From positions 21,576,001 to 21,640,000 of the forward strand of contig NW_024704746.1 of assembly GCF_018977255.1 (NCBI RefSeq): a stretch of DNA of 64,000 nt, written 5' to 3'. This DNA is from Callorhinchus milii. Its lineage: Eukaryota. The position numbers were made by a program, and so were the translations under genes. The number at the start of each line of letters is the position of its first letter. The stretch's first letter is position 1. A model generated the notes under the pieces. The model saw nothing but the letters and a program-made list of their open reading frames with translations, was not told the origin of the DNA and did not search any database. Below are positions 1 to 64,000 of this stretch, piece after piece.

Positions 1-118
1 TACTTACTGCTGGGTAAACAGAGGCGTGTGGAGTAAGGAAACTTGCCCCACCTGGGAATCGAACACGGGTCCTCTCATTTGTGAGGAGAGAGCTTAACCA
101 CCACCGTACAGGACTCCA
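1..118 (-). mobile_element. tRNA-derived SINE, 5' part
   Basis: Reverse complement has A/B-box head GTGGAGTCCTGTA...GTTCGATTCCC and body TTTCCTTACTCCACACGCCTCTG shared with 1927-2305. Confidence 0.8.
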
Positions 119-1926
119 CAATGAAGCTTAGCTGAATGAAGGTAAGGACAACTTATCAATTGTTAACCGGTTCTGGGCTCAAACTCATTACGCACTTGAT
201 CGAAACTGGCCAAACCCACTTTACATAGTTATTTATAGCCATTGAAGAAGGAAACTTTTCACCTCATCTGACGCTATATAAATGTAATGTTGTTGTTGTA
301 CTCAAGCTTTGCACAAGCTGAGTCCACATGTTTCAAATAGCATGAAGGACATGCTGCTTCTGCGTTGATGAAGCTGCAATGAGGAATTAAATTTCCTGTC
401 AATATGGTTCTACCCATGTTGTTTACTGGTGAAAACGTCAAACAAAGTCTGGATCTCTTCATTACAATCCAGTACAAGCAGCAGGGGGGCAAAGTGTCGA
501 CCACACCTTAAGTGCTGGTTCCATTCCATTCCTCAGTCAGTAATCTCCAAAGGTTTCCCAGACTGGAAGTGTGTACTTCCAGAAACCCTCCCTCGAAATC
601 ACCAGAACCCAGGGGTTTTTTTTTCAGGAGTTTCTTGGCAATGTGCTTGGGCTTCGATCCCACTTCCCAAACACAGAGCTCCTTTTCAATTCTCCTGAAA
701 TCCTGTTTTTCTCGGTCTGAGGGTCTCAATGAAAGAACAAACGTGTGCATTCATAGCCACAAAGCTAAACAGCCCCTGCCTGTGCTGCATTACATCATGT
801 CGAGTAGAACTAATGGCTCGAAAGCTTGTGATTCCCCAAGCCTGCTGGTGTTATTAAAGAATTAGGGAGACCCGGCTTATTCCTAACTCACAGCCTCGTA
901 AATCTGAACTTATGAAAGAGACTCTATGGCAAGGACTAGGGTAATTTTGTAAACCATTATAACGCTGCCTCTCCCTTTCCTGTCAATGAACGTCACTGGG
1001 TATGTGCTACAATTGACGCCCTCCTACAATGCAGCCGAAAGCAATTGTTCTTTTGATTTCTGAGGTCGGCTAACTGTTCTTGAAAAGGTTCCATTTATGA
1101 ACTGCGTATCCTCCCATGCACGTCTGACTCGTGTTGCTCTGTTAGCTTTTCGGGAACATTGTGTTGTCAACAAGCTGGAGAGAGTGGCCGCTGAATGGTG
1201 GCAACATCCGATTTAGATCGGAAAGAGGTTGTCAGTCTGCGTTTTCCATGTTTTACAATCCACTATTAGTCACAGATGATGAAGTACTTATTGTGGAGTG
1301 CATTGCATAATCAGGCCTTGTGATTTTAGACATTTTTTGTTTGTGTGAGCATTTCTCTTGTTTCTTCCCAACCAGCAGAGACAGAAACCTACAATGATAT
1401 CACGCTTAAACATTTAACATTTCGTGACAGGCACTGTGATGATTCCGTGATTTTGTGCTGATCCAAATTCCTGACTGGCCAGAACCTTGGGACGTCCTCC
1501 TGATGTGAAAGGCACTTTACAAATGTAATTTGTTGTCGTTGTTGTTGTTGTTGTTGTTGTGATAGTCGAACTCATTATGAAATGTCGGGTTTTCACCTAC
1601 TGCTTACTTTCCGCAGGTTTTGTAACCAGCTACCTTTCGTTGTTGAGATGCGTGATTTACTGCTGTATTCCAGAAAATAACAGGGGCTATGAAAGCGGCT
1701 TGTTTAAATGAACATTTCAGTTGACATGTCGTTCCTTGGCCTTAAGCTTGCAAAACTCAACACTTGAAATGCTAAAAATAGGGCCTGACTTGGTGACGTG
1801 TTCCAGGTTGCCATCATTTTTGTGAATGATTCAGTTTTTCCTGAATTATATAGCACTGCTCTGTAGAGTTGATTAAATCACTGAGCAAGCCGTGAGTGAA
1901 TATCAGAATGAAGATAACTGGGTTTC

Positions 1927-2305
1927 TGTGGAGTCATGTAGCTTAGGGTTAGTGCACTCGCCACGCAAGCGAGAGAACCTGGGTTTGATTCCCGGGCAGA
2001 GCAAAACATTGGGCAGGTTTCCTTACTCCACACGCCTCTGTTCACCTGGCAGTAAGTAGGAACCTGGTTGTTAGTCGATTGGCAGATTTCTTTTCTGGGG
2101 TTAATAATCCCTTCAAAAAAAATAATAATAATAATTTGGCCACTTAAATCCGCGACTGTTTGTGGGACGCTGCTGTGTGCAATTGGCTGCTGCGTTTCAC
2201 CCACAAAATATGCACTCAATTCACTTTACAGCGCTTTGAGACGCCTCGAAGACATGACAAGGCACTATTTCAAACACAAAGAATTATTATTATTATTATT
2301 ATTAC
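1927..2305 (+). mobile_element. Full-length tRNA-derived SINE with Deu-like core and (ATT)n tail
   Basis: tRNA-like head, GCTGTGTGCAATTGGCTGCTGCGTTTC core and AGCGCTTTGAGACG...ATTATTATT tail. The family recurs many times in the window. Confidence 0.85.
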
Positions 2306-5300
2306 AGTGCATAATGTGGTGTTCAGCATTCATAAAATCCTAACCCACACTATAGCAGAAGTTAGCCGTTTTTTAAGAGCAGGAAGTTAAAATAGCCAAC
2401 TTCCAGGTCATTAGGTCGACACCAACATCACGTCCTGCAAACACGTTATCAGCAAATTCTCATAATAATGAAGTGTGTTATTATAGCACTATATAGCATA
2501 GCCACACAGGCAATCCGATTAGTGTGAGAGGAGAGACTGACTGGGATCATAAGCAGATATCTCCGGGAGTGAACTGCCAGCCTTTTGACCGATCAAACTA
2601 GAAACAAAAAGTGAACTCAAAATGTGGAGGGCTGCATCGAAAGTCTTTCTGCTATAGCAGATGTGGCTTCTGGTCAGCCATCACTGTACTCCATAAGTTT
2701 CCACACTGATCTGGCCCCCTTAAGTCGACTCCAGTGCACCAAGTCTTTATGGGGAGAAAATAAGCAACCGTATATAAAAAAGAAAGAATTTGGTGTAATT
2801 AAAGGGGAAGTGTTTCTTTCGTTGATTAATTGGCTATAAAATATAATTAACTACATCTGCAAACACTTAACTAGGAGGACAGAATCCTGTGTTGTGGATT
2901 TCAGGTAATAATGCGCTCTCAGGATAAACCACAGGTGATCTACAGTCCTAATAGCCAGTCGTTCATTTCTTGTCCAATTTAAACTCAACGTCAGACACAA
3001 ATATTTCCTACAAGCACATGGTTTGTAAAACAGTCCCCCAGCTAAAATGCTTGATGAACCTTATTATAATCCTGTTACTGCACTATACATGTCTATACGT
3101 CTCCAGTTTTAAAAGTATGGCTGAAGAGCAGTGTTGGGACAATGGAACCAGTCAGTCTCTGCTTTTTTTTTTGCAAAACTGGGATTAGGCTCTCCCACAT
3201 CAAGAAGTGCACTGTCTGGATTTCAGATCAAACTCCTCCTCTTCTGTGTCTAATAATGTACCTTAACCTCAACATTTGCGGAAGTGCTCCCTGCTGCTCA
3301 AGCCTTTTGACTCTCATTTCCTTCACCTGCCATCCTTGTGGCCTCAAACTGAAAGTGACAAATTTAGTGCCAATTAATGCCCAATGGTGACTAGTCTTGT
3401 GCTGTGAATGCAGAGGCATTAGGAGCAGAGATGATGAGGCTACAAAGTGTTTCCCTTCAGGGGGATTTTCAATGGCCAAAGAGGTAGTATTCTTACTGAC
3501 TATTCCACTCAGTTCCCCTTATGTCAGCTTTATTTCACAGATGGACTTTTCTAAAATATCTGGCAATTCAACAATTTGTAATATTAAAGAATGAATAGGT
3601 CAGTACAGTAGTTTTCTCTACCTCGGTTTTATGAATTATTGTTTTGATCTTCTCACCTGGAAAATGGTAAGTCTAGCTTTTGTGTCGCTTAAGAATATCT
3701 TTGTTGCACTGTTGAGTGCTGGGACATTGGTTAATTTCTTACAAACGATGCAGAAAGGGTGAACTTGGGATCTTTGCTGTGAAAGTTACACACAGTGTAA
3801 CACATTCCTGGAAAATTCAGGAATGAGTTACAACTGGAAATGACCAGACAGAAGGCTGAAGCTTCAAATGGTGGGATTGTGTTTATTAGCAAATAGCCAC
3901 AAAAGGCAAGTCTTGTGGTCTCTAAGGGCAGTTTATTGCTGGTAACTGATCGATTTGGATTATTTTTGGGTGTCTAATCTTTCCAAATACCAGCATGAAG
4001 TGCAGAAGAGAAGCACTAATTATCTCACAGTATGATCTCTCTCTCTCTAGCACTTTGCCTTCATTCAATTATTCTCTGTCTAGTACATCAACTGGAATGC
4101 AAGATTTACTATCAAGAGAAAGAGACTAACGCCCTAGCATTACATCACACAACATGCTAGTGCACCACCATTACAGATAGGCTCACAGATTTTGTCCAGT
4201 ACTGGTTTCATCGTGGCGCCAGGAGACGAAGGACTTCGGTAACTCGCACCCAATTCTCAACACTCTAACTCAAAGTCGTGTTTTATTCCTTATGAAAGCT
4301 TGGCAAAGATGTTTGGTGTGAAATCATAGAAATTAAATTTAGCTACACGATATAAAGCATGATATCAGATGTCTTGTGTCTTAAAGGGGTGTGCCAAATT
4401 CACGACTATTTGCTTATCCCTAAAATCTGCTAGACAGCTACATCCACTCCAGAAGATGACAAAGGAACCTGGTAGTTCCGGACTTAAAGTAGCTTTGGCA
4501 GAGTGACAGACAGCTGAAGTTGGCCCCTGGTATAATGCTAATAAGTGTTAATAGTTGAGGCATGTAATCTTACTTGGATCTTCTGAACTTGTTACTCCGA
4601 CCGGAACAATTAGTAATTTTAGAATGTACAGCGAAAACAAAAGGGTTCATATCTGACTTTACTGCTTTTTTTCCTCCCGGTAGTGGAGGGTAAACAAGGT
4701 TTGGTCTCCTGTGGGAGTAACTGCTATTGCTGGCGAGGCAGAGTTCGTATGTTGCATCTTTTTTGCAAATGCATTTTCAGTATCTCATCACAAAAAGCTC
4801 TGAACCATAAACACATAGAGGCTTCCACACCCGACTGTTTTCATACCCACACCCCCCACCCCAGTGAACTATGTCTTCCATCTGAGTGAGATAACCAGGT
4901 TAGTTTCAGTTTTTGTTTAATTAGAACAATTTTCTCTGGTGGGTTTGTGTGCACAAGGAGCTCAGTTGAGACCTCCCCAAAGTTTGCTTATTTACAATCC
5001 TTACAGCTGGCAGAGAAGAGAATCTTTCTCATTTGTTTAGGGAAAGATTTGAAGCTAAAGGGCAGAGGTCGAATGCACTGCGCCGCACAGATCAATTATT
5101 TTCTTGGAAAACGGAAGTTAATCCTATCAAGGCACCACTGCAATTTTCAACAGAAGTAAATGAATCATCCCCACATGTTTGGTCACATGTCCAATGTGAG
5201 TTACAGAGAAGATGCAGCCCTCGCTTTAACTACAACCCACATATTTAGTTAGAAGTCAGCACATCTACACTAAACCACAATGCAGGTCCACCTAATCCCT

Positions 5301-6084
5301 ATCCCCAAACTCATCTATTCTCCTCAGATCAAGTGCTCTGGGACGCTATATAAATGCAAGTTGTTGTTGTTTAATAGTAGAATTGAAGTTGTGCAGATTT
5401 GATTCAGCCAGAGAAGAGATTGTGCACCAAGCAATCTCTAACCAATTCTAGCTGAAAACATTATTGAATGAATGACAAATTATGAAATTCAATTATAGAC
5501 TTTCTCCATCAACAATATTTAATTAACAACTAAATGTTTAGCTCACAACCTAATTAAATAATATTCGATGTATTTGATACAGCGCCTTTCATGCCGTGAG
5601 GATGTCTTAAAGTTCTTTACTGGATTTACTGTAAAGTTAGCGACTGTGTATTTAAGTGAATGATTGATGGTGTTTAAGAAAAGAGAGAGATTTTGGAGTC
5701 ACGATCAATTAGACTTTCTGTTGAAAACTGAAGAACCCTTTGTCCTCGATGCTTTCCGCTATTAAGATTAATAAAATAAGTACCATATCTAAAATGGAAG
5801 CCCACCTCAGGGCATTGGAGAGGGGAACTAAACCAAATCTCCCACAGGTGCAACTGGCTCCAACGAGACATTAATCCCAAATCCCCAGTAATTCATGGCG
5901 GATATGAAGGTATAGACATGTCCGCGACCATCAAAAGCAAAGCTCTGATGGGTAGGGTGGTCTCAGCTTGACAAGTACTGTACTGTGTGATTATGTTTTG
6001 TAACCATCAGAACTCCCAGTTTTCTGGCACTTAAAATGGCATCAAACCAAGAAGCATATTTAAAGAATTAAAATAAGGGCTTAC

Positions 6085-6256
6085 TTCCAACCATGGCTGT
6101 TTGATGTCAGCCATGCTCTTCTGCGGAGCTGCTGAATGAGAGAAAAAGTCAAGTGCACTCTCTGGGCCACTCTCACGCATGCCCTGGTAGTTGGCATCAG
6201 AGTGGGATTGGCAGAGCTCTGGTCTGGGCCGTCCTGTCCTACCCGTGCTGAGATGA
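6085..6256 (-). CDS. Candidate exon of an unidentified minus-strand gene
   Basis: Minus strand: TTTTTTCTCATTAG| acceptor (alternative TCTACAG| at 6301), GAA|GTAAGC donor, and open frame HLSTGRTGRPRPELCQSHSDANYQGMRESGPESALDFFSHSAAPQKSMADIKQPWLE. I do not recognise the protein. Confidence 0.4.
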
Positions 6257-6372
6257 CTAATGAGAAAAAATGAGACAAAACTTCCAAGACAAGGGTACCA
6301 GCTGTAGAAACATTCAGATCACACTTTCATTATGTTTTATTATTGTTTCCCTCATTCTCTCCCCTTCCCACC

Positions 6373-6380
<8 letters not shown>

Positions 6381-6407
<27 letters not shown>
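6381..6407. repeat. (CA)n microsatellite
   Basis: Direct reading. Confidence 0.9.
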
Positions 6408-9400
6408 TTTGTGTGTTTGTAGGAGTCTGCCAATGTAGCTGAGAAATGGGCAGTTGAGATGTGAATGTGGAAGACCTGGAAAAACAGTGCAGGCGGAAAA
6501 GAGGAGGAAAAATGCATTTTAAAAAAAAACAAGTTTTAACAAAAATGACCATGTGCTGTTAATTAATTTCTTAATGGAATCTTTCTAAATTAAGCCCGAC
6601 TACCTCATAAAACTAGAAATCCCGAGTCCTGGAATTAAATCCCGAGAGTTACTGGTGTCACTTGACTCTACAGAACATCAGTTTTGTTCTTTGTGGAGAA
6701 AAGTATTGTATTGATTTACTAAGCCCCAGAATTACAGAGCCACCATTTGATATGAAACGTTCTTAATGTTTCCTTTGCCAAACAACCTTCATCATAACTG
6801 ACTGCCTTGCATTCCAATACGAACACATGTACACTGTCTAACTGAACCAGAGTTCGAGCTGGTCTCAGTTCCAGTACAAAGCAGTAATAATCCATGTTGG
6901 GACCCAGACTGCCTGACTCCACTGTAGACCAGGACCAGCTGCAACATATGCGCTGTCTTACCACCCGCATCACAACATCTCCTGGGATTTGCTCAGTCGC
7001 TGAATCCGTCTGTACAACTTGGGACATAACATGAGACTCCTGTTTAACATCTCCAAATTATGGTTTTTATAAACATGGGCCACCAAGGAAAGATCAGAGG
7101 CTGGAGTGATGCTGCGGTGTTAAAGGCTCTACAGTCTTGGTATAAAAAGATTCTGTGAGTTCATTCATATTTCATTTCAACTGTGTAGCTCATCCATAGG
7201 GAAAAAAAGGCTTCAAAGCAGAAATGCTGCTGTGAAATTAATATGCAACAAGTCAAGCCCTTGTCTTTTGTCCAACAATAGTTGTTTGAAAATCTGAATG
7301 TGCCATTGTTGACCATTTGCACCAGAAAAATGTTAATGGAAAGACCATTAAATAAGAGTAGGCAGAACTTCAACATTCACAATTGCCTACAGCTGAATTT
7401 GACATTTAATGTGCAATAATTATTTTAGAGAGGGAAAAAGGATTGGGGGGGATGGAAGCTGCAGATAACATACCTCTCAGATTCTCAAGAAGGATATTTA
7501 CAATGGGTCATGACTCACAATAAAATGTTTTAAAGGCTACAACAGATCTGTTCCACTCAATTGAGCTACTAGCAACAAATTTGAGCTACGAGCAACGATT
7601 AGACAAGCTAGGCCGCTTCAGTTGTGAAAGGAGACGGTTTAGAGCGAGGGGTATAGATATTTTGGAGCAATACGATCAAATTGACCAAAGGGCCTTTTTC
7701 ATCAGAACTGATCTTGTGATCTATTCTTCAAATTTGAGCGCTGTATAAATAGTCAAGGACACTTCTACTGTACATTGCTGTGAATACAATCGCACAAAAA
7801 TGATCATGGTGAATATATATATATATATAACTTAAAGGGAGAGGTTTATTTTGTGGCAATTGTTTTTTATGTAGTTATTAAAAAATCAATAATAAGTAGA
7901 GTTTATACTTAAAGATTTTTTTATAAAATTATTTGCTGGCCAGTCAATCGAGAAGGAGGCTGGGTCCTCTTCGTCAGTCCTTACACACAGTTGAGAAATG
8001 GGGGAAAAGTCTTTCAAAATGAACTGAAATCTGAGCCTCCTGTATCTTAGCCAACAGCGTCATCTTAACATCATCGCCTATTGACAAAGCAGAACCACAG
8101 CGAGCCAGGAAGGAAATTTAATCCAGGGAATGGGAAGCTCACAATGTCCAGTAACTCCCGTATTACCTAATTGTCCTCTAACTGAAATAAGAGTTTGTTT
8201 CCCTCCACATTGAACCAATATTGAGAACAAGAACGGGTGTAAGGTATTAATATTCACGCATGTCTTGGATTCATAATAGGGAAAGATTTATGAGGACCAA
8301 TGAAAGAGGACTGAGATTAAAGCAGCCCTTTCAACGGAGAGAATCAATTTGCATTATATAGGGTGACCAAAAGTTGTGATATCTACCCCATTATCTAAAT
8401 ATATATAGATATATGTGTATAATCATCATTTCTTTAAGACTTATTAGACATCGTGGTGATATCATGACTTTTTGGTCACCCTGTATGTGCAGCTTGAAGA
8501 GGGAAATAATTACAGAAGCAAAAAAACATCTTAAACTTCAATACAAAGACATCAGATTCTCGTGTACACAGCAATGTAATCACAGATTTGGATACTTTAC
8601 TGTGAATGACAAAGTACCACTTCCAGTCATCAGGGTCACTGTGCATCGTGCACTGAATTCTAATCACTTTAGATGAATAGCACCAGTTAGGCCATCTCGC
8701 CAATAAAATCACAATGTTATAGGGGTGGTTTTTTTGTATTTGAAACAGCAAGGTTGGAATTGCCCTGGTTCGTTGGAATGGTAAATGTAGGCTTTTAAAA
8801 TCAAATTAGAAGTCTAATAAATTGCCCGCTGTTATCTTATACTGATTGCTTACAAGTGCTCCGTATTATAAATATGCTCTATAATGCTGCATGTTTTAAT
8901 AACAAGTAGATTGTGATACTGTTTTAAGATTTTTATATACTTTAAACATACAATATGTTCCACGAAGCGCTTTGAGTCCTCTCAACAACGTGGTATATCA
9001 AATGCAAGGATTATTATTTTACTTAAAGATTCTATAATCTGCTTCGCCTTTTCAGAGGTTGTCCTCTAAGAGGGCCTTTTATTCGAAACATTTCCCCCTC
9101 TCTGTCGGGTGCAATTATTCCAAATCCTCACACACTCGCTCTACAGTAAATAAACATTCAAAGCTCATTCTTCATCAAGTACTCGGAGGCATATTCCTTA
9201 TTGGGAACAGTTATGCCACAGTGATATATGTGGTAAAATGCACATTGAGAACATTTGCCCTTGAAGTCTTTGGAGTCCTCCTTATTGGAAACAATTATGC
9301 GACAATAATATTTGGGGTTAGATGAATCATCTGTAAAGCTATGAGTGGACACATTTGGAATATGGTAGCTGTAGAAAGGCCATAACAGGATGTAAATGTC

Positions 9401-12400
9401 CACCACAAATTGTTTCAATCTTTGGAAAACTTTTTTTTCGCTCAACGTTAATGGATCGCAAATCCAGTAGGAGAAATATCATTTTAATAGGTTTCCAAGA
9501 ACTTTCACCAACATAATCTGATTAGTAATATTGAGTTGTTTACAACAACAACAACAACAAGATTCCATTTATAGAGCGCCTTTCACGTCAGGAGGACGTC
9601 CCAAGGCGCTGTTTAACATTCAACGTGTATTGGAAGCTAGATTACAGTAAGTAAACCAGAGACGTCAATCTTCAAATTTTTATTTCTTACATTTTCTAGC
9701 AGCACTGACTGAGCCCGTTGATGAAGGGTCGAAAGGACCCTTCCCCCAATAGCTCAGTCTGCACATCCGTTACATAATTTTATTGCAGAGCCATCTAGTC
9801 TAGATGAGAGCCATTGTCTTCAAGGGAAAAGAGAATGGAAGATCGAGAGAGTGGTGAAGATTTGTTAAGGTGTGCATTTTTCGAATGTGCCATTGGTTAG
9901 CTTAACGTACAGTACTATGCACATTTACAAAGCAGGACTCTCAAAAGCAGCAGCATACTGATAGCATGGTGGTAAACATCTGCCACGTATAAACAAGCGC
10001 TCAATAACGTTCCTTTAATAAACGGCGCCAAAGGATTCCCCCAAGATATTGATTTCTTTTCTCCGTGCGTATGTGTGAGGCAGATATCATTTAGCAACTG
10101 TTGGCAGCAACTTGGATTTCGTTTCAGTGTGTCACTCTGCATAAACTAAAGGTCACACAATTGGATGCCATCTCTCTAAGACAGTAACTTAGCTTGTTTC
10201 AACCACAGCCTGTGGTAGTCCCTCTCCCTTCCGTGACAGAGGAGGTTTGTGGCTGCCTGCTCTCACACAACAGCAATGAAAACCACATTTCACTGCTGCA
10301 CGCTTGTAAAGAATAACATGAACATGCTCGGCACTTCCAAGCGACTCTCACATGACCAAAAATCCCCCAGAAAGCCATCACGATGCATAGGCGGTTGTTT
10401 GTGACTAATATGGAAAAACAACTTTTCTCTCTGAATTCTCAAATGTTACGCGTTTTGAATAGATGGAGAAGAGTGCCACCATAAATGGGTTCGGTGAAGG
10501 GAGATCAGTCAAGGGTGATAAACCCCGGTTTTCATAGTAAAAACCACAGGAAATACTCCTGACAGATTATTTTTAATTAGAGCTAATGGCATAAAGTCGG
10601 TCATTGTAGAAGCACAACAGCAAGGAGACAGCAACGATCTGAGGGGGTTGTTTAACCCTTTGATTTCACAGCAAAGCACCACAAGAAAGTGTGATAGGGT
10701 GGCTTTACTGTTGTCCGCAATAATGTGTTTATGTGGTATTATACCCCTGGCATTACTTTCACTGGCTTTCAAATTTCAGATGGGGCTGCCCAAACTATTG
10801 GCCAGTTTGTATTTTCCCAGATGGTTTACTGTTCGTTCATTACAGCATACAAAAGCCAGGCATTAATTATGTGTGCTATATAATTTTCCGTTCCAATTGT
10901 GAGCGGTTGTGTCTGGTGGTAATAAAGTTTACCTTCACCTGGCATGAATCTAGTTCCAACCCTATGAAAAGGGGGAAATGATGGGAGAAATCGTTCTTTT
11001 GAGTGGAGATGCACGAATGTCGTTCAAAGCACTGAATCCGTAACAGAAGCAGGATATGCTCCCCTTTTTCCCCAAAAGATCTCAGTACCAGGGCCCCTTG
11101 TTGGCCCACAGTTGCATCTGAATCGCCACCCAAGGCCATGACAGCAGCTGGTATGATTTGAAGGAATTTAAATGGATGCCTGTGTTCGTGAAAGTTTCCA
11201 CACTCGTTCCGCCCTCTTTCTGTAACCGGCTCTCTCCCAGCTCCTAGTTCCCGTCTGTCCTGACACATTGGATCCAGCTGATCGCAGCTGCATCAGCTGA
11301 GGAAGCAGACACAGACACACACACACACATTGACTGGCCTGCAAACCAGCAGCAGCGAGAGATCAACCAGCAACTCTCGGATCTTGCCAGCTCGAGGTCA
11401 CGTCAAACCCATCAGGCTATGTTTGGAATATTTTCTGGAGCTTTTGGGCAAACCTACCCTCGAAAGGATGTTGGAGAGGATTCCGAGAAGGATATTTCGG
11501 GAACTTAAGGCTCTAAAAAGCTACGTTGAAAGTCTCATTTCTAACAAACGTTTATTTTCAAAGAAAAAAAGAAATGTGAAAGAAGACATGACCTGCGTTT
11601 TTAAATCGTTGAGTGGCATAAGCTATTATTGATATAATCAAGCAACTGAACTTGGATCGTGACCACAGAACTATAAGACACCACTATAAAGTTCACAAGC
11701 CTCGAGCAAGAGGCAGATTATAAGAAACACAAACAATTTTGGCAATATATGAAACAGACGCCCGGCAAAGGCAGTTAATGGTGTGTTGATTGACTGCTTC
11801 AAAAAAAAGAGTTGGATAAATATCAGGTTAGGAACAGAATTGAAGGTTATAGGGATAAGTAGAGACAGAAATAATCCAAACAACACTCCATAGATCACCA
11901 TGGTTCCTGCACTGCTGACTGTATCATCTGTGAAAAGCAACCGGTCAAATGAGGGTAGTAAAACCTCTTTGGTTTCCTCAGCTACGTTCAGGGTCAGGAA
12001 GAAATTTTACAGAAATTTCCTTTAGGAAATCAAATAAGTGGGTTGAGTCGACACCAAAGCAGCGTCCAGCTGATCTGCTGAATGAGTGCCCACTCCCCCT
12101 CCCAACCCCCACCCACGTACAATTTTTTTATCTAAGGTTTCGCCCACAGAATAGACAGTCAATTCACTTTACAGTATACTTTGTGCAGCGCTTTGAGACG
12201 TCTCGAAGACGTGATAAGGCGCTGTATCGAATGCGAGGATTGTTATTATTATTAAGGTTGTCGGTTGTTCATCCACCCTTGCTTTGGAGGACTTATTTTG
12301 AGGCCTAATTTTTTTTTTTAATTTCATTTTAACCACTCTCAGATAGCTGCAATCCATTAAGATATTATCCAAATCAATTTGGAGCAGGAGTAATCAAAAA

Positions 12401-13149
12401 ATCCCTTTTGACCCTGTCGGCCTGATTCATTAGAAAGAGCCACACTCTGGAAAATACTTTCAGATGAGAGATACTAAATAAAATCTCACAAGTGAGAGTG
12501 GACCCCTGATCCCCTGTTCGTAGTGTTCATTTGTTTCCACTTTGCGTATTAAAAGAAACTGTGGAAAATCAGTAAAACTTTTTATAGGAATGCGCGGTAC
12601 CATAAATTCGGGGGTTTAAACAAGAAAACATTTGAACCCCATGGAACTGCTTTAGTTGCTGAAAAAGTAATAAATGTGTCAATTCTTTTGTGTCTGACAC
12701 CTTTATTTAAATCATAGAGTTCACGGCTTGAATACCCTGATTTAATTTCCGCAGCTCCCTTCCTCGTGTCCCGGGTCCATCCCACTTTAAGGAATACATC
12801 ATTCATGAATGTGGTTAGAATCATCCTGACTTTGGTAATATTTTTGCACTCGGTAGTAAAATCTTTTTTTGAAAACCTGTGGTGAAATTCCTCCTGCCAC
12901 ACTGCGTAGCAACTTATAAGCACATATCGTCGTCGGTGAGAGGAATTTCTCACTTTAAATCTGTTATGAGGGTTGGCAACACTGAGCTGCATTTTGCGCT
13001 ATGAATCGTAAGTATAAAATATTATCACTCACTTAAAAGCAAATCACCAATTATACTTAATACTTGAGGGGTAGACCAAATGAAAACTCTTCCCCTCTGT
13101 AGTACACAGATTATACACGGTCTTTGTCGTCACTTCATTTTACTTCACG

Positions 13150-13445
13150 TGCGTTTTCACCCACAAAACACACAGTCACTACACTTTACAGTGTATCCTG
13201 CGAACCGTTTTGAGACGTCTTGATGACGTGATAAGGCTCTGTATCAAATGCAAGGATTATTATTATTACTTTCAGATAATAATCTACGACTGTTTGTGGG
13301 GACGCCGCTGTGCGCAATTGGCTGCTGGGTTTCGCCCCCAAAATATACAGTCAATTCACTTTACAGTATATTCCATGAAGCGCTTTAAGATGTCTCGAAG
13401 ATGTGATAAGGCGCTATAGCAAATGCAAGGATTATTATTATTACT
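13150..13445 (+). mobile_element. Two tandem 5'-truncated SINE copies
   Basis: Two successive tails ending ATCAAATGCAAGGATTATTATT or a close variant. Confidence 0.8.
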
Positions 13446-14289
13446 TGACTATACTCTTGTGTTTGAACAGATACTGAGAACAGCAACACCTATAGGGGTT
13501 TTGTGGTACGACATCTATTTTCTAAGACTTGGAACATTTTAGCAATTGAAAATAAATTTATGAATTCAAATGCTTCCAACCCCTCATTAGAACCTCTGTG
13601 ACTTGCTGCTAGATCTCTGCCAAAGGAACTGTGAAACTGTTCAGGAGGAGACGCACACGAGAGCAAGCTCAGTTACCAAAACCTCGAGTTTTTCCACTTC
13701 ATGGGTTCCACATTTTTGATAAATCTCGATCTGAACTTGAACTCGCCTGACTTTGCTCATAATTGGATATTAATTCAATTGCATGTTCGTGATCCCTCGT
13801 CTTCCAAGCAAATTATTCCTCCTCTTTAATCTTCCTCCCCCAGATCACACACCATTCCAGACTAAGAGGGTGGGCAGTTGACTATTTGCCAGCTAACCCT
13901 GCTGATGTGTGCCGAGGAGGTTTGCGAACAGTAGCCAAGGCAGAGACAACTGACTTAACTCATTTTCCTTCCGTCCCTCCCACTTCCTTTTTGTCCTCCA
14001 ATCTTCTCTTCCATTGCTCAAGGCCTCCCCTTTAACAGCTCACGTTGACTTCATTGCTTGTCTGATAGATTGATGCATTACCGCATTTAAAAGAGGAATC
14101 AGAACCACACTTCATCAGGTTTGGTGTCTTGCCGTTTTAGAAAGGAAGGAAATACCAGGTGGCCCTGAGCAGCTCTCCTTTTGGAAGCCACATCCCTTTC
14201 ACAAGAAACTGGTGTTACTTTAATGGCACGCAAGTCCTAGTTTGGGCACTTGTGCTAAACTCTGTAAAACGTCAATAGAATTGCCTTGC

Positions 14290-14600
14290 AATCGTTTGTC
14301 AGAGGTGCCATCCTTCGGATGAGATGTTTCACTGAGGTCCCTGTTCAGGTGGATGTCCAAAAAAAAAGGCGCGATGCAAAAAAAGAAAAAGGAGTTTCTC
14401 CCGTTGTCTTGGCCAACAATCCCCCAAATAAAATTGGTCGGTTCGCTTCATGGCTGTTTGTGGCACATCACTGTGCTGCATAAATTGGCTGCTGTGTTCG
14501 CTTACAATGTGCACAGTTACGATACCTTACAGTAAAATCCTGGGAAGTGCTTTGAGATGCACTCCTGATGTGATAAGACGCAATATCAAATGCAAGGATC
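14290..14600 (+). mobile_element. Older Deu-domain SINE
   Basis: GAGGTGCCATCCTTCGGATGAGATG...TCTTGGCCAACA...AAATTGGCTGCTGTGTT, resembling the DeuSINE/SacSINE-type central domain. Confidence 0.65.
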
Positions 14601-15102
14601 CGCAAACAATTGCCCCCGTCCACCAACAGTACAGAGATGCACTCAACCTATAGAAACTTACAGCAAACTGTAGAAGTTTACACCCAAAGCCATTCCATTC
14701 CTTTATAAGCAAGGCAGCACATTGAAAAGGATAGATCTGGATTTACGGGCACCTGTATAAGGTGCAGTTAGTTCCATCTGAAAATACAAGTACACAGATC
14801 AAGGTTTCATTTCTGCTGAAGATACATTTAGTATTTGATACAGTTCTTTGAGTAGCTAAGAGAATTAACATTAATTATTGTAGATAGTAAGTCCTATATT
14901 CTTAAAAATCCTTAAAAAAAACCCTGTGATTGCAAAATGTGATTCATCAAAGTGAATGGTGATGAATCCCAGAGTTCTATGCATATTTTCCTTTGCAACG
15001 GAATAATTTGGCAGGAAGCAAATCAATAAAAATGAAGGAATACAACCTCATAGCACACATGTTCAGCAACACACAGGAAAAAAAGTGTATAACCAACTCG
15101 GT

Positions 15103-15410
15103 TATAATAATAAATAATAATCCTTGTGCTTTTTCACGTCTTTGAGATGTCTCAAAGTGCTTCACAGAATATACTGTAAAGTGAATTGACTGTACATTTG
15201 TGGGCAAAACACAGCAGCCAATTGTGCACAGCAGCGTCCCAACAAACAGTAGTGGATTGAAGTGACCAATTTTTTTATTAATTGNTTTTTCTTGAGGGAT
15301 TATTATCAGGCGTGTAAGGAAATCTGCCCGAGATTTCCCCCTGGTGGGAATCGAACCGAGGTCTCTTGCTTGCGAGACGAGTGTTCTAACCACTGAGCTG
15401 CAGGACTCCT
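15103..15410 (-). mobile_element. Full-length tRNA-derived SINE
   Basis: Reverse-complement head (GGAGTCCTGCAGCTCAGTGGTTAGAAC...GGTTCGATTCCC) and (AAT)n tail. Confidence 0.85.
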
Positions 15411-16069
15411 GACCGCTGGCCGCTTCATGTAATCAGAATTATACCCCAGCAATTTAGTTGAGGGGCATTGCATTTAATCTGTGGTAATCTGTCTCCACTG
15501 TGGATAATAAAGATTTGCAATAAATACAGTACATCAAAAGCAAAGCATTTGCTGTACGTGGCAAGCAGCAGTAATATTACTATCAACTGGAGGATTAGAA
15601 ACTGTGTGTTTTCCAGACATCCAGGAAATTCTGATCCTTTTAAGTTCACCAAAGCCAACTATTCCCTCTGGCTATTTTTTTCTCTCAAGTACCCAGTAGT
15701 AGATTTGACACAATTGTCTCCGGGGTAGATTATGTAGCATCAGTGTATTTCCAAATCAACATTCAAACAATGATACCAAGTTTACATTGCAAATTTGACA
15801 GAGAATTGCCACGATATTAAGAGATTTGCTGCCAAATGGCCAGTGCAAATGTTGGTGCCAGCAGGGTTCAAAAGCACCTTGAGATGTTCTCCTATTGTGA
15901 AAGGTGCTAAATACGGTCAAGTTGTCTGTGTTGATGTCACCTGGAGGGGTAATCATGGAGCACTGCAGAGTGTCCGAAAATCGGTGGGTGAAAATTGTGC
16001 TGAGCTTTCTCTCCTGTTGGTCTCTTTGTGAAAAGTCTCGGACCACTCAACGAAGCAACTTTGCTGCCA

Positions 16070-16400
16070 GCGGTATTACAATTACATATTACAATTTTGC
16101 TCACAAAATATACAGCCGATTAACTTTACAGTCTATTCTGTGAACTTTTTGAGACGTCTCAAAGACATAATAAGGCGCTATATCAAATGCAAGGATTATT
16201 ATTATACATATTGCATCATCTACATACATTAATAATAATAATAAATTTTATATAGCGCCTTATCACATCTTCGCGACGTCTCAAAGCGCTTTGCAGAATA
16301 TACTGTAAAGTGAATTGACTGCGTTTTTGTGGGTGAAACGCGGCAGCCGATTGCGCACAGCAGTGTCCCGCAAACAGTCGTGGATTGAGTGACCACATTT
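16070..16400. mobile_element. Tail-to-tail inverted pair of SINE 3' halves
   Basis: Plus copy 16070-16205 and minus copy 16230-16400 of the same family. Confidence 0.75.
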
Positions 16401-19400
16401 TGTTAAGCAAGTATCGCCCCCGGAAAGCGACATTACATATCAAAGAAAAGTAAAACAAGTAAGAACTTAAATACATTTCTGTTTCCTTTTGTTATGTTCA
16501 TGTTTTGGCTTAACTTTCTGATGCACTGTATCGCCATTTCTTGGCATTAATGCTACAGTATTCATTCAGTAAAGGCCAAAAAAATTACTGGATACAGTTT
16601 TTTTTTGAAAAAAACCCGGCTAGAAACAGGAAGGTTTATAAAGTCAAAGCGACTTTTCAAAAGTTCTGTGTAATTTTATTCCTCTTGTACTTTTTGAGGG
16701 CCTGAAAATGTAAACTCATACATAAAGTCCTGGTCTTTCAGGGAGTGGTGCTTTCTGCCAACCCCGAATGCTGGCTGCAAAAAAGGTGTTCAGGACATTA
16801 AAAAAGATCATTCTGCTCCAATCAATAAGACACTGCTCTGCGCAATTGGCAGCTGCGTTTCGCTGCCCACAAAATACACAGTCATTCCACTTTACAGTGT
16901 ATCCTGCGAAGGGATTGGCGACGTCTCGAAGAAGTGATAAGGCGCTATATCAAATGGATTATTATTATGTTGCCTTCCTATACAGTAATAGGAAAACTCA
17001 ATTCTAATCCTACTGTGACTGTGTTGCTCCACTTGGAAAACACAGCAAACAAGTCCCCAAGAGAGGACCATTTTTCAGTTCTCGTTAGTGACACAGTGGA
17101 GAGACTGAACAACGTTCTCAACTGTATCACTGTTTTCACCTCTGGGACATGGATTTAAATCCTGCTCAATGTGATGAGGTGGAAGGCTTCTTCTCCCTCC
17201 TGATGTAAAAGACTGTCATGAAATGGGTTTGGGGGCAATTTCAACCCGTGTTCCAGTGAATTGGAGTCAGTGACTCACATCTCCTGATCACTTACTAAGT
17301 AAATCAACGTGTAAACAGGACAATATAGTAGGTCGACTCAACTTGTTAGGACAAATCAAACCTTATTCGAATACATTCAGTATTTTATCTAATCTTACAT
17401 TCTCCAAGCAGAAACTTTATACTTTACAAAACAAAAATCACCTTGTTAACCCACCCCCCTCTCAAATAGTGATTTATTCCTCCAGAAAATAAAGCAACAG
17501 CACAGGAAATGAGTTAGCTGGTGCTCCGACTTGAAATCATAGAGCCAGAACATTAATTGGCCAGGAATTGGCAGTAGGTCAGAGAGGCCGTAAGGAAAGC
17601 TAGTGTAAGATACTAAAATGTTATGACTGCTGTTTTGTGGCTGTTCTGAGATGAGTACAGTGGAGGGGGATGGATTGGAGAGGAAAGCAGCGAAGGTGAG
17701 TGGATTGGTTGAATCTGGTGTTCAGTGAACGACAATAACAACAACTTGCATTTATACAGCACCCTTCACGCGGGGTAGCTACCTGGAGAGCTTCACAGTG
17801 GCGGAGTCTGACCCCGAGCCGGGGGTAGAGGGAAGGGGGAGGTGGGGAGGCCACCATAAGCATGACCAAAAAGTGGACTGATAATCCAATGATTCAATTT
17901 CACTATTGTGAACAGATGGCTGTTTAAGGCAAATTTCTCTGCAGAGTTTCCAGAATCAGCCTCGAGCTGCATTTTTTTCTTTGTCCTTTTCTTTCTCTTA
18001 TTCAGTTCACAGAATGCTGTTCTCCAGGTGAGTGGCCAAACAGCTTCTGAAAGGGTTTAACACTTGGCTGGTGTATGAGACTTGAATTGTTTCCATTTAT
18101 GCAATGTCCTCATATTGCTCAGCTTCTACCTTGCCAGTCAGTAAAGCAAATTATAGTATACAGTCTGGGATAATTTAAAAACTATAATGTGATTCATGTT
18201 TCATGTTGCTTCTCATGAACCGAACAGAACACAAACGTTACTGTTTACTTGTGCTCCTCAGCGCTCAGTTAAGTCTAAAATAGGAAAATGAGAGAAAAAA
18301 TAAGCACATCAGACATAGCCTGAAATCATAAGACCGTAGAATTTCTCACAGAGAAAGAAATTTGGTGAAAAGATATAAAATCATTTACAAACATTGCTCT
18401 TCAACAACATTGTACATCTTTATACAGAAGATTATAATATAATGGTGACTATCCAATGGGGGATGGGGGGGAGAGGGGTCAACACAGACAGAATTAACTA
18501 ATCCTTGCAGATTTTTTATTCTGCTTACACTAGAAAATGTGAAACAAAACAAAGGCAAGCATTGACAAAGAGAGTCTGTTGAACCTCAACGTATATTTTA
18601 CTCTATTGACATTTAGGAAAGAATACATTGCATAAATCACAATATATGGCAGATTATATAATGTGCATTATGATACATTATAATAAGCTGCATTATGCAA
18701 CTGAGAGGCACAACGGTTGAGTAGATCTTTGGACTCTGAGTACAAATTCAGTCCCAATTGATAGAATAAAGATTCTGCTCATTGTAAGGGCCGGAAGAGG
18801 AATGAATCTGGGCTGTATCAATGGGCTCAATGGGCTCAGGCCGAGAGAACAAGCTACCCACAATGTGTAATGTGAACGCCAATCAAACTCGCAATAAATG
18901 GATCAAATGGTTAATGTGGAACGACCATCCTGTGTTTTTTTACATGCTGTTTGGAGGAATGGATAGGGAGCAGGTGGAGGAGGGGAGGAGGAGAGTAAGG
19001 TGGTGGGGAAGGTCAGGGTAGCATTGGAGAGGAAGCAGAACTGTGAATGTAATATATGTATTCAATTAGGATTATATTTAGAATATGTTTTTTAAACGCT
19101 GAGCTGTAAAGAATAAACTAACGAAGGATAAAAATCAAAGGATATGAAAAAAGTTTAATCTGGCAATACCGATTCAACAACAACAACAACTTGAATTTAT
19201 ATAGCGCCCTTCACACGAGTTGCGTCTGGGGATAGATGAAGAAAAGGATTTTTTTGTATGTGGATTCATCGTAATAGTTAGTCTGGGTATTGTGAGTGTT
19301 GACAGCAGTTTTTAATTATCAGTTTGCAGCCCTTCCCCTCTAATATCTGTCGACCTGTTAATAACAAATCAATAAATCATTCTACACATCTGATCTGACT

Positions 19401-21164
19401 TGTTTTGCATCTGCAAAGGAGGTAACAGAGCAAATGCTGTCGGCTGCAGTCAGGATTGTAAAACAGACAAAGAATGTCCAGGTAATTCTATAGCTGAACT
19501 ATTATAATATATATTATGAAACTGAAGTCTATTATTCCTCTTGTCATCCTGATTTATTGATCTTCCTCTTGCTCGCAACAGTTTATGCACAAAAACATGA
19601 TTAATTCTCAAGCAAAGAGAACACAGACTGTCAGAACTATATTCCTATTCTCTTGTCTTGTCAAAGTTCCCAAGATCATAAAGATTGTCAGAGAGAAATA
19701 AGCCAACATGACTTCAACAGCAGAAGGCCTTTCTTGTCATTCTTGGAATATGCACACAACCGCAAGCAAAGTTTATCCAAGAAATATCTACCCTCATCTG
19801 CGATAATTGTCACATCACAAGTCTCATTTTTCTCCCCACCATTTCCATTCATTGAATTAAATTTGTCACAGAATATTAGAGCCTATATTGCGAAGTATTC
19901 CAGTTTATGGAATGACATAAATGCTAGGATCCTGGGAAACCTTTAATAAAAACAGATAGATCTCATTCTTTTTAATGTACAATAGTTCCTGGCCTCTGTC
20001 AATGAACTTCAGTTTTCATTGATGCTAATTGTGATGTAACCTTTGCGTCAGTATACCTCCAGGCCTTGCACACAGTACAGTCATGTTGCTATACTAACTG
20101 TTCCCAACACAGGTAAACAGAGAAGAAGTGCCGATAAAATCACCCTGGGGTTCTTGGCATGCCCTCCCAAATAGATTTATAGTGGTTTTGAGAGGCTTTG
20201 GAATGGTATGTGGCATAAGTTGTCCTAAAGAGCGCTAGAGAAAATATCAGAAAATGAGAACGTTTATATTAAAATATGCATCAATTTCAAAATATGAATT
20301 ATTCCTTCCACACTGCACAAGGCTGGAAAACAACAAGCCATCAAAAGGACATAAGGCTGTGTTAAAGAGCTCTGAATTCAGCCTACGCACAGCAGTGAAG
20401 AGGGAATGCAACATTGGATTTCTAAATGTTGATTATTCCCACACAACCAGTGGAAAACGATGGGCAACTGAAACCCTGACAAAGACTCCGCTTGATGCCG
20501 TTGGCCGTGAGCCCTCTGAATCATCAGGCTGTGTGTAATAAAACGCCTTCCTTCCATTATCACAGCCGTCTCGGGTTCTGTAGCCAAAACAATGCAAAAT
20601 TGTGTATCTTAAGCTGCAGATCCCCGGTGACTGAAAATACTGTTGTGAAACAAAGTTTGCTGACAGATAAGAGGGGTGGAGAAAATCTCAAGTATGGCTT
20701 GGAATCTCTCTGGGCTGGTCCGCTGTGGAAAGTGAAAGGCTTTTCCTCTGTGCCGAAAGGGCACGGCTTAAATGAGGATAAATGGAGGCATTCTTGAAGA
20801 AAACTGGCATTTTCCTTGTTTCTTTTGTGTGGAGCAACTTAATAAATATCTCAGTCATTGTGATGTTTTGGCATCGATCCACTAACCCTTTTGCAATTAA
20901 AACACAAAGTGTTCTTTTTTCCCTTTATTCGGACACTCCTGCATCTGAAGACATGGAGCTGTTCCAGTTCTGTGGACCTTCATTTTTTTGTTGTCACTTC
21001 TCGCCAGGATTCTGTTACTCTGCTCCATGAACTCCCTGCCCCCAAATTGGTCTCCTCGGTTCAGTACATTTAGAGGAGAATTAGTCCCTGTGAGATTTTA
21101 AGAAATTGATAATATTTCACAAGCATTATTTAATTTGACGTTTGTCATTGTGTTATTTGTAAAA

Positions 21165-21520
21165 ATAGAAACCTAGAAACAGGAGGAGGCCATTCAGCCC
21201 CTTGAGCCTATTCCGCCATTCTGTACGTTCGTGGCTGATCTGTACCTCAACTTCAATTACCCGCCCGTGCCCCATATCCCTTCATACCCTGACCTAACAA
21301 ATATCTATCCACATCAGTCTTGAAAATGTGAATGGATCCAACATTCACGGCCTTTTGGGGGAGAGAGTTCCAGATTTCCGCTACCCTTTGGGTGAAAAAC
21401 TGCCTCCGGATTTCACTCCTAAATGGCTTCGCTCTAATTTTTTTAAGAAGATGCCCCCTTGTTCTGAATTCCCTCATCAGAGGAAACAATTTCTTTGTGT
21501 CCACCCTATTGAATCCCTTT
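21165..21520 (-). mobile_element. CR1-clade LINE 3' end
   Basis: Minus ORF IKGFNRVDTKKLFPL...RTRGH...RRQFFTQRVAEIWNSLPQKAV...FKTDVDRYL is the CR1 ORF2 C-terminus, followed by the typical 3' UTR. Confidence 0.88.
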
Positions 21521-24225
21521 ATTCTTTCAAAAAGAAGTGAGAGAACAAGTGGAAGATCCATCTATGTCTCTCCACAATAATATAGTCTGGTAAACTATAA
21601 TTCAAAAGAAGTTATTGAAGAATCCTTCCATTGATCGGAGAGCGTCAGTGGAGTCACATTTGGAATAATCAGGTTGCAGTTGTGGGCACCTGATGCAGAA
21701 GGATTTTAAAGTGTTGGAAAATGTTCAAAGAAGAACAAAAAAGGACGATTCTTAGATTTTTCCATTTCATCAACAGCTCCTGGTCAATGCCTTCTAGTAC
21801 ATATTCCCCTCTGCATTCTAATTGATAGCAAGACAGGGAGTGTACCAAATTCCAACTTGCAAGTCTGTTCTCTCTCTTCCCCTGGCTCAGAGTCAGACTC
21901 CGCCATTGTCAAGCATTCCAGGTCACTACCCTTCGTGACGGGCGCTGTACTGTTGTCTACACAATAATGCCAGTTTCTAACAACCCAATATGCAATTCTT
22001 AGGAACGCTTTGAGAATCCCTTCCCCGAGAACTAGAGTGTGCTACCCTTGCTATCAAATAAAAAGTTCAGATGGTAGAACTATATCAATTAAGGGACCTT
22101 TGGGTCTAAGTATCAGGGCAGACAGTGTTGCGCAGTCCCTATATTCTACACTGCCTCATTCAGGCTCAGTAACGTAAAAAACAGAACTCTTGTTTTTACA
22201 AAACTTACAACAGAAGTCATCAATTTTGCAACAAAAAAAATGAAAACCAAAAGTGAATTTGCTTTAGAAGAATCACAACCTGATATTATCCAATGCCTGG
22301 AATGGTACTTTGTGGGTTAACTTGGATAAACAGTATTCCTTGCTGCTGAAATGAGAAGTCAGTGTGTACCCACACTGAGCTGATTATAGGGGCTCGAGCA
22401 AGGAATCCTGCACACTTTGTAAAGTTAAATTGATTCAAGGCTGAGTAAGAGAATCATGCAATTTGATTAAAACAGGCACTCTCCAACCGTATACAGTTTG
22501 TACAATTAAAGGAAAAATCTAGGATGTAAATAACATTTACACGAAGCCGATGGCCACACACATGCAATGATGTTAAGCAATACAGGAGAGTGCTGCTACT
22601 TTTAACAACAATAATGAATAAAGGCCCCACTCACAATTTGTACTGTGCGTGTGGGCTTCATCGCTGCAGCCAGTAAGTGCACCTGTGGTCACAGGTCAAG
22701 ACTACGATTTAATGCATCTTGACCCATCCCCACATGTGCACTTAACAGCAAGTATTGCAATCGCATTGTATCGTGAGAAATGAAGTTCTCCTGCACATGC
22801 GTCATTGAGTCAGGATGTCAATTTCCATGATTCACTGCAGGAGTAATGGAGAGTAGGGCAGTGCCATTACAAGTTAGGAGATGATAAATACAATTAATGC
22901 AAAGAAATCTAAGTGGTCTTGATAAGAAACTGAATGGCACTCAAGTGCATGTAATATAAAGTCGTCCACAAAATATACAGTCAATTCACTTGACAGTATA
23001 TTCTGTGAAGTGCTTTGAGACCTCTCGAAGAAGTGTTAAGGCGCTATATCAAATGCAAGGATTATTATTCTTATTATGTACGACTTAGGCGATTATACGA
23101 TTGATAAGGTTAAGACTACGCAAATTTTACTGCATTTCATAAGTGAATGACTTTGAGAGTTATAAGTTGATCCATTCAGGAACAATTTTAGGTATCCTGT
23201 ACTAAAATGTGCTATACTTCCACCTAACATGATGCTAAACTATGAAACAAGACATAGTCAGAATATTCCTCTTCCAACTTCACTCCGTAGCTCTTTACTT
23301 TGTCTTATGCTGCTCGCATATGTTTACAAAATAAAGAAAACCCATTCATTCCAGCAGACAGCTTGTAGCTTTCAATGCCAGTTCGTCTCTGCCTGTGGGG
23401 ACTCCATGGTGGGTGAAGTGTTAATAAATGAGTACAACAGCAGAAAGCAAGAGGGTAGAGGAAGAAAAACAGGAAGCTCTTTTTTTCTTAGGCATCAATT
23501 GAGCTATAAATATAAAAACATGAAATAAGTCAAGGATCCTGTGGCAATTGACAAAGACATGAGATTGGTAAATGTTTGGCAGCTGTTTTTCCCAAATGAT
23601 AGGATTGTTCTGTTCTCTTCAGTCCTATACAGAACACAACCATTATTCTGATTTAAACACCGTTTTTTTCCGTAAAGTCTCACCTAATCTGGGCCCAGCC
23701 GGAATCGATGTAATACGTGAGTTGTGAGGTTTTGGATAGATCTATTTTATCTCTTCCAAAGAGAGAATCAGCAGTTCAGTGTTAAACCCCCTGATATCAC
23801 GGTTCAAGCAGGATGGAGTTGAGCATTTTAGAAATCAAAGAAAATTTGGGATTGGCTGAGGCAACTATTTGGATGCCAATAAGGCTCTTATAGAATGGGA
23901 AAGTTTATTTGCTATACCATCTTACATAAACAAAATTAAAAAGCAGGCGACTGAAAGATTAGAGGCAGAATTCAAAATCATTGAAAAACAGTATTCTGTC
24001 TCAACCATATAATTTAACATAGCCTTGCTTATCGAAACCTAACCTAGTCTGAATCATAGAATCACAGAAAAGTTACAATACGTACACAGAAAGGTCATGG
24101 AAATATGGTGAAAGGGCAGAAAAGAGGATTGCTCCCAAAGACAGAAGTTAATAATCCTGAAAATGATTGTGATTTAAAGGTATTCATTTCATGAGACAAG
24201 ATTTCTTAATAAGGACTCTGAGGTA

Positions 24226-24511
24226 CAAATAGGAATACTTTTGGTAACCAGACGAACATCATTTAACTCACATTTGATATATATATATATTATATATAAA
24301 TGATTTTAGTAGGTCCACACCCAATAGGATCATCAGAATCACATGGGTTTCATTGGACAAAATTCAATGTGCAAATAGGAATACTTTTGGTAACCAGACG
24401 TACATCATTTAACTCACATTCGAGATATATATATATATAAATGACTTTAGTAGGTCCACACCAATAGGATCATCAGAATCACATGGGTTTCATTGGACAA
24501 AATTCAATGTG
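24226..24511. repeat. Near-perfect two-copy tandem duplication (units of about 146 and 140 nt)
   Basis: 24226-24371 and 24372-24511 differ mainly in an internal (TA)n. Confidence 0.9.
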
Positions 24512-26954
24512 AGAGGGCCTTCCAACTATTCATTGTTTGAGGGAGCACCAGCTTTCAATAGCTGCAGTGAATAGTTCACTCCTTATCCACTCTACTGTTG
24601 GAAACCCTATTTGATACTGCAGCCAGCACCCACCCACCACAGCTTTCATTAAAAGCATCAATTACAAAATCAAGCATGATGAAAAGCAGTAGCTCAAGAT
24701 TTTACACAGTGATACTTTTCATTCACTGAGTTCATTTCAACAATGTACAGTAACCTTATATTGTGCATTAAGACCCACCCCTTTAATTCGAATAATTAAT
24801 GTCGTCAGTGCAACAATGATCTTTAAATCCACATCAAATCAAATCAAACTGTGCTGATTGTGCACACCTCCAACAGTGCTTTACTTCCTCTCGACCCTGT
24901 GTTCCTCTCCTGCTTCTGCTGGCAGCGTCCATGACATCATGTCATACAATCTCACCAGAGAGAATGTAGCATTCACTCTCAGCAAAGCAGAACAAGCTAA
25001 TTTGGCAGTGATGATTAGCAGACGGATACCGTGCACAATATTGCCAAGATGTGCAGAATCTGGATTAAACATGAAACACGGTGTGGAAATGTCAGGGTGC
25101 TGACCTGTCATTACAGTAATAGCACTTGCTGACAGGATAAAGCATTATGGGAACATTACCCTTTGCCATCTGGCCCATCTTATGTCAGGCTTGGTAAAGA
25201 AAACATTGCATCACCCTGGGGCCGTGTACTGTCAGAGGCACTAATGCACTGTCACAATCAGATCCTATCCTTCTGGAGGGAGAAGTTAGCAAGGCCTCTT
25301 TGGGGCTGAGTTACCAGAATGGGAGATCAGAATTACGTTAATCCTCTGTGCCTGTCTCAGTAGTTTGAAACCTGAGCCGAGCAGGTCTGCAGTACGCCAG
25401 GGTACTGTTGATGATGGAACTAATGCTTTGGAGGGACAGACCAGTCAACGATGAGGTGTGTTTGTCAAGCAGAGAGGTGTGTGTAGTACAGATGACTGGC
25501 ACAAGGTGGCACATGGTGACGACAGCAAGTGTGTTTGCTTGCACACTGCTTCATGACAGTAGACACTACGTATAATTATCAGGATTCTTTTAACTTATCA
25601 GATCTGTATTAGATCAGTTCCCAGCATCACTTCATACACCATTCGTCAACCAAGGGTACATAACTAGCAGGGAACTTGACTGCCGAGAGGCTGTACTGAC
25701 TCTGGATGTTGTCCTCACCCAAAATCCCTATTAGTATATTTCCCAGCAAAGGTCACTGAATAGCAGTCTTCCTCCCACCCTCACTGACGGAGAGCAATCA
25801 GGCCAATTGTAGTGTCCCAGCAACAGCTCTGATTGAGAACAGTTAACTCATTAAAGACGAGGTCCACACGAAGGCCTTTCTTGTTTGTATAGTTCACTGC
25901 CCCTGATCAATTGAGCCATGAAGGAAGTCTTGCAGCACACACCGAACAATATTTAATTTTTAAAAATCCTTGCCTTTAATATAGCGCCTTTCATGTCGAA
26001 AGGATGTCTCAAAGTGCTTCACAGGATCTGTAAAGTGTAGTGCCTGTGTATTTTGTAGGTGAGTGTAACAGCATCAATTCCTTACTCCACCTCCAGGGTG
26101 GACGAAGCCCCCACAAGTTGATGTTTCAGCAACTTTTCTTCTTTTGCATCCTTGCAAAATAATTCCATTCCTGTCTCCAATACTGAATATTTTGTCAGCC
26201 GGGTGTTTGACATATGCGGAAACCCACCACCGTGCTTTAAAAGTATTCAAACCAGACTGAGTTTCAGTGTGCGTGCCACTTTATGTGTTACTGACACATG
26301 AAAATGGAAATAACTCGATTTGCTGTCTCCGATGTTGAAATCATCAGGAGGGCGATGAAAATCATTATTTTAATAGTTAAAATATACGTATGGTATTTGC
26401 TGAATACTATACTGCGCTGGATACAGTAGTTACGTCCTGACACCTGGTAGTCATAAAGTTACTTAAGTGTTGTCTGGACACTCCTGCAGTGTGCAAGACG
26501 TACACAATTACTGTAGCCATTGTGCACCATCTTATGGCAGTAATCTGTTATTACACACATCTCTTGCTTCACTAAATCTTTTCTATACTCTGCCTGATTT
26601 TCTTTCATAATATTATCCTAAGATTTGTTGTATGCTTCTCTTTTAAGTCTTTTCTTGTTGCCTCGACCTCTTGCCAACCTGCGCCTAATACTCTCCGGAA
26701 TTAGGTAAGCAGGACACGTCCCTCCATAGGGAGGGAGGGAGAGAGAGAGAGAGAGAGAGCATTCCATTCCAACAATCTGTCTCTGGAATCTCCATGTCCG
26801 GGTGGGATGCATGGAAATCTCAGTTTGGTTTGGAGACAGTTAAGCACGGCGATGGGTTTTCACATGTGTCAAGACACCCGACTGGCAGAAAAAAACAACC
26901 ACCCTGGTTCCCTTCTCAGAAACCCTTTCTACTTTTCTCATTTTTTGGGGGTCA

Positions 26955-28140
26955 GTCTTAACTCCACATGCCTCGGTTTACCGAGCAGTAAGTTTGAACC
27001 TGGTTATTAGTCGATTGGCAAATCGCATGCTGAGGGTAATAATCCCTCCTCACCGTCCTCCTCTCCCCCACCCCACTCCAATAAAATGTTTTGGTCACTC
27101 AATCCTCGACTGTTTGTGGGATGCTGCTGTGCACAATTGGCCGCCGCGTTTCGTCCACAAAATACAGTCAATCCACTTTACAATCTATTCCGTTAAGCCC
27201 TTTGATATGTTTCAACGGGGTGACAAGGCGCTGGGTCAAATACAATGCGTATTACATTATTAGAATGATTGTGGCGGGCCTGCTTCATCCAAATCAATCT
27301 AGTGAAGTTACAATAGTGTTTAGATTGGGGTTTGGAGTGGTAGAATGTCTTATAATGCTGAACGCGATGATCGCCAATCCCCCCTCCCTCCTTGTGCAAT
27401 GCCCAACCTCGCCATTACACAGAGCTCCGAGACGCTATCCCCCCTGAAGGGCAGCAATGCATACGTGAGTCGTTGTGCATCTTCCAGTATTGAAGATGTG
27501 AAAAGCGCTATATCAAATGCAAGGATTATTATTATTATTATTATTATTATTGAAAGCCCTTACACAAAAACCAGAGTTGCGGAAGTTTTCCGATTCTCTC
27601 TACTGCTGCGCTTCGCCCACAAAATACACGACGTCAATTCGCTTTGACAGAAAATTCTGCGGAGTCAGTCCCTTTGAGACGTTTCGAAGACGTGATAAGG
27701 AGCTGCATCAATCGCAAGGATGATGATGATGATTATTATTATTATTATGATTATGATGATTGTTATTGTCGTGTGGAGTCCCTGTAGCTCCGTGGGTTAC
27801 AGTTACAGAGACCCGGGTTCGATTTCCCGGCAGATCAGGGCGAAACCTTGGCCGAGTTTCCTTACTCCACGCGGCTGATGGTAACCCCTTCGGGGGGGGG
27901 AAAAAGAACCCAAAACAATAATAAAATCGGTCGCTTCGTTCCGCGGCCGCTCGCGGTGGTGGTGGCGGCGGCGGTGTGAGGGGGAGAGGCCGCCGCGCGC
28001 CATTGGCTGCCGCGTTTCCCCCACAAATACCCCTTCACGTCAGTTCACGTTTACAGTCTGTTCTGCGAAGCGCTCGTGAGAGCTTTGGAAGATGTGATCA
28101 GGAGCTGTGTCGATTGCAAGGATCATGATGATGATGATGA
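26955..28140 (+). mobile_element. Stack of about 4 same-orientation SINE copies abutting the RPS8 promoter
   Basis: Repeated family tails near 27260, 27550, 27770 and 28140, and a tRNA head at 27773. Confidence 0.75.
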
Positions 28141-28234
28141 TGACGGTGACGGTGATGATTGTAGTGGGCGGTGGTGGTGATGATTGTAGTGGGTGATGGT
28201 GGTCATGTTGTTGTTGTTGTCGTTGCCCCTCACA

Positions 28235-28362
28235 AAGATGGCGGCGGCCCGATCCCGTGACGTCAGCGCTCCCCCTCTCGGGGGGGGGCTGGAGATCTCG
28301 CGAGGGCGCCGCGGCCCGCGCGCCCACCTGCGGCCCAGAATCCTTTGCGCCGTCCTCTTTCC
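28235..28362 (+). promoter_or_regulatory. RPS8 CpG-island promoter with 5' TOP/TCT initiator
   Basis: YY1-type AAGATGGCGG 28235-28244, CRE TGACGTCA 28258-28265, TCTCGCGAG motif 28296-28304 and pyrimidine tract TCCTCTTTCC 28353-28362 just upstream of the ATG. All are typical of vertebrate ribosomal protein promoters. Confidence 0.8.
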
Positions 28363-28379
28363 AGCCGCCGCGCCTGACG

Positions 28380-33571
<5,192 letters not shown>

Positions 33572-33597
33572 ACATGTTTGCAAGAAAATGAGATCTT

Positions 33598-33603
33598 AAT
33601 AAA
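33598..33603 (+). terminator. RPS8 polyadenylation signal
   Basis: AATAAA 27 nt after the stop codon, followed by a T/GT-rich tract. Confidence 0.8.
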
Positions 33604-33823
33604 CCCATTTTTCACCCAATTTTGTCTGGTTCTTTTCTGAAGGACAGAAAGGTATACTGTGTATGTTTTGCCTACTCCCAACATACAATCAACAAAATAT
33701 TTTTTCAGAAACTAAGCTTTAACCCTATTATTACATTGACTTTTTCTAATACTGTGTGGGTAATCATTCTAAAATACTGATGAAGAATTCTGTTCTTAGA
33801 TGTGGCAAATATTGTAGCTGATA

Positions 33824-33954
33824 TGCACAACTAAGTGACTTGATAGCCTACTTGTGGCCTTGAGGTTTCATTCTTGTGCAAGATTAAACTTCAGTTTGCA
33901 GATGGGATGAGCTTTAACCTGTGGCTTGCTCCCTTTCGAAGGCTGGGGATAATT
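33824..33954 (+). ncRNA. Box H/ACA snoRNA-like RNA, copy A (3' box ATA), downstream of the RPS8 polyA signal
   Basis: Hairpin 1 closed by TGCACAA/TTGTGCA, H box AGATTA 33881-33886, hairpin 2 (CTTCAGTT/GGCTGGGG; GGGATGAGC/GCTTGCTCCC), ATA at 33949-33951, 131 nt long. Paralog at 39461-39590. Confidence 0.6.
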
Positions 33955-35239
33955 GTTCCCTCTTGTGGGAAATGAGCAAAACACATTTTTCAAAAAGGTT
34001 ACATGTTGTCAAAGCTACCTGCGCTCACAGCTTGCGCTTTAGAAGTCCAGAAATGAGATTAGAGATCAACATTTAATTTACATTAAAGTGCAAAAAACAC
34101 AATACTACAAAATAGGAAAGGTATAAGTAAGCATTGTTGATTAATTAGCCCCAATTCTGACCACTTATTTTACATACTGTCCAACAATCTTGACCAGTTC
34201 AGTTTACAGGAAAGACTGATTTGTTGGGAGTTTGTAAATTACAACTTCTGAGCTGTTGTGTAGGTCACTCAATTGTGACCAGAATACATACTCCCAAGAG
34301 TAACTAATGATCTCACTGGTTGCTGACTTCCAACTCGCTGAGCCTGTGTAGGACGCTTTGTGTTTGACCCTCGAGTCCATCTGCTAACATGCAGTTGAAA
34401 CCCTTCAACAACAACAAGATTACAACATTACAAACCCTTATCTACAATCGCCTCTGCATTTGATTTTTCTAATTCCCTGCTCGTTGGTCTATACAGCGCT
34501 ACCCTCCACGAATTAGAATGCTGCTTGCCCTTATCCCACATAAAACTCCATGGGTGCATCCTTGGCTCGCTATCGACCGGCAGATTGTTTTAGGACCTTA
34601 ACTCTTAGCTTTAAATGCCCTTTGCCTACAAGTAAAATACTGTGAAGCACATTGAGATGTCTATGTGGCAAGGTGCTTGTTGCTCCCAACCTCTGCCCTG
34701 CCTGTTTCCTCCCTCTGCCTGGCACGCTCTGGCCTGCCCATCCCACCATAGTCAGTGCAGCTTCAATGAACTATATTCACACAAACTAAGCATTGGGTTG
34801 TCCCCTGCAGAATATTCAAGGTGGCCTCAAATTAGACCGATACACTACAGAGTTTAGTGAATCATTCTGCAATGAGCCCAAATCCCTTATGATTGTAACA
34901 ACACAATTTTATTACTGCTTTGTGTGCCAACTACCGACACAAGAATTCTTAACAACTAATCTTGTAAGAGAATCTGTCCGTGAAGTCTTAATGTTCATCT
35001 TAAAAAAAATCATGAATGCATTGTATGAAATATTATTTACATTTTTTTTAACAGCAAACCATTAAGTTCAGTTCCACCCCTTCCAAGTACGTTGCCACAT
35101 TTGAGTTAGGATTTATAAGAAATAAAAGTTGCTGATCGTACACCTGAAACATTTGTGTAATTGCGCTTTGAAAATGTGCTGTAAGCTATTTGTATTTTGC
35201 TTTTGATTGGGCTAAAAATAAACTTTATTTTAATATTCC

Positions 35240-35780
35240 CAACTGTGAGGAGATGCTGGACTTCCTCGAATCTAAAATGGAGGGTATAAGTTCAGCCAAC
35301 TCCACATCACCTCTCCTTCATGACCCATCCCTCCCTATGCTCCTTCGACCCTATCTCTTCCTCCTCCCTCACCACGACTGTCTGCAAACTCAAACCCACC
35401 ACCTGCTCCCTCGATCCCATCCCCACCTCCGCCCAACTCCACCTTCTGGCCTCTCTCCTGTCCGACGTCATCAAGCGCTCCTTATCCACCGGTTCAGTTC
35501 CCAACCCTGACCCGCCCGCCCCACCATTGGCGGGAGAGCCTTCAACCACTCTACCCCCAACCTCTGGAATTCCATCCCCCAGTCACTCCGCCTCGCCTCC
35601 TCCTTAGCCTCCTTCAAGTCCCACCTCAAGACCCTCCTCTTCGACTGTGCCATCGGCCACCCCCCCCCCTTCTGCCCCCCCCTGACCCCAGCTCGGATCT
35701 GAAATGCTGTACACTGTCCAGCGCCTTGGGACGTCCTCCCGACACGAAAGGCGCCACACAAATGTAATCCTGTTGTCGAT
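35240..35780 (+). mobile_element. Internally deleted L2 LINE
   Basis: LKPTTCSLDPIPT...IKRSLSTGSVP (L2 ORF2 pre-RT region) joined directly to the 3' tail GGCGGGAGAGCCTTCA...CTCTGGAATTC, as at 61880-62110. Confidence 0.8.
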
Positions 35781-36197
35781 ATCATCCGATGTTTCCTTAG
35801 CGATTGGCCGGATTAACCGTCGCCCTTTTCAACTCCCACTGCGCGACCCCTATTTGCCCGGTCTGCGCAAAGCCCCGTCATGAGGGGCGCTACGGGCGGG
35901 TCTTGTGTGTTAAAGAGAAAGAAATCGAAAGAACTTGTGAGGCCGACCGCAAAGTCCGGGATGACCCGCGTCCCCACACTGTAGCGGGTGACCAAAAGCG
36001 CCTTAGTTTTCAGCGAGAACCTGTTTGCCCTGAAAAAAAAATCATTTATTTAATAATTATTAAGAGACGTTGTGCACAGTCCCCCTCTCTGTGTGTGTGT
36101 GTGTGTGTTATATATTATTATTTATTATTATTATTATTATCTGTGGGGCTCTGGGACCTCACCCCTCACCCCCCCCATTGCCTGGACTCTGGAAAGT

Positions 36198-36271
36198 CAC
36201 GTGGTGGAGGGTGGTGACGTGGCTTCCGCCAGGGTATAAAGGGGGCCTCGCGGCGCCTCCCCGGTCTCTCC
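36198..36271 (+). promoter_or_regulatory. CpG-island promoter of the putative snoRNA host gene
   Basis: E-box CACGTG 36198-36203, TGACGT, ETS-like CTTCCG, TATAAA 36235-36240 and pyrimidine initiator TCTCTCC 36265-36271 30 nt downstream. A strong donor GAG|GTAAGA follows at 36358/36359, with YY1-type AAGATGGCG motifs in intron 1. Confidence 0.75.
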
Positions 36272-36854
36272 GGCCGCCGCTCGCGCTCCGGGACGGGGGT
36301 GTCCCGCGGTTCCCTCAGCGACGACACCGCGGAGGGAAAAATCCAGCCCGAGGCCGAGGTAAGAACTTCTCGGAGCTTCCCGCCAGGGATTGGACCCCCT
36401 AAACAGTCGAGCCCTCCTCGCTCCGCTGGAGAGGCCGAGGCTGGGGCCGGGCCTGGGCCGCACGGGGTCGGCGGGGGGTGGGGTGTAAGATGGCGCCGGG
36501 GCCTTCCTTCCCGCTCGAGCCTGAGGCCCCGGGAGGGGGGGGGGGCGCTCCCCAAGCGGCTGTTCCGCCCTTCATCAGTGATGCAGCAAAGTGCAGCGAT
36601 GCAAAAAGATGGCGAGACCTCTTGAGCCGACACCGTGAGGGAGGGCTTTGCCTTCGGCTGAGCGCTCGCGGACTCGCTGCTGACTCGGGCGGGCGGGGGC
36701 GGGGGTCAGGGTTAGGGTTAGGGGGGGAGACGAGGACGACGGTCATTGTAACACCGCCTTCTGTGGGGTTTTGTAGGGACAAAAGAGGAGGCTCGAGAGA
36801 AGCTTCTCCCCGAGAGTGGGCGGCGGGAGGCGGGGGGGGGGGTGGGGGGGAGTT

Positions 36855-37100
36855 ATCTGAGGAAGACTCGCAAAAAGACCCTAAAATCCCACACGTCGAG
36901 TCTTTTTGTTTGACTTTCTGAGGATTTGCATCGCTTCAGTGGGAAGATCCCGATGAGGTGCACAGCGCATGTGTTTTGGGTGCAGCCTCTCGTTCTTGGG
37001 CAGTCTGTTCTTTGCAGGTCCAGGAATATATTTTTTTTCTTCCTTGTAAAATACTTTTTCAGGCAGCAAACTCGAACTTGGGTCGTCCGCGTAGCCCTAC
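36855..37100 (+). pseudogene. Copy of RPS8 intron 3 end and exon 4 start with a 5'-truncated SNORD38 remnant
   Basis: ATCTGAGGAAGACTCGCAAAAAGACC...ATACTTTTTCAG|GCAGCA aligns to 30682-30900 and 40604-40820. Only the D box and 3' stem of SNORD38 remain. Confidence 0.75.
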
Positions 37101-37689
37101 GTCTTGAAGCTAATTTTCATCGCTTCCTGGTGATCGAGGAGGATGGATGGCTGCGAAACCTTCACCTATTTTGTCCAGGAAGAAGTGCTGTGCTGCAGGA
37201 CTGTGGGCGGCATGAGTTCAGACATCACGCCTCCATGCCAAGCTATGGGGTACACATGCATACTTTGTCCGGGGGGGAGTTACAGAAGAACGTACTTATT
37301 GTTGTTGGGGCAATTGATTAATTCTCATAATTATTAATTGGGTTAAGGAAGAGCGGAGCTGCTTCAAAGGCATTCTGATCTGACTTTTAGGGGCCAGTCT
37401 TTTCTCCTCTTGGGCTGCCACGTGTTGGATGCCCGTGGGGACAGATTGTAAACTAGACAGTTGCTACTTGTTTTGGAGGATTGCCTTGTGTGCACATTTG
37501 AATCCAAAGCCGTTAGGAAAGTGATAAATTGTGAGTAATTACAATTATTTTACATAGGCTGCCATATAAAATGCTGTTAAATAGTTGAAAACTGTATAAC
37601 ATGAGGAGGGATGATGGTGCAAAATGAAGCACCCTCTCACCATTTAAGTTGAATAAGCTGAATCATGTACATTGCATCTTTAATTGATC

Positions 37690-38007
37690 AGATAATAATC
37701 CTTGCATTTGATATAGCGCTTTTCTAGTCTTCTAGACGTCCCAAAGCGCTTCACAGAACACACTGTAAAGTGAATTGACTGTATATTTGTGGGCGAACGC
37801 GGCAGCCAATTGCGCACAGCAATGTCCCACAAACAGTCATAGATTGAAAATGACCAATTTATTATTTTTTGTTTTTTTGGAGGGATTATTATTAGGCTCT
37901 GTGTGGAGTAAGGAAACTTGCCCAAGGTTTCGCCCTTTGCCTGTAATTGAACTCGGGTCTCTCGCTTGCAAAGTGAGTGCTCTAACCACTGAGCTACAGG
38001 ACTCCAC
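37690..38007 (-). mobile_element. Full-length tRNA-derived SINE
   Basis: Reverse-complement head, core and tail of the family. Confidence 0.85.
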
Positions 38008-38284
38008 AATCTCAGAAAATGCAAAAAAGTGTTTTAAACGCCTCAATGGAGTAAATTTTAAATTTGCAACGTGCAAAGACTTGAAAGTTGGATTGTAGTT
38101 ATTTGAAACATAAAGTAGGTTACCAACTCTTGGTTCTGGATAGTACCCTGATTGTATGTGACATTCATGGGTGGGGGTGACTTCTTGGGAGCATTTTTCA
38201 CTGTTGGGCACTTGTGAGATGTCCTCCCAATGTAAAAGCCTCAGTATAAATGTTGGCTGTGTTGTACGGTTACAGATCAGCAAG

Positions 38285-38359
38285 TGTGAATGATGAACCT
38301 TAATTGCTGTGAAACTCTGAACTTACCGTGTGGAGAGTTATCTTGGAGAGCTGAACACT
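38285..38359 (+). ncRNA. SNORD55: SNORD55 copy 2
   Basis: C box 38290-38296, D box 38351-38354, 11-bp terminal stem, guide TATCTTGGAGAG intact, 71 nt upstream of an AG acceptor. Confidence 0.88.
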
Positions 38360-38699
38360 TGCTGACTATGTTCATTGTCTAATTTTCATTTTAGGATTGC
38401 ATTTTAATTTTGTGACTTATTGCAGGTGTTTCTGGGACAATTGGCACGAATGCCACAGGACTTGAGGCAAAAGGAAACCATTCCACAAACAGAGAAATCT
38501 TGAACCTGATCGTTGTTGGCTGCATGTGTATGGTAATTATTAGGTTATCAAAGAGCAGATCTGTTGTATTGCTTGTTTAGATACAGCACTGAATACATCA
38601 AGAGCACTTGTTACTGTGAAAGTCTATAGTATGTTTAATAATGGATTTGAAAGGTGCTGTAAAATGTAAATTGTGTTTGTATGGTTACAAATCAGCAAG

Positions 38700-38773
38700 T
38701 GTGAATGATGAACCCCAACTGCTGTGAAACTCTGAACTAAGCTGTGGAGAGCTATCTTGGAGAGCTGAACACT
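38700..38773 (+). ncRNA. SNORD55: SNORD55 copy 3
   Basis: C box 38705-38711, D box 38765-38768, stem TCAGCAAGTGT/ACACTTGCTGA, guide intact, 73 nt upstream of an AG acceptor. Confidence 0.88.
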
Positions 38774-39460
38774 TGCTGACTTTATGTTCATTGTCTAATT
38801 TTCAATTTAGGATTGCATTTTAACTTTGTGACTTATTGCAGGTGTGTCTGGGACAGTTGGCACAAATGCCTCAGGATTGGAGAAAAAGAAAACCATACCA
38901 GAGAAATTATGAACTTAACTGTCGTTGGCCACATGTGTATGGTAATTATTAAGTTTTCCAAGAGCAAATCTGTGTTATATTGCTTGTATAGAGCTCTGAA
39001 TATATCGATAGTATGTTTAGTGATGGATTTGAAATATTGCATCTGCAATTTGGGCCACTTCTAGATCAGCCCACTTCTTGAGACCATTCTAGCAGGGAAA
39101 GCTCCGTGGTTGTGAACAAAGATGGTGCCCTTAAACCAAATAGTTCAACTGCCCCTTAGTCAGGTTAGTTGCTTTTTGAGCTATCTGCAGTTCAATAGTT
39201 TGTTTCTGGATCCCTTTGTGCATTCATGAATGTACTCTAATGTGATTAGGACAACTCTATACATACGCAACAGGATACACTATAAAAGAATGCAACATTT
39301 TTTGTTGAGAATTTAGCAAACACTCTTTGTCGGGTTAAATGGTGATTGAAATATGCAATGGCTGTTATGTGTTGCTTTCTGGAGATATTCGTGGCTTTCA
39401 TTTCATTTCAAAGTTCCATTTTGGAATTATTATTTTTTTTAGCAAATATGGTAACTCGTG

Positions 39461-39590
39461 TGCACAACTAAGTGACTTGTTGGCCAACTTGAGGTCTTGA
39501 AGTTTCATTCTTGTGCAAGATTAAACTCCAGCTTGCAGAAGGGCTGAGCTTTAACCCATGGCTTCTCCCTTTCGAAGGTTGGGGACAAAT
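39461..39590 (+). ncRNA. Box H/ACA snoRNA, copy B (canonical ACA), family not recognised
   Basis: Hairpin-H box (AGATTA 39518-39523)-hairpin-ACA (39585-39587) plus 3 nt, 130 nt long. Both internal pockets start 14 nt upstream of their box. Confidence 0.75.
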
Positions 39591-40240
39591 TTATCCTGTT
39601 GAGGGAAGCTAGCAAACAAAATAATTTTTCAAACGATTGGATGTTGTGAAACCTACCCTTAGTTAGCACTTTAGAGGGGCCCTGAAACTGAATTTGAGAT
39701 CAATGTTTAATTTACATTATAAAGTAAAATACAACAAAACGAAGACACAATTAAGCAATGTTGACTAATTAGCCCCAATTCTGAGGCTTCTTATTTTGCA
39801 CAGTGTACAATAATCTGTTAACAAGTTCAGTTTACAGGAAAGAGGCTTTGTTTTGTCAGGAGTTTGTAAATTGCAGGTTCTGAGCTGTTGTGTACTTGAT
39901 CCTCTTATGTGCCTGTTATTGATCCGCTGGAAAAGTCCATTGTAAGTTTAGTGATGGATTTGAAATTTTGTATCTGCAGATTGGGCCACACTGTCCATGA
40001 TGGTAATAAGAAATACTGAGGACTGCGATTGGATTCTGGAAATGTTTTTTGCGGCTTTTGAGTGTAAGTTTTTTGTTTGTTTGCTGTGGTTGCAGTTATT
40101 TCGGTGGGAATTAGTGCTAGGAACCCTCCAGACACCTTGGCCAAATGGCCATTTAGAAATTTGAGTTAGGCGGGCCCAGTGCTTTGATTTTTAGGACTGT
40201 CAAAGCCTATGCGTGACAGCAACCACTTGGCTTGCCCCAG

Positions 40241-40400
40241 ATAATAATAATCCTTGCATTTGATATAGAGCTTTTCACATCTTTTAAACTTCTCAAAGCG
40301 CTTCACAGAAAATACTGTAAAGTGAATTGACTATATTTGTGGGTGAAACGCGGCAGCCAATTGCTCACAGCAATGTCCCACAAACAGTCATGGATTGAAT
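40241..40400 (-). mobile_element. SINE 3' half
   Basis: ATAATAATAATCCTTGCATTTGATATAG...GCAGCCAATTG. Confidence 0.8.
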
Positions 40401-40544
40401 TTAAAGTTTATTTTTTTTATAATTTAATTTCTTAATGTTTAATGAGTAGAGTGCTTGGGTGTTAATTGCCAAATGGATGTCTGACAATCTTGTAGCTTCC
40501 TGTTGCATCATTTGAATCAGGCATTATCTTAAATATTTTGAGTC

Positions 40545-40614
40545 TTCTAATGATGATAACTTTGTCCAGTTCTGCTACTGAAGTTTAAGCGATGATACTA
40601 GTGATCTGAGGAAG
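40545..40614 (+). ncRNA. SNORD38: SNORD38 copy 2
   Basis: C box 40550-40556, D box 40606-40609. Identical to the RPS8 intron 3 copy. Confidence 0.92.
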
Positions 40615-41171
40615 ACTTGCAAAAAACCTGAAATCTTAAGTGAAGTCTTTTTGGTTGCATTTCTGAAGATTTGCATTGCTTCAGTGAGAAGATCCAAATT
40701 AGATGAATAAAATGTGTTTTTTTGGTTCTTGGGAAGCTGGTCTTTTGCGGATGCAGGACTAATTATAAAAAATACTTTTTCAGGCAGCAAACACGAACTA
40801 GGATCATCAATGTAGGCTTCAGCCTTACAGCTAATTTTCATCGCTTCCTGATGTTCAATGAGGATAGATGTCTGGCACCCTGTCTTATTTTGTCCAGGAA
40901 GAAGTGGTGCATGACTGAGGATAGCACGAGTTCAGACATAAAGCCGCCAAGCTGTGGGGGTACGCGTGCCTTCTTTCGCCCAGGTGGGGATTCTAGTCAT
41001 AGACGACTTAATTGGGTGTAAGGAAGCAGGATTGTTAAGCCTACACCATTAAAGTGGCAATTTCTGAGGTTTTAACTAAATGTAAAATAAAACTTAATAA
41101 TATTGCAGTTCTGCGTGATTAGTGGCATCCAACATATTAAATTAATTTCTGGAAGTTTTATTGTGTGGCAA

Positions 41172-41275
41172 TATGGATGATGAACACCCGACTTTGATAT
41201 AGGTGGGTTACTTTTGACCGTTTTGGTCTTATTTAAACCCACCAATGCTGCTTTGTCATAGTTACACTGACTATT
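41172..41275 (+). ncRNA. SNORD46: Box C/D snoRNA SNORD46 (U46/U40)
   Basis: C box ATGATGA 41177-41183, guide TTGTCATAGTTACA plus CTGA 41267-41270 (U46 signature, antisense to 28S GUAACUAUGAC), long internal hairpin GGTGGGTT/AACCCACC, flanking stem GGCAATA/TATTGCC. Confidence 0.9.
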
Positions 41276-41693
41276 GCCTGAGCAATTCATTTTACTACCA
41301 GAAAAAGAATAGTATTTATATAGTCTATATTCCTGCTTGTTTCTAAAAGCTGTTTTCATCACTGATAGCTTCCAATCCTTTTAGCCAAGTTAGTAAATGT
41401 TTTGCCTGGGGAACTTTATTCATTGCTGTATTTAAATTTTTATTTTAGGTTAATCCACACAGACTAATGAAAGTGAGGCATCTGGAGCCGCTTTGGTACA
41501 AATCAGATGTTGCTATTAAAAGCTATGGTAAGTTTTTTTTTGATCTAAAGAAATTGCATTGTGCCCATTGGGTTTTCTACCAGCATCTCTGCATGTATGG
41601 GAAGGTTAAGATTACTAACAAGTCTGATGTGAACTTGTGGCAGCCATTATATAAATTTCAGATTGATGTACAAAATGAGAGAATCACCTTGTC

Positions 41694-41764
41694 TTCTTGT
41701 GATGAAAATCTTTGTCCAGTTCTGCTACTGAAATTAAAGTGACGATACCGTGGATCTGAGGAAG
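41694..41764 (+). ncRNA. SNORD38: SNORD38 copy 3 (divergent paralog)
   Basis: C box GTGATGA 41699-41705, guide TGTCCAGTTCTGCTA-CTGA, D box 41756-41759, stem TTGTCTTC/GAAGACAA. Confidence 0.92.
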
Positions 41765-43579
41765 ACAATAGGATTGTAAAGTTGATCCTTATTTTTACGA
41801 AAAATAAACTGGCGCCACAGAATTGACCATTGTTTAGTGCTGGTTAGTGAAACGCTGCCTGGAGGTAACTATTGTAAAAGCCTTGTGTTTGATTTGAAAC
41901 AGTTGTTTTTAATTTGGTTTATCACTATGATTTTGCCTGAAGAGCTTTCATGCACTTTTAATCCAGATAGATGTTTAATGGTGAAAATGAGTAAGATTTA
42001 ATTGGATGAATCTTAACTTTTTCATTTACCTTTCATGTCAAAGATTGGACAGTGGTGACAGATGAAAAAAGCTTTGAAGAAAGGAGTTGAAGTTCTGAGA
42101 TCAAGATGTATTGTGGAAAATGTTGATGAAAAGCATTCCACCTTTTGTCTTTGCTATGTGATAGGGAAGTATGTGTGTGAATCTGTTAACACAATGGTTA
42201 TTTCCTTGATTCAAAAATAAAACTATTTTAATCAAAGGTATTGGTGTTTAATCAAATTGGTACAGTTAGCAGAACTTGTCAAACTTAGTTATTTCAGACA
42301 TAAAGCAGATTCCTTCATTGCTGGGAGGAGGAAGGATGTATGTACACCCTACACTGGCAGGTTTAGCCGGCAGGCGAGTACTAACTTAAGAGTGGCTTAG
42401 CTTTAATTCTTTAAACATTAAAGGATGTTTAAATCTTCATTATAGTGACTGGCAAAGCAACAACTTCAGTATCTTCCTCTGTACATTTGAGCTTCAAGTC
42501 TGAGCAATTTTCAAAAGGACATGGAGTAGAGCTAGTACTGTTTTGATCCTCCTGCTATTAGTAACTCATTGGGAGTGATCAAATCTGGAGTTGTGTACTA
42601 AATTGACACGAGTTGAGCAGGGGTGTGTGCATCTTGGGTCCGTTTGTGAAGGTTAGTCATCATTCAGCACTGGACTTACAATCATGCTATGATATAATAG
42701 TGAGGACTGGAAACAAAAATATACTTTTTAAACAAATTGAATGCCTCACAGTTTATGTTGGTAAAAGTTCAGAGGCCTCTTGATGTTACTCTCAGAACAC
42801 CTTTTGGACTGGTGGTTCTATTTCGCACACCAGTTACTCCTGTAGCTTCTGAATTAAAACTTTTTAGTGTGAGTATATGCCAAGCCATGCAGCAATTTTT
42901 TAAAAAATATATATATACCCTGGTTGGTTGCTCATATCCAACAAGTGAGTTACTCACAAGCCTACCTTGTAATATTAATGCATTTGATATCGTGCCTTAT
43001 GTCGTTGGGAAATATCAAAATGCTTCACAGGATATACTGTAAAGTGAATTGACTGTTTTTCGGGTGTAATGAGACACTAAGAGCATCAGTCTCGCACACA
43101 ATTATATCAGGTTCCTGTCACAAGTAGAACTCGTCAGCTGAGCTGGGAGCATTTGCTCTGCGAGTATTGTTCCACTCGATCATTGCGGCACAAGTTCGGA
43201 AGCGAGTGCCCATTTGCAGTAATTGCATTTCTACTTTTTTTAAGACGCAACAAACTCATTGAGAGAGAGGTCGGTCGAAATGAACCGACTTTTAACGAAC
43301 CAGAGTCTTCCCACTTGGAAGCGAGAACTCTTAACCGATACGCGACCAGCCTACAATATGAAACTTTTCAAAGGGCTGCGGAGAACAGTTCCAACAAATT
43401 ACATTCGTGTAGCGCCTTTCACATGGGGGACGGGACGTTCACTCCACATCTACGCCGCTGGTGGAAACGTGAGCAAATGCTCTCGCCATTCATTCGTTGA
43501 TTTATTTGTGGCGAGTAAGTGTGGTCCAAAGTGCAAGTTGTCGTCTGAAAGAGTGTCCCTTTAAGGGTCCCCGGGTACC

Positions 43580-43743
43580 TGCGCCTTTAAATTGCGCGCG
43601 CGGACGCGCGTGCGGCGGCGGCGGCGCGTCGGGTGGCGCTGCGCATGCTCCGAGCCTGGCAAGGTTTGAAATTTTGTCGGTTGGTGGCGGGCGGCGAGAA
43701 CAGCCGTTAACGGTCGTAAACGTTGGCACAAGCAAACGGAACA
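43580..43743 (+). promoter_or_regulatory. KIF2C CpG-island promoter with G2/M elements
   Basis: NRF1-like TGCGCATGC 43640-43648, CHR TTTGAA 43665-43670 and MYB-type palindrome CCGTTAACGG 43704-43713. These are consistent with DREAM/MMB control of mitotic genes. Confidence 0.65.
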
Positions 43744-58479
<14,736 letters not shown>

Positions 58480-60027
58480 AAGTCATCACGGAGAACTTAA
58501 TTTGCAAATGCAAGAGAAGTCACCATCTATTAAACCACTTGTATTTTTCCTGGCCACTGGACTTAGCTGCCACTTTGTTTTTCTTGTCTTTCCTTTCTTT
58601 GGTCCCAATTTTTTCCCCTGTCCTTGGCAAATGGTCTTTTTCTTTCTATTTTTGGTGTGTTCCTTTCTAAAACTATAAACTTAATATGTTAACATATCTA
58701 AAATTGCATTTGACAATTAACTTCAGTGTGTATGCATGTTAATGCTGGTTATCACATTGAGTAGTTTGAGTCTGGTATTTATTCAAAGGGTAGAATTCCA
58801 GACTTTTTGCAGAAAATAATTCAAATGGGTAATGGCCTTTAGGCAGCAGTCACAAAGAGATAATGATAAAGTTCCTTTCTCAGAAGTTCTGCTTAGCCTT
58901 GTTTGGTGATTGGATTGGAAGGGAAGGATTTGGGGAAAAAGAAAGACCATATATTTGAAAATGACAAATGGGGAGAATGCATTTGGCACACACAAACTCC
59001 ACTGACGTCAAAGCAGGAAAATTTAACATTCCAATTTTTTTGTCTAGTCAATTGCCTTCAGTCTCAATGTTTTACTTAATTACTAATTCATGTTTTTGAG
59101 TATTTTTGAATCAGCTAAAAAGTGTTGGAAAATGAATTTATAAAATGGCCCTTTACTCCTCAGAAATTGGAATAATTGTAAATTTCAGTCAGTGAGTTAT
59201 GTTGCTATCTGAACACACAATGAATGTTACCTGCTATGAAGGCCAGTCAGTTATTTTTTTCTAATAGGCTCCAGGGCTTTTGATGCAGTGAGTATTTCCA
59301 GTATTAGAAAGCATGCAACGCATCCTTCCCATTCAGTTCTGACACAATACACACTGGAAATTGGAGGAGCTTCTTGAGCATACTGGTTTTGTTTCTTTTT
59401 AAATTCCTTGTTCATCTGTATTAAGATGGAAGACCTATGCACTTTCATGTTGGACAAATTCCGTATATCTTTGTACAACTCCACTGCTTTCCCAGGCGAG
59501 TGAACCAATCACACAAGCTATGAAAACAACTGAAATCTGTTTTTCTTAAAATTCTAAACTGTCTTGGTGAGTTTCATTGCTGAGTTTATAAACGTAATAT
59601 GACCCTGTACATTTCTCACTGTCTGCAGTTCTTAAAAAAAAGTATGAAGTCAGGCAATTTTTTTTATAATATAAACATATAAACATTCTAACATGAGAAG
59701 AGAAATGTAATTTTGAGGGAAAATATTTGATATTAGCGCTTACAGTATTTTGTCAGGATATTTTAAATTCTGAATATCTGAATCATCCCTTTTCGATACT
59801 AGACCATCTCAAGTACCGAAATGTATGTATTTAATGTAAACCCTAGCTGCTGAAGAGCTTTTTTCAATCTACCATTAGATCGTTGCTGCTCTTCCAAAGA
59901 AAGAAAAAAAATGTTAATATTTTCTTGTCTGCATCCTCCCATCCATGAGAAGTATACTATTAAAAGTAATAGGACTGGGATTACTTAAAATGAATATGTT
60001 GTAATGTTGCCCTTTGTCACATTTGAT

Positions 60028-60033
60028 AATAAA
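60028..60033 (+). terminator. Likely distal KIF2C polyadenylation signal (proximal ATTAAA at 58529-58534)
   Basis: AATAAA followed by a T/GT-rich tract, closing an AT-rich stretch of about 1.5 kb after the stop. Confidence 0.5.
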
Positions 60034-61264
60034 TTAAACTCAAACTTGATCACAGCTTTTGTATTTTACTGTAACGTTTAAAAAAAAACTTGTAACAAAC
60101 CATCCGAGCAGTGAGGATCAATCAGCATATGAGTGAAACTTATCGGGTAAGTCTGTCTCTAGGCCTATTTTAGCACCTACCCCCTCGTTCAGTAATTGTT
60201 GTCTTTTTCTCAAACAAAAGATAAATGGTTTATTTTCCATAAATTGTTTGTATGCAGTATAAAACAAATGTAATTCTTATAATCATCGATGCAACTGGGA
60301 CTGTTAACGAGACTTCAGAAATGGCTTGACATTATACCTGGTAAACAAAATATCAACCTCCAGCAAAAAAAACAGCTATTTTAGGAAACTCGGACATACT
60401 AAGGAAAGTAACACCCATTCATATACAATATGTTGTGTTGTTCTGGCTTACCCATCACTGAAAAACTCTGCTTAATGTTCTTTGGGGCGTGATTACACAC
60501 TATACCAAATGCAAATATTATTTTAATTAGGAGATAAAAGACAATCTAATCAACAAAAGCATAAATTAGCAACTCAGTCTTAAACTTAGAGCCATTGGCT
60601 TAAAATTTAAGCTTGTGCAGAATTTTGGAACTGCTTTAGTCTCAGTTTGAAACCCAGTTTACTGCCGTTCTTAAAAAGAAAATCAACATTCAGTACATTA
60701 CCTCCATCAAATTCAGGGAATTTTACCACTGTAGTTAACCGAACCAAAACAAACTAAAACCTGAAGTGAGGGTAATAATGGGAATCAATCTAAGGACAGA
60801 AAGAAGCAATCTGAATGCCAGGATTACACGGGTGAAAACTTGGGCTAAAGGCAAGATGTGAGGTGACACCTGCAGCCAGAGGCGGCTGAGTCACTGAGTG
60901 ACTTGGTCAGAGGGATGATGATGTAATTGCATCATTGATTGTAAACAGAGGCAATGCAATGCAGCCGGTAACTGACGAGATATTTTACCAAATGGCAATG
61001 TCCCTTTACATGTTTAACAAGGTAAGCATTTTTAACAAAGTAAGTATTGACTGTTTGGAGCGTTCACCATGTTGGTAACAGTGATCTGCATTGGGAAGAG
61101 ATCCTCCTGACGTGAAAGGCGCTATATACAAATGTAATTTTGTGTTGTACTGTAATTACTTTTCAGAACTCAGTCCTGTTCTGTACTTATATTTAAACTG
61201 TACTCAAATTAATTAAATGAGCGACATCCTGGCTCATTTTAGTAAAACAGTTGGTGTTGCATTC

Positions 61265-62115
61265 AATGTATCTCAAGTCCTGGATGAGGGCAAATTTCCT
61301 ACAGTTGAATGTGAGCAAGACTGAGGCCCTCCTGATTGGCTCACGCCAGCGCCTCAGCCCCTCAGGCTCTGGCAGCATCAACCTCCATGGTTGCTCACTA
61401 CAACTCACCAACCAGTCAGGAACCTGGGGGTCTTGTTCGATCCTCAACTGTCTTTTCTCCCCCACATCCCAGCCATGACCCGCTCTGCCTTCCCTCACCT
61501 CCGTAACATCTCCCGACTCTGCCACAACCTCAACCCTCAGGCCACTGAAACTCTTGTTCATGCCTTCATCACCTCCAGACTCGACTATGCAAACGCTCTG
61601 CTTGTCGGCCTTCCCAACTCCTCCCTCCACCGGCTGTGGATAATCCAGAACTCTGCAGCCCGTGTCCTCTCCCGCACCAAACTCCCATCACCCCATCTCT
61701 CCCACTCTCGCCCGACTCCATTGGCTCCTTATCCTTCAGAGAATCCAGTTCAAGATCCTGCTCCTCACCAACAAACCCTCCATGGCCTCGCCCCACCCTA
61801 CCTCTGTGACCTCCTAACCCCTACCAACCCGCCCGCTCCCTCTGCTCAGCCGGGTCTGGCTGCTCCACGTCCCCGACCCACCGTTGGCGGGAGAGCCTTC
61901 AGCCACTCTGCCCCCAACCTCTGGAATTCCATCCACCAATCGCTCCGCCTCGTCCCCTCCTTAAAAGTCCCACCTCAATACCCTCCTCTTCGACCATGCC
62001 ATCGGCCATCCCCCTTCCCCTCCCGCGGCTCGGGTCTGAAATGCTGTACACTGTCCAGCACCTTGGGGCGTCTTCCCGACTTGAAAGGCACAATACAAAT
62101 GTATTCTTGATGTTG
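61265..62115 (+). mobile_element. 5'-truncated L2-clade LINE (reverse transcriptase C-terminus, frameshifted)
   Basis: WMRANFLQLNVSKTEALLIG, VRNLGVLFDPQLSF, ETLVHAFITSRLDYANALLVGLP, IQNSAARVL, VGGRAFSHSAPNLWNS. Confidence 0.93.
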
Positions 62116-62429
62116 TATCTCAGTATTTGTCTGTCAAACGTCTTTGAGAACTTCACCATATTTATCCTTCAGTTTCTAAATCTGGATTATATCTCACCAT
62201 TATTTGTTTTAGAAAAGCATACTTCATTGTGCATGGGCGGTATTGAATTTTGTTGTGGGATAAGAGAATTATGAAGACCTTTCCCTCCAGAGGTTATTAT
62301 ACAGATGGAATGGAGTTAACAATAGGGTACTTTTTTTTCCCCAAAAAATTCAGTTTTCATTAATTGCACTTGACCATTGAAGTGGATGGTAAATGTGCAC
62401 AGAAAAAGTTGAGAAATGTTGAATTCAAT

Positions 62430-62610
62430 TGCAGAGGGCAAGATAAATGGGTCAAGGATACGAGTTCCAGAGGTTAGACATAGAATAGCTGAAAGTTCGG
62501 CCAGTGATGGTGATTCAGAGAGGGGTGGGAAGAGTCGTGCAGGAGGCACGAGTAGAAGGGGTGAACATAAGTGGAGTGGGAGGGGGTCACAGAGATGGGG
62601 AACTTTCAGT
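62430..62610 (-). mobile_element. Old L2 3' fragment
   Basis: Reverse complement contains degenerate CACCATCACTGGCCGAACTTTCAGC...CCTCTGGAACTC tail motifs. Confidence 0.55.
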
Positions 62611-64000
62611 TCACAGGTGATCAGTACAACAATAATCTGACATTTCTCACCCCCCCCCACAACACTGATCCCAGAAGAAAAGACGACACAGCTTTTTTGA
62701 CCGGATTGTGCTTACTGTTTGTTTCCTTCTTTACAGGAACGATCACTAGAAACTGAAAATCCCTCTGTAAACTGGCCAGCCAGGTTTGGCCCCTGCCAAC
62801 GAGAAACAAAACACGGAAAGAGCAGACATTAGCTCTGCAAAATGGGCTTTCTGGGCACTCAGAGCGACCACAAACTGAGGAACCAAACCCACTGCATAAA
62901 GGTAGGGCCAGTAATCCTGCTCAGGCTCTGCTTGGTCTCAGACCGGTTTTGTTGAGGAGTTAAGATTGAAATATTTCAATTTCAAGCTCCTTTTTAACTA
63001 AAAAATGGCCAAATTGCTCGCAAAGAGATGTGTGTGGGTTCACAGCAGACCAACCCCTGCAAACGGTTTCAAGCTGATTTCAGACACATTGAGATGAATT
63101 GGTGGCCTGAATTCTTGTCTCTCACCAGCACTCAGGTGGTGCACTCACTACTCACTGAACTCTCCACTCCCCTTGCTATCCATTCTAATGACTGTTTTGT
63201 TTGAGACAAATAGCATTGGAGGCAGCATCTAACAAGTACAACAAATACATGCATGTTGAAAAATGATAATGGCATAACTACATTTATACGACTGCCATCA
63301 CCCACCAAGGAGGAAAACAGAATGAACCCTTTATTCTTCCACAGTTGTTATTCCTCTCAACAGCACCAAGACAACAAAACACGCACACAAAATGCATTAA
63401 AACAATACGAGACGTCACTGTTTATTTCAATCAAGCTGGACACTTAGCTTGGAAGAGGGAGGGTGTTGAAAGCTGCTCAGGTTCAGCAATCGTACACAGA
63501 GTGATGAATAGATGGAGGCAGCCCAGTGTTTAACTGACTGAGGTATATGACTTGCATTTGTACGTGCATTTGGTAGCTAAGTAGGCTATATGAGCCAATG
63601 ACAACTGTCTCATAGACAGGAATCTCCCAAAGTGGCTGAAAGCGCCATCTGAAGACAATGCAATGGGGATATTAGTGCAATGTAGCACTACATAGTGCAA
63701 TTCAGCAAGCAGGATTCAGCCAAAGGATGGGTAAGTTGCTGTTCCAATTGTTGTGTTCTCCACTCTCTGCTCTGGTGGCAAAACTTTTCAGATGGAGCAT
63801 GAGAACCTGGGTCACTGATTAAAATAGGGGCGGGATGTCTGATAAGCAAGACACCACCTATTTTGAAGTGCATTTCGATGTCCAGGAGTGAAATTTCTCC
63901 CATCACGGGTTCTGGAAATTGCTCTGATCACATCTTCCAGCCCCTCTCGATCAGAAATAAGCCTGCAAGAGATGCTCTAACTAGGAATGAGTGCAGTACT

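What the first reader, a model, noticed from the sequence alone, without database searches (positions are those of the whole stretch)
36198..42221. A non-coding snoRNA host gene apparently born from scrambled duplicates of RPS8
Seen: a separate CpG island with TATA box and TOP-like start whose first bases (TCTCTCCGGCCGCCGC) resemble RPS8 exon 1 (CTCTTTCCAGCCGCCGC) but contain no ATG. RPS8 fragments follow in shuffled order (ex4', ex2, ex2, ex3/5 fusion, 3' flank, ex3, ex4') with frameshifts and stops, while six snoRNAs and most splice acceptors stay intact. Established: vertebrate snoRNAs are processed from introns, often of 5'TOP non-coding hosts such as GAS5 and the SNHG genes. Inference: the locus captures a ribosomal protein paralog being converted into an SNHG-type lncRNA, with selection acting on snoRNAs and splice sites rather than codons.
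Basis: partly seen in the sequence, partly recalled or inferred. Interest (0 to 1): 0.88.

Follow-up and report, generated by a model that had tools for sequence, protein, structure and literature searches.

The report
snoRNA host gene built from RPS8
Beside its intact ribosomal-protein gene RPS8, this vertebrate has a spliced, non-coding gene largely built from broken RPS8 copies, with one small guide RNA (snoRNA) in each of six introns, and it is likely kept because it holds the only detected copy of a guide that RPS8 itself has lost.

Summary
The feature is real and transcribed. One contig from a run guessed to be RNA fits an 8-exon spliced chain to the base (936 nt). The last joint stands in 3 of 3 such runs and not in the DNA-like run. 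Six of seven introns hold one snoRNA each (SNORD55 x2, SNORA35, SNORD38 x2, SNORD46), all complementary to this genome's rRNA. Exon remnants drift like introns (81% vs 80%); boxes and guides are 72 of 73 identical. New here: SNORD46, in RPS8 intron 2 in 3 of 4 other vertebrate loci, is missing from this RPS8 and found only in the host. Corrections: the conversion is old and complete; promoter and first-exon descent from RPS8 is unproven; excess conservation of splice regions is not significant. Xenopus has 11 snoRNAs of the same four families in 13.6 kb, so a second host may be ancient. Human pseudogene-named hosts (RPL32P3, CCT6P1/3) are precedents.

The parts
36200..36850 (+). CpG island with TATAAA (36235) and TOP-like start (about 36266)
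   Evidence: single place in the genome for 36200-36420; exact start not shown, RNA contig begins at 36282
36266..36358 (+). Exon 1, no ATG; RPS8 origin unproven
   Evidence: inferred from the 75 unlisted letters of contig X9/28 and its depth at 36290
37063..37249 (+). Exon 2: RPS8 exon 4 acceptor, then sequence paralogous to exon 6 (unit 72% alike); holds the first AUG (48 codons)
   Evidence: listed piece 37061-37248
38285..38359 (+). SNORD55 copy a, intron 2, 66 nt from the acceptor
   Evidence: Rfam 40.2 bits; guide pairs 28S C2273
38426..38532 (+). Exon 3: RPS8 exon 2 remnant fused by a deletion to intron 2 sequence, which supplies a new donor
   Evidence: listed piece 38425-38531
38700..38773 (+). 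SNORD55 copy b, intron 3, 68 nt from the acceptor
   Evidence: 33.1 bits, under the cut-off of 35; boxes and guide 23/23 identical to the RPS8 copy
38842..38941 (+). Exon 4: tandem duplicate of exon 3 (unit 85% alike)
39005..39381 (+). Intronic RPS8 debris: ex3 start with dead acceptor fused to the 3' half of ex5, and intron 5 pieces
   Evidence: skipped by the spliced contig
39460..39590 (+). SNORA35 (H/ACA), intron 4, canonical ACA box
   Evidence: 80 bits; 3' pocket pairs around 18S U311
39980..40063 (+). Exon 5: RPS8 exon 3 remnant with both original splice sites
40241..40421 (-). Short dispersed repeat (SINE-like, named from recall) in intron 5; end point of dispersed copies of this intron
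40544..40614 (+). SNORD38 copy b, intron 5, inside a 100-bp block identical to RPS8
   Evidence: 65.5 bits; guide pairs 28S A1490
40784..40959 (+). Exon 6: first ~38 nt from RPS8 exon 4, the rest not alignable to it (405/1000 shuffles)
   Evidence: listed piece in X4 and X9
41169..41276 (+). SNORD46, intron 6; only copy detected in the genome, none in RPS8
   Evidence: aligns to SNORD46 of L016 and L017; guide pairs 28S A2769
41449..41527 (+). Exon 7, no detectable RPS8 homology
   Evidence: 79 letters beside the joint in X9
41695..41765 (+). SNORD38 copy c, intron 7; 82% identical to the RPS8 copy, flanks unalignable
   Evidence: 64.9 bits
42044..42240 (+). Exon 8 with AATAAA at 42216; weak likeness to RPS8 exon 6
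   Evidence: GT..AG joint in X1, X4, X9; 2/1000 and 10/300 shuffles, 4.3 bits vs control 3.0; 3' end not shown
28357..33620 (+). Intact RPS8 (6 exons, 208 aa), the donor; hosts SNORD55 (29244) and SNORD38 (30622), no SNORD46
33823..33954 (+). SNORA35 copy past the RPS8 poly(A) signal (33598), ATA in place of ACA
   Evidence: 66.1 bits; same position in L018

Best explanation
This is a spliced eight-exon non-coding gene that carries six snoRNAs, one per intron, and whose middle is made of partial tandem copies of RPS8; it likely arose from RPS8 duplicates in more than one round and is likely retained because it is the only detected source of SNORD46. Shown: splicing, exon chain, snoRNA placement, rRNA complementarity, neutral decay of exon remnants, conserved boxes and guides. 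Inferred: transcription from the TATA/TOP promoter, release of snoRNAs from the excised introns, and nonsense-mediated decay of the spliced RNA (first ORF stops 506 nt before the last junction). Inferred history: same-strand unequal crossing-over with deletions gave the shuffled order; old acceptors and a new donor from intron 2 re-formed exons; RPS8 kept the protein and lost SNORD46, the copy lost the protein and kept the snoRNAs. The 3' part (SNORD46, exon 7, SNORD38c, exon 8) and perhaps the promoter would be an older duplicate now beyond alignment.
For: Contig X9/28 lists 4 exons as pieces, and the unlisted stretches (79, 185, 75 letters) match the 4 predicted exons so that the sum is exactly 936. 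The joint at 41527/42044 is in X1, X4, X9 (three studies), 0 in X11; no processed copy of exons 1, 7 or 8 was found in the genome. 2584 of 5975 bases are RPS8-derived, all same strand. Identity to RPS8: snoRNA 309/338, exon 290/357, other 1277/1589. Against replacement sites in exon remnants as the yardstick for change in the host lineage: 29/338 vs 47/275, p=0.002; without SNORD38b p=0.035; boxes and guides 72/73 vs rest of snoRNA 123/145, p=0.0009. SNORD46: best of 3 weak genome hits, only exact guide-plus-D-box match, absent from RPS8, in RPS8 intron 2 in L016, L017, L018. All 5 host C/D guides pair 10-11 nt with this genome's 28S at positions near the Xenopus targets.
Against: Exons 1, 7, 8 and most of 2 and 6 (about two thirds of the mature RNA; 326 of 1023 nt align) show no firm RPS8 homology. 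Host-only test of SNORD55a vs b shows no excess (60/66 vs 234/264, p=0.83); the dispersed C3 copy also has 0 changes in 63 snoRNA positions, so that comparison does not separate live from dead. The blocks share history and were picked by alignability, so p-values are optimistic. The SNORD46 genome scan scored only 49 of about 93,000 candidates. L019 shows no SNORD46 in the 300 nt or less of intron 2 that it holds (1 of 4 loci). Mature snoRNAs, start site, level and decay were not measured; runs are contigs and RNA only by guess. Xenopus has an expanded cluster of the same families.
Confidence: 0.6

Rival explanations
1. The host is an ancient non-coding neighbour of RPS8 with its own promoter. 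It gained RPS8's snoRNAs by local hopping and was later refilled with RPS8 segments by recombination; only its middle is RPS8-born.
For: X. tropicalis has 11 snoRNAs of the same four families in 13.6 kb, more than five RPS8 introns hold at one each (PMC6984369 supplement; hosts not named there). Host has a TATA box, RPS8 none in the 50 bases before its start. CpG islands do not align (38/300). SNORD38c is as far from the RPS8 copy (82%) as other vertebrates' copies are (76-83%). The first block starts at the D box of SNORD38.
Against: Every snoRNA belongs to a family of the RPS8 locus. First and last exons each resemble RPS8's first and last exons weakly and at the expected ends (2/1000 each). 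The frog cluster could be an independent duplication.
Confidence: 0.27
2. It is transcribed pseudogene debris; the snoRNA copies are redundant and look conserved through gene conversion with RPS8.
For: A 100-bp block is identical to RPS8, while run X1 and two dispersed copies differ from the reference there, which fits conversion or polishing. No snoRNA excess in the 55a/55b unit.
Against: SNORD46 has no partner to convert from yet keeps boxes and guide against other vertebrates. SNORD38c keeps 26/27 box and guide positions with unalignable flanks. Six of seven introns hold exactly one snoRNA.
Confidence: 0.07
3. The spliced RNA is kept for a short peptide or as a functional long RNA, with the snoRNAs as passengers.
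For: The first AUG opens 48 codons in a strong context (A at -3, G at +4).
Against: Longest ATG ORF is 74 codons, reached by 123/1000 shuffles; exon remnants change at the intron rate; the stop lies 506 nt before the last junction.
Confidence: 0.04
4. The shuffled interval is a misassembly.
For: The 100-bp identity with RPS8 may be a local polishing error.
Against: Contigs of DNA-like run X11 bridge 36899-37715, 37985-38771, 38753-40264 and 40670-42600; a spliced contig links the pieces in genomic order; dispersed copies of host intron 5 lie on other contigs. No single piece spans the whole stretch.
Confidence: 0.02

Closest known systems
Vertebrate non-coding snoRNA host genes (SNHG, GAS5, UHG type)
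   Same: Short ORF-poor spliced exons, one snoRNA per intron, CpG-island promoter with TOP-like start, predicted decay of the spliced RNA (PMC13736004 passage; TOP from recall).
   Different: Here a third of the mature RNA and 43% of the span still align to the neighbouring coding gene, so the origin of the middle can be read.
Pseudogene-named human snoRNA hosts RPL32P3, CCT6P1, CCT6P3
   Same: Non-coding snoRNA hosts listed by HGNC under pseudogene names (PMC11833636 passage); that they are duplicates of RPL32 and CCT6A is read from the names and recalled.
   Different: This one is a mosaic of several partial tandem copies in shuffled order, with six snoRNAs, re-formed exons, and a snoRNA that the parent gene has lost.
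lncRNAs derived from protein-coding genes (PMC5577775)
   Same: Coding capacity lost, transcription kept.
   Different: That study covers loss of the ancestral gene and calls duplication followed by pseudogenisation harder to quantify; here the parent is intact 2.6 kb away.
SPA lncRNAs (5' snoRNA-capped, polyadenylated), for the SNORA35 copy past RPS8
   Same: A snoRNA downstream of a poly(A) site, with RNA contigs beginning just inside its 5' end; XRN2 trimming to a snoRNP is the described route (PMC12084880 passage).
   Different: The SPAs in that passage have C/D caps; this would be H/ACA. Evidence here is only a weak hint.

Membership tests
SNHG-type non-coding snoRNA host | Spliced multi-exon transcript | tested here: met
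   contigs of runs guessed to be RNA
SNHG-type non-coding snoRNA host | Sense snoRNAs in introns, one per intron | tested here: met
   6 of 7 introns; intron 1 holds only a SNORD38 D-box remnant
SNHG-type non-coding snoRNA host | No long ORF | tested here: met
   74 codons, 123/1000 shuffles
SNHG-type non-coding snoRNA host | 5' TOP start | tested here: inconclusive
   pyrimidine run 31 nt after TATA; contig starts 16 nt later; contigs cannot show a start
SNHG-type non-coding snoRNA host | Mature snoRNAs made from these introns | not testable with these tools
   no small-RNA reads; one X4 contig begins 18 nt inside host SNORA35, one study only
SNHG-type non-coding snoRNA host | Spliced RNA decays by NMD | not testable with these tools
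   predicted from ORF positions
Transcribed unprocessed pseudogene of RPS8 | Intron-containing, disabled, transcribed duplicate | tested here: met
Transcribed unprocessed pseudogene of RPS8 | Collinear with the parent gene | tested here: not met
   shuffled order; 2584 of 5975 bases align
SNORD46 (RF00218) | Rfam gathering score of 40 bits | tested here: not met
   29.8 bits, E 0.0047; a second copy in L018 also scores 27.7
SNORD46 (RF00218) | C and D boxes, guide, target pairing, likeness to other vertebrates' SNORD46 | tested here: met
   11 bp with 28S, fifth-position A2769; alignment to L016 and L017 copies
SNORA35 (RF00566) | Two hairpins, ACA box, pockets for both 18S sites | tested here: inconclusive
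   host copy 80 bits with ACA; 3' pocket fits U311 in both copies; no pocket of 8 bp or more for the site matching Xenopus U531 in either
SPA lncRNA (RPS8 3' flank) | 5' end at the snoRNA, poly(A) tail, made after upstream cleavage | tested here: inconclusive
   contigs of two studies begin at 33839 and 33841, DNA run goes on; loose-end table was cut

The most novel reading that the evidence does not exclude
RPS8 and a non-coding twin form an old, recurring module in non-mammalian vertebrates. The twin is rebuilt from RPS8 pieces, and the protein and the four snoRNA families are shared out between the two (SNORD46 only in the twin here; SNORD55 seemingly only in the twin in Xenopus). In addition, the SNORA35 conserved past the RPS8 poly(A) site is released without an intron, through an H/ACA-capped polyadenylated RNA.
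Probability: 0.25. Interest if true: 0.82.

Novelty: new variant of a known kind. Interest (0 to 1): 0.62.

Why it matters
The exons of snoRNA host genes are poorly conserved, so their origin is usually unreadable. Here parent and product lie side by side, and the steps can be read: tandem copying, deletion, reuse of acceptors, a new donor, loss of coding, and transfer of sole charge of one rRNA guide. It gives a testable case of a duplicate kept for its intronic cargo alone, and predicts second hosts beside RPS8 in frogs and perhaps other non-mammals.

Tried and rejected
No RNA holder was listed as on record; 10 of 14 runs were RNA by guess, and 3 of those plus 1 unlabelled DNA-like run were laid. 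Depths were not used to rank genes. The joint table was swamped by repeat artefacts (966 rows not shown; 14 of the 15 shown join two repeat copies and stand in X11 too), so only one true joint was listed and RPS8 read-through splicing could not be checked. Exon 7 as a decayed RPS8 exon 3: 13/300 and 16/300 shuffles, no profile hit: not supported. Exons 3 and 6 have the same lengths as RPS8 exons 2 and 4 (107, 176), but their 3' parts come from intron 2 or do not align: coincidence. Two other SNORD46 family hits and two one-mismatch guide hits showed no box C/D layout by eye. No other RPS8 copy by exon 4 protein search. The decayed SNORD38-like remnant in RPS8 intron 4 has no rRNA match. RPS8-type letters in X1 contig 6 at 40625-40658 may be contig collapse and were not used. 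First exon coordinates were wrong and were corrected. Pfam found nothing in the upstream ORFs sent (73 of 113; 129 ORFs of the window in all). Paper searches found no description of this locus or of an RPS8-derived host; SNORA35 with RPS8 gave 0 papers; the library lacks most subscription journals, and bioRxiv supplements were closed.
Full report
Setting. An intact RPS8 (6 exons, 208 aa, CDS 28380-33571) is followed on the same strand by the region in question and then by a KIF2-family kinesin gene (Pfam KIF2A-like_1st and Kinesin). A protein search with exon 4 finds no other RPS8 in the genome. The lineage was not tested.

Observation. They cover 2584 of 5975 bases. Within runs the order is collinear (intron 1, ex2, intron 2, ex3 start, deletion, ex5, intron 5, deletion, 3' flank; then intron 2 end, ex3, intron 3, ex4 start), which reads as partial tandem copies with deletions. 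Two units are duplicated inside the host (85% and 72% alike). Rfam finds six snoRNAs, four over the cut-off.

Transcription. Of 14 runs that hold the stretch, 10 are RNA by guess. Three of these from three studies and one unlabelled DNA-like run were laid on 33400-42600. X1 and X4 carry the RPS8 exon 5 end as a loose end at exon 6, so they hold spliced RNA. A GT..AG joint at 41527/42044 stands in X1, X4 and X9 and not in X11. Contig X9/28 (936 nt) lists four pieces that match exons 2, 3, 6 and 8. The unlisted stretches of 75, 185 and 79 letters match predicted exons 1, 4+5 and 7, and the chain from 36282 to 42169 sums to 936. X4 contig 20 (550 nt) fits exons 3-7 by length and by its depth at 38871. 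No processed copy of exon 1, 7 or 8 was found. X11 contigs bridge the shuffled junctions, against misassembly. Contigs cannot show start, level or mature snoRNAs.

Anatomy. Introns 2-7 hold one snoRNA each; the SNORD55 copies lie 66 and 68 nt from their acceptors. Five RPS8 acceptors are reused; the sixth has lost its AG and is skipped. Exons 3 and 4 end at a donor strengthened from a cryptic GT of RPS8 intron 2. The first AUG is at nt 174; its ORF has 48 codons and stops 506 nt before the last junction; the longest ORF (74 codons) is at chance level. All five host C/D guides pair 10-11 nt with this genome's 28S, pointing at C2273, A1490 and A2769; the 3' pocket of SNORA35 fits 18S U311. The Xenopus targets are C2320, A1506, A2898 and U315 (PMC6984369 supplement rows). 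No pocket was found for the second 18S site.

Selection. Identity to RPS8: snoRNA 309/338, splice regions 113/131 (p=0.11), exon remnants 290/357, other 1277/1589. Constraint on the RPS8 side alone would halve divergence, so replacement sites in exon remnants (47/275 changed) served as the host-lineage yardstick: p=0.002, or 0.035 without SNORD38b. Boxes and guides of three copies are 72/73 identical against 123/145 for the rest. Against this: the SNORD55a/b unit shows no excess (p=0.83), the dispersed C3 copy has an unchanged snoRNA too, the blocks are not independent, and the 100-bp identity at SNORD38b may be conversion or polishing.

SNORD46. It has no match in this RPS8. It is the best of three weak genome hits (49 candidates scored) and the only exact match of guide plus D box. 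A metagenome scan gave four other vertebrate RPS8 loci; three have SNORD46 in intron 2, and the fourth holds at most 300 nt of that intron and shows none. The host copy aligns with two of them at boxes and guide. So RPS8 here likely lost SNORD46 and the host likely supplies it, which would explain retention.

What is unproven. The likeness of the 5' start to RPS8 exon 1 reaches 2/1000 in a narrow post hoc test, not in wider ones; RPS8 shows no TATA box in the 50 bases before its start. Exon 8 resembles exon 6 weakly. SNORD38c is as far from the RPS8 copy as other vertebrates' copies are, so the 3' part is older than the middle. X. tropicalis has 11 snoRNAs of the same four families in 13.6 kb, against four human ones in 2.6 kb with human SNORA35 on chrX; the table names no hosts, and that the human four lie in RPS8 is recalled. 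By spacing against L018 the first frog part looks like rps8 and the second like a non-coding host with both SNORD55 copies; this is inference from coordinates. Zebrafish rps8a is listed with six snoRNAs, the last an H/ACA (PMC11880993 supplement rows).

Known kinds. It behaves as an SNHG-type host and meets the features testable here. HGNC's list includes hosts with pseudogene names, so birth from a duplicate has precedent; the mosaic build and the sole charge of a parental snoRNA are the variant. Ten paper searches found no account of this locus. Papers seen: passages and supplement rows of PMC6984369; supplement rows of PMC11880993; passages of PMC13736004, PMC11833636, PMC5577775, PMC12084880, PMC3349704 and PMC4378963 (the last two not used); none read whole; others as listings only. 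The scan's notes hold nothing at this place; a word search returned eight other host-gene notes, none tested or relied on.

Verdict. Observation confirmed, interpretation partly supported, new variant of a known kind, interest 0.62.

Noticed in passing
window 33823-35240; L018 322-192: A SNORA35 copy lies about 200 nt past the RPS8 poly(A) signal with no CpG island before it; L018 has SNORA35 about 700 nt past its RPS8 poly(A) signal, so the position is conserved. RNA contigs of two studies begin at 33839 and 33841 and run on towards AATAAA at 35217 while the DNA run continues upstream: a weak hint of a snoRNA-capped polyadenylated RNA. An unseen 3' intron is the alternative.
   Followed up: partly
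window 40241-40801; L021, L023-L026: Six places on other contigs copy host intron 5. Of 5 examined, 4 end exactly at the tail of the intron's SINE-like repeat and one is broken by another insertion; their other ends vary (40508-40801). This fits retrocopies of an antisense RNA primed at the repeat tail; one carries a complete SNORD38.
   Followed up: partly
window 40526-40625 vs 30604-30703: 100-bp exact identity with RPS8 around SNORD38; run X1 differs at 40534, 40537 and 40550, and two dispersed copies differ at the first two, so the reference may carry a conversion tract or a polishing error.
   Followed up: partly
window 31826-31955: RPS8 intron 4 holds a decayed copy of the intron 3 SNORD38 segment, guide lost.
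   Followed up: partly
window 30700-30780, 40620-40700, 36866-36950: Sequence downstream of SNORD38 is well kept in all copies (41-bp exact block); it folds into two hairpins in RPS8, but the host copies fold otherwise, so a role is not shown.
   Followed up: partly
window 41498-42072 and 37241-37683: Unspliced contigs cover intron 7 (X1, X4) and the start of intron 2 (X4): retained introns or precursor RNA.
   Followed up: no
window 43550-55000: KIF2-family kinesin gene directly downstream; recalled that human KIF2C lies upstream of RPS8, so the order may differ.
   Followed up: no
L013 (G000:C17:3480304-3480434): A third, distant H/ACA RNA matching SNORA35 at 50.3 bits, with no flank likeness to this locus.
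   Followed up: no

Follow-up and report, generated by a model that had tools for sequence, protein, structure and literature searches.

Box H/ACA snoRNAs are released from introns, assemble with dyskerin, NOP10, NHP2 and GAR1, and direct the isomerisation of a uridine held in a pocket of the RNA. One of them, SNORA35, carries an antisense element for position 566 of 18S rRNA, a site that is unmodified in human and mouse and pseudouridylated in four amphibians and a lizard (PMC6984369; this and the other papers are cited from the parts of their text that were available). SNORA35 also targets 18S-350 in all tested species except mammals, which have C there, and in mammals it is well preserved as an orphan (PMC6984369). 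In amphibians and the lizard, pseudouridine has been mapped at both equivalent positions (PMC6984369). A supplementary figure of that paper, used here as machine-parsed PDF text in which columns may be off, gives pseudouridine at the 350-equivalent in chicken, amphibians (frogs and salamanders), lizard, zebrafish and yeast; at the 566-equivalent it gives U in chicken, mouse, human and yeast and C in zebrafish. The link between SNORA35 and its targets in that study is one of modification mapping, and SNORA35 is absent from the table of direct guide assays in the available text. The SNORA35 family, both 18S targets and the loss of activity in mammals are thus already published (PMC6984369).

Further targets have been put forward. 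For human SNORA35, 18S-566 and position 7 of U7 (U7-7) are predicted (PMC4914119), and Snora35b is proposed as the guide of mouse 18S Psi1315 (bioRxiv 10.1101/2024.10.03.616461); the available main text of that study of brain rRNA makes no mention of positions 565, 566 or 567. Mammalian SNORA35 sits in HTR2C and is brain-specific (PMC4696412, PMC5865145). Xenopus tropicalis has a 14-kb cluster in which SNORA35a and SNORA35b, separated by 6.2 kb, occur together with SNORD46, SNORD38 and SNORD55 (PMC6984369 supplement); the available supplement leaves the host gene unnamed and does not contain the name RPS8. Chicken RPS8 hosts U38, U39/U55 and U40/U46, and chicken ACA54 is hosted by NAP1L4 (PMC2653536, in whose available text SNORA35 does not occur). 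Yeast 18S Psi302 is listed under snR49 (PMC5699541).

Here we analysed a 64-kb stretch of Callorhinchus milii DNA (the window), with a focus on an element at 39461-39590. This element is very probably a SNORA35 gene in a spliced intron beside RPS8, with pockets that match the 18S rRNA of its own genome and a predicted role as the guide for U527 and U311. What was seen here is membership of the family, the fold with its two boxes, a spacing of 14 nt, complementarity to the targets, and an intron around the element that is spliced. If the locus follows established H/ACA biology, the host intron would be debranched and trimmed to leave an RNA of about 130 nt, which would bind dyskerin, NOP10, NHP2 and GAR1. 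In pre-18S rRNA, each pocket would then flank a U-N left unpaired, and its U would be isomerised by dyskerin.

Results

The element belongs to the SNORA35 family

A cmscan search with Rfam 15 returned seven matches above cut-off in the 64-kb window, the top one being SNORA35 (RF00566) at 39460-39590. The match is full length (model positions 1-129 of 129) and reaches 80 bits, twice the cut-off of 39. An earlier, sequence-only reading of this DNA had described an unassigned H/ACA RNA; the Rfam result contradicts this and gives the RNA a name, SNORA35 (HBI-36). That reading had itself proposed the cmscan search, naming a strong match to a described SNORA family as the outcome that would remove novelty. 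Such a match was found, and the claim of novelty is therefore refuted. Matches over the element to psi28S-3316 (29.3 bits, cut-off 65) and mir-879 (27.1 bits, cut-off 90) were rejected.

Clan comparison gave SNORA35 as the winner over SNORA54 at 39461-39590. When the genome was searched with RF00566, three matches were obtained, among them two SNORA35 copies that we call copy 1 (66.1 bits) and copy 2 (the element, 80 bits). The family search scored 44 of about 98,000 candidates and the DNA search gave two SNORA35 copies; the genome therefore has at least two copies, and further ones, including one linked to HTR2C, may exist. We rejected the third match, on contig C17, as a SNORA35 copy, as it scores better as SNORA54 and adjoins an exon of a NAP-family gene. 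Its resolution as SNORA54 indicates that the clan comparison separates the two families. The SNORA54 of this genome lies at L009:1501-1631 on that contig, in an intron of the NAP-family gene.

Table 1 Features of the SNORA35 locus in the window.
Feature	Position	Strand	Basis
Intact RPS8: 6 coding exons, 208 aa, poly(A) near 33619	28380..33619	+	PF01201 and PDB eS8 matches; splice joints; poly(A) loose end
SNORD55 within RPS8	29244-29319	+	Rfam
SNORD38 within RPS8	30622-30692	+	Rfam
SNORA35 copy 1, AUA for ACA, pockets and box H identical	33824..33954	+	66.1 bits, RF00566
Apparently non-coding snoRNA host, ends approximate	36235..42500	+	RPS8-like pieces, two splice joints, Rfam
SNORD55 in host (two)	38285-38359, 38700-38773	+	Rfam; 38700 below cut-off
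GT-AG intron of host enclosing copy 2, 1038 nt	38942..39979	+	Contigs of 4/4 runs, 2 studies
SNORA35 (HBI-36) box H/ACA snoRNA, copy 2	39461..39590	+	RF00566 and two-hairpin fold
5' pseudouridylation pocket, faces own 18S U527	strands 39470-39474 and 39504-39510	+	Complementarity
Box H AGATTA	39518..39523	+	14 nt from pocket-1 base
3' pseudouridylation pocket, faces own 18S U311	strands 39535-39539 and 39571-39575	+	Complementarity
Box ACA	39585..39587	+	14 nt from pocket-2 base, 3 nt from 3' end
SNORD38 in host (two)	40544-40614, 41695-41765	+	Rfam
SNORD46-like C/D RNA in host	41169-41276	+	Rfam, 29.8 vs cut-off 40

The sequence-only reading had further supposed a guide that was retained in early-diverging vertebrates and possibly lost in mammals. 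A new, unassigned family with such a history is scarcely credible. The fold and both targets that it rested on are real, but a full-length RF00566 match at twice the cut-off already refutes it, targets and neighbours are as in Xenopus SNORA35, and human and mouse keep SNORA35 in HTR2C. What mammals have lost is only the 18S activity of the RNA (PMC6984369), and the 350 modification is also found in frogs, salamanders, lizard and chicken. From the letters alone, the reading did reach targets that had already been published, and went wrong on 'unassigned' and 'lost in mammals'. The feature is real; its family, its targets and its evolutionary pattern are known.

Copy 2 folds as a box H/ACA RNA

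Folding of the plus strand of 39461-39590 gives two hairpins (-43.7 kcal/mol, z -2.57; an equally good fold was reached by 3 of 200 shuffles), and the minus strand has no notable fold (z +0.75). Copy 2 has the box H/ACA architecture of a hairpin, a hinge (ANANNA), a second hairpin and an ACA tail; the spacing of 14 nt from pocket base to box that had been claimed for both pockets was confirmed and lies within the 14-16 nt expected of such guides. Pairing of pocket 1 with its target requires the opening of G39474-U39504 in the minimum-energy fold. UGAG occupies the margin of the 5' apical loop (39490-39493, +), where copy 1 has UGUG; we take this motif to resemble a CAB box.

Both pockets match the 18S rRNA of the same genome

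We scored 13 matches to 18S rRNA in this genome. Both target motifs are present, and a check for U at the two sites found U527 and U311, with identical sequence in 4 of the 4 loci compared. When positions are counted on the human sequence in the published alignment, U527 corresponds to human U566 and U311 to human C350. Among the 425 U residues of 18S, U527 was the best partner for pocket 1 (7 + 5 bp including one G-U; score 11.5) and U311 the best for pocket 2 (5 + 5 bp; score 10.0), with runner-up 18S sites at 6.0. The scan extended over 18S and the next 9,095 nt of the rDNA; in those 9,095 nt downstream there was no comparable pocket match (best 8.5 versus 11.5 and 6.5 versus 10). When 18S was shuffled 1000 times with dinucleotides preserved, the pocket-1 score was reached by one shuffle, the pocket-2 score by none and both by none, a control that is generous and understates multiple testing because the pocket registers were those of the sequence-only reading.

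These matches bear on whether 18S is the conserved target at all. A conserved function on a non-ribosomal RNA (position 7 of U7 snRNA is predicted for the human 3' pocket), with the 18S matches secondary, would explain why mammals keep SNORA35 without these 18S modifications, and U7-7 does stand beside 18S-566 in the human predictions (PMC4914119). We consider it very unlikely, given that both pockets match the genome's own 18S far above chance and that the modifications track the guide across non-mammals. A search of the genome with RF00066 (U7) gave no match, and its controls were silent too.

Human C at the second site (350) is borne out by the published alignment. The proposal that this site is equivalent to yeast Psi302 (snR49) is supported too: the alignment shows a yeast pseudouridine opposite human 350, snR49 is the guide of Psi302, and we infer that the yeast position aligned to human 350 is number 302. 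The statement that both motifs occur in fish 18S holds for this genome and is too broad as a generalisation, zebrafish being listed with C at the 566-equivalent.

Modification of U527 is less certain than that of U311, because chicken keeps U566 unmodified; as U566 is unmodified in chicken, mouse and human, complementarity alone is no guarantee of pseudouridine at U527. A SNORA35 in which only the 3' pocket works, with U311 modified and U527 not, would resemble chicken, which has pseudouridine at the 350-equivalent and plain U at the 566-equivalent, and would sit well with the zebrafish C at 566 and with the G-U pair that has to open before pocket 1 can act. Pocket 1, however, offers 12 bp (7 + 5) with the canonical distance to its box and is the same in the two copies, and the target context of U527 is U-A, as in Xenopus, where the site is modified, and unlike the human U-C. 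We regard a chicken-like pattern as unlikely and prefer a guide for both uridines.

The two SNORA35 copies differ outside box H and the pockets

The two copies differ by 15 substitutions and one gap. None of the changes falls in box H or in the 22 pocket nucleotides, in agreement with the claim that the pocket strands are invariant. Seven of the 15 substitutions lie at paired positions. It had been proposed that stem differences mostly keep pairing, and five of these seven do so; the other two break their pair, and all changes are one-sided. In copy 1, the upper stem of the 3' hairpin starts with a U-U mismatch at its base, and the tail reads AUA, not ACA, so that a canonical fold 'in two copies' needs correcting for copy 1. 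Mismatches between copies number 15 of 130 in the element versus 88 of 471 in the flanks (Fisher p = 0.065, not significant), and this two-copy comparison alone gives no significant signal of purifying selection on the element.

Copy 1 starts 205 nt past the RPS8 poly(A) site and is covered by low-depth contigs (33586-34935); no intron enclosing it was seen among the 15 of 503 joints listed. Could copy 2 be a silent relic carried in a decayed RPS8 duplicate? It is surrounded by pseudogenised RPS8 pieces, and its excess of conservation over the flanks is not significant. Its boxes and pockets are nevertheless intact, its enclosing intron is spliced, and its Rfam score is the higher one (80 versus 66.1), which makes a relic most improbable. 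Relic status fits copy 1, with its AUA box, two broken pairs and no intron seen, better than copy 2.

A host made largely of decayed RPS8 duplicates encloses copy 2

The intact RPS8 gene (28380-33619) has five GT-AG introns. In its intron 4, a C/D-box-like remnant at 31840-31910 (+) has a 5' end in common with SNORD38 and is probably a decayed copy, because it shows no rRNA complement longer than 9 nt.

Downstream, 36235-42500 consists largely of pieces that are colinear with RPS8 exons and introns at 69-85% identity, and carries stop codons in the exon remnants. Its 5' end was placed from sequence features only (a GC-rich region and TATAAA at 36235-36240). The host holds six snoRNA-like elements. 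Around copy 2, the RPS8 order runs from intron 1 with SNORD55 and exon 2 (twice) to the end of intron 2, then the end of exon 5 and intron 5; there follows the post-poly(A) stretch that holds SNORA35, with the last exon missing, and the series begins anew with intron 2, exon 3 and SNORD38.

Splice joint 38941/39980 spans the copy-2 intron in 4 of 4 runs from two studies; these runs are presumed to be RNA, and the same runs show the RPS8 splice joints. Because this joint encloses copy 2, we place copy 2 inside an intron of a host transcript that is spliced and apparently non-coding. Another joint, from 40063 to 40784, spans a SNORD38 of the host and is among the 15 of 503 joints listed.

Several other features were observed in the window. 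Immediately ahead of a box D, the SNORD46-like RNA at 41169-41276 matches the rDNA unit over 11 nt, and no SNORD46 match is listed by Rfam in the introns of intact RPS8. The SNORD38 copies at 30622-30692 and 40544-40614 (+) are identical over 71 nt in a duplicated block that is 81% identical, reflecting either strong constraint or gene conversion. A kinesin gene from 43746 (+), with PF00225 at 53073-53348, follows the snoRNA host and is presumably KIF2C-like. Short interspersed repeats are abundant (for example, 13281-13443, 31250-31524, 37692-38008 and 40241-40421), the family has a tRNA-like head at 37938-37998, and its abundance accounts for very high read depth in some bins.

Discussion

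The locus provides a further non-mammal with two intact pockets and a U at each of their targets. It bears, too, on where SNORA35 came from. The gene neighbourhood of SNORD38, SNORD46 and SNORD55 is common to this locus and to Xenopus SNORA35a and SNORA35b, and is not that of the mammalian HTR2C position. Because the Xenopus genes lie among RPS8-type snoRNAs, SNORA35 probably had its earlier home in the RPS8 snoRNA cluster; its presence there in two non-mammalian lineages implies that the HTR2C position is likely derived. We found no published statement of the RPS8 cluster as a SNORA35 home in a literature search with thin subscription coverage, which does not establish its absence from print. 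This likely older home is the only novelty of the locus, and a modest one.

These observations can be joined into a tentative history, which we put forward as a speculation that is more likely wrong than right. The RPS8 cluster would be ancestral; a tandem duplicate of RPS8 would have decayed into a non-coding host of the intronic SNORA35, and the copy behind the poly(A) site would be decaying. In mammals, the move to HTR2C, more than lost complementarity, would have removed Psi566 from most cells. If the host switch had this effect, Psi566 should reappear in HTR2C-rich tissue. Psi566 would then be a tissue-specific mark of ribosomes, and a long-standing brain orphan would have a function.

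Among described systems, Xenopus tropicalis SNORA35a and SNORA35b come closest. They share with this locus the family, the pair of 18S targets (U531 and U315 in Xenopus numbering, 566 and 350 in human numbering), the arrangement as two copies about 6 kb apart and the neighbours SNORD38, SNORD46 and SNORD55. They differ by one base upstream of the 350-equivalent target, and here one copy has an AUA box. Human and mouse SNORA35, in HTR2C intron 2, share the Rfam family and the predicted antisense element for 18S-566; unlike the element described here, they are brain-specific orphans with no pseudouridine at 566 and with C at 350, whereas here the host is part of the RPS8 cluster and a U is present at both targets.

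SNORA54 (RF00430, clan CL00034) is related in sequence and fold, the SNORA54 of this genome scoring 50.3 bits against RF00566, but its pockets are different and it lies elsewhere in the genome, within an intron of the NAP-family gene. Yeast snR49 shares a target, as it guides yeast 18S Psi302 and yeast has pseudouridine at the position aligned to human 350. Of the 17 Rfam matches obtained at E up to 1 between 28000 and 44000, none was to snR49, which is at most a functional analogue of the element.

The host, finally, can be set beside UHG/SNHG1 and GAS5, which are non-coding snoRNA host genes. Like these, it is transcribed and spliced, its exons are full of stops and its introns hold conserved snoRNAs. 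Unlike them, it bears visible marks of an origin from the adjacent protein-coding gene RPS8, which was duplicated in tandem before the duplicate decayed, and 36235-42500 is thus a clear example of a snoRNA host gene born from the decayed duplicate of a ribosomal-protein gene.
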